From: Guillardia theta CCMP2712 | Taxonomy: Eukaryota > Protista > Cryptophyta | Assembly: GCF_000315625.1 (NCBI RefSeq) | Contig: NW_005434573.1 | Location: 1-64,000 of the forward strand | Direction: 5' to 3' | Length of the DNA stretch: 64,000 nucleotides | In this document: piece after piece, positions 1 through 64,000 of the stretch | Position numbering within the stretch: the first letter of the stretch is position 1 | Layout of the letters: each line of letters begins with the position of its first letter | Made by a program: the position numbers and the translations under genes | The notes under the pieces: model-generated | Seen by the model: only the letters and a program-made list of their open reading frames with translations | What the model was told of the DNA's origin: nothing | Databases searched by the model: none

Positions 1-1290
1 GGGGAGGGGATGAGGGAGAGGGGCGGATAAGCGAGACCCAAGCTGAGGATGGAAAGTGGAAAGGGAAAAACGAAGGAAAGCTGAGCAAGTGAGAAGGAAG
101 GAGGGGGGAAGAGAGGGAGAAGAGGTGGGTAGGTATGTTGGGTGGGTGGGAGGGAGGGAGGGAGGGAGGGACTGTGGCAAGTACCTGCCCCGCGGCAGCT
201 TCCTGGGGCGCCTGCCTGCTGGGGTTGGGTTCGATGGAGTCAAAGACGACTCTGTTCATCACAGCAGAGGGGTTGTGAGCTCTCTTTGCGTCATGCGCCA
301 TCATCATCGGGATAATCCCCTCCTTCGTTTCATTCAGCGGCTCCTCCTCCCTTGGGCACTCTGCGACATGCCGGGGAGGAGGCCACATCAGCTCGCACGA
401 GGTTCCAGTGAGAGGAGGAGAGAGTTTCTGCGATGGTCATGTAAGCAAGAAGCTTCTTCTGCGAGCAGAGGAGCGAGGCAACAAGATCAGAATGCGGGGG
501 GAGCGGCGTTGGGCAAGAGCAGGAACCAACCTTGAGCAGGTCTTCGTCGGATACAGCAGCCGCTGCTTTCTCCTCCTCGACCGGAGGTTCGACATGATCG
601 CACTGATACAAGAGATCGACATTCCTCAGCTCCTGTGTCAAGGCAAGCTGTCATTACGGCACAATGACACGAAATTCAGCATACTCGACTCTGAACACCC
701 GACTGCAAATTCCCAATGTCATTGTTGACAGCAGCAATGAGCTCTGCGGAGAGCATGGAGGTCAGTCTTCACCGCACTTTGAAGTCCAAGAGCGAATCAT
801 TTCACCTCGCAAGTCCATTGCACCTCCGCACACAAAGAGACCGATCTCAACAAGTTCAACTCTGCCGACCGCTGATCCCCTCTCCGGTCATCCCCGCATC
901 ACATATCTTTGTTGGTCCTCACTGTCCAAGGGCAAGATTTTCGAGCATCCGCCGGGATCATCAGTCCTGGACATCATTGATTCAATCACTTCACATCTGT
1001 TCCTTGCAATGTTGTCTTGTCATGGACTTCATTCTTCAACCCGACCGATAAGTGCTATCTCGGAATTGTTGAGCACAAAACATTTGTGCTGAACAGCACT
1101 CTTGAAAATTCATAGACTAACGACGATATGTATATACCATGACAAGCACCACAACTCATCATTACATGTCCTCTGATTCCCCTAGTTATCGTATCAAAGT
1201 ACATATCCATCGCTCTTCACGACAACAACATTCTCCCTTCAATCATCATCTCCCATCATCCACAACTGCTCTCTTCTTCATGCCCCAGCC
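1..1290 (-). CDS. Hypothetical multi-exon gene, runs off the left edge
   Basis: Short open segments bounded by GT/AG on the minus strand (e.g. ELIAAVNNDIGNLQSGVQS, LALTQELRNVDLLYQCDHVEPP, KKLLAYMTIAETL). No recognisable domain; start uncertain. Confidence 0.4.
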
Positions 1291-1696
1291 AACATCCACG
1301 TCCTCATGTATTCCTCTTTCCTCTTCCTCCCCTCCCCCCTCCCCCTCGTTTCCCTTCCCTCCTACGACTGCGGCATTTTCATTGCCTCCGAAGTCGCAGA
1401 ACCACCCACCCCAACTAACATGACTTGCTACCCCCCAGAGACCAGTACCCTGCGGCAAATCATCTACAAAACATCTGACCCCCAATGATCGTACACCCCT
1501 CCTTCATTTCTATCTACAGTACCCATCAAAATTCAGTCATATTTACCCGTGCTTTCCATACCCTACCCTCCCACCCAAAAATTGAGTACCACCCCACCCA
1601 GGGTCAATATTTTATTCCTACCCAATAACTCTTTTTAGGTGAGTTAATAATTTTTAGCTTAATTTTTGAGTAAACTGAAACTTTGAGTAAACTTGA

Positions 1697-2044
1697 GGCC
1701 CGGCCCGGATCCCGGCCGGGCGATGATCCGAGTACGGTACGGTCACTGGCACTGAGTGAGTAAAGAGTCCGTCGCGCGGCCTCCGGATAGAACTCGGAAC
1801 CGTTGAACGGCGGACCGGGTGCCGCTCACGGTCCTGAGTACTGATGGCCCACTGGGCCAGTCTGGGTCACCGGGCCCGGGGTACTACAGTCACTGAGAGT
1901 CGCCCCGGCCAGTACTAGGCTAGGTCCGACTCTCATGTACGGTCTGAACGCGGCTTGCAGGGTGAGAGCGCCTTGCCAAGTTGCCAAGTTGAAACCAGCC
2001 GCTATGAGCAGAATGATTCACTGCCCGGCGGCCGCCCGGCGGTT
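1697..2044. repeat. GC-rich mosaic tract of short palindromes
   Basis: Dense CCGG/GGCC/GTAC/GAGTC/CAGTG words; TTGCCAAGTTGAAAC at 1981-1995 recurs inverted near 45307-45321. Confidence 0.6.
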
Positions 2045-4182
2045 CATTCTGGGGTCAAACCGCGTTGGTCTTTATTAACGCAAAAGAGGAATGCGTATGC
2101 TGTTCTCATAGGATACCGGTGGTGGTGTACCCCATCGTTTTTGAGGGGTGGTGCTCGGTAATATCAGTGGTAGGGGTGCTTCAAATTTTGAACTGGCGTG
2201 TCCATTTGTTTTAACGGTAATGAATTGTTTATTCGAATCCGTGGTACAAGCAGTTGTACTGAGTAACGGTTTATAACTGCTGATTTGTACCATCTAAAAC
2301 AATTTTGATGACCCACCCTATCGATGAGGGTGGGGAAACACTCCCCATCATTCCCATCGTCAAATCGCACACCGTCATGCTGAGCCGCCGGGCGAGCACA
2401 GCAGCCAGGTCAGCGAGCTGCCACCATGAGCACAGGTGAAGGACTGCCGAGTAAGAAGATGATCGCAAGGTACACTTGGCATCAAGAATCCAGCATAAAT
2501 TTTTACTTGGTGATCTTGCAGGAGTGGATCAATCTGCATGAGTTCGTCATCCTACATGTCCGACGACTAAGTCAATCGTATCATCAATGTTCTCTTCAAG
2601 ACTTCTGGGCTCTCAGAGTAATGTACTTTATCTGAAAAGTGAACTGAATAATAATATCTGTAAGATAATGACGAGTTCACTTAAATAAGGCGCAATCACA
2701 TCTCACTTGACTCCCTCCTCGGCATGTCTTCTGTACGCTTCGTTACATCGTTGCTTCACACGTTCAGAAAAAGTTTGATGATATTTGACTCTTTAAAATA
2801 TGCCAATTACTTGACTCTCACGAAGCTCTTGTTGAAGTATCTCCCCTCCTCTCTCCAAACTCTCCTCACTCAAGTCCTTTGCATGTTCGCACATTTGGTG
2901 AAATGCATGAACTTTGCTTTGCTTCCCTAATGGCGGAGCTGTTGACGTCCAATTAAGCCTCAGATCATATCAGGGATCAAGTCTCGAGCTTGTCAGCTTG
3001 CATGCAAGAATCCATTGTGCGTTGCAATCAGACTGACATGAATGTAGAATCAAGGTTGGAGGTGATATCTGATTTGACATTTATTATTCATTCGAAGCAT
3101 TTATCTCAGGATGTCGAACTACCAGCAAATTGACACTGACTTCCAGTCAATGATAATGACAACCACAATAGCATATGGTGCGCGCACAACAGAATCGAAG
3201 CACATGCTGTAGGTGCACTGCCATCCAACACTGTGCCGTTGGGTTTGCTGTCTTCAAGATTTTTCAATATTGTTTGTCACAAAGTGGCAAGGCTTTGAGC
3301 ATGTGGACATGGATATATACAAGACTATGCATCTTCACAAAGTGGTTTTTAAGTCATGCAACAAGAGATGCATCATTCAAAGGCGGAGAAGTACAAACAT
3401 GATGTGAACAAGTCATGTGGCACAGTGAAGCATCTCTCATAAATATGATATTCCATCCAGTACATGAAGATGAAGGTCTTCGTGGAATAAAGGTCTTGGA
3501 ATCTTGTAATCATGTGCGTTTCAGCTGCAACCATTCAGAACCTAGTTATCAACATCGCCATGCTTTTGCTACTTGTTCACAACGATTAAAAAATGAACAA
3601 CCCACAGAAGAACTCTCTACCTGTGTGATGTAATGAGTTCATTTGCACCTTTTCCTCTCACAAAATACTTTCGAGTCTCTTCATGCTCGTGTCACAGTGT
3701 GTTCGTGGTATGCTCGTCCCCATCAATGGATGCGTTCAACAAACCAAACTTTGAAAACAGATTATGGCATTGTAACATTTTCACCAACCGGCACAGCGGG
3801 TTTGACGAAGAGAAATATTGATGAGGCTCACCTGCTGCAAGTGACTGCAACTTGGGCAAACATGCTCGCACAAAACTCAAACACTGAAGACAAGGATCGG
3901 CAGAGAAGAGCTTCGCGACATGAGAGCAGAATGGTGAGGGGAGACGCGCTGGGGTAGTGGGTGGAGGCGTGTAGAATTAAAACATTTTAGAAGGTACCAA
4001 GAAACGATAAGCTAAACTTCCAAAAATCACTTTTAATCACGGTTTTGAATTTGGTTTGAATTTCAACAGTACAGAATTTCAACCTGCGCAAATCACACGC
4101 CGTGTACCCCCATTTTCCCATGCACCACCCCCTTGAAGATATAGGGCGAAAACAACTGGCAACGCGGTTTGACCCCAGAATG
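2045..4182. mobile_element. Non-autonomous DNA transposon, 23-bp TIRs, 3-bp TSD (GTT), CA...TG termini (CACTA/CMC-like architecture)
   Basis: CATTCTGGGGTCAAACCGCGTTG at 2045-2067 is the exact reverse complement of 4160-4182; GTT at 2042-2044 and 4183-4185. No intact transposase inside. Confidence 0.8.
2380..3930. pseudogene. Decayed gene-like cargo inside the TIR element
   Basis: Coding-like stretches broken by stops (TAE*EDDRK / EWINLHEFVILHVRRL; HVRTFGEMHELCFASLMAELL) with intron-like GT..CAG segments; no ORF much over 100 aa. Confidence 0.3.
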
Positions 4183-4330
4183 GTTATTTCAAAGTTTGGT
4201 CGCGGCTGCCGCTGTACCGTATGATAGGACGCCGCCGCCGGCCGGGCCCGATCCGGGACACTGCGGCTCGGCGGCTCGGCTTCCGAAGTTCAACTTGACT
4301 CGGTCCGATCGGATGATCGGATCATACTTT

Positions 4331-4402
4331 TTTACTCAAAGTTAAGTTAAAAATCAGTACGAGGACAATCAGGAGAGTCGAGGAGGCTTGACCCTGACAC
4401 TG
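4331..4402 (+). repeat. 72-bp dispersed repeat, copy 1
   Basis: TTTACTCAAAGTTAAGTTAAA...CTTGACCCTGACACTG; matches the reverse complement of 20542-20613 with 2 mismatches. Confidence 0.85.
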
Positions 4403-4940
4403 TCGCACAGGCCAAACGGCGAGAAGAGAAAAGACAGCGAGAACCAAACCTAAACCTGCCGACTGCTGTCCCCCAAACTTAACTGATACCTTCACTTCGG
4501 ATCAGTCGGCCCGGGCCGACGGTCACGCGGGGCCCGGGCCGGCGCCGGGCCCTGCAGCACCGTCTCACTGCCGCAGTGCGATCTGCAGTCAGTCAGTCCG
4601 ATCAGCCAGATTCCAACAATGATAAGGTTGAATTCAAATTTCAGAGAGATATTACGTGATAAGTCTTGAAATATCAAATATGGATCATTTTTTCAAAAAA
4701 TCGTTTTCAACTGCCAATCCCACCCCACCCCACATCAGAAATAGTTCCCAACCCCCTCCTATCACATACTACCCCTGTCCCCCAGCTTACCTGGCTAGTA
4801 CCCCCCGTATTTATCTTATTGATACGGTCAGACACCTACCCACCCCCTTCTCCATCAGGGTACTCAAGTTGTTACACCCCCTCTTTTCCCAATGTCTACC
4901 CCTACCCCTTCGTTTACCTTCGGGATCTGCATGGTCGGGG

Positions 4941-7900
4941 ATGCGCTCTAAAGTGTGGGAAGATGGCGATGGGTACTATGAAGTACCGACAGGAGAACGA
5001 CTGGTGCGGCACATGCTGCTTCCCTCCTCCTCCTCCTCCTCTCCCTCTCCACCCTGCTCTCCCTCCCCTCCCTTCCTGTGCTTTGCCGGTCCGCTTCCCT
5101 CTCCTTCTCGGTTGTTTTTCCCTCTGTTGCTCTTCCTTGAACTCTCCTTCCTTGGAGTTGTCGAGCAGCGATATCAGTACATGATCATATTCCACCATGT
5201 CATCCATGAAATATCTCCTCCTCTTCTCACGATGCTCCTGTTCTCGTGAACACGCAACCGGTGAAACTTTCCTCGACTAACCTTCGGGTCTCGGGGAAGG
5301 TTTTCTCCGGGAAGGGCGAAGGAGCGGACATGGTATACAACGTTCCTTCAAGCTTCTCCAAGGTGAGGACATGTCATAACCTCTTGCCTTTCTTCTGCAT
5401 ACATCTTTTGCTCAACTTCGGCTCAATGGGCCAGTGCGGAAAACTTACTTTTGACTGTTGTTTCTCTCCTCCTGTGTATCGATGACTTGCTGCAGGTTTC
5501 ATCTCCTTCTAAGAAGCCTACTTCAACCATGGGGACGTCAGATCGCTTCCTCTCACCGGGATCCTACCTATCCAAGGTAGTGGGACGAGGATGGGAGCTA
5601 GAGGAGTTGACGGTGCTTTAGTCTACCAAGGAGCTTCCTGGACCTGGAAGCTACAGCTCATCAGTGTCACCAAAGCCGAGCTCAAGGTGAGACCATGGAA
5701 ACGAAAGGGGGAGGAGGATGGGGAGGGGAAGGAGCGAAGGGAGGAGAGGAGGAGGTGGTAGTTGAGGACGAGTGAAGGACGAGAAGGAGGGCGAGAAGAG
5801 TCCGCACGTGTGGATGGAATGGCCTAGGCAGGTTTGAGAAGGAGACTACGAGGAGAGGAGCAGGTGTTGCGGAGGAGTGCTTGTAAGTTGCAAGCAGGAA
5901 TGGGACGCTCGGGAGTGTGCGATCGATGGATCGTCTAGACTTCGGGCCCAAGGGAGAGGGAGCAGACGCAGGTGACGCGAAGGGAGAAGAGAAGGAGAAG
6001 AATGCAGTGGTAACGATGAGCAGTTTACGATGCCAAGGTCAACACGTTCTCGAGCAAGGGAGGGACGAGAGGGTTTGGAAGCTCGGAGAGGTTTGGCAAG
6101 GTGAGTACCGGAAGTGTGTTAGGAGGCGATGATGAGAGGAAGGGAACGTGAACTTGGAGCATGGCGAAGGCTCGCAAAGAGGCGAAGTGATGCTGTGAGA
6201 TGGTGATGGTGATGGTGATGGTGACTTGACCATCTTGATGATGGAAATGGTGCTGATGATGATGACGACGACGACGATGATGATGATCTTGATTTCGTGA
6301 CGATGACGATGATGTAGTTTGGAGCCTACATCCGATCGGACGATTGTCCTGGACCAGGATCGTACACTCCCAAAGCTGCAGCAAGTGAACTCAACGGCAC
6401 TGTCCTGCTCCTTCTTACCCCCCGATCGCAGAGCAACCGCATGTAGAAGGAAGAGCCTCTCCTCCTCGTTCCCCCTCCACCAGGCTCGACTTCACGAAGG
6501 TGCCCGTGCTCTCCCTCCCTCTCCTCCTCCTGCGTTCCCTCCTCTCTTCCTCAATCTCTGTTGTCTTCGTCCTCCTCCCCTCCCTGCATCGCCTTTGCTG
6601 CGCTCCTCATCCGCGCTCGTAGATCTCGGGAGCTTCTGAGAGTCCTGGGCCCATCTATACGGTCAGATCAAGTTTCGATAACAGCACAAAGGCTGAGGTA
6701 TGGCACGCTTGCTTTTGTCTTACATGGTCCTCTCCTCCCTCTTGTTCTCTCCTCCTCCCCCTCCTCGTTCTCCTCTTCTCCTCTCCTCCTCCTCCTCCTC
6801 TCCTGTCCTCCTCGTCCTCCTCGTCCTCCTGTCCCCCCCTCCTCGTCCTCCTCTGCCTCCATATTTATGATATTTCTGCTTAGCGACCAACCAGTGCGTT
6901 CGGGTCATCTGATCGCTTTCAATCAGTGGGATCGTAAGACCCCTCTGTCCTCGCCGATCCTCTTCCTCCTCCTGCACTACCACCACCACCACTCCTCTTC
7001 TTTCTCCTCGTCGTCCCTCCATCCTCCTCTTCACCTCCATCTCTTCTGGTTACGTTGACCTGCAGATACCTGTCCATGAAGGATGTACCAGGTCCTGGAA
7101 CTTACCAGAGCGAGAGGTAGGAGGAAGAGGAGGAGGGAAAAGCTCGTGGACGAAAGGCGGAGGATGAGCAGAGGAAGGCAAAGAGGAGGAGAGGGAGAGG
7201 GGAGGCAGTACGGAGGGAGGGAGGGAGGGAGGGATAGTAGAGGAGGAGGAGGAGGAGGAGATATGGGATGAATGCTGGGGAGCTGACTTACTCTTGCAGT
7301 CCTCTGAGGAGTCAAAGAAGTTCCGGACCACCAAGTTCACCATCAACAGCTCGCAGGGCGGTATGCACCATCAACCCCCTCCCCCCCCTCCCTCAATCAC
7401 GAGGATACAGGGTCCTCCTCTTCCTTCATCCTCCTTGTCGTATGGATGTTCCTCGTCGACATGCCCTAGCTCTGACTCACATTCATGTTTCTCCTCTCCT
7501 ACTCTCCCTCCCTCCCTCCCCCTCCCCCTCCTTCCTCCTGATCAAAGTAAGATTGGCTCTAGTCTTCAGATCGGATCAATTTCGGACCAAGGGGTGAAGG
7601 TGCAGAACCTGCGTACAAGGTTCCATCCTTCTTGCCCACCCATCTCATGTCTCTCTCCTGTTTTGCTGTCCTGCTATCTCACCCCTCCTCCCCTTTCCTC
7701 AGTCACCCCCCGCCCCGCCCCTTTCCCTCTCCTCTCCCTCCCCTTTCCCCTTCCTCCTCCTCCTCCTCCTCCCGCTCCTCTGATTCTTCTGCTGGACACA
7801 TCAGGTTCAGTCATCCTTCGAGAAAGCCGCAGCGAAGCGACAGGTATCCCGTCCTTCCTTTACGCCCCTCCCTTCTACTTTCCATCCTCTCGCTTCCTTC

Positions 7901-8600
7901 CCCTCCTGTTGTCCCCTCCACTCATCTCCTCTCCCTCCTCTCTCTCCCTCTCTCCCTCTCTTCCTTCCCCTCTTGTCTTCGTGTTCTCCTCCTCCCCTTT
8001 TCTTCCTACGTTTCCTCATCCCTGCCTCTCACATGGTCTCGCAGGCTCCTTCCTCCTCCTTCGGTACCTCAGGCAGGTTTGACCGCCATGGCTCCTACAT
8101 AAGGGGCGAGCTTGCCGATTCTCCGGGACCGGTATCCCCTTTCCCCTCCTTCTTTCCATATTCCATCTCTCTCCCAAACTCGTCTCTTCCTCTTCCTTTT
8201 CGCCTCCTGGTCTCGTGCTTTCCTCTTCCGTCTTCTCCTGTCCCCTTTCTTTCCTCCTTCCTGTCCCTCTCCCGCTTTGCCCCTCACGTTCATCTCCAGG
8301 GCACCTACGTGAAAGAAGTTGCCGTGTCGAGCAAGGGCTTACAGTCGCCTCCTCGTCGTCAAACCACTCCGAGCAAAGAGCGGCTCAACTTCGGTCCTTC
8401 GGGTAGGGAGGAAGCAATCAAGGAGGAAGGGCAGTAGAACTAGTAGGAGAGGAAGGGGGAGAGGGAGGCAAGACAGGAGGTAGGTAGGTAGGGGTGGTAG
8501 GTAGCAGCAGCAGCAGCTGGAAGACACTTGGAGGCTAACAGGGGAGCAGGGGAAGGAGCAGCGCACATGTACAACATCCCCTCCTCCTTCGAGCAGGTTG
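4941..8600 (+). CDS. SHIPPO/PGP-repeat (ODF3/STPG-like) axonemal protein, many exons; 3' end lost in gap
   Basis: Exons encode repeated PGPGxY motifs (LPGPGSY ~5635, CPGPGSY ~6345, SPGPIY ~6640, VPGPGTY ~7085, SPGP|GTY ~8120/8300) and FGTSxRF-like / FGPxGEGA..YNxPSSF units, separated by CT- or GA-rich GT-AG introns. Start approximate. Confidence 0.75.
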
Positions 8601-8638
8601 TTTCCGTCCATCGGCAACTCATTCCCCTCATGCTCCCT

Positions 8639-8738
8639 NNNNNNNNNNNNNNNNNNNNNNNNNNNNNNNNNNNNNNNNNNNNNNNNNNNNNNNNNNNNNN
8701 NNNNNNNNNNNNNNNNNNNNNNNNNNNNNNNNNNNNNN
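8639..8738. other. Assembly gap (100 N)
   Basis: Run of N. Confidence 1.
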
Positions 8739-8739
8739 C

Positions 8740-11700
8740 GATCCTCTCTGCAGCTCTGGAAGGGGTAACCATCAACAGATTTTTCCTCCTCCCCCCCCCC
8801 CCTTCCTCCTCCTCCTCCTCCTCCTTCTCCTCCTCCTCCTTCCTCCTCCTCCTACCTCACCTGCCAGCAACTTGCCCAGCTCCGTAGCTTCGAAGTCGTC
8901 CACCTCGATCTCAAACCTCCCACCTACCGTCTCCTCCCTCCTGCTCATCACGACGACCCTCTGCTCTGCGCTTGCAAGCTCTGCCTCCTCATACGAAACC
9001 TCCACCTCCTCTCCCGTGCTCTCCCTGACCAGGAGCACAGCATCTTCTAGCAGTGCCACCGCACTCTCCTTCCCCACTATGGACATCATCGTTGCCCTCC
9101 CCCCGACCCTGCTGACCAACAAGTCTCCGACCGTTCCTCCTCCATCGCCAGGTCCCTGGGACTTGTGCCCGACTCCTTGCCCCTTCAACAGCTCTCCCTC
9201 CTCTTTCACCTTCACCTCCACCTCTTCCTTCGCTTCTTCCCTCGTCGCCTCCTTTACCTCCGTTGTGGGTTGACGAGTTATCATGGACAACAGGCGCGAT
9301 TTCTCCTCCTCGTTGTACTCATCTTCCTCCACCGTCATCAAAGTTTCTCCTCTCACGTTCTTCATCGCTATCCTTCCCTGCTGCAGCAATCAGTTGCCTC
9401 CTTTCTTGTGCCCCCGACACCGTCTCCTCCTCCTCTTTTTCTCCTCTCCTCCCCTGTTAACCACTCGCTGCTGCTGCTGCTTCTCTACTACCTCCTCTAC
9501 CTCCTCCTCCTCCTCATACCTCCTCCTCTACCTCCTCTTCCCCTTCCTCCTTCTACCTCCTCCTCTCCTTCTTGCTCCTCCTCCCCTTATCCATACCTTG
9601 TCCCTCTCTACCTTCTTCACTTCCGCAAGTTCGAACCTCACGATCGAGGGCTTTGACTCATCGCCGCAGCTGTCAGCCAGGAAAACTTCTTTCCTCGTCA
9701 ACCCCACTAGCCTCCTCCTACTCGGGAGGAAGAAGACTATCCTGTCTCCCTCCTCCCCCACCATCTCCTCCATCCACTGCTGGCATCTGCTCCATGCTGA
9801 GTTAAGCTCGCGCCGCCTGCAGTACTCCTCGTATTCCTCTGACACTTCCCGCCTGCGGAGAAAGTCGAGGAGCTCGCTAGTGCGGAGAGAGGGAGGGATT
9901 TCCAGGTCGACTGCAGAACAGTGATGAGGAGGAAGTGATGGAGGAGGAAGAGAGGAGGAGGAGGAGGAGGAGGAGGAGGAGGAGGAGGAGGAGGAGGAGG
10001 AGGAGGAGGAGAGGAGGAGGAGGAGAAGCAAGGGGGGTAGGGGGAATGTCCATTACCAGCTTCGAGCTGCAGGCTTCTGATCGAGGAGCGGAGGTTGTAG
10101 AGGAAGAGGTAAAGTCGCTGCGGCTGGAAGCGGAGGAAGGAGACGCTGAAGACGACGACGTGGAGGGAGAGAAAGTCGAAGGTCCTGCTGCGCTCGTCGA
10201 TCCGAATGTCAGAGAGGAGGAGGAGGGGAAGGGAGCTTATGGCGGCCGCGTGCTCGACTTTGATGAACACGAGGGTGCTGTTGTGGAGGAGGAGAATCTG
10301 GTGATCGCCGACGAGCTGCATGTCGACTATGACAGACGTGTTGAGGAGCTGAGAGACGTTCAGGGAGGGAGAGGGATACATGCAAGTAGATGCGTTTTCG
10401 CTCGAGCATGCTTCCTGCTGCAATGACGCGACTTGTACTGCGAGCTTCACTGTGGCATGTAAGACCTTCTTGGTCAAGAGCATGGTCGACTTGTTCCAAG
10501 CCATGTTGTTGATGGTGTTGACTAGAAGCTGGCAAGTAGTGTTCTCCGAGGACTGTCTTCTGTTTGACCTGTTTCTTGTTGTGATGATGACATCTGTATG
10601 ATTGCTGTCTTTGCCGACGATGTCGTTGCGGATCATGTGCACGCCCGACACTCTGGCAAGAAGGTCGAAGAAGCTCCTCAACTCGCTGACGTGGAAGTGA
10701 GAGCTGTTCACCGTGATGTTGCAACTGCAATGATCAACTGTTCTATCTTCACTCGTGCCGTCTTCTTGCAGTATGTACAATACATCTGATTTGTACACCT
10801 CTGATGTTATCGAAGACAAACTTCTGAGGTTGCAGCATCGTCGAACACTTCCCACGCAGTAGACGAGATCTACACGTGAAAGAGAAAGACAGGAGGCTGC
10901 ATTGAAGGGTAAGAAACAAACATGAAGGGTGATCGTAAGATTACATTCATTGCTGACAAACGATAACCACGATGATCCTTCATGTTTTCGTTTCTCATCT
11001 TGGAGCCCGATACAGCTAAGAATGTCGCTGTTGTATCATGATAAGGAGGAGATGAAACTGGAAAGCGAGCGATGATGATGGTGACAGTGACATGAAGCAA
11101 GGGCAGGAGGGGGAGGAGGAGGGGGAGGAGGAGGGGGAGGAGGAGACAGAGGGAGGAGGAGGTAGAGGAGGAGAAAGAGGGAGGAAGAGGAGGAGGAGGT
11201 AGAGGAGGAGAAAAGAGGGAGGAAGAGGAGGAGGAGGAGTCAAGGGGGGGGAAAGGGGAGGGGAAACCAGAGAAAAGCACACATTCAAAATCAATTCACA
11301 CTTGATGAGGTGAGAACAAGCAATAAAGAAAGACCTTCTAAGTTTGTTGAATTCAGCTTTCTCGCGCTCATCGCTAAAGCCTGACATCACAAATCAGAGA
11401 CAGGCAACAAAGCTCAGGGTGCAAGACCTGTCGATCGAAAGAGAGATGTACGGTGAGGTACGTGTGAGGAACTGTCGTTAAATTCATCTTCCTTCCCAGT
11501 TGTTGCAAGAGGTGGCAAACTTTCCTTGTACATCTGTTGCACCCGAAGGAGCAACTTCTGCACATCGTAACTCTCGCTGATGGCAGAATGCGGCAAGTGA
11601 ATATCGTGAGTGCGATGCTGCAAGTGAACACCATCACGATCGTGTGTGATTGTCATCTCCATGACAGGAAGGCAGAACAGGGCACAAGGTTCGAGGGACT

Positions 11701-12704
11701 GGTCGTACTTGATCAGGACAAGAGCATCTGAGACGAGGGCGATGCTCGAGCTCTCCGTCAAGATGCAATGTTGCAACGAAGAATGGGCCAAGATATCCTT
11801 GCACGCAGTGGAGGAGGAGGATGGCAGAGATGACTTGTTAACACACCCGTTAGCAACGCACTGGGCAATGTCAGCCATGATTTCTTTCTTGTCCTCCTCA
11901 ATGCACGTTTCTCCTCCATCAGTCAGCGTCGAGCTCCCTACCTCTCCCATCCCCGCTGCTCTCATTGTGCTGTTTGTGCTGAGAAGCCTCAGCAGAGTTC
12001 CATGAAACGCCTTCAGCTCTTCTTCTGCTACTCCCCTCACGTTCAGTCTTGCCATGCTCCTGTTCTCAGCGAAGATCTGTGGAGACAAGACTCAGAACCG
12101 AGGTGATAGCAGAAGGCCATTCGGTTGTTATTGCACATCACAACAATGTCAAAATCCTTGACAGCACTTCTCTTACTTCAACGTCTGTCCCGTGGTCACT
12201 TCGAACACTCTCAATCGCTTCGATGGGTATGATGGTAACCTGCCGCAAAGATCAACATTTCATCTCCTCTTGCAATGATTTCTTCTTCACATCGGGGGTT
12301 TGACTCTCCAGGATGAACACGGTTGTATTCGAAATTCCCACCGCCATGCTGAAAGAATCATCTGTGGAGAGAGATCAGACACGTGAGAAGAGAAAGAGAA
12401 AACATCGCAGGCCGACATCAAACATCATGAAACAGGAGGAAAGTAATGTCAAGAATACTTGTTAGCAAGCACAAAGCAGACAATGGAAGGAGCACTGAAG
12501 AAAATGAGGGGAGCAGAGCAGATGAAAATATCGCAGGCAGGGAACACAAGGGAAAGATATTGGTAGGAACCAGATTGATCGGATCATCAGACATGGGCAT
12601 ACCATAATCATATTCAGGTCCATGTCACTCAGATGATAACACACACAACGACAACGATAACATCATCTTCATCTTCATCTCCATCCTCATCTCCTTCCGA
12701 AGGG

Positions 12705-12766
<62 letters not shown>

Positions 12767-14449
12767 TCCATCATCGTCTCCATCAAACAACCTCAAAAAT
12801 GAGGTTATTTTGGATTGCAATCCTTCGCATCTGCGCTTGCAAGCGCTGAGTCTCCGTCTGTAGCACTCAAAGGTCAGCCCGTAAGATACTCAAGACAAAC
12901 TCGCTCGCAACTTCCCACATAACTCCCACAGTCCTTCCACATGACTGAAGAATGACAAACAGCAGCAGCACCTCGATGATCTTGTCGGCATTCCTCTTCC
13001 TCTTCCGCCACAGCCCAACGATCGACTCCCCCCTTCCAGTCCCTCCTCCACCCTCCCCCCTCGCTCCCCCCTCATCCTCCTCCTTGCTCTCATGCTGGCG
13101 CTTGTTCCGCAGGAACAACTCAAGGAGGCGTCCAGCGTGCACGACGCCTTGAGTTTCAAGTTTTCTCTCATCGAAACATGTCAAGGCCGCTGGTTCCACC
13201 GTGTGTCTGCGCCGAGATTGATCAGAGGCAGTTGTCAAGGTGTTGAGAAAGTCTATGAAGGAGGAAAATATTGATTCTTCGAGGAGAGACACCGGGAGGG
13301 AGAACTGGAATGATTGCAGTCAGTGGCAAGACATGTTAGAAAGCTGCGAAGAAGAGGATCAAAGGGGAAAGGACGGAGGAGGGAGGAGGGAGGAGGGAGG
13401 AGGGAGGAGGGAGGAGGGAGGAGGGAGGAGGGAGGAGGGAGGAGGGAGGAGGGAGGAGGGAGGAGGGAGACAAGAAATAGAGTAAGAGAGGGAAGAAAAA
13501 ATGCTACCTTTGAATGACCAGGAGCATCGATGACAAACAGACCATTCGTAATGTACCATGTTCTCCTCCTGTTGCCTTTGTCTGCGGTGACGGCAGGAAA
13601 CGTTCTGACAGAGGAGGGACTGGCCATGAAGAAATCATCTCCCACTACAGCAAGGATGAAGCTTCTGCCAAGGAGAAATCCAGAAACGTCTCTCAAGTCG
13701 AAACAATGGCACTGCCCACCGTCACTCTCCCCGCTGGACCCCTCTCCTCTCTCCATCAACTCTCTCAATATCCTCTGCTGGGCCCGATCGCCGCTGACAT
13801 CCAGCATCTGAGGTGCGTCCTCGCCACTGAGAGGCTTTGCGCCGACATCAGTCTCCTCCCCTGCCTCCTCATAGAACAAGTCCGCCGCTACGATAGAGCT
13901 CGTCTCTTGCTCCTCAAAGAAGTTCCCGCGAACCAGCAACGACAGCACCTCGCAGGATTTGAGAGCTGCCATGTTACAGCTGCAAGCAGCAGCCCCTTCC
14001 TCGAGATGGACCCATCCTTCCTCCACATCCAAGGACACGATCGAAGGCTCCGAAGAGCAGGGGTGCAGGGCATGGAAGAGCCCCAACGTGAAACCTCCCT
14101 GCATCCCTGCGCACTTGTCGTCAGGGGACGCGTCAAGGGCCGGCTGTTTGCATCGCAGCATGACGTCGGGAGCCGACTCATCAAACCTGGGCTGATCGCA
14201 AGAGCCAGAGCTTCTGACTCGCACTCGCCATCTGTTGTTGTCTCGAAGGTTCAGCTCCGAGGATAAGAAGTACCATGCACGCTGTGTCGCAACAATCTCC
14301 CTCGCAGACACAACTGAGTCGCCATCCTCCACCAGAACCACGGCCCCGTCTCCAACCACTCTCCATATCCTGCTCCCATCATCTGACCCGCATGGCTGCG
14401 ATTGCCACAACAGGCAACCGAGCAAGGCGATGAGTCGGACCTTATTCAT
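8740..14449 (-). CDS. Large multi-exon hypothetical protein; N-terminal signal peptide and possible laminin-IV (LamB)-like domain; may be two genes
   Basis: Long co-directional ORFs (13253-14500, 12867-13292, 11414-12088, 9737-10855, 9528-10031, 8772-9389) linked by GT-AG introns. MNKVRLIALLGCLLW signal-like start; WRVVGDG...WYFLS...LLVRG resembles LamB, judged by eye only. Confidence 0.5.
9940..10023. repeat. (GGA)n microsatellite, intronic
   Basis: Direct reading. Confidence 0.95.
12661..12790. repeat. (TCA)n microsatellite, intronic
   Basis: Direct reading. Confidence 0.95.
13375..13470. repeat. GGAG-based polypurine tandem repeat, intronic
   Basis: Direct reading; produces spurious RREEGGG/LLPPPSS ORF repeats. 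Confidence 0.9.
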
Positions 14450-14808
14450 GCCGTTCAGCAAAGGAAAGTCACTGGCTCTCTGCTCTCTGTAACTCCCCAT
14501 GATGAGACGAACCTCTTGAAGTACAACAAGTCATCAGAGTTCGACTCTTTCAGGTCATTATGACAGACAGTGACGATCTGTGTATGATAGAGCCCTTGCG
14601 TCGTCGTTGCATTTCTCTGGTACCTCTGATAAAAAAAGTCACGAATACAAGAGAAGGTAGTAGTGCGCTCTTTACTCAAAGTTAAGTTAAATATTTGGGT
14701 ATGAGAATGAGGCGACAAGTACCGTTGTACGGTACTGTTGTAGTACCATGCTCTGACTACAGTAGTACAGAAGTATCGTACGCAGACTGAGTGACCAGAC
14801 CAGGCCCG

Positions 14809-15258
14809 TCACGGACTCTTCACTTCCTGCACAGATAAAAGCTGAGCTTGGAGGATCAAAGAGCATCTCCATCCGACTCCATGTTGAGATCCTCCAAGCT
14901 CAGCATCTCTGACATACGTGTACTCGCCGCGATTGTCGCCTGTGCAGTCATGCTCAAGAATGAGGTCTTCTGTCGTCCTGTTGGGTAACCTGCTTGGGCT
15001 GCTGGTTCTCACCACCTCGATCTTGTACCCTACTGGAATGGTGTAGGGTAGCATGGATGGAGGCCTGGAGGTATCCACTATCCCGACATCCATGAATGGC
15101 TGCTCCCAGTCGCACCCCATGAGGTATGAACGAGCTTCTCGGATATCATTTCCTTCCTCCCCCTCTACCTTGCACATGGCTGTGCTTGATCCGATCCCCT
15201 TGCAGTCATTCAACCTCAGCCCCGCCGTTGGGTTGGAAGGCGCAACAGGAGCAATCAT
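14809..15258 (-). CDS. Small hypothetical gene in repeat unit 1 (probably spliced)
   Basis: ORF MIAPVAPSNP... with several GT..AG segments; repeated in units 2 and 3. Confidence 0.35.
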   Translation of the reverse strand: MIAPVAPSNPTAGLRLNDCKGIGSSTAMCKVEGEEGNDIREARSYLMGCDWEQPFMDVGIVDTSRPPSMLPYTIPVGYKIEVVRTSSPSRLPNRTTEDLILEHDCTGDNRGEYTYVRDAELGGSQHGVGWRCSLILQAQLLSVQEVKSP

Positions 15259-15339
15259 GCCGGGCCTTCTTCTCCCGTCGGGTCAAGATCATGCATCTCG
15301 TCTCCTGATCCTTACGACGTCAGGGCTAGAGACCCAGCA

Positions 15340-15439
15340 NNNNNNNNNNNNNNNNNNNNNNNNNNNNNNNNNNNNNNNNNNNNNNNNNNNNNNNNNNNNN
15401 NNNNNNNNNNNNNNNNNNNNNNNNNNNNNNNNNNNNNNN
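15340..15439. other. Assembly gap (100 N) inside the tandem array
   Basis: Run of N. Confidence 1.
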
Positions 15440-15461
15440 GTCGTCTTGGGCCCCATCGGCC

Positions 15462-15996
15462 TTACGAGACGTCACTGGCGTCGCAGTCCATGTACCATGA
15501 CAGCCACTCTTGGTCCTCCCCCAGCTCGTTCACGCTAGCCAGCCATCCGTCATGGGTACTTTCAGTAGTAGTCGTCTCGTCCGGCACGGGGGGAGACGGT
15601 ACTGCAGCCTCCATGACCAGAGTGTTGTTAGATGAGGCTGCGGTCAGAGATGGCGCAGGGGCTCCTAGGTCATCCTCTAGGCCAGCTTCCGGCCAGCGGC
15701 GGTAGGGCCAGCGCTTGATGCCGATCTTGCGGCAGGCGGCCTTGAGGCTGGTGAGCGAGACGCCCTGGGACACCGGGGTCAGCAGGAGGCCCTGGCGATG
15801 GGAGATGAGAAGGGTGGGGAAGGTAGCGGGGCCAAGGCGAAGAAGAACTTACCAGGCGCCTTGCGGCAGACTCCTGGGGCAGGTGGAAGAGGGGCTCGAG
15901 CGTGGAGAGGGAGACGTGGACCTTGGCGAAGGAGGAGGAGGGGAAGGGGGAGTCACGGGGACGTGGGGAGACCAGGACTAGGGAAGAGGCGGCCAT
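15462..15996 (-). CDS. RWP-RK transcription factor, copy 1 (148 aa; exons 15996-15853, 15764-15462)
   Basis: Spliced protein contains LFHLPQESAARRL|GVSLTSLKAACRKIGIKRWPYRR; phase-0 GTAAGT..CCCAG intron. Confidence 0.9.
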
Positions 15997-16263
15997 GGCG
16001 CGTGGGCGGACAGGAGGGTTCAGTGCGAGGTCGGAGGTTCGGGTGATGGTAAAGAGCTTCATCGATGAGTCCCAGTGAAACTACTCCTCTTCGTTTAGGA
16101 TGCAAAAACTCACCCCTGGGACCCGTGGTTGCTAGTGCAAGAATCCTTGAGGAGGGGGGGTAGGGTAGGGGAATACGTGGAGGCAGGGTGAATACTTACC
16201 TTTTTCAGGATAAAACTCAGCCCCACCACCCGGCCCCTTAGTACTACGGGCCCGTGATGATAT

Positions 16264-16523
16264 CGAGCCTCTATAGATCTCCCGACGAAACCATTTGCTT
16301 TGATTCATACGTCATGCGAAGAGGAGAGGTTTGGATGGGGTTGCAAGTGCTTGCAAGTGTTGTGCGAAGAGGAGAGGTTTGGATGGGGTTGATAGAGTCA
16401 AGGCTTGCAAGTGTTATGCGAAGAGGAGAGGTTTGGATGGGCTTCAAGACTTGCAAGTGCTTGCAAGTGCTATGTGAAGAGGAGAGGTTTGCAAGGGGTG
16501 GGAGGATTTGAATGACCTTGATC
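16264..16523. repeat. Dispersed repeat with internal GCGAAGAGGAGAGGTTTGGATGGG units
   Basis: Starts CGAGCCTCTATAGATCT, ends TTGATC; units at 16315, 16363, 16417 and 16473; relatives at 18405-18664 and 20657-20825. Confidence 0.8.
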
Positions 16524-16726
16524 CCTTCGAGTCACTCGGGTGACTACGCCCCGGGCCGCCGGATGGGGGCCTGGCCTGTCCGGCGCCACACTAAGCCTTG
16601 CAGGCTTCGGCAGTGCGCCCCGGGCTCGCCGGCCAGTGCGACTCTGTGCTGTTGAATACTTTGTTCGAGATCCGGATCAATGCATGCATTTCCTCTTCAT
16701 CTCTTCGACGCAAGCAAATAGGCAAA

Positions 16727-17347
16727 CTATACACGAGCATGGTGACAAAGAATACGGTTGGCGAAATCGGAGGTTGGTGCAAGTATTGGGGCGTTGGATG
16801 TTGATGTCAAGAAGATGGTAATCAACGGCCTGTGTCGGGAGCTAAGGAAAGAGACGAATACCGTTGCTGCAGTGTCTGTGCAAGATGCTACAAAATGGAG
16901 CTCTCCTAGGGAGGGGGGCGGCGCAGGCGGCACCCGGAAGCAGATCAGAGAGCATCTCCATCCGACTCCATGTTGAGATCCTCCAAGCTCAGCATCTCTG
17001 ACATACGTGTACTCGCCGCGATTGTCGCCTGTGCAGTCATGCTCAAGAATGAGGTCTTCTGTCGTCCTGTTGGGTAACCTGCTTGGGCTGCTGGTTCTCA
17101 CCACCTCGATCTTGTACCCTACTGGAATGGTGTAGGGTAGCATGGATGGAGGCCTGGAGGTATCCACTATCCCGACATCCATGAATGGCTGCTCCCAGTC
17201 GCACCCCATGAGGTATGAATGAGCTTCTCGGATATCATTTCCTTCCTCCCCCTCTACCTTGCACATGGCTGTGCTTGATCCGATCCCCTTGCAGTCATTC
17301 AACCTCAGTCCTGCCGTTGGGTTGGAAGGCGCAACAGGAGCAATCAT
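16727..17347 (-). CDS. Hypothetical ORF in repeat unit 2 (3' end differs from unit 1)
   Basis: Matches the unit-1 ORF up to WRCSLI, then diverges at the array junction. Confidence 0.3.
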   Translation of the reverse strand: MIAPVAPSNPTAGLRLNDCKGIGSSTAMCKVEGEEGNDIREAHSYLMGCDWEQPFMDVGIVDTSRPPSMLPYTIPVGYKIEVVRTSSPSRLPNRTTEDLILEHDCTGDNRGEYTYVRDAELGGSQHGVGWRCSLICFRVPPAPPPSLGELHFVASCTDTAATVFVSFLSSRHRPLITIFLTSTSNAPILAPTSDFANRILCHHARV

Positions 17348-17540
17348 GCCGGGCCTTCTTCTCCCGTCGGGTCAAGGGCATGCATCTCGTCTCCTGATCC
17401 TTACGACGTCAGGGCTAGAGACCCAGCAGTGTGTTGAGCTTCTTCTATCAATCGTTGAACATACACTCTTATCATGCGCTCTAGTGCAATGAGACATAAA
17501 AGTACAAACAGCTGCATGTCGTCTTGGGCCTCATCGGCCT

Positions 17541-18144
17541 TCAGACGGTACTGGCGTCGCAGTCCATGTACCATGACAACCACTCTTGGTCCTCCCCCAG
17601 CTCGTTCACGCTAGCCAGCCATCCGTCATCCCTCTCTGCTACAGGCGCAGGAGGTTGTGCCTCGGCTAGAGAGCTTCTCGGCTCGGTCTCGGTGAGGTCA
17701 TGGGTACTTTCAGTAGTAGTCGTCTCGTCCGGCACGGGGGGAGACGGTACTGCAGCCTCCATGACCAGAGTGTTGGTAGATGAGGCTGCGGTCAGAGATG
17801 GCGCAGGGGCTCCTAGGTCATCCTCTAGGTCAGCTTCCGGCCAGCGGCGGTAGGGCCAGCGCTTGATGCCGATCTTGCGGCAGGCGGCCTTGAGGCTGGT
17901 GAGCGAGACGCCCTGGGACACCAGGGTCAGCAGGAGGCCCTGGCGATGGGAGATGAGAAGGGTGGGGAAGGTAGCGGGGCCAAGGCGAAGAAGAACTTAC
18001 CAGGCGCCTTGCGGCAGACTCCTGGGGCAGGTGGAAGAGGGGCTCGAGCGTGGAGAGGGAGACGTGGACCTTGGCGAAGGAGGAGAAGGGGAAGGGGGAG
18101 TCGCGGGGACGTGGGGAGACCAGGACTAGGGAAGAGGCGGCCAT
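17541..18144 (-). CDS. RWP-RK transcription factor, copy 2 (171 aa; exons 18144-18001, 17912-17541)
   Basis: Same RWP-RK motif and intron; longest version. Confidence 0.9.
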
Positions 18145-18404
18145 GGCGCGTGGGCGGACAGGAGGGTTCAGTGCGAGGTTCGGGTGATGGTAAAGAGCTT
18201 CATCGATGAGTCCCAGTGAAACTACTCCTCTTCGTTTAGGATGCAAAAACTCACCCCTGGGACCCGTGGTTGCTAGTGCAAGAATCCTTGAGGAGGGGGG
18301 GTAGGGTAGGGGAATACGTGGAGGCAGGGTGAATACTTACCTTTTTCAGGATAAAACTCAGCCCCACCACCCGGCCCCTTAGTACTACGGGCCCGTGATG
18401 ATAT

Positions 18405-18664
18405 CGAGCCTCTATAGATCTCCCGACGAAACCATTTGCTTTGATTCATACGTCATGCGAAGAGGAGAGGTTTGGATGGGGTTGCAAGTGCTTGCAAGTG
18501 TTGTGCGAAGAGGAGAGGTTTGGATGGGGTTGATAGAGTCAAGGCTTGCAAGTGTTATGCGAAGAGGAGAGGTTTGGATGGGCTTCAAGACTTGCAAGTG
18601 CTTGCAAGTGCTATGTGAAGAGGAGAGGTTTGCAAGGGGTGGGAGGATTTGAATGACCTTGATC
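18405..18664. repeat. Second copy of the GAAGAGGAGAGGTTTGGATGGG-unit repeat
   Basis: Appears identical to 16264-16523. Confidence 0.8.
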
Positions 18665-18875
18665 CCTTCGAGTCACTCGGGTGACTACGCCCCGGGCCGC
18701 CGGATGGGGGCCTGGCCTGTCCGGCGCCACACTAAGCCTTGCAGGCTTCGGCAGTGCGCCCCGGGCTCGCCGGCCAGTGCGACTCTGTGCCACGGTGCTG
18801 TTGAATACTTTGTTCGAGATCCGGATCAATGCATGCATTTCCTCTTCATCTCTTCGACGCAAGCAAATAGGCAAA

Positions 18876-19496
18876 CTATACACGAGCATGGTGACAAAGA
18901 ATGCGGTTGGCGAAATCGGAGGTTGGTGCAAGTATTGGGGCGTTGGATGTTGATGTCAAGAAGATGGTAATCAACGGCCTGTGTTGGGAGCTAAGGAAAG
19001 AGACGAATACCGTTGCTGCAGTGTCTGTGCAAGATGCTACAAAATGGAGCTCTCCTAGGGAGGGGGGCGGCGCAGGCGGCACCCGGAAGCAGATCAGAGA
19101 GCATCTCCATCCGACTCCATGTTGAGATCCTCCAAGCTCAGCATCTCTGACATACGTGTACTCGCCGCGATTGTCGCCTGTGCAGTCATGCTCAAGAATG
19201 AGGTCTTCTGTCGTCCTGTTGGGTAACCTGCTTGGGCTGCTGGTTCTCACCACCTCGATCTTGTACCCTACTGGAATGGTGTAGGGTAGCATGGATGGAG
19301 GCCTGGAGGTATCCACTATCCCGACATCCATGAATGGCTGCTCCCAGTCGCACCCCATGAGGTATGAATGAGCTTCTCGGATACCATTTCCTTCCTTCCC
19401 CTCTACCTTGCACATGGCTGTGCTTGATCCGATCCCCTTGCAGTCATTCAACCTCAGTCCTGCCGTTGGGTTGGAAGGCGCAACAGGAGCAATCAT
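18876..19496 (-). CDS. Hypothetical ORF in repeat unit 3
   Basis: Near-identical to 16727-17347. Confidence 0.3.
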   Translation of the reverse strand: MIAPVAPSNPTAGLRLNDCKGIGSSTAMCKVEGKEGNGIREAHSYLMGCDWEQPFMDVGIVDTSRPPSMLPYTIPVGYKIEVVRTSSPSRLPNRTTEDLILEHDCTGDNRGEYTYVRDAELGGSQHGVGWRCSLICFRVPPAPPPSLGELHFVASCTDTAATVFVSFLSSQHRPLITIFLTSTSNAPILAPTSDFANRILCHHARV

Positions 19497-19787
19497 GCCG
19501 GGCCTTCTTCTCCCGTCGGGTCAAGGGCATGCATCTCGTCTCCTGATCCTTACGACGTCAGGGCTAGAGACCCAGCAGTGTGTTGAGCTTCTTCTATCAA
19601 TCGTTGAACATACACTCTTATCACGCGCTCTAGTGCAATGAGACATAACAGTACAAACAGCTGCATGTCGTCTTGGGCCTCATCGGCCTTCAGACGGTAC
19701 TGGCGTCGCAGTCCATGTACCATGACAACCACTCTTGGTCCTCCCCCAGCTCGTTCACGCTAGCCAGCCATCCGTCATCCCTCTCTG

Positions 19788-20277
19788 CTACAGGCGCAGG
19801 AGGTTGTGCCTCGGATGGAGTGCTTCTCGGCTCGGTCTCGGTGAGGTCATGGGTACTTTCAGTAGTAGTCGTCTCGTCCGGCACGGGGGGAGACGGTACT
19901 GCAGCCTCCATGATGAGGCTGCGGTCAGAGATGGCGCAGGGGCTCCTAGGTCATCCTCTAGGCCAGCTTCCGGCCAGCGGCGGTAGGGCCAGCGCTTGAT
20001 GCCGATCTTGCGGCAGGCGGCCTTGAGGCTGGTGAGCGAGACGCCCTGGGACACCGGGGTCAGCAGGAGGCCCTGGCGATGGGAGATGAGAAGCGTTGGG
20101 AAGGTAGCGGGGCCAAGGCGAAGAAGAACTTACCAGGCGCCTTGCGGCAGACTCCTGGGGCAGGTGGAAGAGGGGCTCGAGCGTGGAGAGGGAGACGTGG
20201 ACCTTGGCGAAGGAGGAGGAGGGGAAGGGGGAGTCACGGGGACGTGGGGAGACCAGGACTAGGGAAGAGGCGGCCAT
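19788..20277 (-). CDS. RWP-RK transcription factor, copy 3, frameshifted after the DNA-binding domain (exons 20277-20134, 20045-19788)
   Basis: 16-bp deletion (ACCAGAGTGTTGGTAG) near 19912 relative to copy 2 removes the acidic C-terminus from frame. Confidence 0.8.
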
Positions 20278-20541
20278 GGCGCGTGGGCGGACAGGAGGGT
20301 TCAGTGCGAGGTCGGAGGTTCGGGTGATGGTAAAGAGCTTCATCGATGAGTCCCAGTGAAACTACTCCTCTTCGTTTAGGCCCATGATGCCAAAACTCAC
20401 CCCTGGGACCCGTGGTTGCTAGTGCAAGAATCCTTGAGGAGGGGGGGTAGGGTAGGGGAATACGTGGAGGCAGGGTGTGTACTCACCCTTTTCAGGCAAT
20501 AACTCATCCCCACCATCGGATGATCCAATAGTAATAATGGG

Positions 20542-20613
20542 CAGTGTCAGGGTCAAGCCTCCTCGACTCTCCTGATTGTCCTCGTACTCATCTTTAACTT
20601 AACTTTGAGTAAA
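20542..20613 (-). repeat. 72-bp dispersed repeat, copy 2 (inverted)
   Basis: Reverse complement of 4331-4402. Confidence 0.85.
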
Positions 20614-20656
20614 GACCGGAATAATGGGCCAGTGGGTTTGAGGCTCACGGACTCGG

Positions 20657-20825
20657 CGAGCCTCTATAGATCTGAGATCTGATCTCCCGACGACTGAAAC
20701 CGTTTCAACCGTGACGGTTTTGGTAGGGGGCCCGGGCAGAGGTTTCGATGGGTTGCAACGGCCCGTGTTATCGCGGCGAAGAGGAGAGGTTTGGATGGGG
20801 AGGGAGGATTTGGATCATTTTGATC
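20657..20825. repeat. Shorter relative of the 16264-16523 repeat
   Basis: Same CGAGCCTCTATAGATCT start, one GCGAAGAGGAGAGGTTTGGATGGG unit, GAGGATTTG..TTGATC end. Confidence 0.75.
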
Positions 20826-21185
20826 GGAGTCCGACCTCTCACTGCGCCCCGTCATCCGCGAACTTACCGGAAGGCCGGAGCCTCGGAGGAGAGGTTTTGA
20901 TGCCCGGCCCGGCTGAGGGGTGGCAGACTCCGGGGTCGCCGGATCAGTTGCCAGCGGCCGCACACTGCACGCAGCCTGCAGCGGTTGACAACTGGCACAG
21001 TTTTCAGGACGCCATGCGGCCCTCCCTCCGGAGGGACCGAGCCTCGTAGTATCATGCCATGCCGGCGGGCGGCCGTCCGAGCGGCCGCGGCCGCTGGGCC
21101 TGGCTGAGGCGCCGGGCCCGCCGCCCGGCGGCCCGAGGATCCGGTCGGAGCCGGGCACGCCGGCGTGGCGCCTGGCCCGGAACTC
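20826..21185. repeat. GC-rich palindromic mosaic tract
   Basis: Same word set as the other tracts. Confidence 0.55.
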
Positions 21186-21601
21186 TTGAGTGGAACTCAC
21201 GCCTTGGGTGAGGAACGTCCGCTGGCATATGGAGCGATACAACAGCGGAGGGGGAAGGTAAGCAGCCCACGACGCGGCAGACGCTGAAGCCATCGCCATC
21301 CTAGTGATCATCATCGTCCTAGTGATCATCATCATCCACACCCTTGCCATTGTTATTGCAAACCTTGGCATCGAAGTTTTGTGTCTCCTCTCTCTTCTGA
21401 CGAACAACTTCTGCTCATCCTCCTCACTTGATCCAAAAAAGAATCTCAGTTGTTTCTCCTGCCCTGTTTCATCTGATCTATCTCGATGGCAGCCAAGATA
21501 ATCTCCGATGTGGCGAGCAAGCGATGAGTTGAGAAGGCTGGGACATCCGAAATGTCTTCGACCGCCCTCCTGCACCTGGTGTGATCCTTCAGCGAAAGAA
21601 G

Positions 21602-24599
21602 ATGTCGACGATCTTCACTTCAGTCCTGCTGCTGGGATGCTTGCTGTACTGCACAAGTGACATCGGACAAGAGCACCGCATCCATATCTACAAGGCAGCA
21701 TTCCCGCTCAGGGGAGGTGTCAAGGGGTCAGCGGGAGGCAACAACTTCCTCCTCCTGCCTAGATCGGTTGCCCTCCTCCGAATGAGACAGCTGCGCGAGC
21801 AGCAGGCAGCCAACACACAGCAGGAGGAGCTGGGGGCTGGGGCAGTGCGTCTGGCAGTGAATCGGAGTGATGATGGACACAACGAGACTCTGAGCAGAGC
21901 GAAGACACCAGGGTATGTCAACGCAGAGTTGAACGAGGACGAGCTGGGAAGGGTAAGAATTCCTCCTCATGCTTGCTGCCCCTGTTTCCCCTGCTTCTCA
22001 TGCTCGTTCGTATCCTTTCTACTTCCTTATATCTCTCACTTTTCTCTCATGTCACCTTCTCCTTTCGTTCCCTTTGTTCTCTTGGAAATATTCCGCAGCT
22101 CTGGTGAATTTCATACCCGTATGATTTTTTGTTTCAAATCCAGAACTTGATATCTGAGTTTTTCTCCAAACCACTTGTGAGAGAATCCAAGAAAACGTCA
22201 CACTCCACCGTTGCCGCAATCAACAGCTCCATCGCGGTGAATTGGCTGGAAACCATGTCTAAGCACGTCAAGAGTGCATGGATAATGGAACGAAGCTTCC
22301 TTGCTCTGAAGAACATCTTCCAGAATCAGAACAACGTGGACACGTTTGTTGAGAATGGTCTGATGGACCTGATAGACAGAGTTTTGAGCTCTCACGCTGA
22401 CAGGCCCGAGGTCATTGCAGTTGGTCTCGACACGCTGAGAATCATCTTCGAGAACAGCCCACCCTCAAGAAGAACCTTCCTTGGATCCATGGGCCTTGGA
22501 GCTGTTTTTAGAGCGACTTCCAAGGATACCGAGGAGACGAGACTGATCCCACGTGTCCTCGACGTGTTGCTGCTGCTAAAAGATGATCTGCAGTTCACAG
22601 CCACAAGTGACATTCAGAAATTCTCCAGGGCCTTTGAAGGAATCCTGAGTAGCAGCAGACATGATAGAGAGACGTTGAATTGCGCAGCAAGACTTCTGTA
22701 CGAAATCCACATGCTTCATGACGACGTGTTCTTTGACTTTCATGACGAGACCTCGTCTATCATCGTCGAGCTGTACCGCAGCTCAAAGACAGAAGAAGAG
22801 AGATTCCAGCACGTTGTGCTGATGTCTGCAGTGTTGAACGCCTCGACATCCTCGGTTGTCACTTGCGAAGTGCACGAACTTTTGCAGGAAATCGCTGAAG
22901 CAGGAGGGCAGCAAGGGGCCCTTGCAAGGTGCTGCCTATCCATGACATGCGTCAAGGAGTACTTGGGAGGCCAGCGAGAAGTGTTGGAAGAGAAGAAGTT
23001 TGGAGGTGATGTCTCAACGCAGTACAAGTCTCAATTTGATGATTGCATACAGGCATGAACAGTCTCGACCTCCTTGCTCGCCTAACCATGGAAGGGGAGG
23101 AGGCAGAGGGCGATGGGGATGGAGGGGAGGAAGGGGAGGAAGGTGAAGGGGAGCAAGAGGAGCAGAAAGATGGGGAGGAAGGAGACAAATTTGAGCTAGG
23201 CGAATCGCAAACTTTGTCGGTGAAGGAGACAGAGACGGACCAGCTGAGCTGCGAGGACAAGGCGGACGAGGCAGTAGGGAGCAATCATGAACTCTTCGAC
23301 ATGCCCAGCAGGGACTCGGACTCCGAAGACGGCAGCAGCGGGCTCTTTCAGGGGAACAACGACGGGCAGGAGGAGTTTGGCAGGGAGCCTCTAGCCTTGC
23401 AGGAAGACGGACAGTGGACTGGAGGCGAGGGAAGGGAGGGAGGAGGACGGAGCGAGTGGATTGAAGTACAGTTGGACGATCTGTTCCAGAGCCCCCAGGA
23501 TTTCTCCTACGCACACTGCAGCTATGACTTCGTCGATCATCCGCACTTGCACGAGATGGGGAGGGAGGAGATGCTGAACTTCGAGGGAGGAGGAGGAGCA
23601 GGAGGAGCAGGAGGAGGAGCAGGAGGAGCAGGAGGAGGAGCAGGAGAAGAGATTCCGCTAATGACAGGAGCTGTATTCCAGTCACGGCCAGGTCAATCTA
23701 CTGATGCCCAGGAGGCAATCTCTTCTCCTCGTCGTTCTGGTGGAAAAAGATCGAAGCCAGCGGCTGAGTTGTCGGGGGATCAACTGCTGAAGAGACCAGA
23801 CTTTGCTGCCTGCCTCGAGAAGCTGATCCGCAAGTTCCAGCTGAAGAACCTACGGCTGGAGTCACAGCGGAAGGGGAGGAGGGGGAAGCAGATGCAAGAG
23901 ACGGACAAGGCGAAGAAACTGAGGATCCTCCGGCAGGTCACAGACTTCCTCTTCCGCATCGAGAGGGCCCACTGGGAGTATCTCGACCAGCATCGCAAGG
24001 ACAACCCAAGGCTGCCCTCCCTGCGCTTCGCCTCCTTTGCTAAGCACGTCTTCCTGCGCATCCCCATGCTCGCACCTCTCTCCAAGATGGAGGACATCGG
24101 CACGCTCCTCAAGCACTTCAGCCGCGTCAAGGCTGGCACGCGCTCCTGCGGTGCTATCATCCTGAACCCTTCCTGCGACAAGTGCGTCCTGGTGCGGGGG
24201 TTCAAGTCGTCAGCCTTCGGGTGGCCCAAGGGGAAGGTCGAGCACTGGGAGAGTGACGCTACGTGTGCCATCAGGGAGGTACAGGAGGAGGTTGGACTTG
24301 ACATCTCCTCCCTCCTCAACGAGACCGACTCCATCTCCCTCAAGCTGCAGCACAAGGACACCAACGGCATCACTACCAGGAGCGTCCTCCGCCTCTTCAT
24401 CATCCGCCCTGTGTCGGAAGACACGCCTCTGTGCTGCACTACCAAGAACGAGATCTCGGAGATCCGATGGTTTGATGTCAACCAGCTCCCGTCCGGCTCC
24501 TCTCTCGTAGGAAGGAAGGCCGACAACAGCTTCTGGCTCGTCCCTCCTGTTGTGAAGTCCCTTCGGCACTGGCTCAGGGTCAAGGCCCCGCGCGGCTGA
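21602..24599 (+). CDS. DCP2: Dcp2-type mRNA decapping Nudix hydrolase with signal peptide, LRGG-containing leader and helical (ARM-like) N-terminal region (~919 aa; exons 21602-21952, 22144-23005, 23053-24599)
   Basis: Box A-like FLFRIERAHWEYLD..NPRLPSLRFASFA; CGAIILN..KCVLVRGF; Nudix box GKVEHWESDATCAIREVQEEVG; EISEIRWF. Both introns are GT-AG and phase-compatible (0 and 1). Confidence 0.85.
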
Positions 24600-24779
24600 C
24601 CGTGACCTGGAGGACCGAGGGTCGGCAAGGCAGCGGCCGCAGGCACCGATGAGAAGCTAGAGAGATCTCGCAGGAGGAGGAGGCTCGGAGGAGCCTGAGG
24701 AGCCTCGGACGTCGAATGGTACGGTCGAGGGCAGTGGGAAAGGTCGGAGTTCGAGGCTTTGGGAAATGACGATCTGCCG

Positions 24780-24995
24780 GGCGGCCGCCGGGCTTCGGCA
24801 GGCCGGCCCGGTAGGTGACGGTGCGGCACCATCATTCATGCGTGCATGTATCATAGTACCTCATGAGACACACGGGCCGAATTTGCGGGAGTCCGACCCG
24901 AGCCCGTCAGGCCACTCGGAGCCATTCGGTCACTATAGCGCAATGCTGGCTGAGTGCAGTGCCCCAGGCCGTACCGTACGGTCTCTAAACTTGAA
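24780..24995. repeat. GC-rich palindromic mosaic tract
   Basis: GGCCGCCGG, CCGTACCGTACGG and AAACTTGAAACTT words. Confidence 0.5.
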
Positions 24996-25455
24996 ACTTT
25001 CCGTTTTATTGACTGGAAAAGGAAAGGCAAACCGAAAAACTAACTGAGGCTAAAAAGTTTTCAAAACACCCAAAAACATTGACTAGAGTGTGATGAGCCG
25101 TTAGAGTTGTCAAGTCCCTTTTGATGACCCTTGAGAATGGAGGGGAAGGAGGAGGAGAAGGAGGAGAAGGAGGAGAGAGGGGAGGGAGAGAAAGAACAAT
25201 AAGGAGTCGTGTAGTCTTAAAGCAAAGATCGGGAGACATCAGGAAAAGGGAAGGAAGAGCTCACGACAAGGTGCAGCCAGGCGGTCGAAACTATCAAGAC
25301 GGAGGATGGAGAGATGTGAAACATGATAACTGATGACTAGAGAGAAAGGACGATAGTTATGGAGTGAGGAGAGAGGGGAGGGGTGAAGATGTTAGGAGCA
25401 GTGCTATGTGATATGATGCGAGCACAACCACAAATTACATAAAGTTCAACCTGTC

Positions 25456-26028
25456 ATGCTGCCAGGGCACCTCAGAGGCAAGGTGTCACCTTGTAGCTCA
25501 AGCTCCAGCTGCTCCGGCTCGTTTCTTTCCCCTGATCATTATCTTGTGAAGGTACCGGCAGGCTGTGAGATGAACCTGCCATTCAACGGAGGGAGCGAGT
25601 GGCCGGACGTTTTCGACTTCTTCAAACGGGGGGATGACAGCGAGGGAGAGGGGACGCTCACTCTAGGAAGGAGGCAGCAGAAGGAGGCTAAGACAAGAGA
25701 TGGGACAGAGGATCCCCGAAGAAAGGATCCTCTCAGAAAGAGCTCATTTCAAGGGGACACGCACGAACTCAAGGAGATGCTTGCGAGCTGCAAGCCTTCT
25801 CAGATCGAGGTGGTTGCTGCGAAATCGCATGCAGAGGTGATGGAGAAGGCAAGGATGGCTGCCCAGAAGATCATTGGAGCAGCGCATGATCGCAGATATT
25901 TCGTCCTGGACAAGAAGGTCGAGGCAGAAATTGTTATCAAACAGGTGCTGGCAGAAGCAGAAGCAGAAAACAAGCCCAAGGACATTGTCCTCGGCAAACT
26001 GCGCATGAAGGAAATATCGCGAGTGTGA
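25456..26028 (+). CDS. Hypothetical protein
   Basis: 190-aa ORF with coding-like composition; probable in-frame intron near 25483-25551. Confidence 0.5.
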   Translation: MLPGHLRGKVSPCSSSSSCSGSFLSPDHYLVKVPAGCEMNLPFNGGSEWPDVFDFFKRGDDSEGEGTLTLGRRQQKEAKTRDGTEDPRRKDPLRKSSFQGDTHELKEMLASCKPSQIEVVAAKSHAEVMEKARMAAQKIIGAAHDRRYFVLDKKVEAEIVIKQVLAEAEAENKPKDIVLGKLRMKEISRV

Positions 26029-26039
26029 TGTGGTGCAGC

Positions 26040-27290
26040 TCATTGCATGCTTTCATCATCGTAGGATTGTTCGTACATTGCAGGCTTCACTGTCTTCATC
26101 TTGTGCACCATTCGCTGTCTTTTGATCTTCTTCAACATGTCTTCGACCTGACAACCGTCACAGGAACCCTCACGACCGCAGCTGCTCCTCACCTTCATGA
26201 TCTGTCTCTGAATCATTATCCTCTTGTTCGCACATTTCTTCATGATCGCTGGAAGGACAAGATTCAGCAAGCGCTCGATCCCATCCACGATGCTCGTCCT
26301 TACCGTGATGACGATTTGTCTTCTCCAACAACCCAGCAGCGTTGGAGTATTCGTGCAGACGGGTCTCGAGCTCTCTCCTGATCAGCTTCAGTCGAGCTTC
26401 TGCCTCCTCCGGCGTTGAGACATTGCCGAGCTCCTGTACAATCGTCTTCCTGGAGACAGTCACGTTGTTTGACCCTTGCTTCCTGTCTCCTTCTTGATCA
26501 GAGTCTGACCCTCCAGGAGAGTCGTAGTCCTCCACCAGAGCCTTGGAGTCCTGCATCCTTCCAAAGTCCTCCATGGATACCACGCTGCTCCTCCGCCTTC
26601 GCTTGATGACCTTGCGGCGGAAAGTCTCGTCGAACTCAACCCCGAAATCTATCTTTGGAGCCGAAGGGCGGCCGAACGCGAGCCTGACCTCGAAGGCGTC
26701 GAGCTTCTCATGGAAGTAGAGCATTGTCTGCTCCAGATCATCCTTGTCCTGGTTGACTGAGTGGCTCCACTTCAAGGAGCGGAAGCGTTGGGCAGACACG
26801 ATTCTCGTGACCTCGGACTTTGCCGTCATGAGCTTTGTCCTGATCTTGGATTCGATGTCGTCTGTCTTTCTGTCTATCTCCAGCGCCTTTGCCTTCGCAG
26901 CCTCCACCATCTTCTCTGCTGCAATGACAGCCTCCATCCTCCTCGTCCAGTAATAGTCCAGCTGCTTCGACGTGGATTTCCCGGGAGCCAAACCTCCCCC
27001 GCCATCCTCGTTGGGTTCTGCTTGTGACTCGTCATCGGGCCCATCTCCCCCCGAGTCAGGACCGGTCACGAGGTTCAGCAGGCTCAGCTGAGAGAGAGGA
27101 TTCAAAAAATCAGGAAGCTCAAGAAATTTCGCCTCCCCTTCCTCCTCATCCTCCTCCGCCTCCTCCCTTGCACCGCCGCGCCATAGCGACATTTGACAAT
27201 GGAACGTTACGCCCGACCGTTGAAACAGGGTACCGAGGCGGGCTTGCAGAGCGTCAGTGAGTTCGGCCCCCGTTCTGAGGAAATGCGAGG
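26040..27290 (-). CDS. Hypothetical coiled-coil protein (5' exons uncertain)
   Basis: Long charged ORF 26170-27486, whose CCCT-repeat part is intronic, plus terminal exon 26040-26288. Confidence 0.6.
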
Positions 27291-27719
27291 AAAGGTGAGG
27301 AAATGCGGCGAAAGAGGGTGAGGGAGGGAGGGAGGGAGGGAGGGAGGGAGGGAGGGAGGGAGGGAGGGAGGGAGGGAGGGAGGGAGAAGTAGTGGAGAAG
27401 GGAAGAGAGGGAGAGTGAAGGAGTAGATGAGGCGAGAGAAGAAGAAAGTAGAGAAGGAATGAAGGAGTTGACAAAGAGGTAGACAAGCATGGACACAGGT
27501 AGGCAGGTCCTAGGACGGCAGTGCGAGCTAGAAAGGATGAGTGGTTTGCAGGAGATGAGAATTGAGATGAAGAGAAGTGATTTTAGGCAGAGATTCAGTC
27601 ATCTGAAGACATTGAAGCATGAAGGACACAAGATCGAAGGTCAAGCGGGAGTGAACATGATGGGAAACATATTGAACAGAATCAATCTGGATGTGGGTTC
27701 TGGGCTGTGCAGTGGAGTG

Positions 27720-29965
27720 TAGAGACAGGAGAAATAGACAAATTATCCATAGGATACCACACCATGCATATTTGCTGCCTTCATATTGACATCTTGTCTC
27801 CAGACGTTGTTGGGCATTGCTGTGCTATCAGTTGCGACTGGCCTCAACAATGCCTGCCTCAATCACCTAAGCGAGAACCCGGTGACGTACAAGACCTGCT
27901 TCTTAGCACCTGGATACTGCAGCCCAGGTTTGTTTTCCTCTTCTGCTTTCGTCATCTGATTTGAGATCAGGAGCCGACAGGTTGTTTTGTGAAACCCGCC
28001 ATTCATATTTGCGGTATTTGATTGGTTGCAAACACCCAGATCATGTTCCATGGCCAACTCGTTGCGCCGTCGTTCTGTCTGTGCGCGAAGGTCTCTGTCG
28101 AAGATAAAGATGAATAGCAACGATGTTGGCCAGAAGAGTTCCAAGAGAACAGTGATTTGATGCACGACATGCCCAATGGCTAAAGCTTTCGATCAGGAGA
28201 GTTTGCTCTCGCCGGAACAAGGAGCGATGATTTTGAAGCAGTTTGCAGATGATGTAAGATGGATTCGAGTGCTGTGAAGGCTCCTGATCTTGCTGGTGTA
28301 AAGCTAAACAGAAAAGACGATGAAATATCTGCTGAGCCAACCTCGAAGAAATCTGAAAAGCAAGCAGGAAGCAAGACAAAGAAAAAGGCGAGGACCTGCC
28401 TTGTGCTTAAAATTGCATTCTTACCTCCATGTAAGGCTTCATCAGTTGCGCCGGATGCTTCTTCGGTAGCGTTGGTATGGGCAGGAGCCGTGCCAGTGAA
28501 CAGCTCTTTCTAGATTGGGACCGCAGAGCTGTTGGAGTTTTCAAGGAACGGGCACCTTTTCCTCCCAGACATGTTGAGCATTGCAGGCATCTTATGCTGA
28601 CTACATGTTCAAGACTTGATTGACCAGAGTCGCCAGGAGTGTCGGCGACTGATCTCTATGATACCCTGGAGGATGCGTTCTACGACAAGAGGCTAGAGGT
28701 GAAAGAGCAGTGAGGCATCGCTTATCGTCAGCAGCTCTTGATACTGTCTGCCAGGCGTTTGTGCAGAAGCTGAGGGTCTTTGGGGTTGACGAGAAGACAA
28801 TCAAAAAGATCAACGATCCGGATGAGGTAGTGATGTTACTTCACATGTGATGTTACATCACATGTGATGTTGAGGTTAAATGTGACAGGCATACGGGCTC
28901 TTGCAAGACCTCTGCGAAGATGAAGGTTTCGAAATTCCCTTCTGGCAGCTTTTCAATCCCCACCGAGTGTGCCAGCTGACTTGAGGGAGATGCTGTGGAA
29001 TAACCAAGTCTTAGGATGACAGACCATACGCTTCCCTGCTGAATAAGATCTGCCTCAACAAGGTTGCTCTACCATAGCAATCGTTTGCTTGCTCTGACAC
29101 GTCTGCCATCTAGGGGATCGGCAAGCTCGCTGCTGATCTTCTTGGAGTGGACTCCGTCATGTTGTACCAGGCAAAGCAGCCTCTTCCTCATGTCTGTATC
29201 GTGTGAATGTTCTTTGGCAGACGTGCGCGTTCATAAAGGAGCCAGGACACGGCGAGACTGCCTGGCACAGGTGAGCCATAGCTGAGCAGTCAATCGTTGA
29301 CATGGCTGTCAAAGTGATCTCAACACGTCACCTTTCGACACAAACGACATGCTCACCTTCTGGTTGAGTTCCCCTCCGACCTCTTGACACAGTTGACACC
29401 CATTGCAGGATTTCTGTCACGCCCGTCAAGGACCTCGACGACTCTCCCTTAGAGTTTGCCTCCGGTAGTTGCATTGCAACGGCCTCAACGTCTTGACTCG
29501 GGGTCAACAGGCTCCCACAGGGACTTTGCGCTGCCTTACTGGTACTCCAACGAAGGCATGATGAACCTTGAGGACAGGGACTATCCTGTTGCCTCCCACG
29601 CTCCTCTGGCTCCTGGTCCGTCCCTCTTGTCTCGGATATCAACTTGTCCTGAAAGTCAGACTGCAGGGGATGCGACGGCTCATCATGGCTGGGTGAACGA
29701 ATCATGGAGGGATGACCGTGTTGTGTTTGGTGAACAACCTACCTTCAGGTACTCCATGCCGCTCCTCCAAACCTCTCCGAGGACACAAGGATCGCCTTCA
29801 CCATCGCATACGTCAAGACAGGTAAAGCGCAGCCCCGCAGCAACGACACAGATGTTAAGACATTGCAGGTGCCAAGAGGATTCCAAAGAAGGGGCTGAGG
29901 AGAAATCCCGACGACGAGGATTTGGAGGTCCATCCTCCTCCTCCTACTGTCTCTTAGCCAGCTGA
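27720..29965 (+). CDS. Hypothetical multi-exon gene
   Basis: Spliceable segments such as MDSSAVKAPDLAG.., LDTVCQAFVQKLRVLGVDEKTIKKINDPDE|AYGLLQDLCEDEGFEIPFWQLFNPHR; ends approximate. Confidence 0.45.
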
Positions 29966-30246
29966 TGCGTCTCAGGGGTACTCCGCGTGGATAAAAGATG
30001 TAGCGCCAGGTTGTCAACATTTCGTTCCCCCGATTGCGTGTAACATTTCGTAGGCCGCCCAATCAAGCATGCGATGCTCCCGGTGGTTTTCAGTAGGAAA
30101 GAATGAATCGCATAGGAACGGGCGATCCGCAATGGCAGGATTCTTCATAACATACCTTATGTTTGTTGTCTCTTGTCTGTGTGTGTTCAAAACACGTTTA
30201 CACGTGAGACCGTCTCAGTGTTGTTAAATGAAAAACAAACTTTACT

Positions 30247-30513
30247 GTGGTCAAATCTGATCGCTTGCGAGAAGACTTCTTTTCTCTGATCATCACATTC
30301 TTTCTCGAGCATCATAGAAGCATGTTACTCAATCCAGACACATTGAAGAAGGCATACTCTAGTGAGACGGCTCTCGAAATCCTGAGAGAAAACAACATTC
30401 AGGTGCTATCCTTATCAGAGATAGACCCCGATATGGAATACAAAATAGAAGAGATTAAGAAGAAGTATGCTGAGAGATATTCTGGCTATGATATCGTGTT
30501 TATAAAACAATAA
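30247..30513 (+). CDS. AT-rich intronless ORF fragment of unknown origin
   Basis: 88-aa I/K/E/Y-rich ORF with A/T-ending codons, unlike neighbouring genes. Confidence 0.35.
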   Translation: MVKSDRLREDFFSLIITFFLEHHRSMLLNPDTLKKAYSSETALEILRENNIQVLSLSEIDPDMEYKIEEIKKKYAERYSGYDIVFIKQ

Positions 30514-31341
30514 TCAATCCAAACACTTAAATTTAAGCGACTCTTGAAAGATCTTATCCTTCTCCTCCTCAGACATTGTCTGCCAATTTGGACCAAACAT
30601 TAGCCTATTCTGCATATCAACAGATATCTTTCCATTATTCCCACTGCTCGTTGATTGCTCAGATCTTGCTTGTTCCCGATCCATTGTTGAAATTCCCAGA
30701 TGACGTTGATAAGAGATTGGTACAGATGTTCAAGCTTGTTTACTTCAAGCAATCCAGTCTCACAGACACCGTACACCTCGTTCTCCTTTCCCTGTCCTAC
30801 GTGTGAGCGGCCCGTCTTCCTCTTCGTCGGTCCCTTAAAGAGGGACTGCCTGGTCCTAGGAACTACCACTACCGGTACTCTACGCTTCGTATCTGCGATA
30901 TGATCCTCCGACCGGTCCGAGTCCTAGTCTCATAGCAAGAAGGCTTCCTGAGAAAGAGTCATAGGCTTGACATGACTAGGTCTTCGATTCCCATCCAACG
31001 CTCTCTGTGAAGTTGATATAGCTGCTCCCTTGACCTTGACAGGTCCTGTGTGTCCCTAGGATATGCTGGGAGATGGCTGGTCATAATCAACCTCGCCTCA
31101 GAGCACTGGCATCCGTTATTTCAAGGCGCCATGCTCAGCGTCGGCGGCTTCAAGTTGGATCCCCTGTGGATCAGCAGGGGGGGAGGGGAGGGGAGCGGAA
31201 GGGCGGAAGAGGAGGGGAAAGGCAGGGCGGGAGATACGCACATAGAAACAAAGGCGCGTCTGTTGTGCTATGGGCTGGACGGGAAGGTAAGCGGAGGCGT
31301 GTGGGGCAGTGCAGGGGCTGAGCAGTTTGCAGCTGATCACC

Positions 31342-32088
31342 ATGAGCGACTTTGATCACTTCGATCGGCATAATCCCATCTCAGACTCAATGTACAAGGA
31401 GATGGAACAAGTTTGCACGTGGTACCTGCTCAACGGAGACGAAGTGCAGTGGAGAAGGTTGGAGGGCAGGCGCAAGTCGATTGAAGAGGACATCGCTAGA
31501 TTGAAGAAGGAAGCTCCTTCGGCAGAGGTGGTTCGGTTGCTGAAGGAGAAGGTGAGGCAGCTGAAGATGCTGTGCGAGGAAGAAGAGTATTGCAAGGACG
31601 GGTTTGTCAAAGTGGGAGTGGAGATTTCTTTGAATGGCAGAGAGGTGAAGAAGGATCCGGCAGAAGCGCTGGAGGCAGACGCATCAGTGTCCATTCCAGC
31701 TGTCATCCGAGCTCGCCCTCGACGAATAGGTCTGGGAGATGGAGTCTTGATCAACGTCCTATGCTACAGCAACACGGAGAGATCATTGCTGGACCGCTTC
31801 AGCGCGTTCCTTCCGTTGGGTACAGAGCCAGGGGATAACGGACAAAACACCATGACGGTCGGAGACATGATCAAGATTTTTGGCAACATTTTGATGCAGA
31901 GGGGGCTGAACCGGGAGTCCATGACCAGTCAGTCCCGCCTGTACCACTACAAACGAACTTTGGATCAGGCGATGCTGGCTAAAGACATCTTCGTCTTCAG
32001 ATCTACTGGAGATATTCTGAGCGCGGAGGAGATAGAGCTTTACTTGTTCGAGGGGAAGGAGAGGGAGGGGGGGGAGGAGGAGGAATGA
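31342..32088 (+). CDS. Hypothetical protein (~248 aa)
   Basis: Uninterrupted ORF with host-like codon usage and a coiled-coil segment. Confidence 0.65.
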   Translation: MSDFDHFDRHNPISDSMYKEMEQVCTWYLLNGDEVQWRRLEGRRKSIEEDIARLKKEAPSAEVVRLLKEKVRQLKMLCEEEEYCKDGFVKVGVEISLNGREVKKDPAEALEADASVSIPAVIRARPRRIGLGDGVLINVLCYSNTERSLLDRFSAFLPLGTEPGDNGQNTMTVGDMIKIFGNILMQRGLNRESMTSQSRLYHYKRTLDQAMLAKDIFVFRSTGDILSAEEIELYLFEGKEREGGEEEE

Positions 32089-32409
32089 TCGGGAGCGGAT
32101 TCTTTCCATGCCGCATCCAGATTTTAATCAGCCTGTTATCATCACGAACACAGCTTCTCTGCCAACTTAGTAATCCTTTCAGCCTGATATGGATCGCATC
32201 GATAGGTCGGTGCTCAATTTTCCTTCACTTGTGCTTCGAGTGACGAATCAGTGAATCTACTTTTAATCCTAAAGGAAAAGCTTTTAAACAATGGGATTTG
32301 CATCAATCACAAACTGTGAAGGCACTTGAAAAATGAAATTGAATGAATCAATGATAAAAAACTTGTGAGTAATGAATTGCAGCCTTTCAGTGGACTTCCC
32401 CGCACGTCC

Positions 32410-33831
32410 TCAGATCCGTCGTACCTGAACGCTCCCCTCCACAGGTTTGAGCGTAAGGAAATATTCTGGCCGAGGCCTCTTGCCAAGCACGAACTCGTAC
32501 CGCAGAATGAGCTGATGAAGGATTTTCCTGATCTGCATGGAAGCTAGCCGCTGCCCAACACAGTTCCTAGAGCCCACGGAGAAGGGAAACACCGCCTCCT
32601 CCAGCTTCTTCCTTTGCGACCCTTCCTCGCTCCACCTCTCGGGGATGAACTCGTCTGCTCGGTCGATCCATGCAGACCTGAAAATCGCGAAGAACGGCAC
32701 TAGGCACGTCTCCCCCCTTGGAATGATCTTACCATCCTCAAGCTCTACATCGTGCTGGAGTTGGCGGATTGACCCCTGTGCTGCCACAGGCCATAAACGC
32801 ATTCCCTCCTGGATGACGTAGCCGAGGTACTTGGAGTCGGGCCCGTGGAGCTCCAGATCTTTGCGGAGTTTACTCTGGACGTCAAGGTTTGCGCTGAGCT
32901 CGTAGAGGATCCAGGAGAGAGTGTACGCTGACGTGTCATGCCCGGCGACCATGAAGGTGACAATGTCGGCGCAGATTGCCCTATCGTCGGGGTATTGGTT
33001 TCGATTCAGGAAGCTGATGAGCGAGGAGTCGTCGTCCGATTGCCGGGAGCGGTAGAAATCGAGCACACGCTGCGCCTGCTTCATGAGCTCCTTGGACGCG
33101 CTTCTTGCACGCGCCACAGCAGGCAGGAAGAGCATCCACGAGCGGAACGGGATGATAGGCTGCTTGAGAGCATATTCCTTGAGGCAGATCTCGATGTTCT
33201 GCAGGAACTGCATACCCTCCGACTCATCGCCCATCGTCATAGTGTTCATCTGGAAGCCCTTGAACGCTGCGTCTGCAATCAGATCGATGAAGAATCGCAG
33301 CATGAGAACGTCGGCGGCGAAAGAAGCCCCGCTCCTGCTATGTTCATCCAGCACGGTAAACAGCTTCTCCACGTGTGAGTTCACCTTGTCCATCGTCTTG
33401 CTGATGTTTAGGGAGGAGAACGCTCCAGCGCACCCTTTCCTCGTCCACTTCCACCCATCCCTGGGGCCCTCCCCGTCACTGCTCTTGGTCAGGATGGTCG
33501 GCTCCCCATCAGTCAACCTCTGAAGGAACTTGTAGGACTGCGCCTTCTCCAAGTCGTGCTCCAGGATCTCCCTAGCCGCCTTGTACTCGGTCACGACCAC
33601 CACCTTGCGGGCCAGGGGCAGCCAGATGTCGAAGACGCTCCCGTACCGCAGCGCCACCTCATGGACCCAGATGGGAGCACAGCTGCTGACAAGGCGGATC
33701 AAAGCGCTGAAATACTCCTTGTGCACTCCGGGCCGGGGGAGGAGGGAGACGGTTATCTGGTAGGCAGTGCGCACGGACAGGCAGACGGCTAAGGTACCAA
33801 CGACCGTGTTGGTGAGCTGGGAGTGAAACAT
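32410..33831 (-). CDS. Cytochrome P450 (473 aa, intronless)
   Basis: AGHDT (I-helix), EGMR (ExxR), PERW, FSVGSRNCVG heme-binding motif, N-terminal hydrophobic anchor. Confidence 0.97.
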   Translation of the reverse strand: MFHSQLTNTVVGTLAVCLSVRTAYQITVSLLPRPGVHKEYFSALIRLVSSCAPIWVHEVALRYGSVFDIWLPLARKVVVVTEYKAAREILEHDLEKAQSYKFLQRLTDGEPTILTKSSDGEGPRDGWKWTRKGCAGAFSSLNISKTMDKVNSHVEKLFTVLDEHSRSGASFAADVLMLRFFIDLIADAAFKGFQMNTMTMGDESEGMQFLQNIEICLKEYALKQPIIPFRSWMLFLPAVARARSASKELMKQAQRVLDFYRSRQSDDDSSLISFLNRNQYPDDRAICADIVTFMVAGHDTSAYTLSWILYELSANLDVQSKLRKDLELHGPDSKYLGYVIQEGMRLWPVAAQGSIRQLQHDVELEDGKIIPRGETCLVPFFAIFRSAWIDRADEFIPERWSEEGSQRKKLEEAVFPFSVGSRNCVGQRLASMQIRKILHQLILRYEFVLGKRPRPEYFLTLKPVEGSVQVRRI

Positions 33832-34784
33832 GCTGTAAGGAGTGGCGGCAGGAGTGCGAAGGCTGCCGACTGGTGGATGTTCCTGTCACAAGGATGTCAA
33901 CTTAAGCCATGAAAAGATCTCAGAGAAATCCTCAGTATCGGCGCTATCTCAGAGACAGGCACTGTGACTCGCTCATGCTCAAGGGCAGGATGAGTGATTG
34001 CACAGCTATGTTGATGTGAGGTGCCCAGCAGAGCAATGAATCTAATGCATGAGGTGCAAAAGAGAAATACAAACAAGTGGAGCAGGGGAGGAGAAGAGAA
34101 AGGCAGCAGCTTTCATGTTACGCGAGAAGAAAGGAGGGAAGAGGAGGCGCTTTTACAGGAACAAGAAGGGGAAATAAACAAGGGCAAGTGTGAGGCAGGA
34201 AGAGCAGCGTTATAGCAAGGAACCAAGAGCCTACAAGTAAGATAGGGAGCAACGCAAGACAAGCAAGGGGTGGTGACTGTACGACAATGAAGAGGATGAG
34301 AGCAATGAGAGGAGAATGCCGAGTTGCTGGAGAGGAGAGCCAGGTGTCGGTGGGGAGGGGGCGGCGGCGGTTGGGGGGAGGGGAGGATGGGAGGTGGAGG
34401 GGGGGGTTTGGTGGGGAGGGGGAAGGGGGAGGGGAAGGATATGGATATGCCGTGACTGGTGGAAATAACGCAACAGTTGATGACTGGCCTATTTTAAAAA
34501 GTATTAAATTGCTCTGTAACGGTTTGATCGATTGTAACGGTCGGTATTTCCGGGCAACATGGCGTCGTCGGGCTGTAGTAGCTTCCAGGGCACCGTCCAG
34601 CCGAGCTAGCGAGCTCTGACTTCAGCTAAACTCCAGCTGGTATCGACCTCTCTGTTATCATCCCCGTCTTGACTGCTCAAGCCCCACCGCCTCCTCTCTT
34701 TCCAGCACCACCACCACCACCACCAAGCAGCTTACCCATCTCGACTACTTTCGTGCTGAGGGAGTAAGTTCTCCGAAGGAGAGG

Positions 34785-36070
34785 ATGATGGCTGGGAAAA
34801 CGAGGACAGCTGCTGCTTCAGATAGGAAATTGCGACATATTTCAGCAGCCATGCTTGTGGTGGCGGGTGTAGTCTGCGTCCTGCTCCTCGTTCCCAATGC
34901 TGGGCGAGCTCCAACGTCTCTTCTCTCACGCAGAGAGATGTCGAGGCTCCTTCGTGGGTTTGAGAACGAGCTCAAGTAGCCACCCCCCTCATCCTTTTGC
35001 TTTTCCGTCCCTCGAAAACCCCCTTCCTCTCCGACCTTTCCCACCCACCCCCTTCAGTCCTGGCATGGCCTGATCTTCACTCTTTCTAGGTCGGAGAGAA
35101 GAACAGAAGCTGAGGGGGAGGTTGCGAACGATAGGAAGGTGACCTTGCTCGCTTCCATACCACAGCAGAGTTGTGAAGGTGGGTGCAGCTGGAGATGGAG
35201 GAGAACATGTCGGTTCGTGGCAAATTGCTGAAGTTCAAACGAGCTTTTCATGGCCAGGTAGGTCAAGCTCTTAGCGCAAGCTGTTGATGACGACGCAGAT
35301 TGAGCGCCAGGACAAACAACTGGAAACCAAGATGCTGCAGACCGCACACTCTGAGAAGAACATAATCGGTGCCCTCCAGAGCAAGCTGCAGAAGTTCGAA
35401 GAACACGTGGTAAGTGAGCTCCTCATCATTTGAAGCTTGATGATGTTCAGCTCGCTGACTGTTTGCCTGACCAGAGTGAGCAAATCTTGCACTTGGAGAC
35501 GAAGGAGGAGAAGCTTGCGGATGCTGAGGTTGAATCACATAGTGTGATGGGCTGCCCGTGATGGCTGGAGGCAGGAGAGGATCGCTGCTACGGACAAGAG
35601 AGACGGCGACCTTCCCAGCAAGAGAGCGAGGCCCGAGAGAATAGTGAAGGAGGATACTCATGGCAGCCAACGACGGTGATGCTGTCTCTTGTGCATTACT
35701 TTCTTGATTTTAGTCCAGACGTCCTTCTCTGCCGCCTCTCGCACATGATGTGGTTAGAAGTCTTTCAGATCCTTGTTGTGCCGCTTTTATGGCTTATGAT
35801 GTTTCCGCAGCATCCAGCGCGTTCACACTTGAAACTTGAGAAAGAGCTGAAGGTATATTATGCACGTGGATGTCACATTATCTGATCATGGTGAACAGGA
35901 AAAGAATCAGCTGATAAAGAGCCTGGAGAAGAAGCTGAAACTAGCTCAAGTACAGCCGGCGGGGAAGAAAACGAATGCAGCAAAGGAAGAGAAAAGTGTA
36001 GCGCATCCCTTAACAGATCAGGTTTGGTGGTGAGTAGAGAGGGTGTTGTGTTTTGACTACCACTCAGAAG
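34785..36070 (+). CDS. Hypothetical membrane-anchored coiled-coil protein, multi-exon
   Basis: N-terminal TM segment AMLVVAGVVCVLLLV followed by short K/E/Q-rich exons with GT-AG introns; 3' end approximate. Confidence 0.5.
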
Positions 36071-36438
36071 CATCTGAAGCACCGCAAGCAGCAAGTGAAC
36101 ACAGCTGAAATGATCGCTGGTAAGGGTTCTGCATGCCTTATTGACCAATCCTGACGAAGATCCTTGTAGCTTTGCGAAACATTGCAGAGAAGGCTGGGTA
36201 TGATTTGATCCCAAATGGAGTCAAGATTGACAAATAATTGCAATGAGGAAGACCCAGCCCTCAATCTTATTGTTTCACCTGTCCATGTACAGAGCACGCA
36301 AAGAAAAAAAGAAAACCAGTCTTCTGAAACAACAGCAATGGCTGCTATCTGTATCCTCTCATTCATTTCTACATTCGCGGCCGAAATCGGCACCATCATC
36401 AAGAAGCAGAATCATGGTCACATATGTACAACATTCTT

Positions 36439-38388
36439 TTATGATCCGTTCTTCTCAGCACTGACTTCTCTTCGTTGTGCCTCAACCACTTTCCCCAGCC
36501 TGTTTCAAAACAAATTCTCAACGTCAAACCCTGTCTCCGTTCCTTGCTTAACAAAGCACCTGTTAGCAAGCATGCACGCTCTGATCGCACTAAAATTTTG
36601 CTTTGGGAGGAAGTTGTGTGTCAAGGAGATTGAATCATCCACACACTCAACCTGTGCGTTGTGATTTCCCCGAACCTCAACAATCAGAAGTATGTGAACA
36701 CCTGATGAGCCCAGCCTGCGGGAACAAAAATGACGTCACCAGGATGGAGGACTACCTGAAAGGAGATGGTCATGACAACAAATACGTCAAGGTTTGATCC
36801 TGCACCTCGTAGGGCACCGCCTGGTCAAACGTTGGGAACGTTTCTCTATTGGGCTCTCTTACATCAACCGTCTTTCCCTATACCAGACATTAGACCATGA
36901 AAAGAAAAGAAAGCGCATTGTCTTCTGTACATCAGCATCATACAAGTGTCTGAGGGCGGAAGGGCTATAAAGAATAAACCTCTTCCTACCAACAATCTTT
37001 CCATTCCAAGTCAGAACCCTCTCTCTTAATCACTCAGCTCGAAAATCCTACCTGTGCCAGCCACGCATGCGTCAGGCAAGGATCGACATGCAGCGGGGTC
37101 TTCGATCCGCCAGGGCCCACAAAGATCCATCGGAAGCAAGGGTCCTCCTTTGCTGGTAGCCGACCGAACCAGTCTTTCGCCCACCCAGGGATCTGTTCGA
37201 GCATGCCCAACTATCAGCGAAGAAAGAGGACAGGACTGCTCACCAACCTGAAAGTCTTGAACGAGTTCCGCGCAGTCTTTCTCATACGTCCATCCTCTAC
37301 ACAATTCAGTCAGGCAGGGCCCAGTTGGCTCGAAGCTTGCCTGAGGTAACCAAGCTCTTGCGCGTTCCCTTCAGCCCCATGCGAGCTCCTGAAAGACGAG
37401 ATGTAGTCTTTCAGCATCATGGCCGTTTTTTTCCCTTCTCTTCCTGTAACCTTCATGCCAGTTTTCACTACAACTGTCATTGTCCGTGCAGACATTTACC
37501 GTAACTGTAGTCTCCCCAACTCTCCCTGAAGCGAAGTAATCGAAATCCCATCGTCTCAGCGCAGGCCACCCGGACGCCAAACTGAGATGAAGTGGAAGAG
37601 TGAGCAACGTGCGTTTCTTGCTTGATATCAGCTTCATCCCCTACCCCCTGTAGACAACAGGCTCGTATTCCTCCAAAGGCTTGCTCTCCATGTCCTGTCC
37701 ATAGGGCTCAGAGGCTCTGGAGCGTGCAGGAGGGAGAGGTACACCTCATCCTCGGTAGCGTCGCGTTCGGTCACAGGGATAGAGTGCGCTGATATCTCAT
37801 CCTGTGTAACAACTGCACGCTGCGTTGTGAGCGGGGAGAGCAGGACAGATAGGATCGAATGCGACCGGACGTGATGCGCTTGTCATCCATGCTCGCCCCT
37901 GTTGACGAGTCTCCTCCATGGCCATGACAGATCGGGGGAAAGAAGGCAGTAGGATCACTGTCGGATAGCGGAAAAGACTGACTTGTTCCCAACTGCGCTC
38001 TCCGTCATTCCAAACCTGAATTGCCTCGATGCATACATCGAACGCTATCGTTGTGCCGTCGAGAAAGGCTAATTCCACAGGAGCGGAATCAGCAAAACGA
38101 GAGAAAAGACACCCCAAGTCTCACCTTGCACTATAAACGAGTCGAAGATGGACAGGCAAGTCACGTTGCCTTTCAACTTCTGGACGGGGGAGCATGAGCA
38201 AGCACACAGTCAGAGCAGACTGAGCAGAACAGCATGATGCAGTGTCAAGACGCATTGACGTGAGGAGAGAAGAGGAATGAACGGATTCAGATGCTCTCAG
38301 AGGCCCTTGCACATCAATCTTCTACAATCCTGCCAGTCCCTCTACCCACCATCCCCGGCGTCCCGTCCTCTACCTGCGTACTCGCCAT
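36439..38388 (-). CDS. JmjC-domain 2-oxoglutarate/Fe(II) hydroxylase (JMJD4/JMJD6-like), many exons
   Basis: Spliced motifs: ASGWPALRRWDFDYF, YLRGW, RWIFVGPGGSKTPLHVD (HxD), IVGRKRFILY, LHPGDVIFVPAGWAHQV (distal His), SISLTHNF. Confidence 0.88.
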
Positions 38389-39355
38389 GGTAGTCGACTG
38401 GCTCAGAAAAGACTAGTGAACTGCCCGCCACCGGCCGGCGAACCCTTATGGTCGTGAGACCTCTGAAGTTTAACAGGACAGAAGCCGGTGAAACTTGTGA
38501 GAGGGTAAAAAAATAATAAACCTCTTCATGAGTGTTTCCGGTAGGGGTCCTGGATTATGCACCTATCAAGTTTACTACTGTTGGTTATTCACCCTACCCC
38601 CCCTCCGCCACTCACCCACCCCCTTCGCCTACCCATCGAACCTAAACACCCTTGCGTCCGCCGGAACCAGAGACTACCAATTGGGGTCAACCCCTTGCCA
38701 TTTCATTATAGACGTCGAATTATAACTATCTTTCCCCCTACCCCCTTCCCTCTCCAATCTACAAGGTTACTTTGCAGTTACATGACCCCCTACCTCCAGA
38801 TCCACAGGATTCAAGTACCCTACCTGCCGACATAAACCACACCCTCCCGTCCCTCCTCTCCTCGCCCTCGTCTACTTCTGGGCTGCCCCCTTACAGAGTC
38901 TCATCACCGCCCCCGCCCTCCCTACCTTCCTGCCCTGCCCCCTCCTCCTCAAGGCCTGCTCTGCCCGACCCTCAAGTCTTCTATCATCATGCTCATCTAG
39001 TTCTTTACAGATCTCTCTTCCCTTCCCCCCCTCCCTCCTTCTCGAGCCGTTTAGCCTCCGAAGTGTATTTTGGTTTTGACCCCCATCAGCTTGCACTTGC
39101 TTAAGACCTTCATCAACCATTGTCTAGGCCAAGCACTTCCTTGGTGGGAATTTTACTGAACTCGAAGGACTGGCGATTTCTTCCTCATCGTCTCATCCCC
39201 GGACGCTCAGAAGTCTTCGTTGACAGGTTGTGAATCAGTTTTGTTGCAGGGTGACAGCTACTGCCTTCGCGCCCTTCTTACAAGCTATCGCTATCCCTCC
39301 TCCTGAGTGAATGCTCCTTGCCTGAATACTGCAACAACGATCGAGCCTCCTTCCC

Positions 39356-39937
39356 ATGGCATCAGTCAAGACAGAGTCGACCCACTACTGCCTACCCAGC
39401 AACGGTGTAGCACCAGCTGCCAAGAGTGACTTCGAGCAGTTTTTCGGGACCCACGTACCCTCAACGTGTCGCAAGCTCCATGGCAAAGGTCGGAATCCCA
39501 TCAAGATCAACTCGGGCGAAGTCTGGCAATCAGCAACTCAGGATGACCGGTTGTTGACCGTGCTGCACAAGCTCAATCACTTTCACGAGCCCCCCATAAG
39601 TGCAAGCGCAAACCTGCGGCGGACGTCTAGTGACGATGCAGAGGTTGGTATGGCAACACGCTCCTCATCCCTACGATCTTCAAAGAAGCATAACGAAGTG
39701 AGCTCAACCAAAGGTTACCACGCTGCTCTGAAACCCAAGAAAACTGCATCGCACAAGCCGAGGCGAGCTGCTACCGTGATCAATCACTGCGAACGCATGA
39801 CACGGAGCATGAGAAGGAAGTGTGCATCGATAGACAACCCCTCAAGCTCGTCTACCTCTACAAGCAACGAATCTCAGGAGCTTCTCAAGATATTTGAACA
39901 GGCAAAGCATGCGGGGTTTGTTGTGCCCACTACCTGA
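39356..39937 (+). CDS. Hypothetical basic protein (193 aa)
   Basis: ATG-initiated uninterrupted ORF; no recognised domain. Confidence 0.55.
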   Translation: MASVKTESTHYCLPSNGVAPAAKSDFEQFFGTHVPSTCRKLHGKGRNPIKINSGEVWQSATQDDRLLTVLHKLNHFHEPPISASANLRRTSSDDAEVGMATRSSSLRSSKKHNEVSSTKGYHAALKPKKTASHKPRRAATVINHCERMTRSMRRKCASIDNPSSSSTSTSNESQELLKIFEQAKHAGFVVPTT

Positions 39938-40074
39938 AATATTAGATTCAAGAGGATGTGAGACTATTATTTGATCGAAGATCCTGGTAACATGTGCATG
40001 TTTAATTTTTCTTCCCTGTATCTTCTTGTAAACAATAAGATCACGGCATTGACCGTTTGCTCTTTCCAACTTTT

Positions 40075-41619
40075 TTATCCGACTGTACGCTCCACCCTGT
40101 CGGCGAAGAACGTCAGACCAAAAACAGAGAGCCAGAAAAGAAATCACCTGACGATCATGAAGAACATTCCGTCATATTTAAAAAGACACCGGAAGTCTAT
40201 GAGCCCTGGAAGTGCCTCCAAATCTTCAGCAACGCTATCATCGTCTTCGAAGCAAGGCTTGATCGCATAACCATGTTCTGTTATATCGAAGTGTCATAGC
40301 CAGTGCTGAACAAAAGAACTATCACCCTTGGACATCGAATGCAACGACAGTGCACAGAACTCGATAGGAGTGATCCTGTCTTTCAATGCTACGTCCCTTG
40401 CACTGAAAGCAACGGCCAGTGCTCCTCGAGAGCGAAGAAGTTTTCTTTGAAAAACAACCTCAACTTGAGAGATTCGTTTGCTGACTGACCCACAATGATC
40501 AAGCCAGATCCCCTGCCAAGTCTTTGAGCGAACGCGGGGAAAATCCCTGCCTTGCCTGCAAGCACCCACTAGACTCCGGCCATTGCTTGAGAAGCTCTTC
40601 GATGTCGCAGCAGTAAGAAACAACACCCATTGCCCGCAGCGATGCTACGACGTGTGTATAGATGTTCGGGACCTGGGATAGAATGACTTGATCGAAAAGA
40701 AACAGTGCATGGTAGCTGCATCAAAAACATCTTACCAAGATTCGGTTCAGGGGTACGCCGTGGGAGTGCAATACCTTGGAAGTTGTTCCTTGGGATCCAT
40801 CCAAGACAAGTACGAAAGAGTCGTTGCTGCTTGGCAACCTGTGACATACGAAGAGCAGTCAAACAACGCATCGTTCATAATCAAGTGGTACAGCAATGAA
40901 CAAAAAACACAGACAATGTTTCACATCTCTAAGTCATCTGCAGCACGTTTGTAATCAAGAACAGACATGTCCAGAAATTCCAAAGGGAAGAGGCTGAACA
41001 AACCACTTCAGTGCGGAGGCAAACATCTGATTGGTTTTCATCTTCTTCGTGTCTTGCGCCTTCGATTTTGCATCAAACACATCGGCCTGACAAATATGAG
41101 ATCACTTCACAAAATGTAGCAAGGAAAAGTTGTTGCAAACAGCTCCTACCTTCCATGCGCAATGATGATCTCCTTTTGTGAGTTTCTTGTGCATCTCATG
41201 CTCAAGTCTGAAAGCCTCAAGTCACCTGCCAAGGCACTTCGGAAGCAACAAAACCTTTCAAGTAGTTCTATCACATTCGCGCCTTCTGCTGGTTCTCCTC
41301 CAGGGGGGCAGCATCGATCGTTGGCGCCCTTCAATGTTAGCAATGGTTTTATCCGTTCGAGGGTATATCTCCTTTGAACTTTGACATCAGGCTGGAAAGA
41401 CAAATGAATATGATTCTTTCGTAGCAATCGATGTTGATTTGATTCATGAAATGGGCCCAGATTGGATGGGGTTGCAAACGATAAAGACCATGCTCCTTGT
41501 CCAGCCCGTGTTCTGAAACATGCAGTTGAATGCGGCGTGCAATGTGCAAAGGAAATTGTTGATCCACACGAGAAGTAAAGAATAAACAACAAAGCTTGGA
41601 TTAAAAACAGCATTGACAT
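40075..41619 (-). CDS. Signal-peptide-bearing Rossmann/SAM-methyltransferase-like protein, multi-exon
   Basis: MLFLIQALLFILYFSCGS signal; spliced FVLVLDGSQGTTSKVL..G...NRIL|VPN, GIWLDHCG, GALAVAFSAR, FKYDGMFFMIV. Fold assignment by eye. Confidence 0.55.
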
Positions 41620-42617
41620 ACGATCTGCAGAGTCTATTCACTTGACTGTGTTTGAGAACATCTCAAGTTCAATTTGATGACCTTTCTTGTGATAACATCT
41701 TCGTTTCATCGGAATATCAAAGTCTAGAAGCCATGGAAGTTTGCTATTGTAGCTTGCTCAGTTCGTAACGGCCTTGTATATCAATGTACGCGCGGCCGAT
41801 TCTTCTTGTGCACCAACTTCTCTGCTCACCTTCCATCACGGTCGCCTCCTCCCCACCGGCCGCATTATGGGCATCCTCCGATTGCAAATCTAGCCTGATG
41901 CTTCGGTGCTGCCTCGTGAAAGCTCTTTTGTTGTTTCCAAAACAAATTCCTAAAACCCAGGCGTAGAAGGAATAAAGGAGGGGATGCGGCCTCCTCCGAG
42001 CTGGGGGTGGGGTTCGGAAAGTGGGGTGGGTACAGAAGGAAAGTATGATCTTCCAGGGTAGGGTGGTTTGGGATGAATTGAAAGGCGGTAGTTCGAATTT
42101 GTCCTGGATCTAACTGGTTTGTACAGTAGGGTGGGGTGGTAGGTTTTTGGTGTTCATTGGGGGTACGCTGCTCACAATGCGACTTGGCAATTCGAATGAG
42201 TTTGAGGATGAAATTATCTCCTGTAACTACCTCAACCTTGTATATATGTTAAGTATGGTCATATGTAAAAAGCTACATCCATATACCTCTGCCGCCAGAG
42301 ACATAATGACCCTGGCCACCTCCTTCGTTGACCCCTACCCCATCTTTTGAAGGCTTCCATTTCCAAGTTGAGTATGCTACCCGGTCCAGACAGAAAGTGT
42401 CCCCTATCAGAGACCCTACCCCTGGTCATATCAACACCCCATGTGGAAATAACCCACCCCACTCAGAGTTTCCACCCTCCTGAAATTCAGCGACGTTGGT
42501 ACCGAGCCGAGGTTCAACGAGCATGCATGCTTTGAAACTTGTTTGACGTACAAAAGAGGAAGTGCAGAAGCGAGAGAACGGAAACAAGGAGGAGAAAGAA
42601 GAGTTGACGAGGAGATC

Positions 42618-42761
42618 GAGAACGAGAACGAGAACGAGAACGAGAACGAGAACGAGAACAAGAACGAGAACGAGAACGAGAACGAGAACGAGAACGAGAA
42701 CGAGAACGAGAACGAGAACGAGAACGAGAACGAGAACGAGAACGAGAACGAGAACGAGAAC
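42618..42761. repeat. (GAGAAC)24 hexanucleotide microsatellite
   Basis: 144 bp, one AAGAAC variant. Confidence 0.97.
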
Positions 42762-43559
42762 GAGGGATGAGATGAAAGGAAAAGGAGTGTCCCAAAGCTT
42801 AGGACAAAAACATTGATCAGGTCTGAGATGAGAAACTTTATGTTTGATTGAAACTTGGGAGAGTGATAACGGAATACGCAATAGTAGATGAAATGTTCCA
42901 AATGAAAATCAGATGTAGAATAATGTAACCTGCTGACCTTCCTGGGAAACGGCTTGGCAGCATGTGTAGCCCTTTCGGGTGCGCCCGTTTTACACACCAC
43001 CCCTTTCCGAAAGCAGAATCAATGCTCGCAGTATTTAAGAATATTACTAGCAACATGCCTGTCCATTTGTCTGTCTCGGTGTTTATTGCATGTATTAGAC
43101 TTTTTTCAAGGTTGGGCTGTTCATACTGATCTCTTGCGCATCAGGTTGGCTTTGGTGACATTGTCTTGATTCGGAAAGTAGATTGACAATTCTCAAATTT
43201 ATCGTAAGGATGGCAGAGCTCATGCTTACTGTAGCACTTGTAAGTTTGGCCGCTGTTACCGCTATGTATGTCGGAGCAGCAACCGTTCAGCCAAATACTG
43301 CCTGAATTATGCAGGAATCAAATTGTAAATAAAGAAAAGATACTTCATCCATGAGTGTTATTCTTTCGTCAGAATTTACCGTGGATTTACCACTGTATTC
43401 ACTCTAGGGGTGTCAATGAGAATACCAGTAGGTTGGCACCGACTAAAAACAACCCTCTCTAAGCGTACATGTCCTTGGTGTAGGTGGCAGCTGTGGATAG
43501 TGTTAGGTGTTGGGACAAGAATCGGGACGGAAACACTCACTAGCAGCAACATAGGCATC

Positions 43560-44495
43560 GCGTGCAGCCTGGTAGGGACCAGTGGCCAGCTTGAGGGCCT
43601 CAGCCGCCTACAGCAGCATTAAGAACAAACTTACAGCAAGATGAAAGTGCTTCTTGTACCGTGATGTATGCGTCTCTAGCCTCAGTATACTTGTCAGCAT
43701 AGTCCTGAAGATTGAATGCCTCCCCAGAGTCACTGATCAAATAACCTATGTCACGTATTCTGGTTGGAATCGCAGCAATTACCCCAGGGCAAGCATCGTT
43801 GTTTGATGCCCGTTGAAACCTTCCACGAGCTCTTGGCATTGTCGGATGGTGCTAAACATTCTGAAGGAAAAAACAGGACTTGATCAAAACAGCAGATTGA
43901 GAGCAACTCTCAGCAATGCTCATTGTCTGAGAGTAGGCAGCAACATGCAGCAAGCCAATGCTCTGCAATATCAGTTCTAGACATCACCAAATCATCTCTT
44001 GAGTGGTATGGCTATGAGAATCTCTGACGAAGAAATCGATTTACATATCTATGATGTAAAGTGAAACATATATTGGTTGAGCAATGAAAATGCCCCCTCT
44101 AGCAGCACTCTACGATCTGTTCAGCGTTCATTGATTCTACACTCGAATTGAGAAAATCGTGCAAAAATCTTTCCAATATGGAACACTCTTACGCTCAATG
44201 CAGCAACACCGCCCTTTTTCAGCTTGAAATGCTTTTCCTATCGGTCCAAGAATGTACTTCTCGATACAAACCACCACAATGTTAACAGAACACACGACAT
44301 ATGTGCCGTGTCATGACGTTGGTACTTATCACAAACACATGGGTCGTATGTCTGTCAGCTCTAGACTCAAAGTCTCTCTAAGCACATGCGGCAATGTGAC
44401 TCCGTCGCCTGCCCATTTCTTCAGGCCCTACAGAAATAGCACAACCGTTGGATCAAAGTAACCGTCATCAGCAATCAAAGTGACTGCTTCTATCC
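43560..44495 (-). pseudogene. Decayed gene remnant, truncated at its 5' side by a GC-rich tract
   Basis: Protein-like frame with scattered stops (EAVTLIADDGYFDPTVVLFL*GLKKWAG...) plus ORF 43600-43839. Confidence 0.35.
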
Positions 44496-44509
44496 GGCGT
44501 TGATCAGGC

Positions 44510-45410
44510 GTGTCCGGGCCGGGGACTCGGCAGGCCGGGCAGGCCGGCCGCCCCGCGGGGCCCTGGCCCCGGCGGCCCCGGCGCCGCCGATCGGATCAGA
44601 CAGGCGGCCACGCCCCAGCCGGCCCCCGTTCGGAGTCAAGTTCACCACTGCGGCCTGAGGTGGTGGTCAGGGCCGCGGCCGCGGCCCAGGCTGCCGGCCC
44701 GGCCCGCCCGGCCCGCCAGCCTGTCACCGGCACGGCGGCCGCCGGGCGCCGGGCCGCCAGGCCGCGCCCCCGGCGGCGGGCCGAGCTCCGGGGAGTCCGA
44801 GGCTGGCAGCCTGGCCCAGGCTAGTCCGACCGTGCCGTAGGCTAAGCGGCCGGCGGCGGCGTGCCGGGCCGGACCGCCGCTCAGCGCCGGGCGCCGGTCG
44901 GCACTGACAGGCTCCGCGGCCGCGTAAAAGCACCGTGGCACGGTGGCACGGTACCAGGCTGCCACCGTCTAGCCTTCGGAGTGTGATAGTACCGTAGGCT
45001 CAACCTGTCACGTGGCAAGGCTAGCCTGAGCACTGCGGCAGTGACGGTGACAGGCTGTGACGAGTCGCCGGGACTCAGTGTGCTAGCCCGGTGAGTCGCC
45101 GCCGAAGCCTGAGTCGAAAAGCCTGGCAAAAGTTTCAAGTTTACTGCCGGCCCATGCGGCCGCCGCGCCGCCCCGGCGGCCAGGATGACTGGCGGAGGCC
45201 CCGGAACTGCACAGTTCGCACTCATGATGATACTGTACTGAGTCCGAGTCCGGGGACAGGCGGGACTCCCCGGACAGTCTGAGGCCGCCAGGCTGCCACT
45301 CTTCACTGTTTCAACTTGGCAAGTTGCCAGTGCGCGGCGCCGCAGTGCCCCGCCCCGGCGTGTCAGTGTCCGAGGCTCCGTTAAGCCACCGAGCCTCCAT
45401 CGCCGAGTCC
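44510..45410. repeat. GC-rich palindromic mosaic tract (~0.9 kb)
   Basis: CCGG/GGCC/CCGATCGGATC/GAGTC/TTCAAGTT words; only spurious R/P/G/A-rich ORFs. Confidence 0.7.
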
Positions 45411-45415
45411 AGGCG

Positions 45416-46655
45416 TCAACTTCTAAACAGGCCGCAGCACCAAAGGGAGACAAGCGAGCAAGCGATCAAACAAATACAGCCGACTGCGACAAGAGTGAGA
45501 GGAGCAGATGAAGCGCATGCGCAAGACATTCACCTGATGAGATGATGGTAACCTCCAGCCACATCGCACTCGGTCCGCTGCCACCTGCGGCAGCAGAAAC
45601 AGATGAGAGGCGGGTCTAAACTTCCAAAGAGGTACCAAGAGGATTGTCAACGTCAGCCTGATGGCCGCTCTGTAAGTTCATCCCATAGTAGCCAGAGATC
45701 AGGCTGCAAGATTCGGTAGTCATTAAGAGGTATCGGAACACCGACTGCTGACTTGCTGACCTGCAGGCTGTGAGCCACAGGGACGCGATGCCGAAGGAAA
45801 CGTCAACCTGTACACAAGTCAGCGCGCTGCTACGATCAGTAAAACTTGGAGGATTCTACTTTGATCAAAGTATTCCTTGCCGTATCCAACTTCAGCTTTA
45901 GAAGCGCCTCCGTAGATTCGATCTAGGGCACATCAGAGGGAGCAAAGTGGGCGAACGGCAATGTAACCTCCTGGTCGAGAAGGTTGAGCTGGGAAGCCAT
46001 GGCAGACAGGTCCTGAGAGTATGAGTCCAGCAGCAGCTCTACCTGTAAATTTGCGAGTAAGAAGAAGCAAAAGGGACAACTGAAGAGTTGAACGACAATG
46101 AAAGCGTTGGGGTGTCGGAGAGAAAATCGCAAACACATAGTGAATGTGAGAAATTCCAAGGGGCAGATGGGGGTTGAAGAAGAATAAGACCTCATCTGTA
46201 TTCCAACTTTCTTGTCGCAGCGCCTCAAGAAAGGATTGAGGGTTGTGATTGATTTGGGTCAAGTACCTGGCAAAACTCGTGAGACTTTAGAAAGAGATCT
46301 AAGATACCAACATGAGCGACATCAAGGTGTCCGAGTCCTTCAACAGCCAGACCAAGTCATTCCGTGCCTTCACAAGAAGCCAGACAATACCTGAACCTCT
46401 TCAAGAGCATTCACGCAACCGACCACGGATTCATAGGTCTTTGACAGCATACAGTGAGATGTCTGGACGTCCTCACAAGGATTCAATCACCTCTGAAAGT
46501 TTTTTCTTCAGAGCCAAAATCTTGTTAAGAAGCCTGCTGCTCATTTTCCTTCGCACCAGTCTCAGAATGGTCTTGCCTTCCTGCGGGAATCGACAGTTAA
46601 AAAGAGTCTTGTTTCCATAATTGTTAGTTGCCAATAATACGAGGGTGTGGAAAAA

Positions 46656-46707
<52 letters not shown>

Positions 46708-47826
46708 GAAGGAGAGAAAAGCTTGGAGTAGCGTATGACATGCAGAAAAAAGAAAAAATGGAGGCAGTCAGACGCACCTGCAGGCAGTGATTCACATCCC
46801 TCTTCTTCAAAGCTGCGAGGGTGATCAAAATTGCCTCCAAGCATGAGAACTCAAAAGGGATGGAGTTCTGCCATCATCAAGAGCATGATTCACTGCACCA
46901 TACCGCCTCCGGCATGTCACTATTTCACCAGTTTTGTATCGTTCTGAGCGGAAGCAAGACGCCGCTTGAGAGGTTCCAGCACCTTGGCGGAATTCAGCAA
47001 CAATCCTTCACGCATGACACACATTGCTAGCATACCTCGTCGGCCCCTTCTGGTATGATAACAAAAGATTTGCTGACCGAGCAAGCAAGTAAGGAGAAAA
47101 GAGACGCGGGCAAAGTGATACCTGCAGGAGATGACAGCCTTGATGGGGTCAAAACTGACAAGAATGACCCCCTGACGGATCAAAACCTGCGGCTAATGTC
47201 AGCGTCCGATGACCCAACCAACGACAGCGAGCACTCACAACGGGTTCAGATTTTGACATGACGAAGCGGATATCCCTCAGCTAGACACAAATATCCTTAT
47301 CAGTTTGGAGAAGGAAGGCAGGAGGATTTCGCTGTGGAAGGTGGCGCACCTGTGCTACGGAAGTCTGCGCGTTCCACGCATCTATGATGAGCTGCTTGAC
47401 GTCTTGCTCAAAGAAGTTGCTGTCGACGACCAGGGATGAAGAGAGAAGACAGAACTCCAGTATCTGACTCCGGTTCATGTCAAACCGAAGGCGAGATTGC
47501 ATGTCATGCAGAACTTCAAGCACTGTTAGGCTATCTTCAAGCTTTCCACTCTGATTGTTGACTTCCGACAATGAATGTGTCATCAACCCACTCCTGCTAC
47601 CTTCGGATTTCTTCCAGTCACCTCCTTGCCTTTGCTCTATTCCTTCTTCCCCAGCGTGATTTTCGTCATAGTCACGGACCAAAGGCAGCGCTTGCTCTTC
47701 GACTGGCCGTGAAGTTCTCCCCTGAGGAGAAGCAAAGTCTGGCAGCTGGACGCTGGGGAGAAAGGCGGTAGCAGGCGGACTTCGAACTTCAATGCTCTCA
47801 CCACGTTGGGTTTCGCGAGTGCTCAT
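45416..47826 (-). CDS. MRS2: MRS2/CorA-family Mg2+ transporter, many exons
   Basis: LRDIR, VELLLDSY, IESTEALLKLKLDTARNTLIK, ISGYYGMNL (GMN signature), second TM WLEVTIISSVGCICLIACSLVSLW. Confidence 0.9.
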
Positions 47827-48157
47827 ATTCACGTATTGTGCTCGCAATATCGGGGAAATGGCAGATATCCAGGAGGGTAAAGGCAATTAGGAAGAGAACA
47901 GGGAGCGAAGAGGGAAAGAGAAGGGGGATGGGATGGAGGAATCAAAGAGCGAGAAGGGAGGGGAGAGGCAGGACAGGGGAGAGAGGAGGACACGGGGAAG
48001 GGGCGAGATGGTCAGTTCCCTTGGACCTGCTGCATTGTTGTTGAAGATGAAGCGGCTTGCGCTGGTGTTGAGGTCCCGGCCCGGGGCCGGAGGACAACAG
48101 GGTCACTCAGACTTTGGTGCCTCGCATGAGGCGGGCCCGCTGTGTGCATTCCGATTT

Positions 48158-48578
48158 CACGCGTGGCCCAGAGGTCCAGATTCCCAGTGCTCGTCGTACT
48201 AATTTTACTCAATAAATTTGAAATCAACTGGACCAGTGGCATAAAAGTGACTTTTATTCCCAAAGGTCGAGATGGTGAACCGTTGTGGTCGAGTTTGTCA
48301 GCAGGGCAATTGCACCCCCACAGGGGCCCACCGATAGAATCAGGAGGTGGGGTCCTGACCGGACTTTAAATGTGCCTAGCCCAAGCTCCGTTCTATGCCG
48401 CAATACATACAATGGTAATCAAGAAATATCTAACCCTTCCTATACCACCCAATGTAAACGACGGGCTCGGGCGGGAAAAGACCGTGACACGATCGTGACA
48501 ATTTTACCTTTAAAAACATGTATGATTGAAATAGATTTCAAACAGGTTCTGGGAATCTGGACCTCTGGGCCACGCGTG
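48158..48578. mobile_element. MITE-like element with 30-bp perfect TIRs (CAC...GTG)
   Basis: CACGCGTGGCCCAGAGGTCCAGATTCCCAG at 48158-48187 is the reverse complement of 48549-48578 (33 bp with flanking TTT/AAA); no TSD seen. Confidence 0.75.
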
Positions 48579-49136
48579 AAAACCTGAGAGTACAGTTGTT
48601 CAACTTTGACTCAGATGAGTTAACGTTGATGAGGTTGATGATCTCTTTGAGTGCTATGAGTCAACACATTTGAGGAACTTTACGGCTAGGAGGATCGGGG
48701 TCGTCACTTTTCAATTATGGAGAGAATCGAATCATCTTCTATGTAGAGGTGGGTCAGCCCTGACATCGAAAGCAGGGCTATGGGGAGATTTTTAGTTGGC
48801 CGCACCGTTACACTTGGAGAATTTACGAAAAGAGGTTATTTCTTAAATACCGGTTTGTCTCTCTTTTGAAAACAAAAGATTTCCTCAATCCTCCCAATGA
48901 AATAGATGGTTTTTTCGTACATCCGTAAAACTTGTCCCATGGTCCAACTTCCACTTTGCATAGCCCCCTACTCATACATAGCAGATTCTTCAATTCCGTC
49001 TATAATTAAATTTCGATAGCTCTGCACTTCAGACTGATCACAGATCCCTCACAGGGTACCCTGCTCCACCACCCTTCCCTACCCCCCCTCCTTGAGGGAG
49101 TGGGGTGCGCAGGTGCGACGAACCAAACAGGACAAA

Positions 49137-50529
49137 ATGGCAGCCAGAGACAACAGAAACATGACGAACGAGCATCAGGCCGACGATGCTGGCCATCACA
49201 CCCAACGAAACCCTCGCAAGAAGACTCTCTCCTCCCAGGTTGCAGCAGAGATCTTCGCGGAGAGGTCCCTCAAGACCGGCTTTGCTACTGTGGAGAGCGT
49301 GTATGTGGCGAAGAAGTATGGCATCAGCTCCAAGACTGTGCGCGACATCTGGAACCGAAAGACATGGGCGGAGGCAACAAGGACAATGTGGACGGAAGAA
49401 GAGCTAAGGTCGGTGGAGGTCCAACAGTCGGACAAGGAGGACAAGAGGCTGAAGGGAAGGAAAAGAAAGCTTTCCGATGTGCAAGGCAGCTCGTCCGATT
49501 TAACTCGCCAGTCTTCAAAGGTTTGTAACGAGGGTGAGCAGGCCAGAGGTCAGCATTCAGCAGCGCCCTCGGAATCAGAGACGAGCACTGTGTGCAGTAT
49601 GGTTAATTCTGGGACGAAGTCTCCCCAGGACGGCTCGGATGGGTCAAGCTCTCAGCGTGGACCCGAGTTACATGATGATTTTCTTCAAGGCTCGAGGAGC
49701 TCAACCTCCAGCTTTCCTAGCAAGTCCACTGCATCAACGTCCTCTGACGGCTGCCCCGACGATAGGTCGGACCACATAGCGGGGGCGCAACCACCCAGGG
49801 AAAGAAGCAGCGAAGGAAGCATGGAGGACAGGAAATCGAGCGACAATGATGAGCAAAAGGACCTGTGCTCAGATTCGGGGTCTAATTCAAGCTGCCCGTC
49901 GGCCGCATCGTCGGGAGATACGAAACATAGTAATCGCCCGCAAGCACGCTCTGATGACAGGACAAAGTCAGGCAGAAGTACGAGGCAAACAGGGCAAGAT
50001 GGATATTGAGGCAATTGCACAGATTGCAGGTCTGCTCAAGCATCTCACGGAGCAGCAGCAAATAATCATGCAGAAGCAGCAGCAGATCCTTCTCAGCACC
50101 AGTTGCATTCATCTTGCAATGGAGGCACGAGGCTTCAGACCAACTGCTGACTCCGCGATGTTCCCCTCAACGTTCTGCCAGCAGGCTAGCTACCAGCAAG
50201 CTAACCTTGCTAATGCCAGCCCGACGGGATTTCTAGGACTTTTGCATTCGCCCAGTCAAGAACCAGGGTTGGGGTTACAAGGTAGATGTAGCACAATGTT
50301 CGAGGCAAGGAGCACTCATTCGTCAGGGAGTGAAGACGGGCTTGCAGGAGGTCAAAGAGGAAGCTTGCAACAGAACATAATGGCGACAGACAGTGTAATC
50401 GGCTTGCGATCGGCGCATCAACTTGCAGCGGAACTTGAAGCCAATCGCCAGACCGATCTTAACGCCAGAATACAGAACTTGTCCACGATGTTAGCAACGT
50501 GTCAGAAACTTCTTGGGCAGAATAAATGA
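49137..50529 (+). CDS. HTH DNA-binding protein (VAKKYGISSKTVRDIWNRKTW type) with S-rich linker and Q-rich tail
   Basis: HTH-like N-terminus; overlapping ORFs 49092-50009 and 49846-50529 are probably joined by a short intron ending at CAG ~49960. Confidence 0.7.
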
Positions 50530-51690
50530 TCCGATGATCCGAGCCATTGGCTCCAGTCTCCGCCGGAGCGCACTGTGGGAAGTTTCCGAACGTAGTGACC
50601 GCGGCGTGGACTTCCAGTCACTGCCGGCTGTGGCGGCCGCGGCACCGTACAGTACGGTATGCGCGGCCGCGCCGCGGGGTTCCGGGCCGCCGGGGGCCGG
50701 GCCCCGGCGGCCACCGTGGCCGCGGCCGCACTCAGCGCCCACTCCGGGCCGGCCGGGACTCCGGGACGGACGGTGAGTGTCCGATCTGGCCGTGACACTC
50801 ACGGACGGTGCGGCCCGGCGGGCCGCCGCCCGGCCCGGGCCCGGCGGCCCGTTGACTGACTCCGAGGGCAGTCACTCGGAGTCACGTCCGGCCGGCGGGC
50901 CGGCGGGTCCATAGTGACGCCGCCGGCCGCCGGGTGACCCTGACCCGGTGTGACTCGGACTCGCCACCCGGCCCAGCCGGAGGCTCCCGCCGGGGCCGGA
51001 ACTTAACGGCGGCGGCGCGCGGCGGCCCCCGCCGCGCCGCCGGGCCGGCTCAGTCAAACTGAGTTTCAAACTTGCGGCGGCCATGTGACTCAGTCGCGCC
51101 GCCCGGGGGCAAGGCTGACTGCAGTGCCAGCCCGGCCCGGCCCCCCCGCCCGGCTCGGCCCGGACTCGGGCCCTCACTGATCGCCGGGCCCGCCGCCTCC
51201 CGCCGCGGTTATCATCCGGCCGGGGGCCCCGGCGGGGCCGGGGGCTCAGTGACCGCCGATCATAGTACCGTACGACGGTGACAGACCGGCGGCCGGCGCC
51301 CACGCCGGGCCGGGTTCCGACGATTCCGAAGTTCGGTACCCGCCGGCTTTCACTTAGTCGGAGCCTCGAAGGGTCTGATCGGACCGACCGTCCGGTCCGA
51401 CCGGGGGGCCGCCCGGGCCCGGCCTGCCGTCACGGCGTGCCGCACTCAGGCACTGCCGCACTGGCAGGCTGGGGCGGCGGTGCCTGGGCCGCCGCCCGGC
51501 GCGGCGCCGCCGCACCCGGGCGTCCGCGGTTGCTCCGAGCCGGCCCGGCCGCGCTCCGACGGACTCACCGTGGCAGCCTCACGGTCACCGGGTGCCACGC
51601 CACGGTGGGCCGCAGGCCCGGCCAGGCTTGCCGCCCGGCCCGGCGGCCCGGGCCTGGCGTCCCGCGGCCGCGTCGGCACTGGCACGGTTG
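50530..51690. repeat. GC-rich palindromic mosaic tract (~1.15 kb)
   Basis: Same word set; begins at the stop codon of the HTH gene. Confidence 0.7.
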
Positions 51691-52276
51691 GAAATACTAC
51701 CCCCTCTCAGGTTGTCTTATCGAAAAAAACATAACCCTGGTATTTTGTACCCACTGCCTGAAATACCGTCTTTGATACCTACAAATACCCACCTTCCTTC
51801 CTCCCTTCTGGTTCAAAGTTGTACCCCCACCCTATACTTTTCGGAGGGTGGAGATGTGAGGATGGGGTGGCCTCCGCCTGGTTGCTTTCCCCGTCGATCG
51901 TAGACCGCGCTTGTGCTGCTCTGCTCTGCTCGCCATAACAGGATCGAGCATTCTGGTACCTTCCTGTGGTGGAAACCATCTTCAAGCGACTTTCTATCAA
52001 GTGGGAGCTCATAGCCCCCACCGTACCAAGATTCTTCTCAGCGAGAAAAAGCCAAGAAACTGAAAAGTATTACTTGACCGCTAGAGGATAGTGTTGTTGA
52101 TTGTCTTTTCCATGATAGCCTGCCTGCAAACGACTGAGCTTGCTTCGTTGTTGTGAAAAGTCTCCTCTTGACTGAATAGTCTTTTCTTTGAGGTATTTAT
52201 TGACATGATCTTCTGTCAATTCTTCTATAATCTTCACTGGTGAAACATTTTCATTGCAGATTCAAGACACACATCC

Positions 52277-52971
52277 ATGCAAAGATATTTGTTCGCTCTT
52301 TTGGTATTGGTATGCTTTCAACAGTTGTGGGCGCAGCCAATCAAGCAAACTCTCCTGCTTCGAAATGAATACATTCATCGGGCTGCACCTGGTGGCATCA
52401 TCAACAGTGGCATGCAGAGCTCGAATGTTATGCGATTGCGTGGTGGAATGGATCAGATGGCAGCATATCTGCTATGCAGAATGGGTGGAAACGATACCCC
52501 GACATTCGAGGATGTCACAAAAGTGCTCAATTCAGTGAATGCCAAAGTAACTCATTGGTTGAATACAACTCTCATGCTGATTGAGATCAGGTTGAGGAAG
52601 ACAGAATCAACCATCTTGTCAAGGAGTTAAATGGAAAAGACATTCAAGAACTCCTCGAAAAGTATGCGAAATTAGCTTCGACATTCTTTGTTTCACTTTC
52701 TCTTCAGGGCCAGAAAGGAGGCTTTGGAGAACGATAAGATTGACCAGTATCTTGCCCAGCAGGGAGGGGGCGGTGGAGCGTCTCAAGCTCCGCAAGGTGC
52801 TGATGCAGGAACCAAACCTGCAGACAAGGCCGATGCAAAGACCAAGGCAAAGGGAGCTGAGGTCGACCTTGACATCAAGTGATGTGTTGTGGATTCTGAC
52901 TTGTCAAACAGAAAAAGGAGTCTTCCAGCGACTCGCTTGACGGCGACATGGGATTCGGTTTGTTTGACTAG
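52277..52971 (+). CDS. RPLP2: 60S acidic ribosomal protein P2 with a 57-aa presequence (signal peptide + leader ending RLRGG); exons 52277-52546, 52591-52661, 52708-52861, 52912-52971
   Basis: MDQMAAYLLCRMGGNDTPTFEDVTKVLNSVNAK|VEEDRINHLVKELNGKDIQELLEK and C-terminal DGDMGFGLFD*; all three introns are GT-AG and in phase. Confidence 0.92.
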
Positions 52972-53100
52972 AAACATTCATGTTGTGAGGGCGAGGCATG
53001 CAAGATTTCCACAAAGAATTGTTCCAAACACCTTGCAAATCAACAAGCACTATTCGTTTATTGCTCGAATTGAAGTTTTTTGGAAAAATATATGGTACAT

Positions 53101-53603
53101 TTATGGATTGAGCCCTGTTTTGTCCACCCCATCATATCCCCCCATGTGATTCTACAGGCGAATCAGTCAGATTGTCTTATGAAACAAAAGCACACTGTCG
53201 AATGACCTGAGCGCCAACCCGCCAAACATCTTTCCACTTGTTCTCGTTGGGGAGGTTCATACCTCCTGTCTCATAGGTTAATGTTGCACATTTCGATCTA
53301 TCACATGATACCGGGGCAAGTACCAGTTGTCTTGAAGGTGGGAACCCAGGTGTCCTAGAAAATGCTGTGAGAACTGTGAAATCGCGAAGTCGCGACTTGC
53401 AACCTGATGGTATGCGTGGGGAGTACAGTCACCAACCTGTACCAGAATAAAGACAATTATGAGATTCCATTCCATCTACAGCAGAGAGCAACCGGATACA
53501 GCGGGTTTTTGGCTCTCGGATCTCGCCCACTCTCTGCCCAGCCATACTTGTCCCATTGTTCGCCGCTCAGCATCGTCGTGGTTGCAAAGAGATTGTGCAA
53601 CAT
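53101..53603 (-). CDS. Small multi-exon hypothetical gene
   Basis: MLHNLFATTTML.. start followed by several ~45-nt GT-AG introns; frame not fully resolved. Confidence 0.35.
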
Positions 53604-54733
53604 CCTGTAACAATAGCATTCAGCTTAAGATTCACATGAGAACCAATCTTTGCAGGGTGATCATGTAGCTGACTGGCCAACACCAATATTTCACAACGAT
53701 CTCGTATTACACTGTTTGGTCACAACATGCATACACTATGCTACTGCAGAATTTCTCATCAGAAGCTCAAGATGTAAGTCTGAAAATCAATTTTTAACTC
53801 AAGGATTCAATCATTTTGGGGAAAGCCTGGTCACATCAATTTCTTCAACTACTCAAAGGATTACAACACGCAAAGATACTTTCAAACAACAAGAATCAGT
53901 GCGTCACTTCCATAGAAGAGCTTTAGTTGGTATCAGATGAACGTCTAGTGCTCTTGATACGCTTTTATGTATGACGAGCTACTATAACACGTGTGTTTCT
54001 TCGATGTTCACTGATGCGCGTCACATCAAATGATTAGGTTGAAGAATCTGCCCATGACGGCTGAACTTGTGAAGTGACATACGTTACAAAACCGTTACAT
54101 ATTTGCGCATTGCGGCCGGGCCGGCAGCACTAGTGTGCCACCGTGCGGCACTGCATCGGCGTGACAATAAGTAATAGTTATTACTCAAAGTTAACTCAAA
54201 TTTTAGATAAACTTGCGTACCGCAGACGCGGTAGAAGGCTCTAGTAGGTCACGGCGCAACCGTACAGCTCTAAGGCCGGAAGGACCCCTGCTTTTCACCA
54301 CGATTTAGGGGGTAGCAGAGAGAACTGGAAACACTTCCAAACTTTCCTGCCTTTTGCACCTGCCAGAGCCGAGAGAACCCCTTGGAAATAAAAGATTGTC
54401 AAAGGAAAAGGGGGTGGGGTACCGTCCTGCAGGACTAAAATGAGTCACGGCAGCGGGCTTGTCTTCCTACGAACAGCTAAGCAACGCCTTTCCTGCGGAG
54501 CTCTCCCATCCCCTCACATTCTTTCGTTTCCCTAGCTCGCCCCTCCGAACTTCCTGACCGAACATCCTGACGTACCGTGCAAGCTCTCGTGCATCCCGTC
54601 CCAACAAATTTGCTTCATAAGGCTTCAACAAAGCAAAACTTTCCTGTATTCGTTCGAAATTGGCTTGTGACTTTATTGACCTGTGATTGATATTGCTGTC
54701 CCAAATCGAAATCTCCAAATCTCGAGGACAAAG

Positions 54734-55144
54734 ATGAATCTGATCCATGGAGGAGCTGTCCGAGAGATCTTGTCCGCTGACAAGGATGACTGGAAATCTA
54801 CATCAAAGGATTTTTCCTTTCCAGACATAGAATCCGAGCAACCGTCAGGCAACATTGCTCCGGCGGATCCAAAGCGCTTTCATGAAATCTTTGGAACCAA
54901 TGTTGATCTAATCTTTCCTCGTGGCCATGAATTCATCAGTCTGGAGAAAGGGAGAAATGTATCCAACGCTACCAGTCGTGTAAGCAGCAGGTGCACCAAG
55001 ATTGCCGAGGAGGTTCTGGATGCAGCAGATCAAGACGGCAGGCTTTGTGAGGTGTTGACAGCCTTGCGCAAGAGAAGAACCTCGCACGCTCACTTCGTTG
55101 CCGATGTTATCGGGGAGCTGGATTTGAAACTGAATACGGACTAG
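54734..55144 (+). CDS. Hypothetical protein (~136 aa)
   Basis: Uninterrupted ORF with coding-like composition. Confidence 0.5.
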   Translation: MNLIHGGAVREILSADKDDWKSTSKDFSFPDIESEQPSGNIAPADPKRFHEIFGTNVDLIFPRGHEFISLEKGRNVSNATSRVSSRCTKIAEEVLDAADQDGRLCEVLTALRKRRTSHAHFVADVIGELDLKLNTD

Positions 55145-55783
55145 AATTTCTCACAGCTCATGTACATGTTCCCAATCCTTTTCTGTAAGATAGGCTGTAT
55201 TCCTTTGATCTTTGAATGAAAATAACCAATTCCAGAACCATTTCAAATCATCTCATATTCGAACTGCCGTCGCATCGTATCATGAAGTTCCAGCGCCATG
55301 GAAGTCAGAACAGAATGGTCAGCTCGTGACCACACATGGTGTCTCTAGCGTGTGAAATTTTTCATGCTTGATGGACTTGCTCGTGTTTTGCAATTGTCCC
55401 CCAGCCACGATTTCAGCTTTCATGAATGTTGGCACATTTCTGCTGATGATCAAAACAGTTGGTGCTTATTGATTGATGTACCTGAGGTAGCCCCGCCTGA
55501 GTTAATCAAAATTTACAATCATTGATTGAGTGATCATTTCTCTACGCTGCGCAACGCAGATCAAATCTGAGGCTAGTGAGACTAGGTCGCACGGTTGATG
55601 GAGATTGAGAGAAGGAAGGAGAAACAAATATCTCTGTTTTACTGGTGAGTTTAATCAGTCAAACATCAAGTGAGAAAATGAGCAGCTGGCAGCAGCTGTA
55701 AGCAATCAAACAAATCTAAGAGAAAGGTCCATGGAGCTTGCAACCAAGTCTATATCACAATTTTAGGCAGCCTGGTGCTCTGC

Positions 55784-57732
55784 TTACCGTTTGCCCTTGT
55801 GGAACACTTGAAGAATGCTTCCAAAGAGGACCTGAAGACCTATTGCCCAGCCTCCAACAACCAGCAAGTCCTTCCACACAGCATGATCCTCCATGTTGTA
55901 GAAGACGAGAACTTCCTTTCCATTGTGAAACTGAGGGCTGTCAAAGTACTTGATGCCCTCAAACTCGTTGACCATGAAAGCTCTGAACGAGTAGGTATGA
56001 AATGCCATGTAGTACCCCCAGATGAAGTAGTCAGGGATGTCGTTCTTGACCTTCATGAAGCCCTCGCACAACATGAAGAAGCCGTACACTGCCGCCCCTA
56101 GCGCGATCCCGATGATGTAATGAGGAACGACGGAGGCAATGACGCACATGAAGGCTTCGGCTGTAACAAGAGAGAGGAAGAGGTCCGCAAGGAACACTCC
56201 GAAGCCGTTGAGACCGGCAGGAAGTACCACAAGGATAGTGCTGACCAAGGAGATGATGAAAAGGCCCGGCAACGACATGAAGAAAGACGCCAGCACATAT
56301 GCTGGCACCACATACCAGCCATTAGCCCTCTCGCGCAGAAACACAGCTCTCTCCACGATAAAGAAGGGCAGCACTGCCACAGACATGAACACCAAGAAAG
56401 CAGCAACGAAGAAGAGGAGAGCAACGCGACTGTTGATGTCTGTGGGACCATGGCCAAGGTTCCAGAACATGAAGCCCATCAGCAGGCAGAGCATGATGTA
56501 CATGACGAGTCGGACGAGAAAAATACCCGGGTTGCGCGCATTGTTGAAGAAGGCGCGATGAGACAAGATCATGAGCTGCGTCATGAAGCCGTTCCTGTGA
56601 CTGGCAGGGCTGATAGCATGCTCAATGGGGCGGGCAAGTGCTGACGTCAACGCCATGCCCTCCGGCTCTTCTTTGAATAGCTTTGCGAGGAGCTCGATAT
56701 CAGCATGCCCCTCAAAGTCCGTGTTGGCGAGTCGGAGGAAGAAATCTGCAGGGTTCGACTGGCTGGGGCAGGGATACCCCATCCTCGAGAAATAGTCCAC
56801 GGCGTTTTTAGCGGCTCCAAAGTAGAGGCACTTGCCCCTGGACAGCAGGAGAAACTTGTCGAAGTTGGCCCACACCTCGGAAGGAGGCTGATGAATGGTG
56901 CACACAACCGTCGTCCCCATCTTGGCGAGGTGAGACAAGTGACTCATGATGTTCTCTGCAGCAGCTGAGTCGAGGCCTGACGTCGGCTCGTCCAGCAGCA
57001 GGATGGAGGGGTTTCGCACCAGCTCCACTGCGATCGACAGGCGTCGAAGCTGGCCTCCACTGAGTCCCTTGCGAAACACGTCTCCCACGATGGTGTTGCT
57101 GCACGAGTCCAACCCGAGAACGTGAGTCACGTTCTCTGCCCTCGCCCTCCTCTCCTCAGGTGTGCTCTCTGAGTGAGGAATGAGGAGGTCTGCTGCGTAC
57201 CGCATCGTCTCCTTGACTGTGAAGGGCGTCTGAAGCGCGTGCTCCTGCTGCACGTACGAAGCCACCATGCTGAAGGTCTCGTCTCTGAGCTTGCCGTTGA
57301 CCAGTACATCTCCCATGAACTTCCTCCCCTTGCGGTTAGGGTCGATCCTTCCGGCGATGGCGTCGAGCAGGGTCGTCTTGCCGCCTCCCGACGGCCCGCA
57401 GATGGCGAGCATCTCACCAGGACGAACGATGCCCGAGAGGCCATCAAGGATGCGCTTGTCTATGGTTTCTTTCTTGCCGGTCTGAGGGTTCGCGCGGGTG
57501 AGCTTGACGTCATAGGTGAGATCCTTCCATGCGATAGTAGCTGGTTTTACTCTCAGAGACTGGTACGCCAGTGAGCTAGCCGAGGACGCCCCATGAGCCC
57601 TAGGAGGTGAAAGTGTCAGTGTTGTCATCTTTCTACAAGGCTTGCTCACAGGATGTGAGCTTGAGAAAGCTCTACAGAGCTGCTGTCCATCTGAACAGGG
57701 ATGGTGTAGCTGTCTTGGCGCTGCTCCGTCAT
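55784..57732 (-). CDS. ABCG (White-family) half transporter; exon 1 57732-57650, intron 57649-57600
   Basis: Walker A GPSGGGKTT, signature LSGGQ, Walker B LLLDEPTSGLD, TIHQP, C-terminal ABC2 membrane domain. Confidence 0.97.
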
Positions 57733-58184
57733 GGCGGGTGGCTCTGTGTTGGACCTTGCCCCGACTCCCTTCGGGTTTAAAAAAGCGCACTTTGCAAGTT
57801 ACCATGCACCCACCCTGTGAAAATTCGAATTATTCTCCCCTACCTCCTCAAACAATCTCAATTGTACCAGACTGACGTCTTACCACCCCAATGAAATACT
57901 ACCCACCCCACCATTGAGCTGGAGCCTCAAAAATTCATGATGAGAGATGATCCACGATACATCCTCCTACTGAGACCCTAAAGACCCCGTACCTTCATAG
58001 GACTTCCTAGGACCGATTTTGAAATCACTGGGAGCCATATATGGAACCTAGGAGTGTAGGACCCCACTCTAGACAGAGTAAGAACTTGCTATGACCTCTC
58101 TGTCGTACTCCAGCCGTTGAGGGGGCGCAAGCCTACCAATGACTGATCTTTTTTTTGTTGCCTTTGTCAGTTGTAAACTTTGAG

Positions 58185-58700
58185 TGCCGGCGCAACCGTA
58201 CCGTACGGTGTGTCAGTGTGCCAGAGTCGCCGATCCGGGCCCGTACGCCCGGCCGTCCACGGAGTCACCCTCTACTATAAACCCTCCGCCGGCCTGAGGG
58301 TCTAGAGGGTTCAGGTCCCGAGGGCCGACTCGTCAGAGCGGCTTCAATGAGGCCGCAAAGTTCAATCCGGGCCCAAGTCCGGGAGTCTGCTCAGTCCTTC
58401 CGACCCGGTGACTGGAGACTCGGACTCTCCGGGTGACTCAGCCTCGGGGCCGGGAACGCCAGAAGTTGGACCGGGGGCCGGCCGCGGCGACCGTACTCAG
58501 TACCGTATCGGACCGCCCGGCGCCCCCCCGGTGAACGGTGCCGGGCCGGGGCGGCCCTTCGACTGAGGCCCGGCGGCCGCTCACTGTGACGGTCACCGCA
58601 CCGCCCGCGGCCCGGCCGGTGACGGTGCCGCCGCCCGGCCACCGTCAGTGGCCGGTATGATACTTGAAGCCTCCGACTCGTCGGACCCGGACCCGGAAAA
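58185..58700. repeat. GC-rich palindromic mosaic tract
   Basis: CCGTACCGTACGG, GACTCGG and CGGCCGC words. Confidence 0.65.
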
Positions 58701-58869
58701 GACCTTTTCCCATTTTTTAAAATTGCAATAGACGTAGCCAGGAAAAATAGTAATAAGGTCTATAAAAAGGTTATATATTCTTTATTCGTACAACTTTGGT
58801 ACCATCTGCCAAATGGGTATCACTACTTTATAAAATACAATCCCTTTTACATGTGTTAAAAGCGCGCAC

Positions 58870-60570
58870 ATGCACAGGGTACAGTGGAGTGTCTGCAGGG
58901 TGGCGGGAGGGGCGCGGAGGAAATCGCTGTCGCATGCTCTCAATGGCGTCTGTTCCTTCATGCCATCTCGCCTCCTCTGTGTAGCAGAAGCCTCCTCGAG
59001 TGGCAGACGTCAGCACAAGTTTGCCTCCCTCCAACGGGGTACAACCGGCAAACACCTCTCAGCTGTTCTCAACGGGTTCTCGGCGCGCCATGGACGGTTC
59101 TTCAGCCAAGGTGCAGGCGACAAGATGGTATCTCCCGAGATGGTGTACATCAGAGGAGAGGAGATGACAACTTACTGTATGGACCTCATCCTTGACAAGT
59201 GGATTTATCCTCATGTTGACACCTCGAAATGGGAATTCTTCGATTTGAGCTGCAAGTCCAGAGACGAGACGGACGACCAGGTGCTTCGCGATGCCGTCAA
59301 GGCCGGCAAGAGGGTTGGGTCGATCTTCAAGGAGCCAACGGTCACCCCGTCAGCCGAGCAGAGGAAGTCCATGGGCCTCAAGAAGGCGCTCCCGTCGCCC
59401 AACGGCGCAATGAGGAGGGGATGGAACGGCATTACTATCTCCAGGGACACCATCCACATCGAAGGACTGAAGCTCGGCTTTGAGAAGCCTGTCCTCTTCG
59501 AGCGGCATGCTGTAGGAGGAGAGTACGGAGCAGGATACGACACGGTAGGGAGCGGGGTCCTTAATACCATCTTCACTGCTGAGAACGGCAAGACGATTGT
59601 GGTTGACTCTCGTCAGCTGGACAACAAGTCCAACGCTGTCGTCACCTACCACAACCCGCTGGACAACGTGGAGGACATGGCTCACATCTTCTTTCAGAGG
59701 TGCCTGGAGGCAGAGGTCACCCCCTACGTTGTGACCAAGAAGACTGTGTTCAAGTGGCAGGAGCCGTTCTGGCTCAAGTTCAAGGAGGTCTTTGACGAGC
59801 ACTACAGGGCAGAGTTTCTGGGCAGAGGCCTCATCCTCAAGACGGGAGGAGAGCTCCAGCATCTCATATCAGACGCCGCCACCATGCAGATCATCCGATG
59901 GACCGGCGGAGGGTTCGGCATGGCGGCGCACAACTACGACGGGGACATGCTCACGGACGAGATCGCGCAGATCCATCGCAGTCCGGGCTTCATCACGTCG
60001 AACCTCATCGGCAAGAACGACGACGGCAGCCTGATCAAGGAGTTCGAGGCCTCCCATGGCACCGTCGCTGACATGTGGCATGCGCACTTGGAGGGGAAGG
60101 AGACGAGTCTGAACCCCCTGGGGCTCGTGGAGGCCCTGATAGGCGCCATGCAGCACTCGGTTGCTCTCCACAAGGGCCCGCACGAGCTTCACGACTTCGC
60201 CAACAAGATCAGGAGATGCATGCACCTCGCCTTCACCAACGGGCTCGGGACTCGGGACCTTGCCGGGCCGGAGGGGCTGACGACTGAGAAGTTTGTCGAC
60301 GCGATCGCAGAGCTTCTCAACGATGCTCCTCTTGACCAGGTCATCGACAAGTACAACCCGCAGCACAACGTGACGAAGCAGGCGGCGGACGCCTCGACCT
60401 TCGACATCGACGAGCAGGCGATGAAGAAGCTGTTTGAGGACCTCGACACCAACAAGGACGGGTCCCTGTGCTACAAGGAGTTCGCCCAGGGGCTCAAACG
60501 GCTCAATGTCGCGCCCAAGAAGGGAAAGCGACTGAGGATGTTGAGAATCTCGTTGGAGGATCCGGTCTAG
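58870..60570 (+). CDS. IDH: Type II homodimeric isocitrate dehydrogenase, probably NAD+-specific and mitochondrial, with C-terminal EF-hand
   Basis: GEEMT, KEPTVTP, SPNGAMR, NYDGD, EASHGTVADM; R/S-rich N-terminal extension; DTNKDGSLCYKE loop. Confidence 0.93.
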   Translation: MHRVQWSVCRVAGGARRKSLSHALNGVCSFMPSRLLCVAEASSSGRRQHKFASLQRGTTGKHLSAVLNGFSARHGRFFSQGAGDKMVSPEMVYIRGEEMTTYCMDLILDKWIYPHVDTSKWEFFDLSCKSRDETDDQVLRDAVKAGKRVGSIFKEPTVTPSAEQRKSMGLKKALPSPNGAMRRGWNGITISRDTIHIEGLKLGFEKPVLFERHAVGGEYGAGYDTVGSGVLNTIFTAENGKTIVVDSRQLDNKSNAVVTYHNPLDNVEDMAHIFFQRCLEAEVTPYVVTKKTVFKWQEPFWLKFKEVFDEHYRAEFLGRGLILKTGGELQHLISDAATMQIIRWTGGGFGMAAHNYDGDMLTDEIAQIHRSPGFITSNLIGKNDDGSLIKEFEASHGTVADMWHAHLEGKETSLNPLGLVEALIGAMQHSVALHKGPHELHDFANKIRRCMHLAFTNGLGTRDLAGPEGLTTEKFVDAIAELLNDAPLDQVIDKYNPQHNVTKQAADASTFDIDEQAMKKLFEDLDTNKDGSLCYKEFAQGLKRLNVAPKKGKRLRMLRISLEDPV

Positions 60571-60797
60571 CCATGTTGCATCGTCAACTCAAGACAACTG
60601 CCTTCTTCTCGCCTCCTTATCCTCCTCCAACACACAACACACTCCCTCCTCACTCCTCTTGATCGCCATTGCCCGCTCATACTCGCCAGTGCTCCTTCAC
60701 CAGTCGTCCAGCAGGTGCTCTGGTATCTTCATTCCTAGCTCCTTCTGCAGACGATCCCTGGGTAGCGGTGAGACAGGGAGGGAGGAAGGGAGCACCT

Positions 60798-63014
60798 TCA
60801 CATGTTCGTTTCCTCCCGCACGCTTTCCTCGCTCGGCTCTCCCTCCTGTAGCTTGTAGAGCTTCGCGTGAGTCTCGGTGAGCACGAGATACTTGCTGCCG
60901 ATGGCGCATCCGGCAATCACGTCGTCCTCCTCATCGAACTGTATGACCTGCCCTACAACATCAGAGATCATCTCGGCAGGCCGTTCAGACTGACTTCCTC
61001 TCTCGAAACCCTCCTTCTCTTGCAGTGCTCGAACACCTGGCAAGTCGTGTGAGCAGCTCCTCACAGGTTCAGTCGGCCAGAAAGGACCGTGAAGCTGAAG
61101 GAAGCGTCGTTCATGACAAGAAAGCTCAGGTCCGAGCTGAAGGTCACTGCCACCTTCTCCTCCTTGTGCTTCTGCGGTGAGCTCTTCAGCATCAAGGGAG
61201 AGGAGGAGAAAGAGGAGGAGCACATGGATGTACGCGATGGCAGAGAAGGAGGAGAGGTGCTCGATCTTTGCCGCAACTCCTTCCTCGACCTTGACAAGTG
61301 TCATCATCTGAAAGGCACATGGCATCTCGTGGTATGGAGAAGAAGGCAAATCAGATTCCCATCTGCAAATCCCAAACCACCTCAGTCTGTGGATCGGAGA
61401 GCTTGAGCACGTGGAGGTCGTTCATTCCAGTAGGACCCGTAGTCTGTACCTCTTCGTTACTCTCCTCCTCCTCCTCCTCCTCCTCCTCCTCCTACTCCCC
61501 CCCCCCCCCCCTCCTACACCACCACGCCAACCACATCCTCCTCAACCGAACGCGAGCCAAGCAGCTCACCGAGACTCCCAGCATGGGAAGGTCGTAAGGC
61601 TCAGCTGTCGGCCCACCTGCAAGGATGTCAACTTAAGGGGAGCGGATCAGGAAGCCTCACTTAAAGCCACGAACTGAAAGTGATTCCCAGCATCCTCTAG
61701 CTGGGGAGACAGCAGGGGTCAGGAAGAGACAGCTGGTCGGACTCGATCATACTGACCTTCTCGCTGGCCACCCTCCAAGTGGAGGAGCCCGCGCCCTCCC
61801 CGCTGCCGTCTCGCAGCTTGCATCTGGAGCTGTGGAGGAGGAAGGTCAGCGAGCAGGAGGAAACGCTGGCAGCCTGACTGACATGTACACTGGAGCTTCG
61901 TCCATGATGTCAAGGAAGGAGAGGTCGACAAGCTGTCCCTTTCCCCTCACGTTCTCCTCCTCCTGCTGGAACGGGATTCGGGACACCGTGAAGATCTACA
62001 GACCAGCAGGTTCTCAGGTGGAGGAGTATCGTATAGTGTTGTCAACCTCATCGGCAGACGGCCAGATGCGCGCCAGGTCAGGATAGATTCCTCCTACATT
62101 GAGCCCAGCGCTGTAGAGCAGAGACAACGACTCGTCATCCTCCGCATGCTGGAGCTTGACGAGCTGGAGTTTGCAAGCAGACGGTTGGAGGCCGCACTCG
62201 TTCGACTCGTCGAGGGCAGAGAAGACGGCCAGGAGGATGGAGAGGGTCTTCCCTTCTGGGCTGTACCTCAGGTCCACGACATGGTACCCCTCGTGGTAGT
62301 CGACTCTCCTGACCTCCCTTTCGGACTCATCGCTCTCTTCCTCCACGTCCTTGTCATCCTCCTTCACACGGCAGACGTCGACGCAGGATCCGTGCTCTTG
62401 CAACTTGGCCCGCGCAAACACCTAGGAGACGATCCTCTCAGCAGGGCCCGAGAGCTGCACCCCCTACCCCACATCCTCTACCTCCCTCCTTCTTCCTTCC
62501 CTCTCCCTCCCTCCCTCTCACTACCTCTCTCCCACCCTCACTCTTTCTACCTCACTCCTTCTAACGCATTCCTTTCTCACACCATTCATGTCATGCCCTC
62601 TTCATCCTCTCCTCACATTCCTTTCTCCCTCACATGATACGAATGCGATGGCGACAAGCTCCTCTTGATCAGCGACACATTCCCGTCCTGCCGGCACACC
62701 ACCACATACTGAGCATCCCCGCACACAGATACAATCTCCCCGCTCCTCAGCTTGGGCCTGAGCTGCACCACATGCTCCAGCTCGATATCGTCTCCTGCCC
62801 TCACAGTCAGCCTTCCCACCCATCGCACGAGGACGAGGACGAGGACCCTTGAGCTGGAGGCGGGAGATCCCACTATCCCTCCTCACTAGGAAGAACGATG
62901 ACTGAGGCTGCAGCCGGTCGCGCTGGAGGTCGTCGAAGCAGATGCGGAATGCAGTACTCGCATAATCCACTCCTGACCCCAATTGCCTGCAGCAACAGAA
63001 GTTCGAGGTGAACG

Positions 63015-63053
<39 letters not shown>

Positions 63054-63373
63054 AGAGATGAGGTTGGTGGAGTTGAGGTGAGAGATTAGGAGGGGAACGA
63101 GGAAGGGGAACAAGGAGAGGAGCTTTCAAGAACCTGCTGGTCACACGGAGTCCAGAGGAGATCCGAGTCTTGGTGATGGTCTTGAACATGGGTTCCTGCA
63201 GAGAGTGAGGGCACGAGAGGGAGGCAGGAAGGGTCTCGTCACATTGCAGAGCTTGTAGGTCTGGAAGTCTTCGTTCAACTTCGTCCTGTGACCTCCATCA
63301 GTGTGACCTCAGACCGGGTCCGCATGCACCGTTCGATCAGTCTCCGCTTCCCCGCCCTCCCCTCCATGGCCAT
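60798..63373 (-). CDS. NUDCD1: NudC domain-containing protein 1 (NUDCD1)-like, many exons
   Basis: Spliced N-terminus IERTKLNEDFQTYKLCNEP and C-terminal HLSSFSAIAYI..KEEK..FSSDLSFLV, VIAGCAIGSKYLVLTE resemble NUDCD1 conserved blocks (recalled, not searched). Confidence 0.6.
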
Positions 63374-64000
63374 ATCCGACAGTGACGAGCTACACAGGGT
63401 GCAGTGGGCAAGAGCGATGGCAAACCACCCCAGCGAAAGGCAGCGTCTCCTCGCCTGGAGAGGAATCTGAACCAGCGACGTGTGTCATCCTCCAAAACAT
63501 CTGCAGCCGCTCCTTCTTCTTTATCTCCCCCTCCTCTCCTCCCCTGCCTCCCTGCTTCTCTCCTTACCTCCCTCCCTCTCTTCCCTCCCTCTCCTCCCTT
63601 GTTCATTCTCGTCCATCTCCTCCCTCCCTCCCTCCCTCCCTCCCTCCCTCCCTCCCTCCCTCCCCCCACATCCCTCCCTCACTCACTCTCCATACTTCCT
63701 CCAAGACTCTCTTAACCAGCCCTGTCCCTACAGCCTCATCCTCATCCACGTCCCTTCCCCCCCATCTTTCGCCACTCTCTCCCTCCTCCCGCCGCCACCC
63801 TCCCCATTCCATTCTACGCCCCCTGCCCCAGCCCCAATCCGCCCAGAGGGCAACCTCGAATGAAACCCGAAATTCCACGATGGGGAGGGGGAGGGAAGCG
63901 ACGGAGAATGTAAGCGGAGAATGTAAGCAATGGGGATGGCAAAGGGAGAGCTTGTGCCAGCAGCACTGTGGTAAGAACATTGCAAGCGCTGCTCGCTCAG

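Follow-up and report, generated by a model that had tools for sequence, protein, structure and literature searches.

The nuclear genome of the cryptophyte alga Guillardia theta encodes a Dcp2 decapping enzyme in which a secretion-type leader and an armadillo-repeat (ARM) domain precede the catalytic core. The gene, which we call ARM–Dcp2, lies at positions 21602-24599 of the forward strand of the window, i.e. of the whole stretch of 64,000 nucleotides of contig NW_005434573.1 that was analysed. The presence of such a leader and of an ARM domain on a Dcp2 leads us to propose that the host probably sends this enzyme into the relict cytoplasm of its red-algal endosymbiont, where it would contribute to the breakdown of capped mRNAs. 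We consider it fairly probable that this host-encoded Dcp2 is imported into the periplastid compartment or the nucleomorph, probably with an imported XRN. What is new here is the presence of an LRGG leader on a decapping enzyme, and the ARM–Dcp2 architecture.

Among eukaryotic nuclei, nucleomorphs are the smallest and, to our knowledge, the regulation of their gene expression is largely unknown. Our literature search returned no mention of a periplastid Dcp2, nor of any decapping enzyme or 5'-3' decay factor in a periplastid context. The published nucleomorph gene inventories that we examined include transcription, capping-dependent translation and the exosome, but do not mention enzymes for decapping or 5'-3' decay.

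A previous sequence-only reading of the window had proposed three phase-compatible exons encoding a signal peptide followed by LRGG, a helical ARM-like region of ~290 residues, an acidic linker, and a Dcp2 core with Box A and Nudix domains, with the extra domain placed N-terminally rather than C-terminally. The analysis bore out this description, with the signal peptide as a likely one, and the checks proposed there that were run all favoured the reading.

Gene model and the Hanusia phi relative

The three exons, all on the + strand, have compatible phases and consensus splice sites, and together they make 919 codons plus the stop. When joined by script, they give a coding sequence of 2760 nt with no internal stops. 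We used this join for the numbering of residues, the analysis of composition and the local alignment with the Hanusia phi protein P0001, and made the database searches and the folding exon by exon.

Exon 1 (21602-21952, residues 1-117) encodes the leader and then ~78 further residues with no assigned domain. The ATG at 21602 is the first in-frame ATG after an upstream in-frame stop at 21530. There are no stops in the coding frame of this exon, compared with four in each of the other frames, and the codon log-odds are +0.23 bits per codon in the coding frame, compared with -0.13 and -0.49 elsewhere. Intron 1 (21953-22143, 191 nt) has a GTAAGA donor, a pyrimidine-rich tract and an acceptor ending in TCCAG. 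It has a lower GC content (0.39) than the exons (0.5-0.6) and favours no reading frame. The position of its acceptor is pinned by a stop that interrupts the frame of exon 2 shortly before 22129. Exon 2 (22144-23005, residues 118-405) encodes the armadillo-repeat domain. Its sole in-frame ATG falls inside residues 20-41 of the exon, which form the first predicted ARM helix, and the start codon must therefore come from an upstream exon. Intron 2 (23006-23052, 47 nt, GTGATG...ACAG) has a compatible phase, and read-through of this intron meets a TGA at 23056. Exon 3 (23053-24599) opens with a Met directly after the acceptor; it encodes an acidic and Gly-rich linker, then the Dcp2 core, and ends with the stop TGA at 24597-24599.

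In the transcript-derived protein P0001 of Hanusia phi, one open frame covers the ARM domain, the linker and Dcp2. P0001 residues 1-250 are 52% identical to exon 2, its decapping core is 81% identical to that of Guillardia, and it has 19 extra in-frame residues exactly at the intron 2 junction. P0001 aligns on both sides of this junction, which backs the intron 2 of the sequence-only reading and fixes the predicted join of exon 2 to exon 3. That reading had also considered that the Nudix exon might be transcribed separately from the others; this is not so in the sister genus, where P0001 is a single frame. The relative begins inside the ARM domain, at a Met within exon 2, and is silent on the leader. 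We infer the join of exon 1 to exon 2 from sequence logic only.

An alternative is that exon 1 is foreign to the gene and that the true start is elsewhere, in which case the protein would be a second host-cytosolic or nuclear Dcp2 with an ARM domain, dedicated for example to a subset of host RNAs. This would be in line with the start of P0001, the sole transcript-derived relative, at a Met inside exon 2, and with the Met that opens exon 3 right after the acceptor. We nevertheless regard it as unlikely, because the frame of exon 2 does not open before 22129 and contains a single in-frame ATG, within the first predicted helix, and because exon 1 has an open frame of 117 codons, a frame-specific coding signal and a strong donor of the phase needed. 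In addition, its LRGG-containing leader matches the leaders of two other proteins, a divergent XRN encoded on contig C14 (XRN-C14) and the ribosomal protein P2. Hence, we favour a gene of three exons that starts with the leader.

We found no orthologs of ARM–Dcp2 outside the Guillardia/Hanusia lineage, either in protein searches with exon 2 and with the Hanusia residues or in metagenome scans. The word-index protein search with Hanusia residues 1-265 had Hanusia itself as its sole match. The exhaustive search of representative proteins with exon 2 returned weak matches to ARM repeats and no ortholog, and the metagenome scans were blank with both the ARM alignment and the Dcp2-core alignment.

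Armadillo domain, linker and decapping core

The ARM domain spans 287 residues, N-terminal to the Dcp2 core. The AF2 model of exon 2 is all helical (pLDDT 80, pTM 0.79), and the top PDB folds for this model are the ARM domains of beta-catenin and importin-alpha (Foldseek probability 1.0, TM ~0.55). Sequence matches in the exhaustive search of representative proteins are weak, extend over multiple stretches, and occur in ARM, ARMC5 and LRRK2-ARM proteins, where they coincide with the ARM repeats of large proteins. No Arm-type model of Pfam scored above its cut-off, the best being ARM_LRRK2 with 15.3 bits (cut-off 26.2). The predicted structure indicates that exon 2 encodes a right-handed helical solenoid of the armadillo type, sharing the all-helical arrangement of the armadillo domains of beta-catenin, importin-alpha, ARMC5 and LRRK2. 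Among armadillo-repeat proteins, we found no fusion of ARM to Dcp2 outside Guillardia and Hanusia.

The linker is composed of 22% Asp and Glu, and 16% Gly. It contains an island of 21 residues (23451-23513, residues 538-558) that is identical between Guillardia and Hanusia in the local alignment, whereas the linker flanking it is only 13-40% identical between the two.

The Dcp2 core is at residues ~660-919. Its N-terminal regulatory domain (23814-24119) consists of a segment resembling the first helix, a basic insertion of ~27 residues and then Box A (23931-24119). The latter matches Pfam PF05026 with 41.8 bits on exon 3 (cut-off 28) and, when the genome is scanned, with 45.3 bits, and its alignment to the Dcp2 of S. 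pombe shows that an AHW..D segment keeps the cap-binding Trp and Asp. The Nudix catalytic domain (24141-24488) matches Pfam PF00293 with 54.6 bits (cut-off 21.1). Within it, the Nudix box G-x5-E-x7-R-E-V-x-E-E-x-G-L (24231-24299), aligned to S. pombe, is complete and has all the catalytic Glu residues. The Box B helix (24531-24575), which closes the catalytic domain on its C-terminal side, aligns with S. pombe Dcp2 residues ~220-235 and is invariant between Guillardia and Hanusia. Overall, the alignment with S. pombe Dcp2 covers residues 32-235 of the latter, with an E-value of 6e-35. The AF2 model of the core, built from a two-sequence alignment, had a pLDDT of 43 and was set aside.

In the usual Dcp2, the chain starts with the regulatory domain and finishes with a disordered tail that carries helical leucine-rich motifs. 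Catalysis does not require this layout, which is customary in the family, and ARM–Dcp2 departs from it. The Guillardia protein shares Box A, the complete Nudix box and Box B with the Dcp2 of S. pombe (PDB 5j3t/2qkm), K. lactis and S. cerevisiae and with human DCP2/NUDT20. In contrast to these fungal and animal proteins, its core is C-terminal, behind ~690 extra residues (leader, ARM domain and acidic linker), and the disordered C-terminal tail is missing; the protein stops 8 residues past Box B. Furthermore, the first regulatory helix is split off by the basic insertion, and the Nudix domain carries an insertion of 9 residues.

Box A, the cap-binding Trp and Asp, and Box B all serve capped RNA. 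This bears on whether the protein could go to the plastid stroma, or stay in the secretory pathway, and hydrolyse a Nudix substrate other than mRNA. Nudix hydrolases are indeed versatile and stromal proteins also use a bipartite leader. Yet, this possibility seems very improbable when all these Dcp2-specific elements are kept, and when the leader has an Asp at +1 and acidic residues, unlike reported stromal presequences (PMC12136025). A decapping enzyme acting on capped mRNA is the reading that we retain.

The leader and its LRGG motif

Residues 1-19 (21602-21658) form a signal-peptide-like segment, a call made from hydropathy and from the rule of thumb of small residues at -3 and -1. Residues 1-17 are strongly hydrophobic, with 11-residue Kyte-Doolittle means of 1.8-2.5, and the hydrophobic core extends from residue 4 to residue 17 (~14 residues). 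The signal peptide is likely cut after Cys-Thr-Ser. This would give an Asp at +1 and a Glu at +5, with neither Phe nor another aromatic residue at +1.

A hydrophobic core of ~14 residues is of the usual size for a signal peptide that is cleaved, whereas an anchor would normally be longer. This is relevant because the N-terminus might be an uncleaved anchor that places Dcp2 on the outside of the ER or chloroplast-ER membrane, where it would act on host mRNAs being translated there. The N-terminus lacks a charged n-region and its flanking charges are nearly balanced, as such an anchor might have; its orientation is therefore not readable from the sequence. Still, the shortness of the core and the small residues at -3 and -1 argue against an anchor, and so does the same leader grammar in P2 and XRN-C14, where the mature N-terminus comes directly after LRGG. 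We consider this explanation improbable and favour a cleaved signal peptide.

Periplastid presequences have been reported to lack Phe at +1 and to tolerate acidic residues, unlike stromal presequences (PMC12136025). According to the account given there of earlier work (Gould et al. 2006, cited in PMC12136025), bipartite signals occur on the periplastid proteins that the nucleus encodes in cryptophytes and diatoms. The putative leader of ARM–Dcp2 fits the reported periplastid pattern of a signal peptide, a non-aromatic +1 and acidic residues. As far as that source describes the bipartite-signal proteins, they share these features with ARM–Dcp2, including the transit-like stretch after the signal peptide.

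LRGG occurs once in the protein, at residues 36-39 (21707-21718), 17 residues past the likely cut. The chance of finding it within 60 leader positions is ~0.4%. The motif corresponds to the last four residues of ubiquitin, and the match to ubiquitin is limited to these four (there is a Pro at -5). The ribosomal protein P2 encoded in the window has the same kind of leader, with RLRGG directly before the Met of P2. In the divergent XRN on contig C14, the N-terminus is signal-like and RLRGG immediately precedes the point where the conserved XRN sequence starts. While the LRGG of P2 and XRN-C14 thus abut a conserved mature N-terminus, no recognisable one abuts that of ARM–Dcp2, where ~115 residues separate LRGG from the first confident ARM helix.

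Other decay enzymes and the proposed destination

The sequence-only reading had suggested looking for a separate leaderless DCP2 paralog, and we found one on contig C20 (G000:C20:727408-728758). ARM–Dcp2 is therefore not the only DCP2 in the genome. The second protein is canonical, without hydrophobic leader, LRGG or ARM domain. The two have Box A and Nudix in common, are 38% identical over the core, and have comparable short introns (49 nt in the paralog, similar to intron 2 of ARM–Dcp2). They differ in the strength of Box A (80 bits in the paralog, 42-45 in ARM–Dcp2) and in the ~170-residue C-terminal extension of the paralog, which resembles that of the usual Dcp2 and is absent from ARM–Dcp2. 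In the contigs of the nuclear genome, DCP1 has one locus (C27), which is leaderless. A DCP1-like match on contig C415 (E 0.27) was rejected as a second DCP1 because it is repeat DNA. There are four loci for XRN 5'-3' exonucleases, two of which are canonical and leaderless.

An imported decapping enzyme needs capped mRNA at its destination, as the sequence-only reading had assumed for the endosymbiont compartment. This assumption agrees with the report that endosymbiont mRNAs are 5'-capped and polyadenylated, and that eIF4E is nucleomorph-encoded (PMC3388326).

In the pathway that we propose, the precursor would enter the ER surrounding the complex plastid by means of its signal peptide, which would presumably be cleaved off there. 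The transit-peptide-like stretch, with its non-aromatic +1, acidic residues and LRGG end, would then make the protein cross the periplastid membrane and remain in the periplastid compartment instead of moving on to the stroma, and the leader may be processed at LRGG. Once there, the core with Box A and Nudix would cleave the m7G cap off nucleomorph-derived mRNAs. The resulting 5'-monophosphate ends would be open to an XRN-type exonuclease, and the genome encodes an XRN whose leader is of the same kind. Together, the ARM domain and the 21-residue island would most likely replace the recruiting and activating role of Dcp1 and of the C-terminal motifs.

One may tentatively go further and envisage that the host supplies a complete, re-engineered 5'-3' decay module. 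This module would consist of a Dcp1-independent Dcp2, with the ARM domain and the island as activators, and an imported XRN. Once past an ERAD-derived translocon, both would have their leaders clipped at LRGG by a protease of the deubiquitinase type. We hold this extended scheme as possible, though doubtful. If true, the host could act directly on how long nucleomorph transcripts last.

The leader-bearing Dcp2 and XRN would be concrete proteins to localise and assay. With ARM–Dcp2, the proteins with LRGG-ended leaders now include an enzyme whose core is well defined, which helps to probe LRGG as a processing site. With Dcp1 apparently only cytosolic, the ARM-Dcp2 fusion is also a natural experiment in the activation of Dcp2 without its standard partners. 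More broadly, a host-encoded Dcp2, and apparently an XRN, with periplastid-type leaders would make the turnover of nucleomorph mRNA host-supplied.

Exon structure of the gene

As modelled, the gene starts at an ATG at 21602 (+), with an in-frame stop upstream at 21530, and comprises three exons on the forward strand. Exon 1 is an open frame of 117 codons that starts at 21602 and reaches a GTAAGA donor at 21953, exon 2 (22144-23005) encodes the ARM domain, and exon 3 encodes the Dcp2 core, extending from 23053 to a TGA at 24597-24599. Intron 1 (191 nt) is pyrimidine-rich, has low GC (0.39) and ends in CAG at 22143; intron 2 (47 nt, GT..AG) lies between 23005 and 23053. The exons are phase-compatible, giving 919 joined codons without internal stops, and the coordinates proposed in the sequence-only reading were exact. 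Very GC-rich DNA flanks the gene on both sides (21000-21199, 0.76; 24600-24799, 0.67) and holds GGCCGC/CGGCCG-type palindromic runs.

When the frame of exon 2 is read through intron 2, it meets a TGA at 23056. Hence, splicing of this intron is required. We compared the exons with the closest protein relative, P0001, a transcript-derived protein of the cryptophyte Hanusia phi from EukProt (754 aa), which matches residues 38-287 of exon 2 with 52% identity and the entire exon 3 with 59% identity, both inside one open frame. The match extends as far as the final residues of exon 2, then resumes at the Gly-Met-Asn-Ser that opens exon 3. Precisely where the Guillardia intron sits, P0001 has 19 additional in-frame residues (251-269), which open like intron 2 translated in frame; this most simply suggests a retained or unspliced 57-nt intron in the Hanusia transcript. 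Since P0001 spans both exons in one frame, the ARM domain and the Dcp2 core form one gene in the Guillardia/Hanusia lineage. This rules out that the Nudix exon is transcribed separately, an alternative raised in the sequence-only reading. Positions 22888-23226, from the end of exon 2 across intron 2 into exon 3, recur elsewhere in the nuclear genome as a 339-bp copy with 99% identity (G000:C3:1038614-1038952; extract L019 1504-1842). As this copy adjoins a run of N, it most likely reflects an assembly artefact at the gap edge, or else a tiny segmental duplicate.

P0001 begins at a Met within exon 2, so the join between exons 1 and 2 lies outside its coverage. The exon 2 frame is closed immediately upstream of 22129, leaving the AG at 22142-22143 as the acceptor of intron 1. 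The sole in-frame ATG of exon 2 falls in the first confident helix of the ARM model (residues 20-41), and the start must therefore come from an upstream exon. Exon 1 has no stops in the required frame and four in each of the others, and in that frame its codons score log-odds of +0.23 bits each, versus -0.13 and -0.49; no frame is preferred by this measure in intron 1. Its donor is strong and in the required phase. These sequence features make it probable that exon 1 joins exon 2 as modelled.

The Dcp2 core and the armadillo-type domain

Two Pfam families score above their cut-offs in exon 3, DCP2 Box A with 41.8 bits (cut-off 28) and NUDIX with 54.6 (cut-off 21.1). A comparison with solved structures aligns the exon to residues 32-235 of S. 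pombe Dcp2 (E 6e-35), a span that takes in Box B, the catalytic domain and the greater part of the regulatory domain. The Nudix box (24231-24299, +) is complete, including the Arg-Glu-Val-x-Glu-Glu helix, and the core also retains the regulatory domain's Trp/Asp pair and the Glu within the Glu-Ile-Ser segment. Guillardia and Hanusia share 81% identity in the core, which contains long invariant runs and is therefore under purifying selection. Dcp2 usually opens with its core, followed by a long disordered tail. Here the order is inverted and just 8 residues follow Box B, bearing out the claim of an extra domain placed N-terminally.

The AlphaFold model of exon 2 is all helical (pLDDT 80, pTM 0.79), and the PDB folds closest to it are those of beta-catenin and importin-alpha. 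In an exhaustive sequence search the only hits were weak, spread over several stretches, and fell on proteins assigned by Pfam to Arm, ARMC5 or LRRK2-ARM. The exon is thus predicted to encode an armadillo-type solenoid, in agreement with the ARM-like region originally proposed. Acidic residues make up 22% and Gly 16% of the linker between ARM and Dcp2, whose conservation is poor apart from an island of 21 residues (538-558; 23451-23513, +), identical in Guillardia and Hanusia, which is a candidate binding motif. Our searches, run exon by exon and restricted by query length windows and low-complexity words, found no ortholog beyond Hanusia.

The leader and the other decay enzymes

Residues 1-17 are strongly hydrophobic, with small residues at -3/-1 before Asp20. 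Past this putative cut, the leader includes Asp, Glu, Arg and Lys before closing with LRGG (residues 36-39). This motif, the last four residues of ubiquitin, occurs once in the protein, and the chance of it landing within 60 leader positions is ~0.4%. Periplastid presequences are reported to differ from stromal ones in lacking a +1 Phe and in having acidic residues throughout (PMC12136025; PMC3017844), and the leader fits the periplastid class. The second such leader claimed for the window is also present: the ribosomal protein P2 gene (52277-52630, +) encodes a signal-like segment, a spacer and RLRGG directly before the initiator Met. Our literature search returned no report pairing LRGG with the periplastid.

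We scanned the whole assembly (87.1 Mb, 669 contigs, the window being contig C101) for related enzymes. Pfam Box A matches exactly two loci, the gene in the window and one on contig C20. The latter (Box A, 80 bits) shares 38% identity with the former over the core and carries a C-terminal extension, as is usual. Its first exon (extract L001 1284-1462), joined via a 49-nt intron, encodes neither a hydrophobic stretch nor LRGG. By its sequence, it is the expected host-cytosolic enzyme; hence the window gene is not the only DCP2, and a separate leaderless paralog exists. DCP1 (EVH1) is a single leaderless gene in the nuclear genome (contig C27; L006 1492-1848, minus strand). A second DCP1 Pfam match, on contig C415, was rejected as tandemly repeated, non-coding-looking DNA.

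If Dcp2 works in the periplastid compartment (PPC), the relict endosymbiont cytoplasm holding the nucleomorph, the next enzyme of the pathway is expected there too. We located four XRN loci (contigs C12, C39, C14 and C245). The canonical ones on C12 and C39 have the conserved Met-Gly-(Ile/Val)-Pro immediately after in-frame stops, and are leaderless. The divergent paralog at G000:C14:998557-999591 (+) (L011 1318-2352) has a hydrophobic signal-like N-terminus in its first exon, a spacer of ~33 residues, and then RLRGG abutting the conserved XRN N-terminus (profile position 2). Hence, the DCP2 and XRN families appear alike in having leaderless canonical copies and one divergent copy with a predicted signal and LRGG leader.

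The fourth locus, also divergent (G000:C245:30917-32164, +; L013 1435-2682), opens ~20 residues before the conserved N-terminus; its open frame has no clear signal peptide or LRGG, and a further exon may lie upstream. A PARN/CAF1-family deadenylase-like frame of 688 aa (G000:C10:244542-246608, minus strand; L014 994-3060) is hydrophobic over residues ~23-40; it contains an ELRGV segment, lacks LRGG, and could encode a further decay factor that passes through the ER.

A possible role in nucleomorph mRNA decay

Endosymbiont mRNAs are reported to be capped and polyadenylated, and the nucleomorph encodes a truncated eIF4E and PABP (PMC3388326). Four cryptophyte nucleomorph proteomes were re-annotated in 2019 in a study that discusses a Dis3-like exonuclease and a possible exosome; decapping enzymes, Nudix proteins and Xrn are absent from its text (PMC6559170). 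Our literature search, outside which lay the lists of predicted periplastid proteins of the 2012 genome paper, in which this gene may figure, returned no report linking the nucleomorph or periplastid to decapping or Dcp2 in this sense.

In the mechanism we propose, the signal peptide would direct co-translational entry into the chloroplast ER, and the non-aromatic transit-like stretch would, following the published presequence rule, allow passage across the periplastid membrane. The leader might then be trimmed at LRGG. The intact Nudix core would, as in its family, remove the cap from nucleomorph mRNAs, and the leader-bearing XRN would degrade the decapped molecules. More speculatively, the ARM domain and the conserved island could be a recruitment or activation module replacing Dcp1.

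The observation of a three-exon gene model with a leader, LRGG, a helical domain and a Dcp2 core is confirmed. Its best reading, which we favour with moderate confidence, is a host-encoded Dcp2 acting in the PPC on nucleomorph mRNA. The protein would then join an already known class, that of host-encoded periplastid proteins. What appears novel, judging from its predicted architecture, is a Dcp2 that combines an organelle-type leader with an N-terminal ARM domain.
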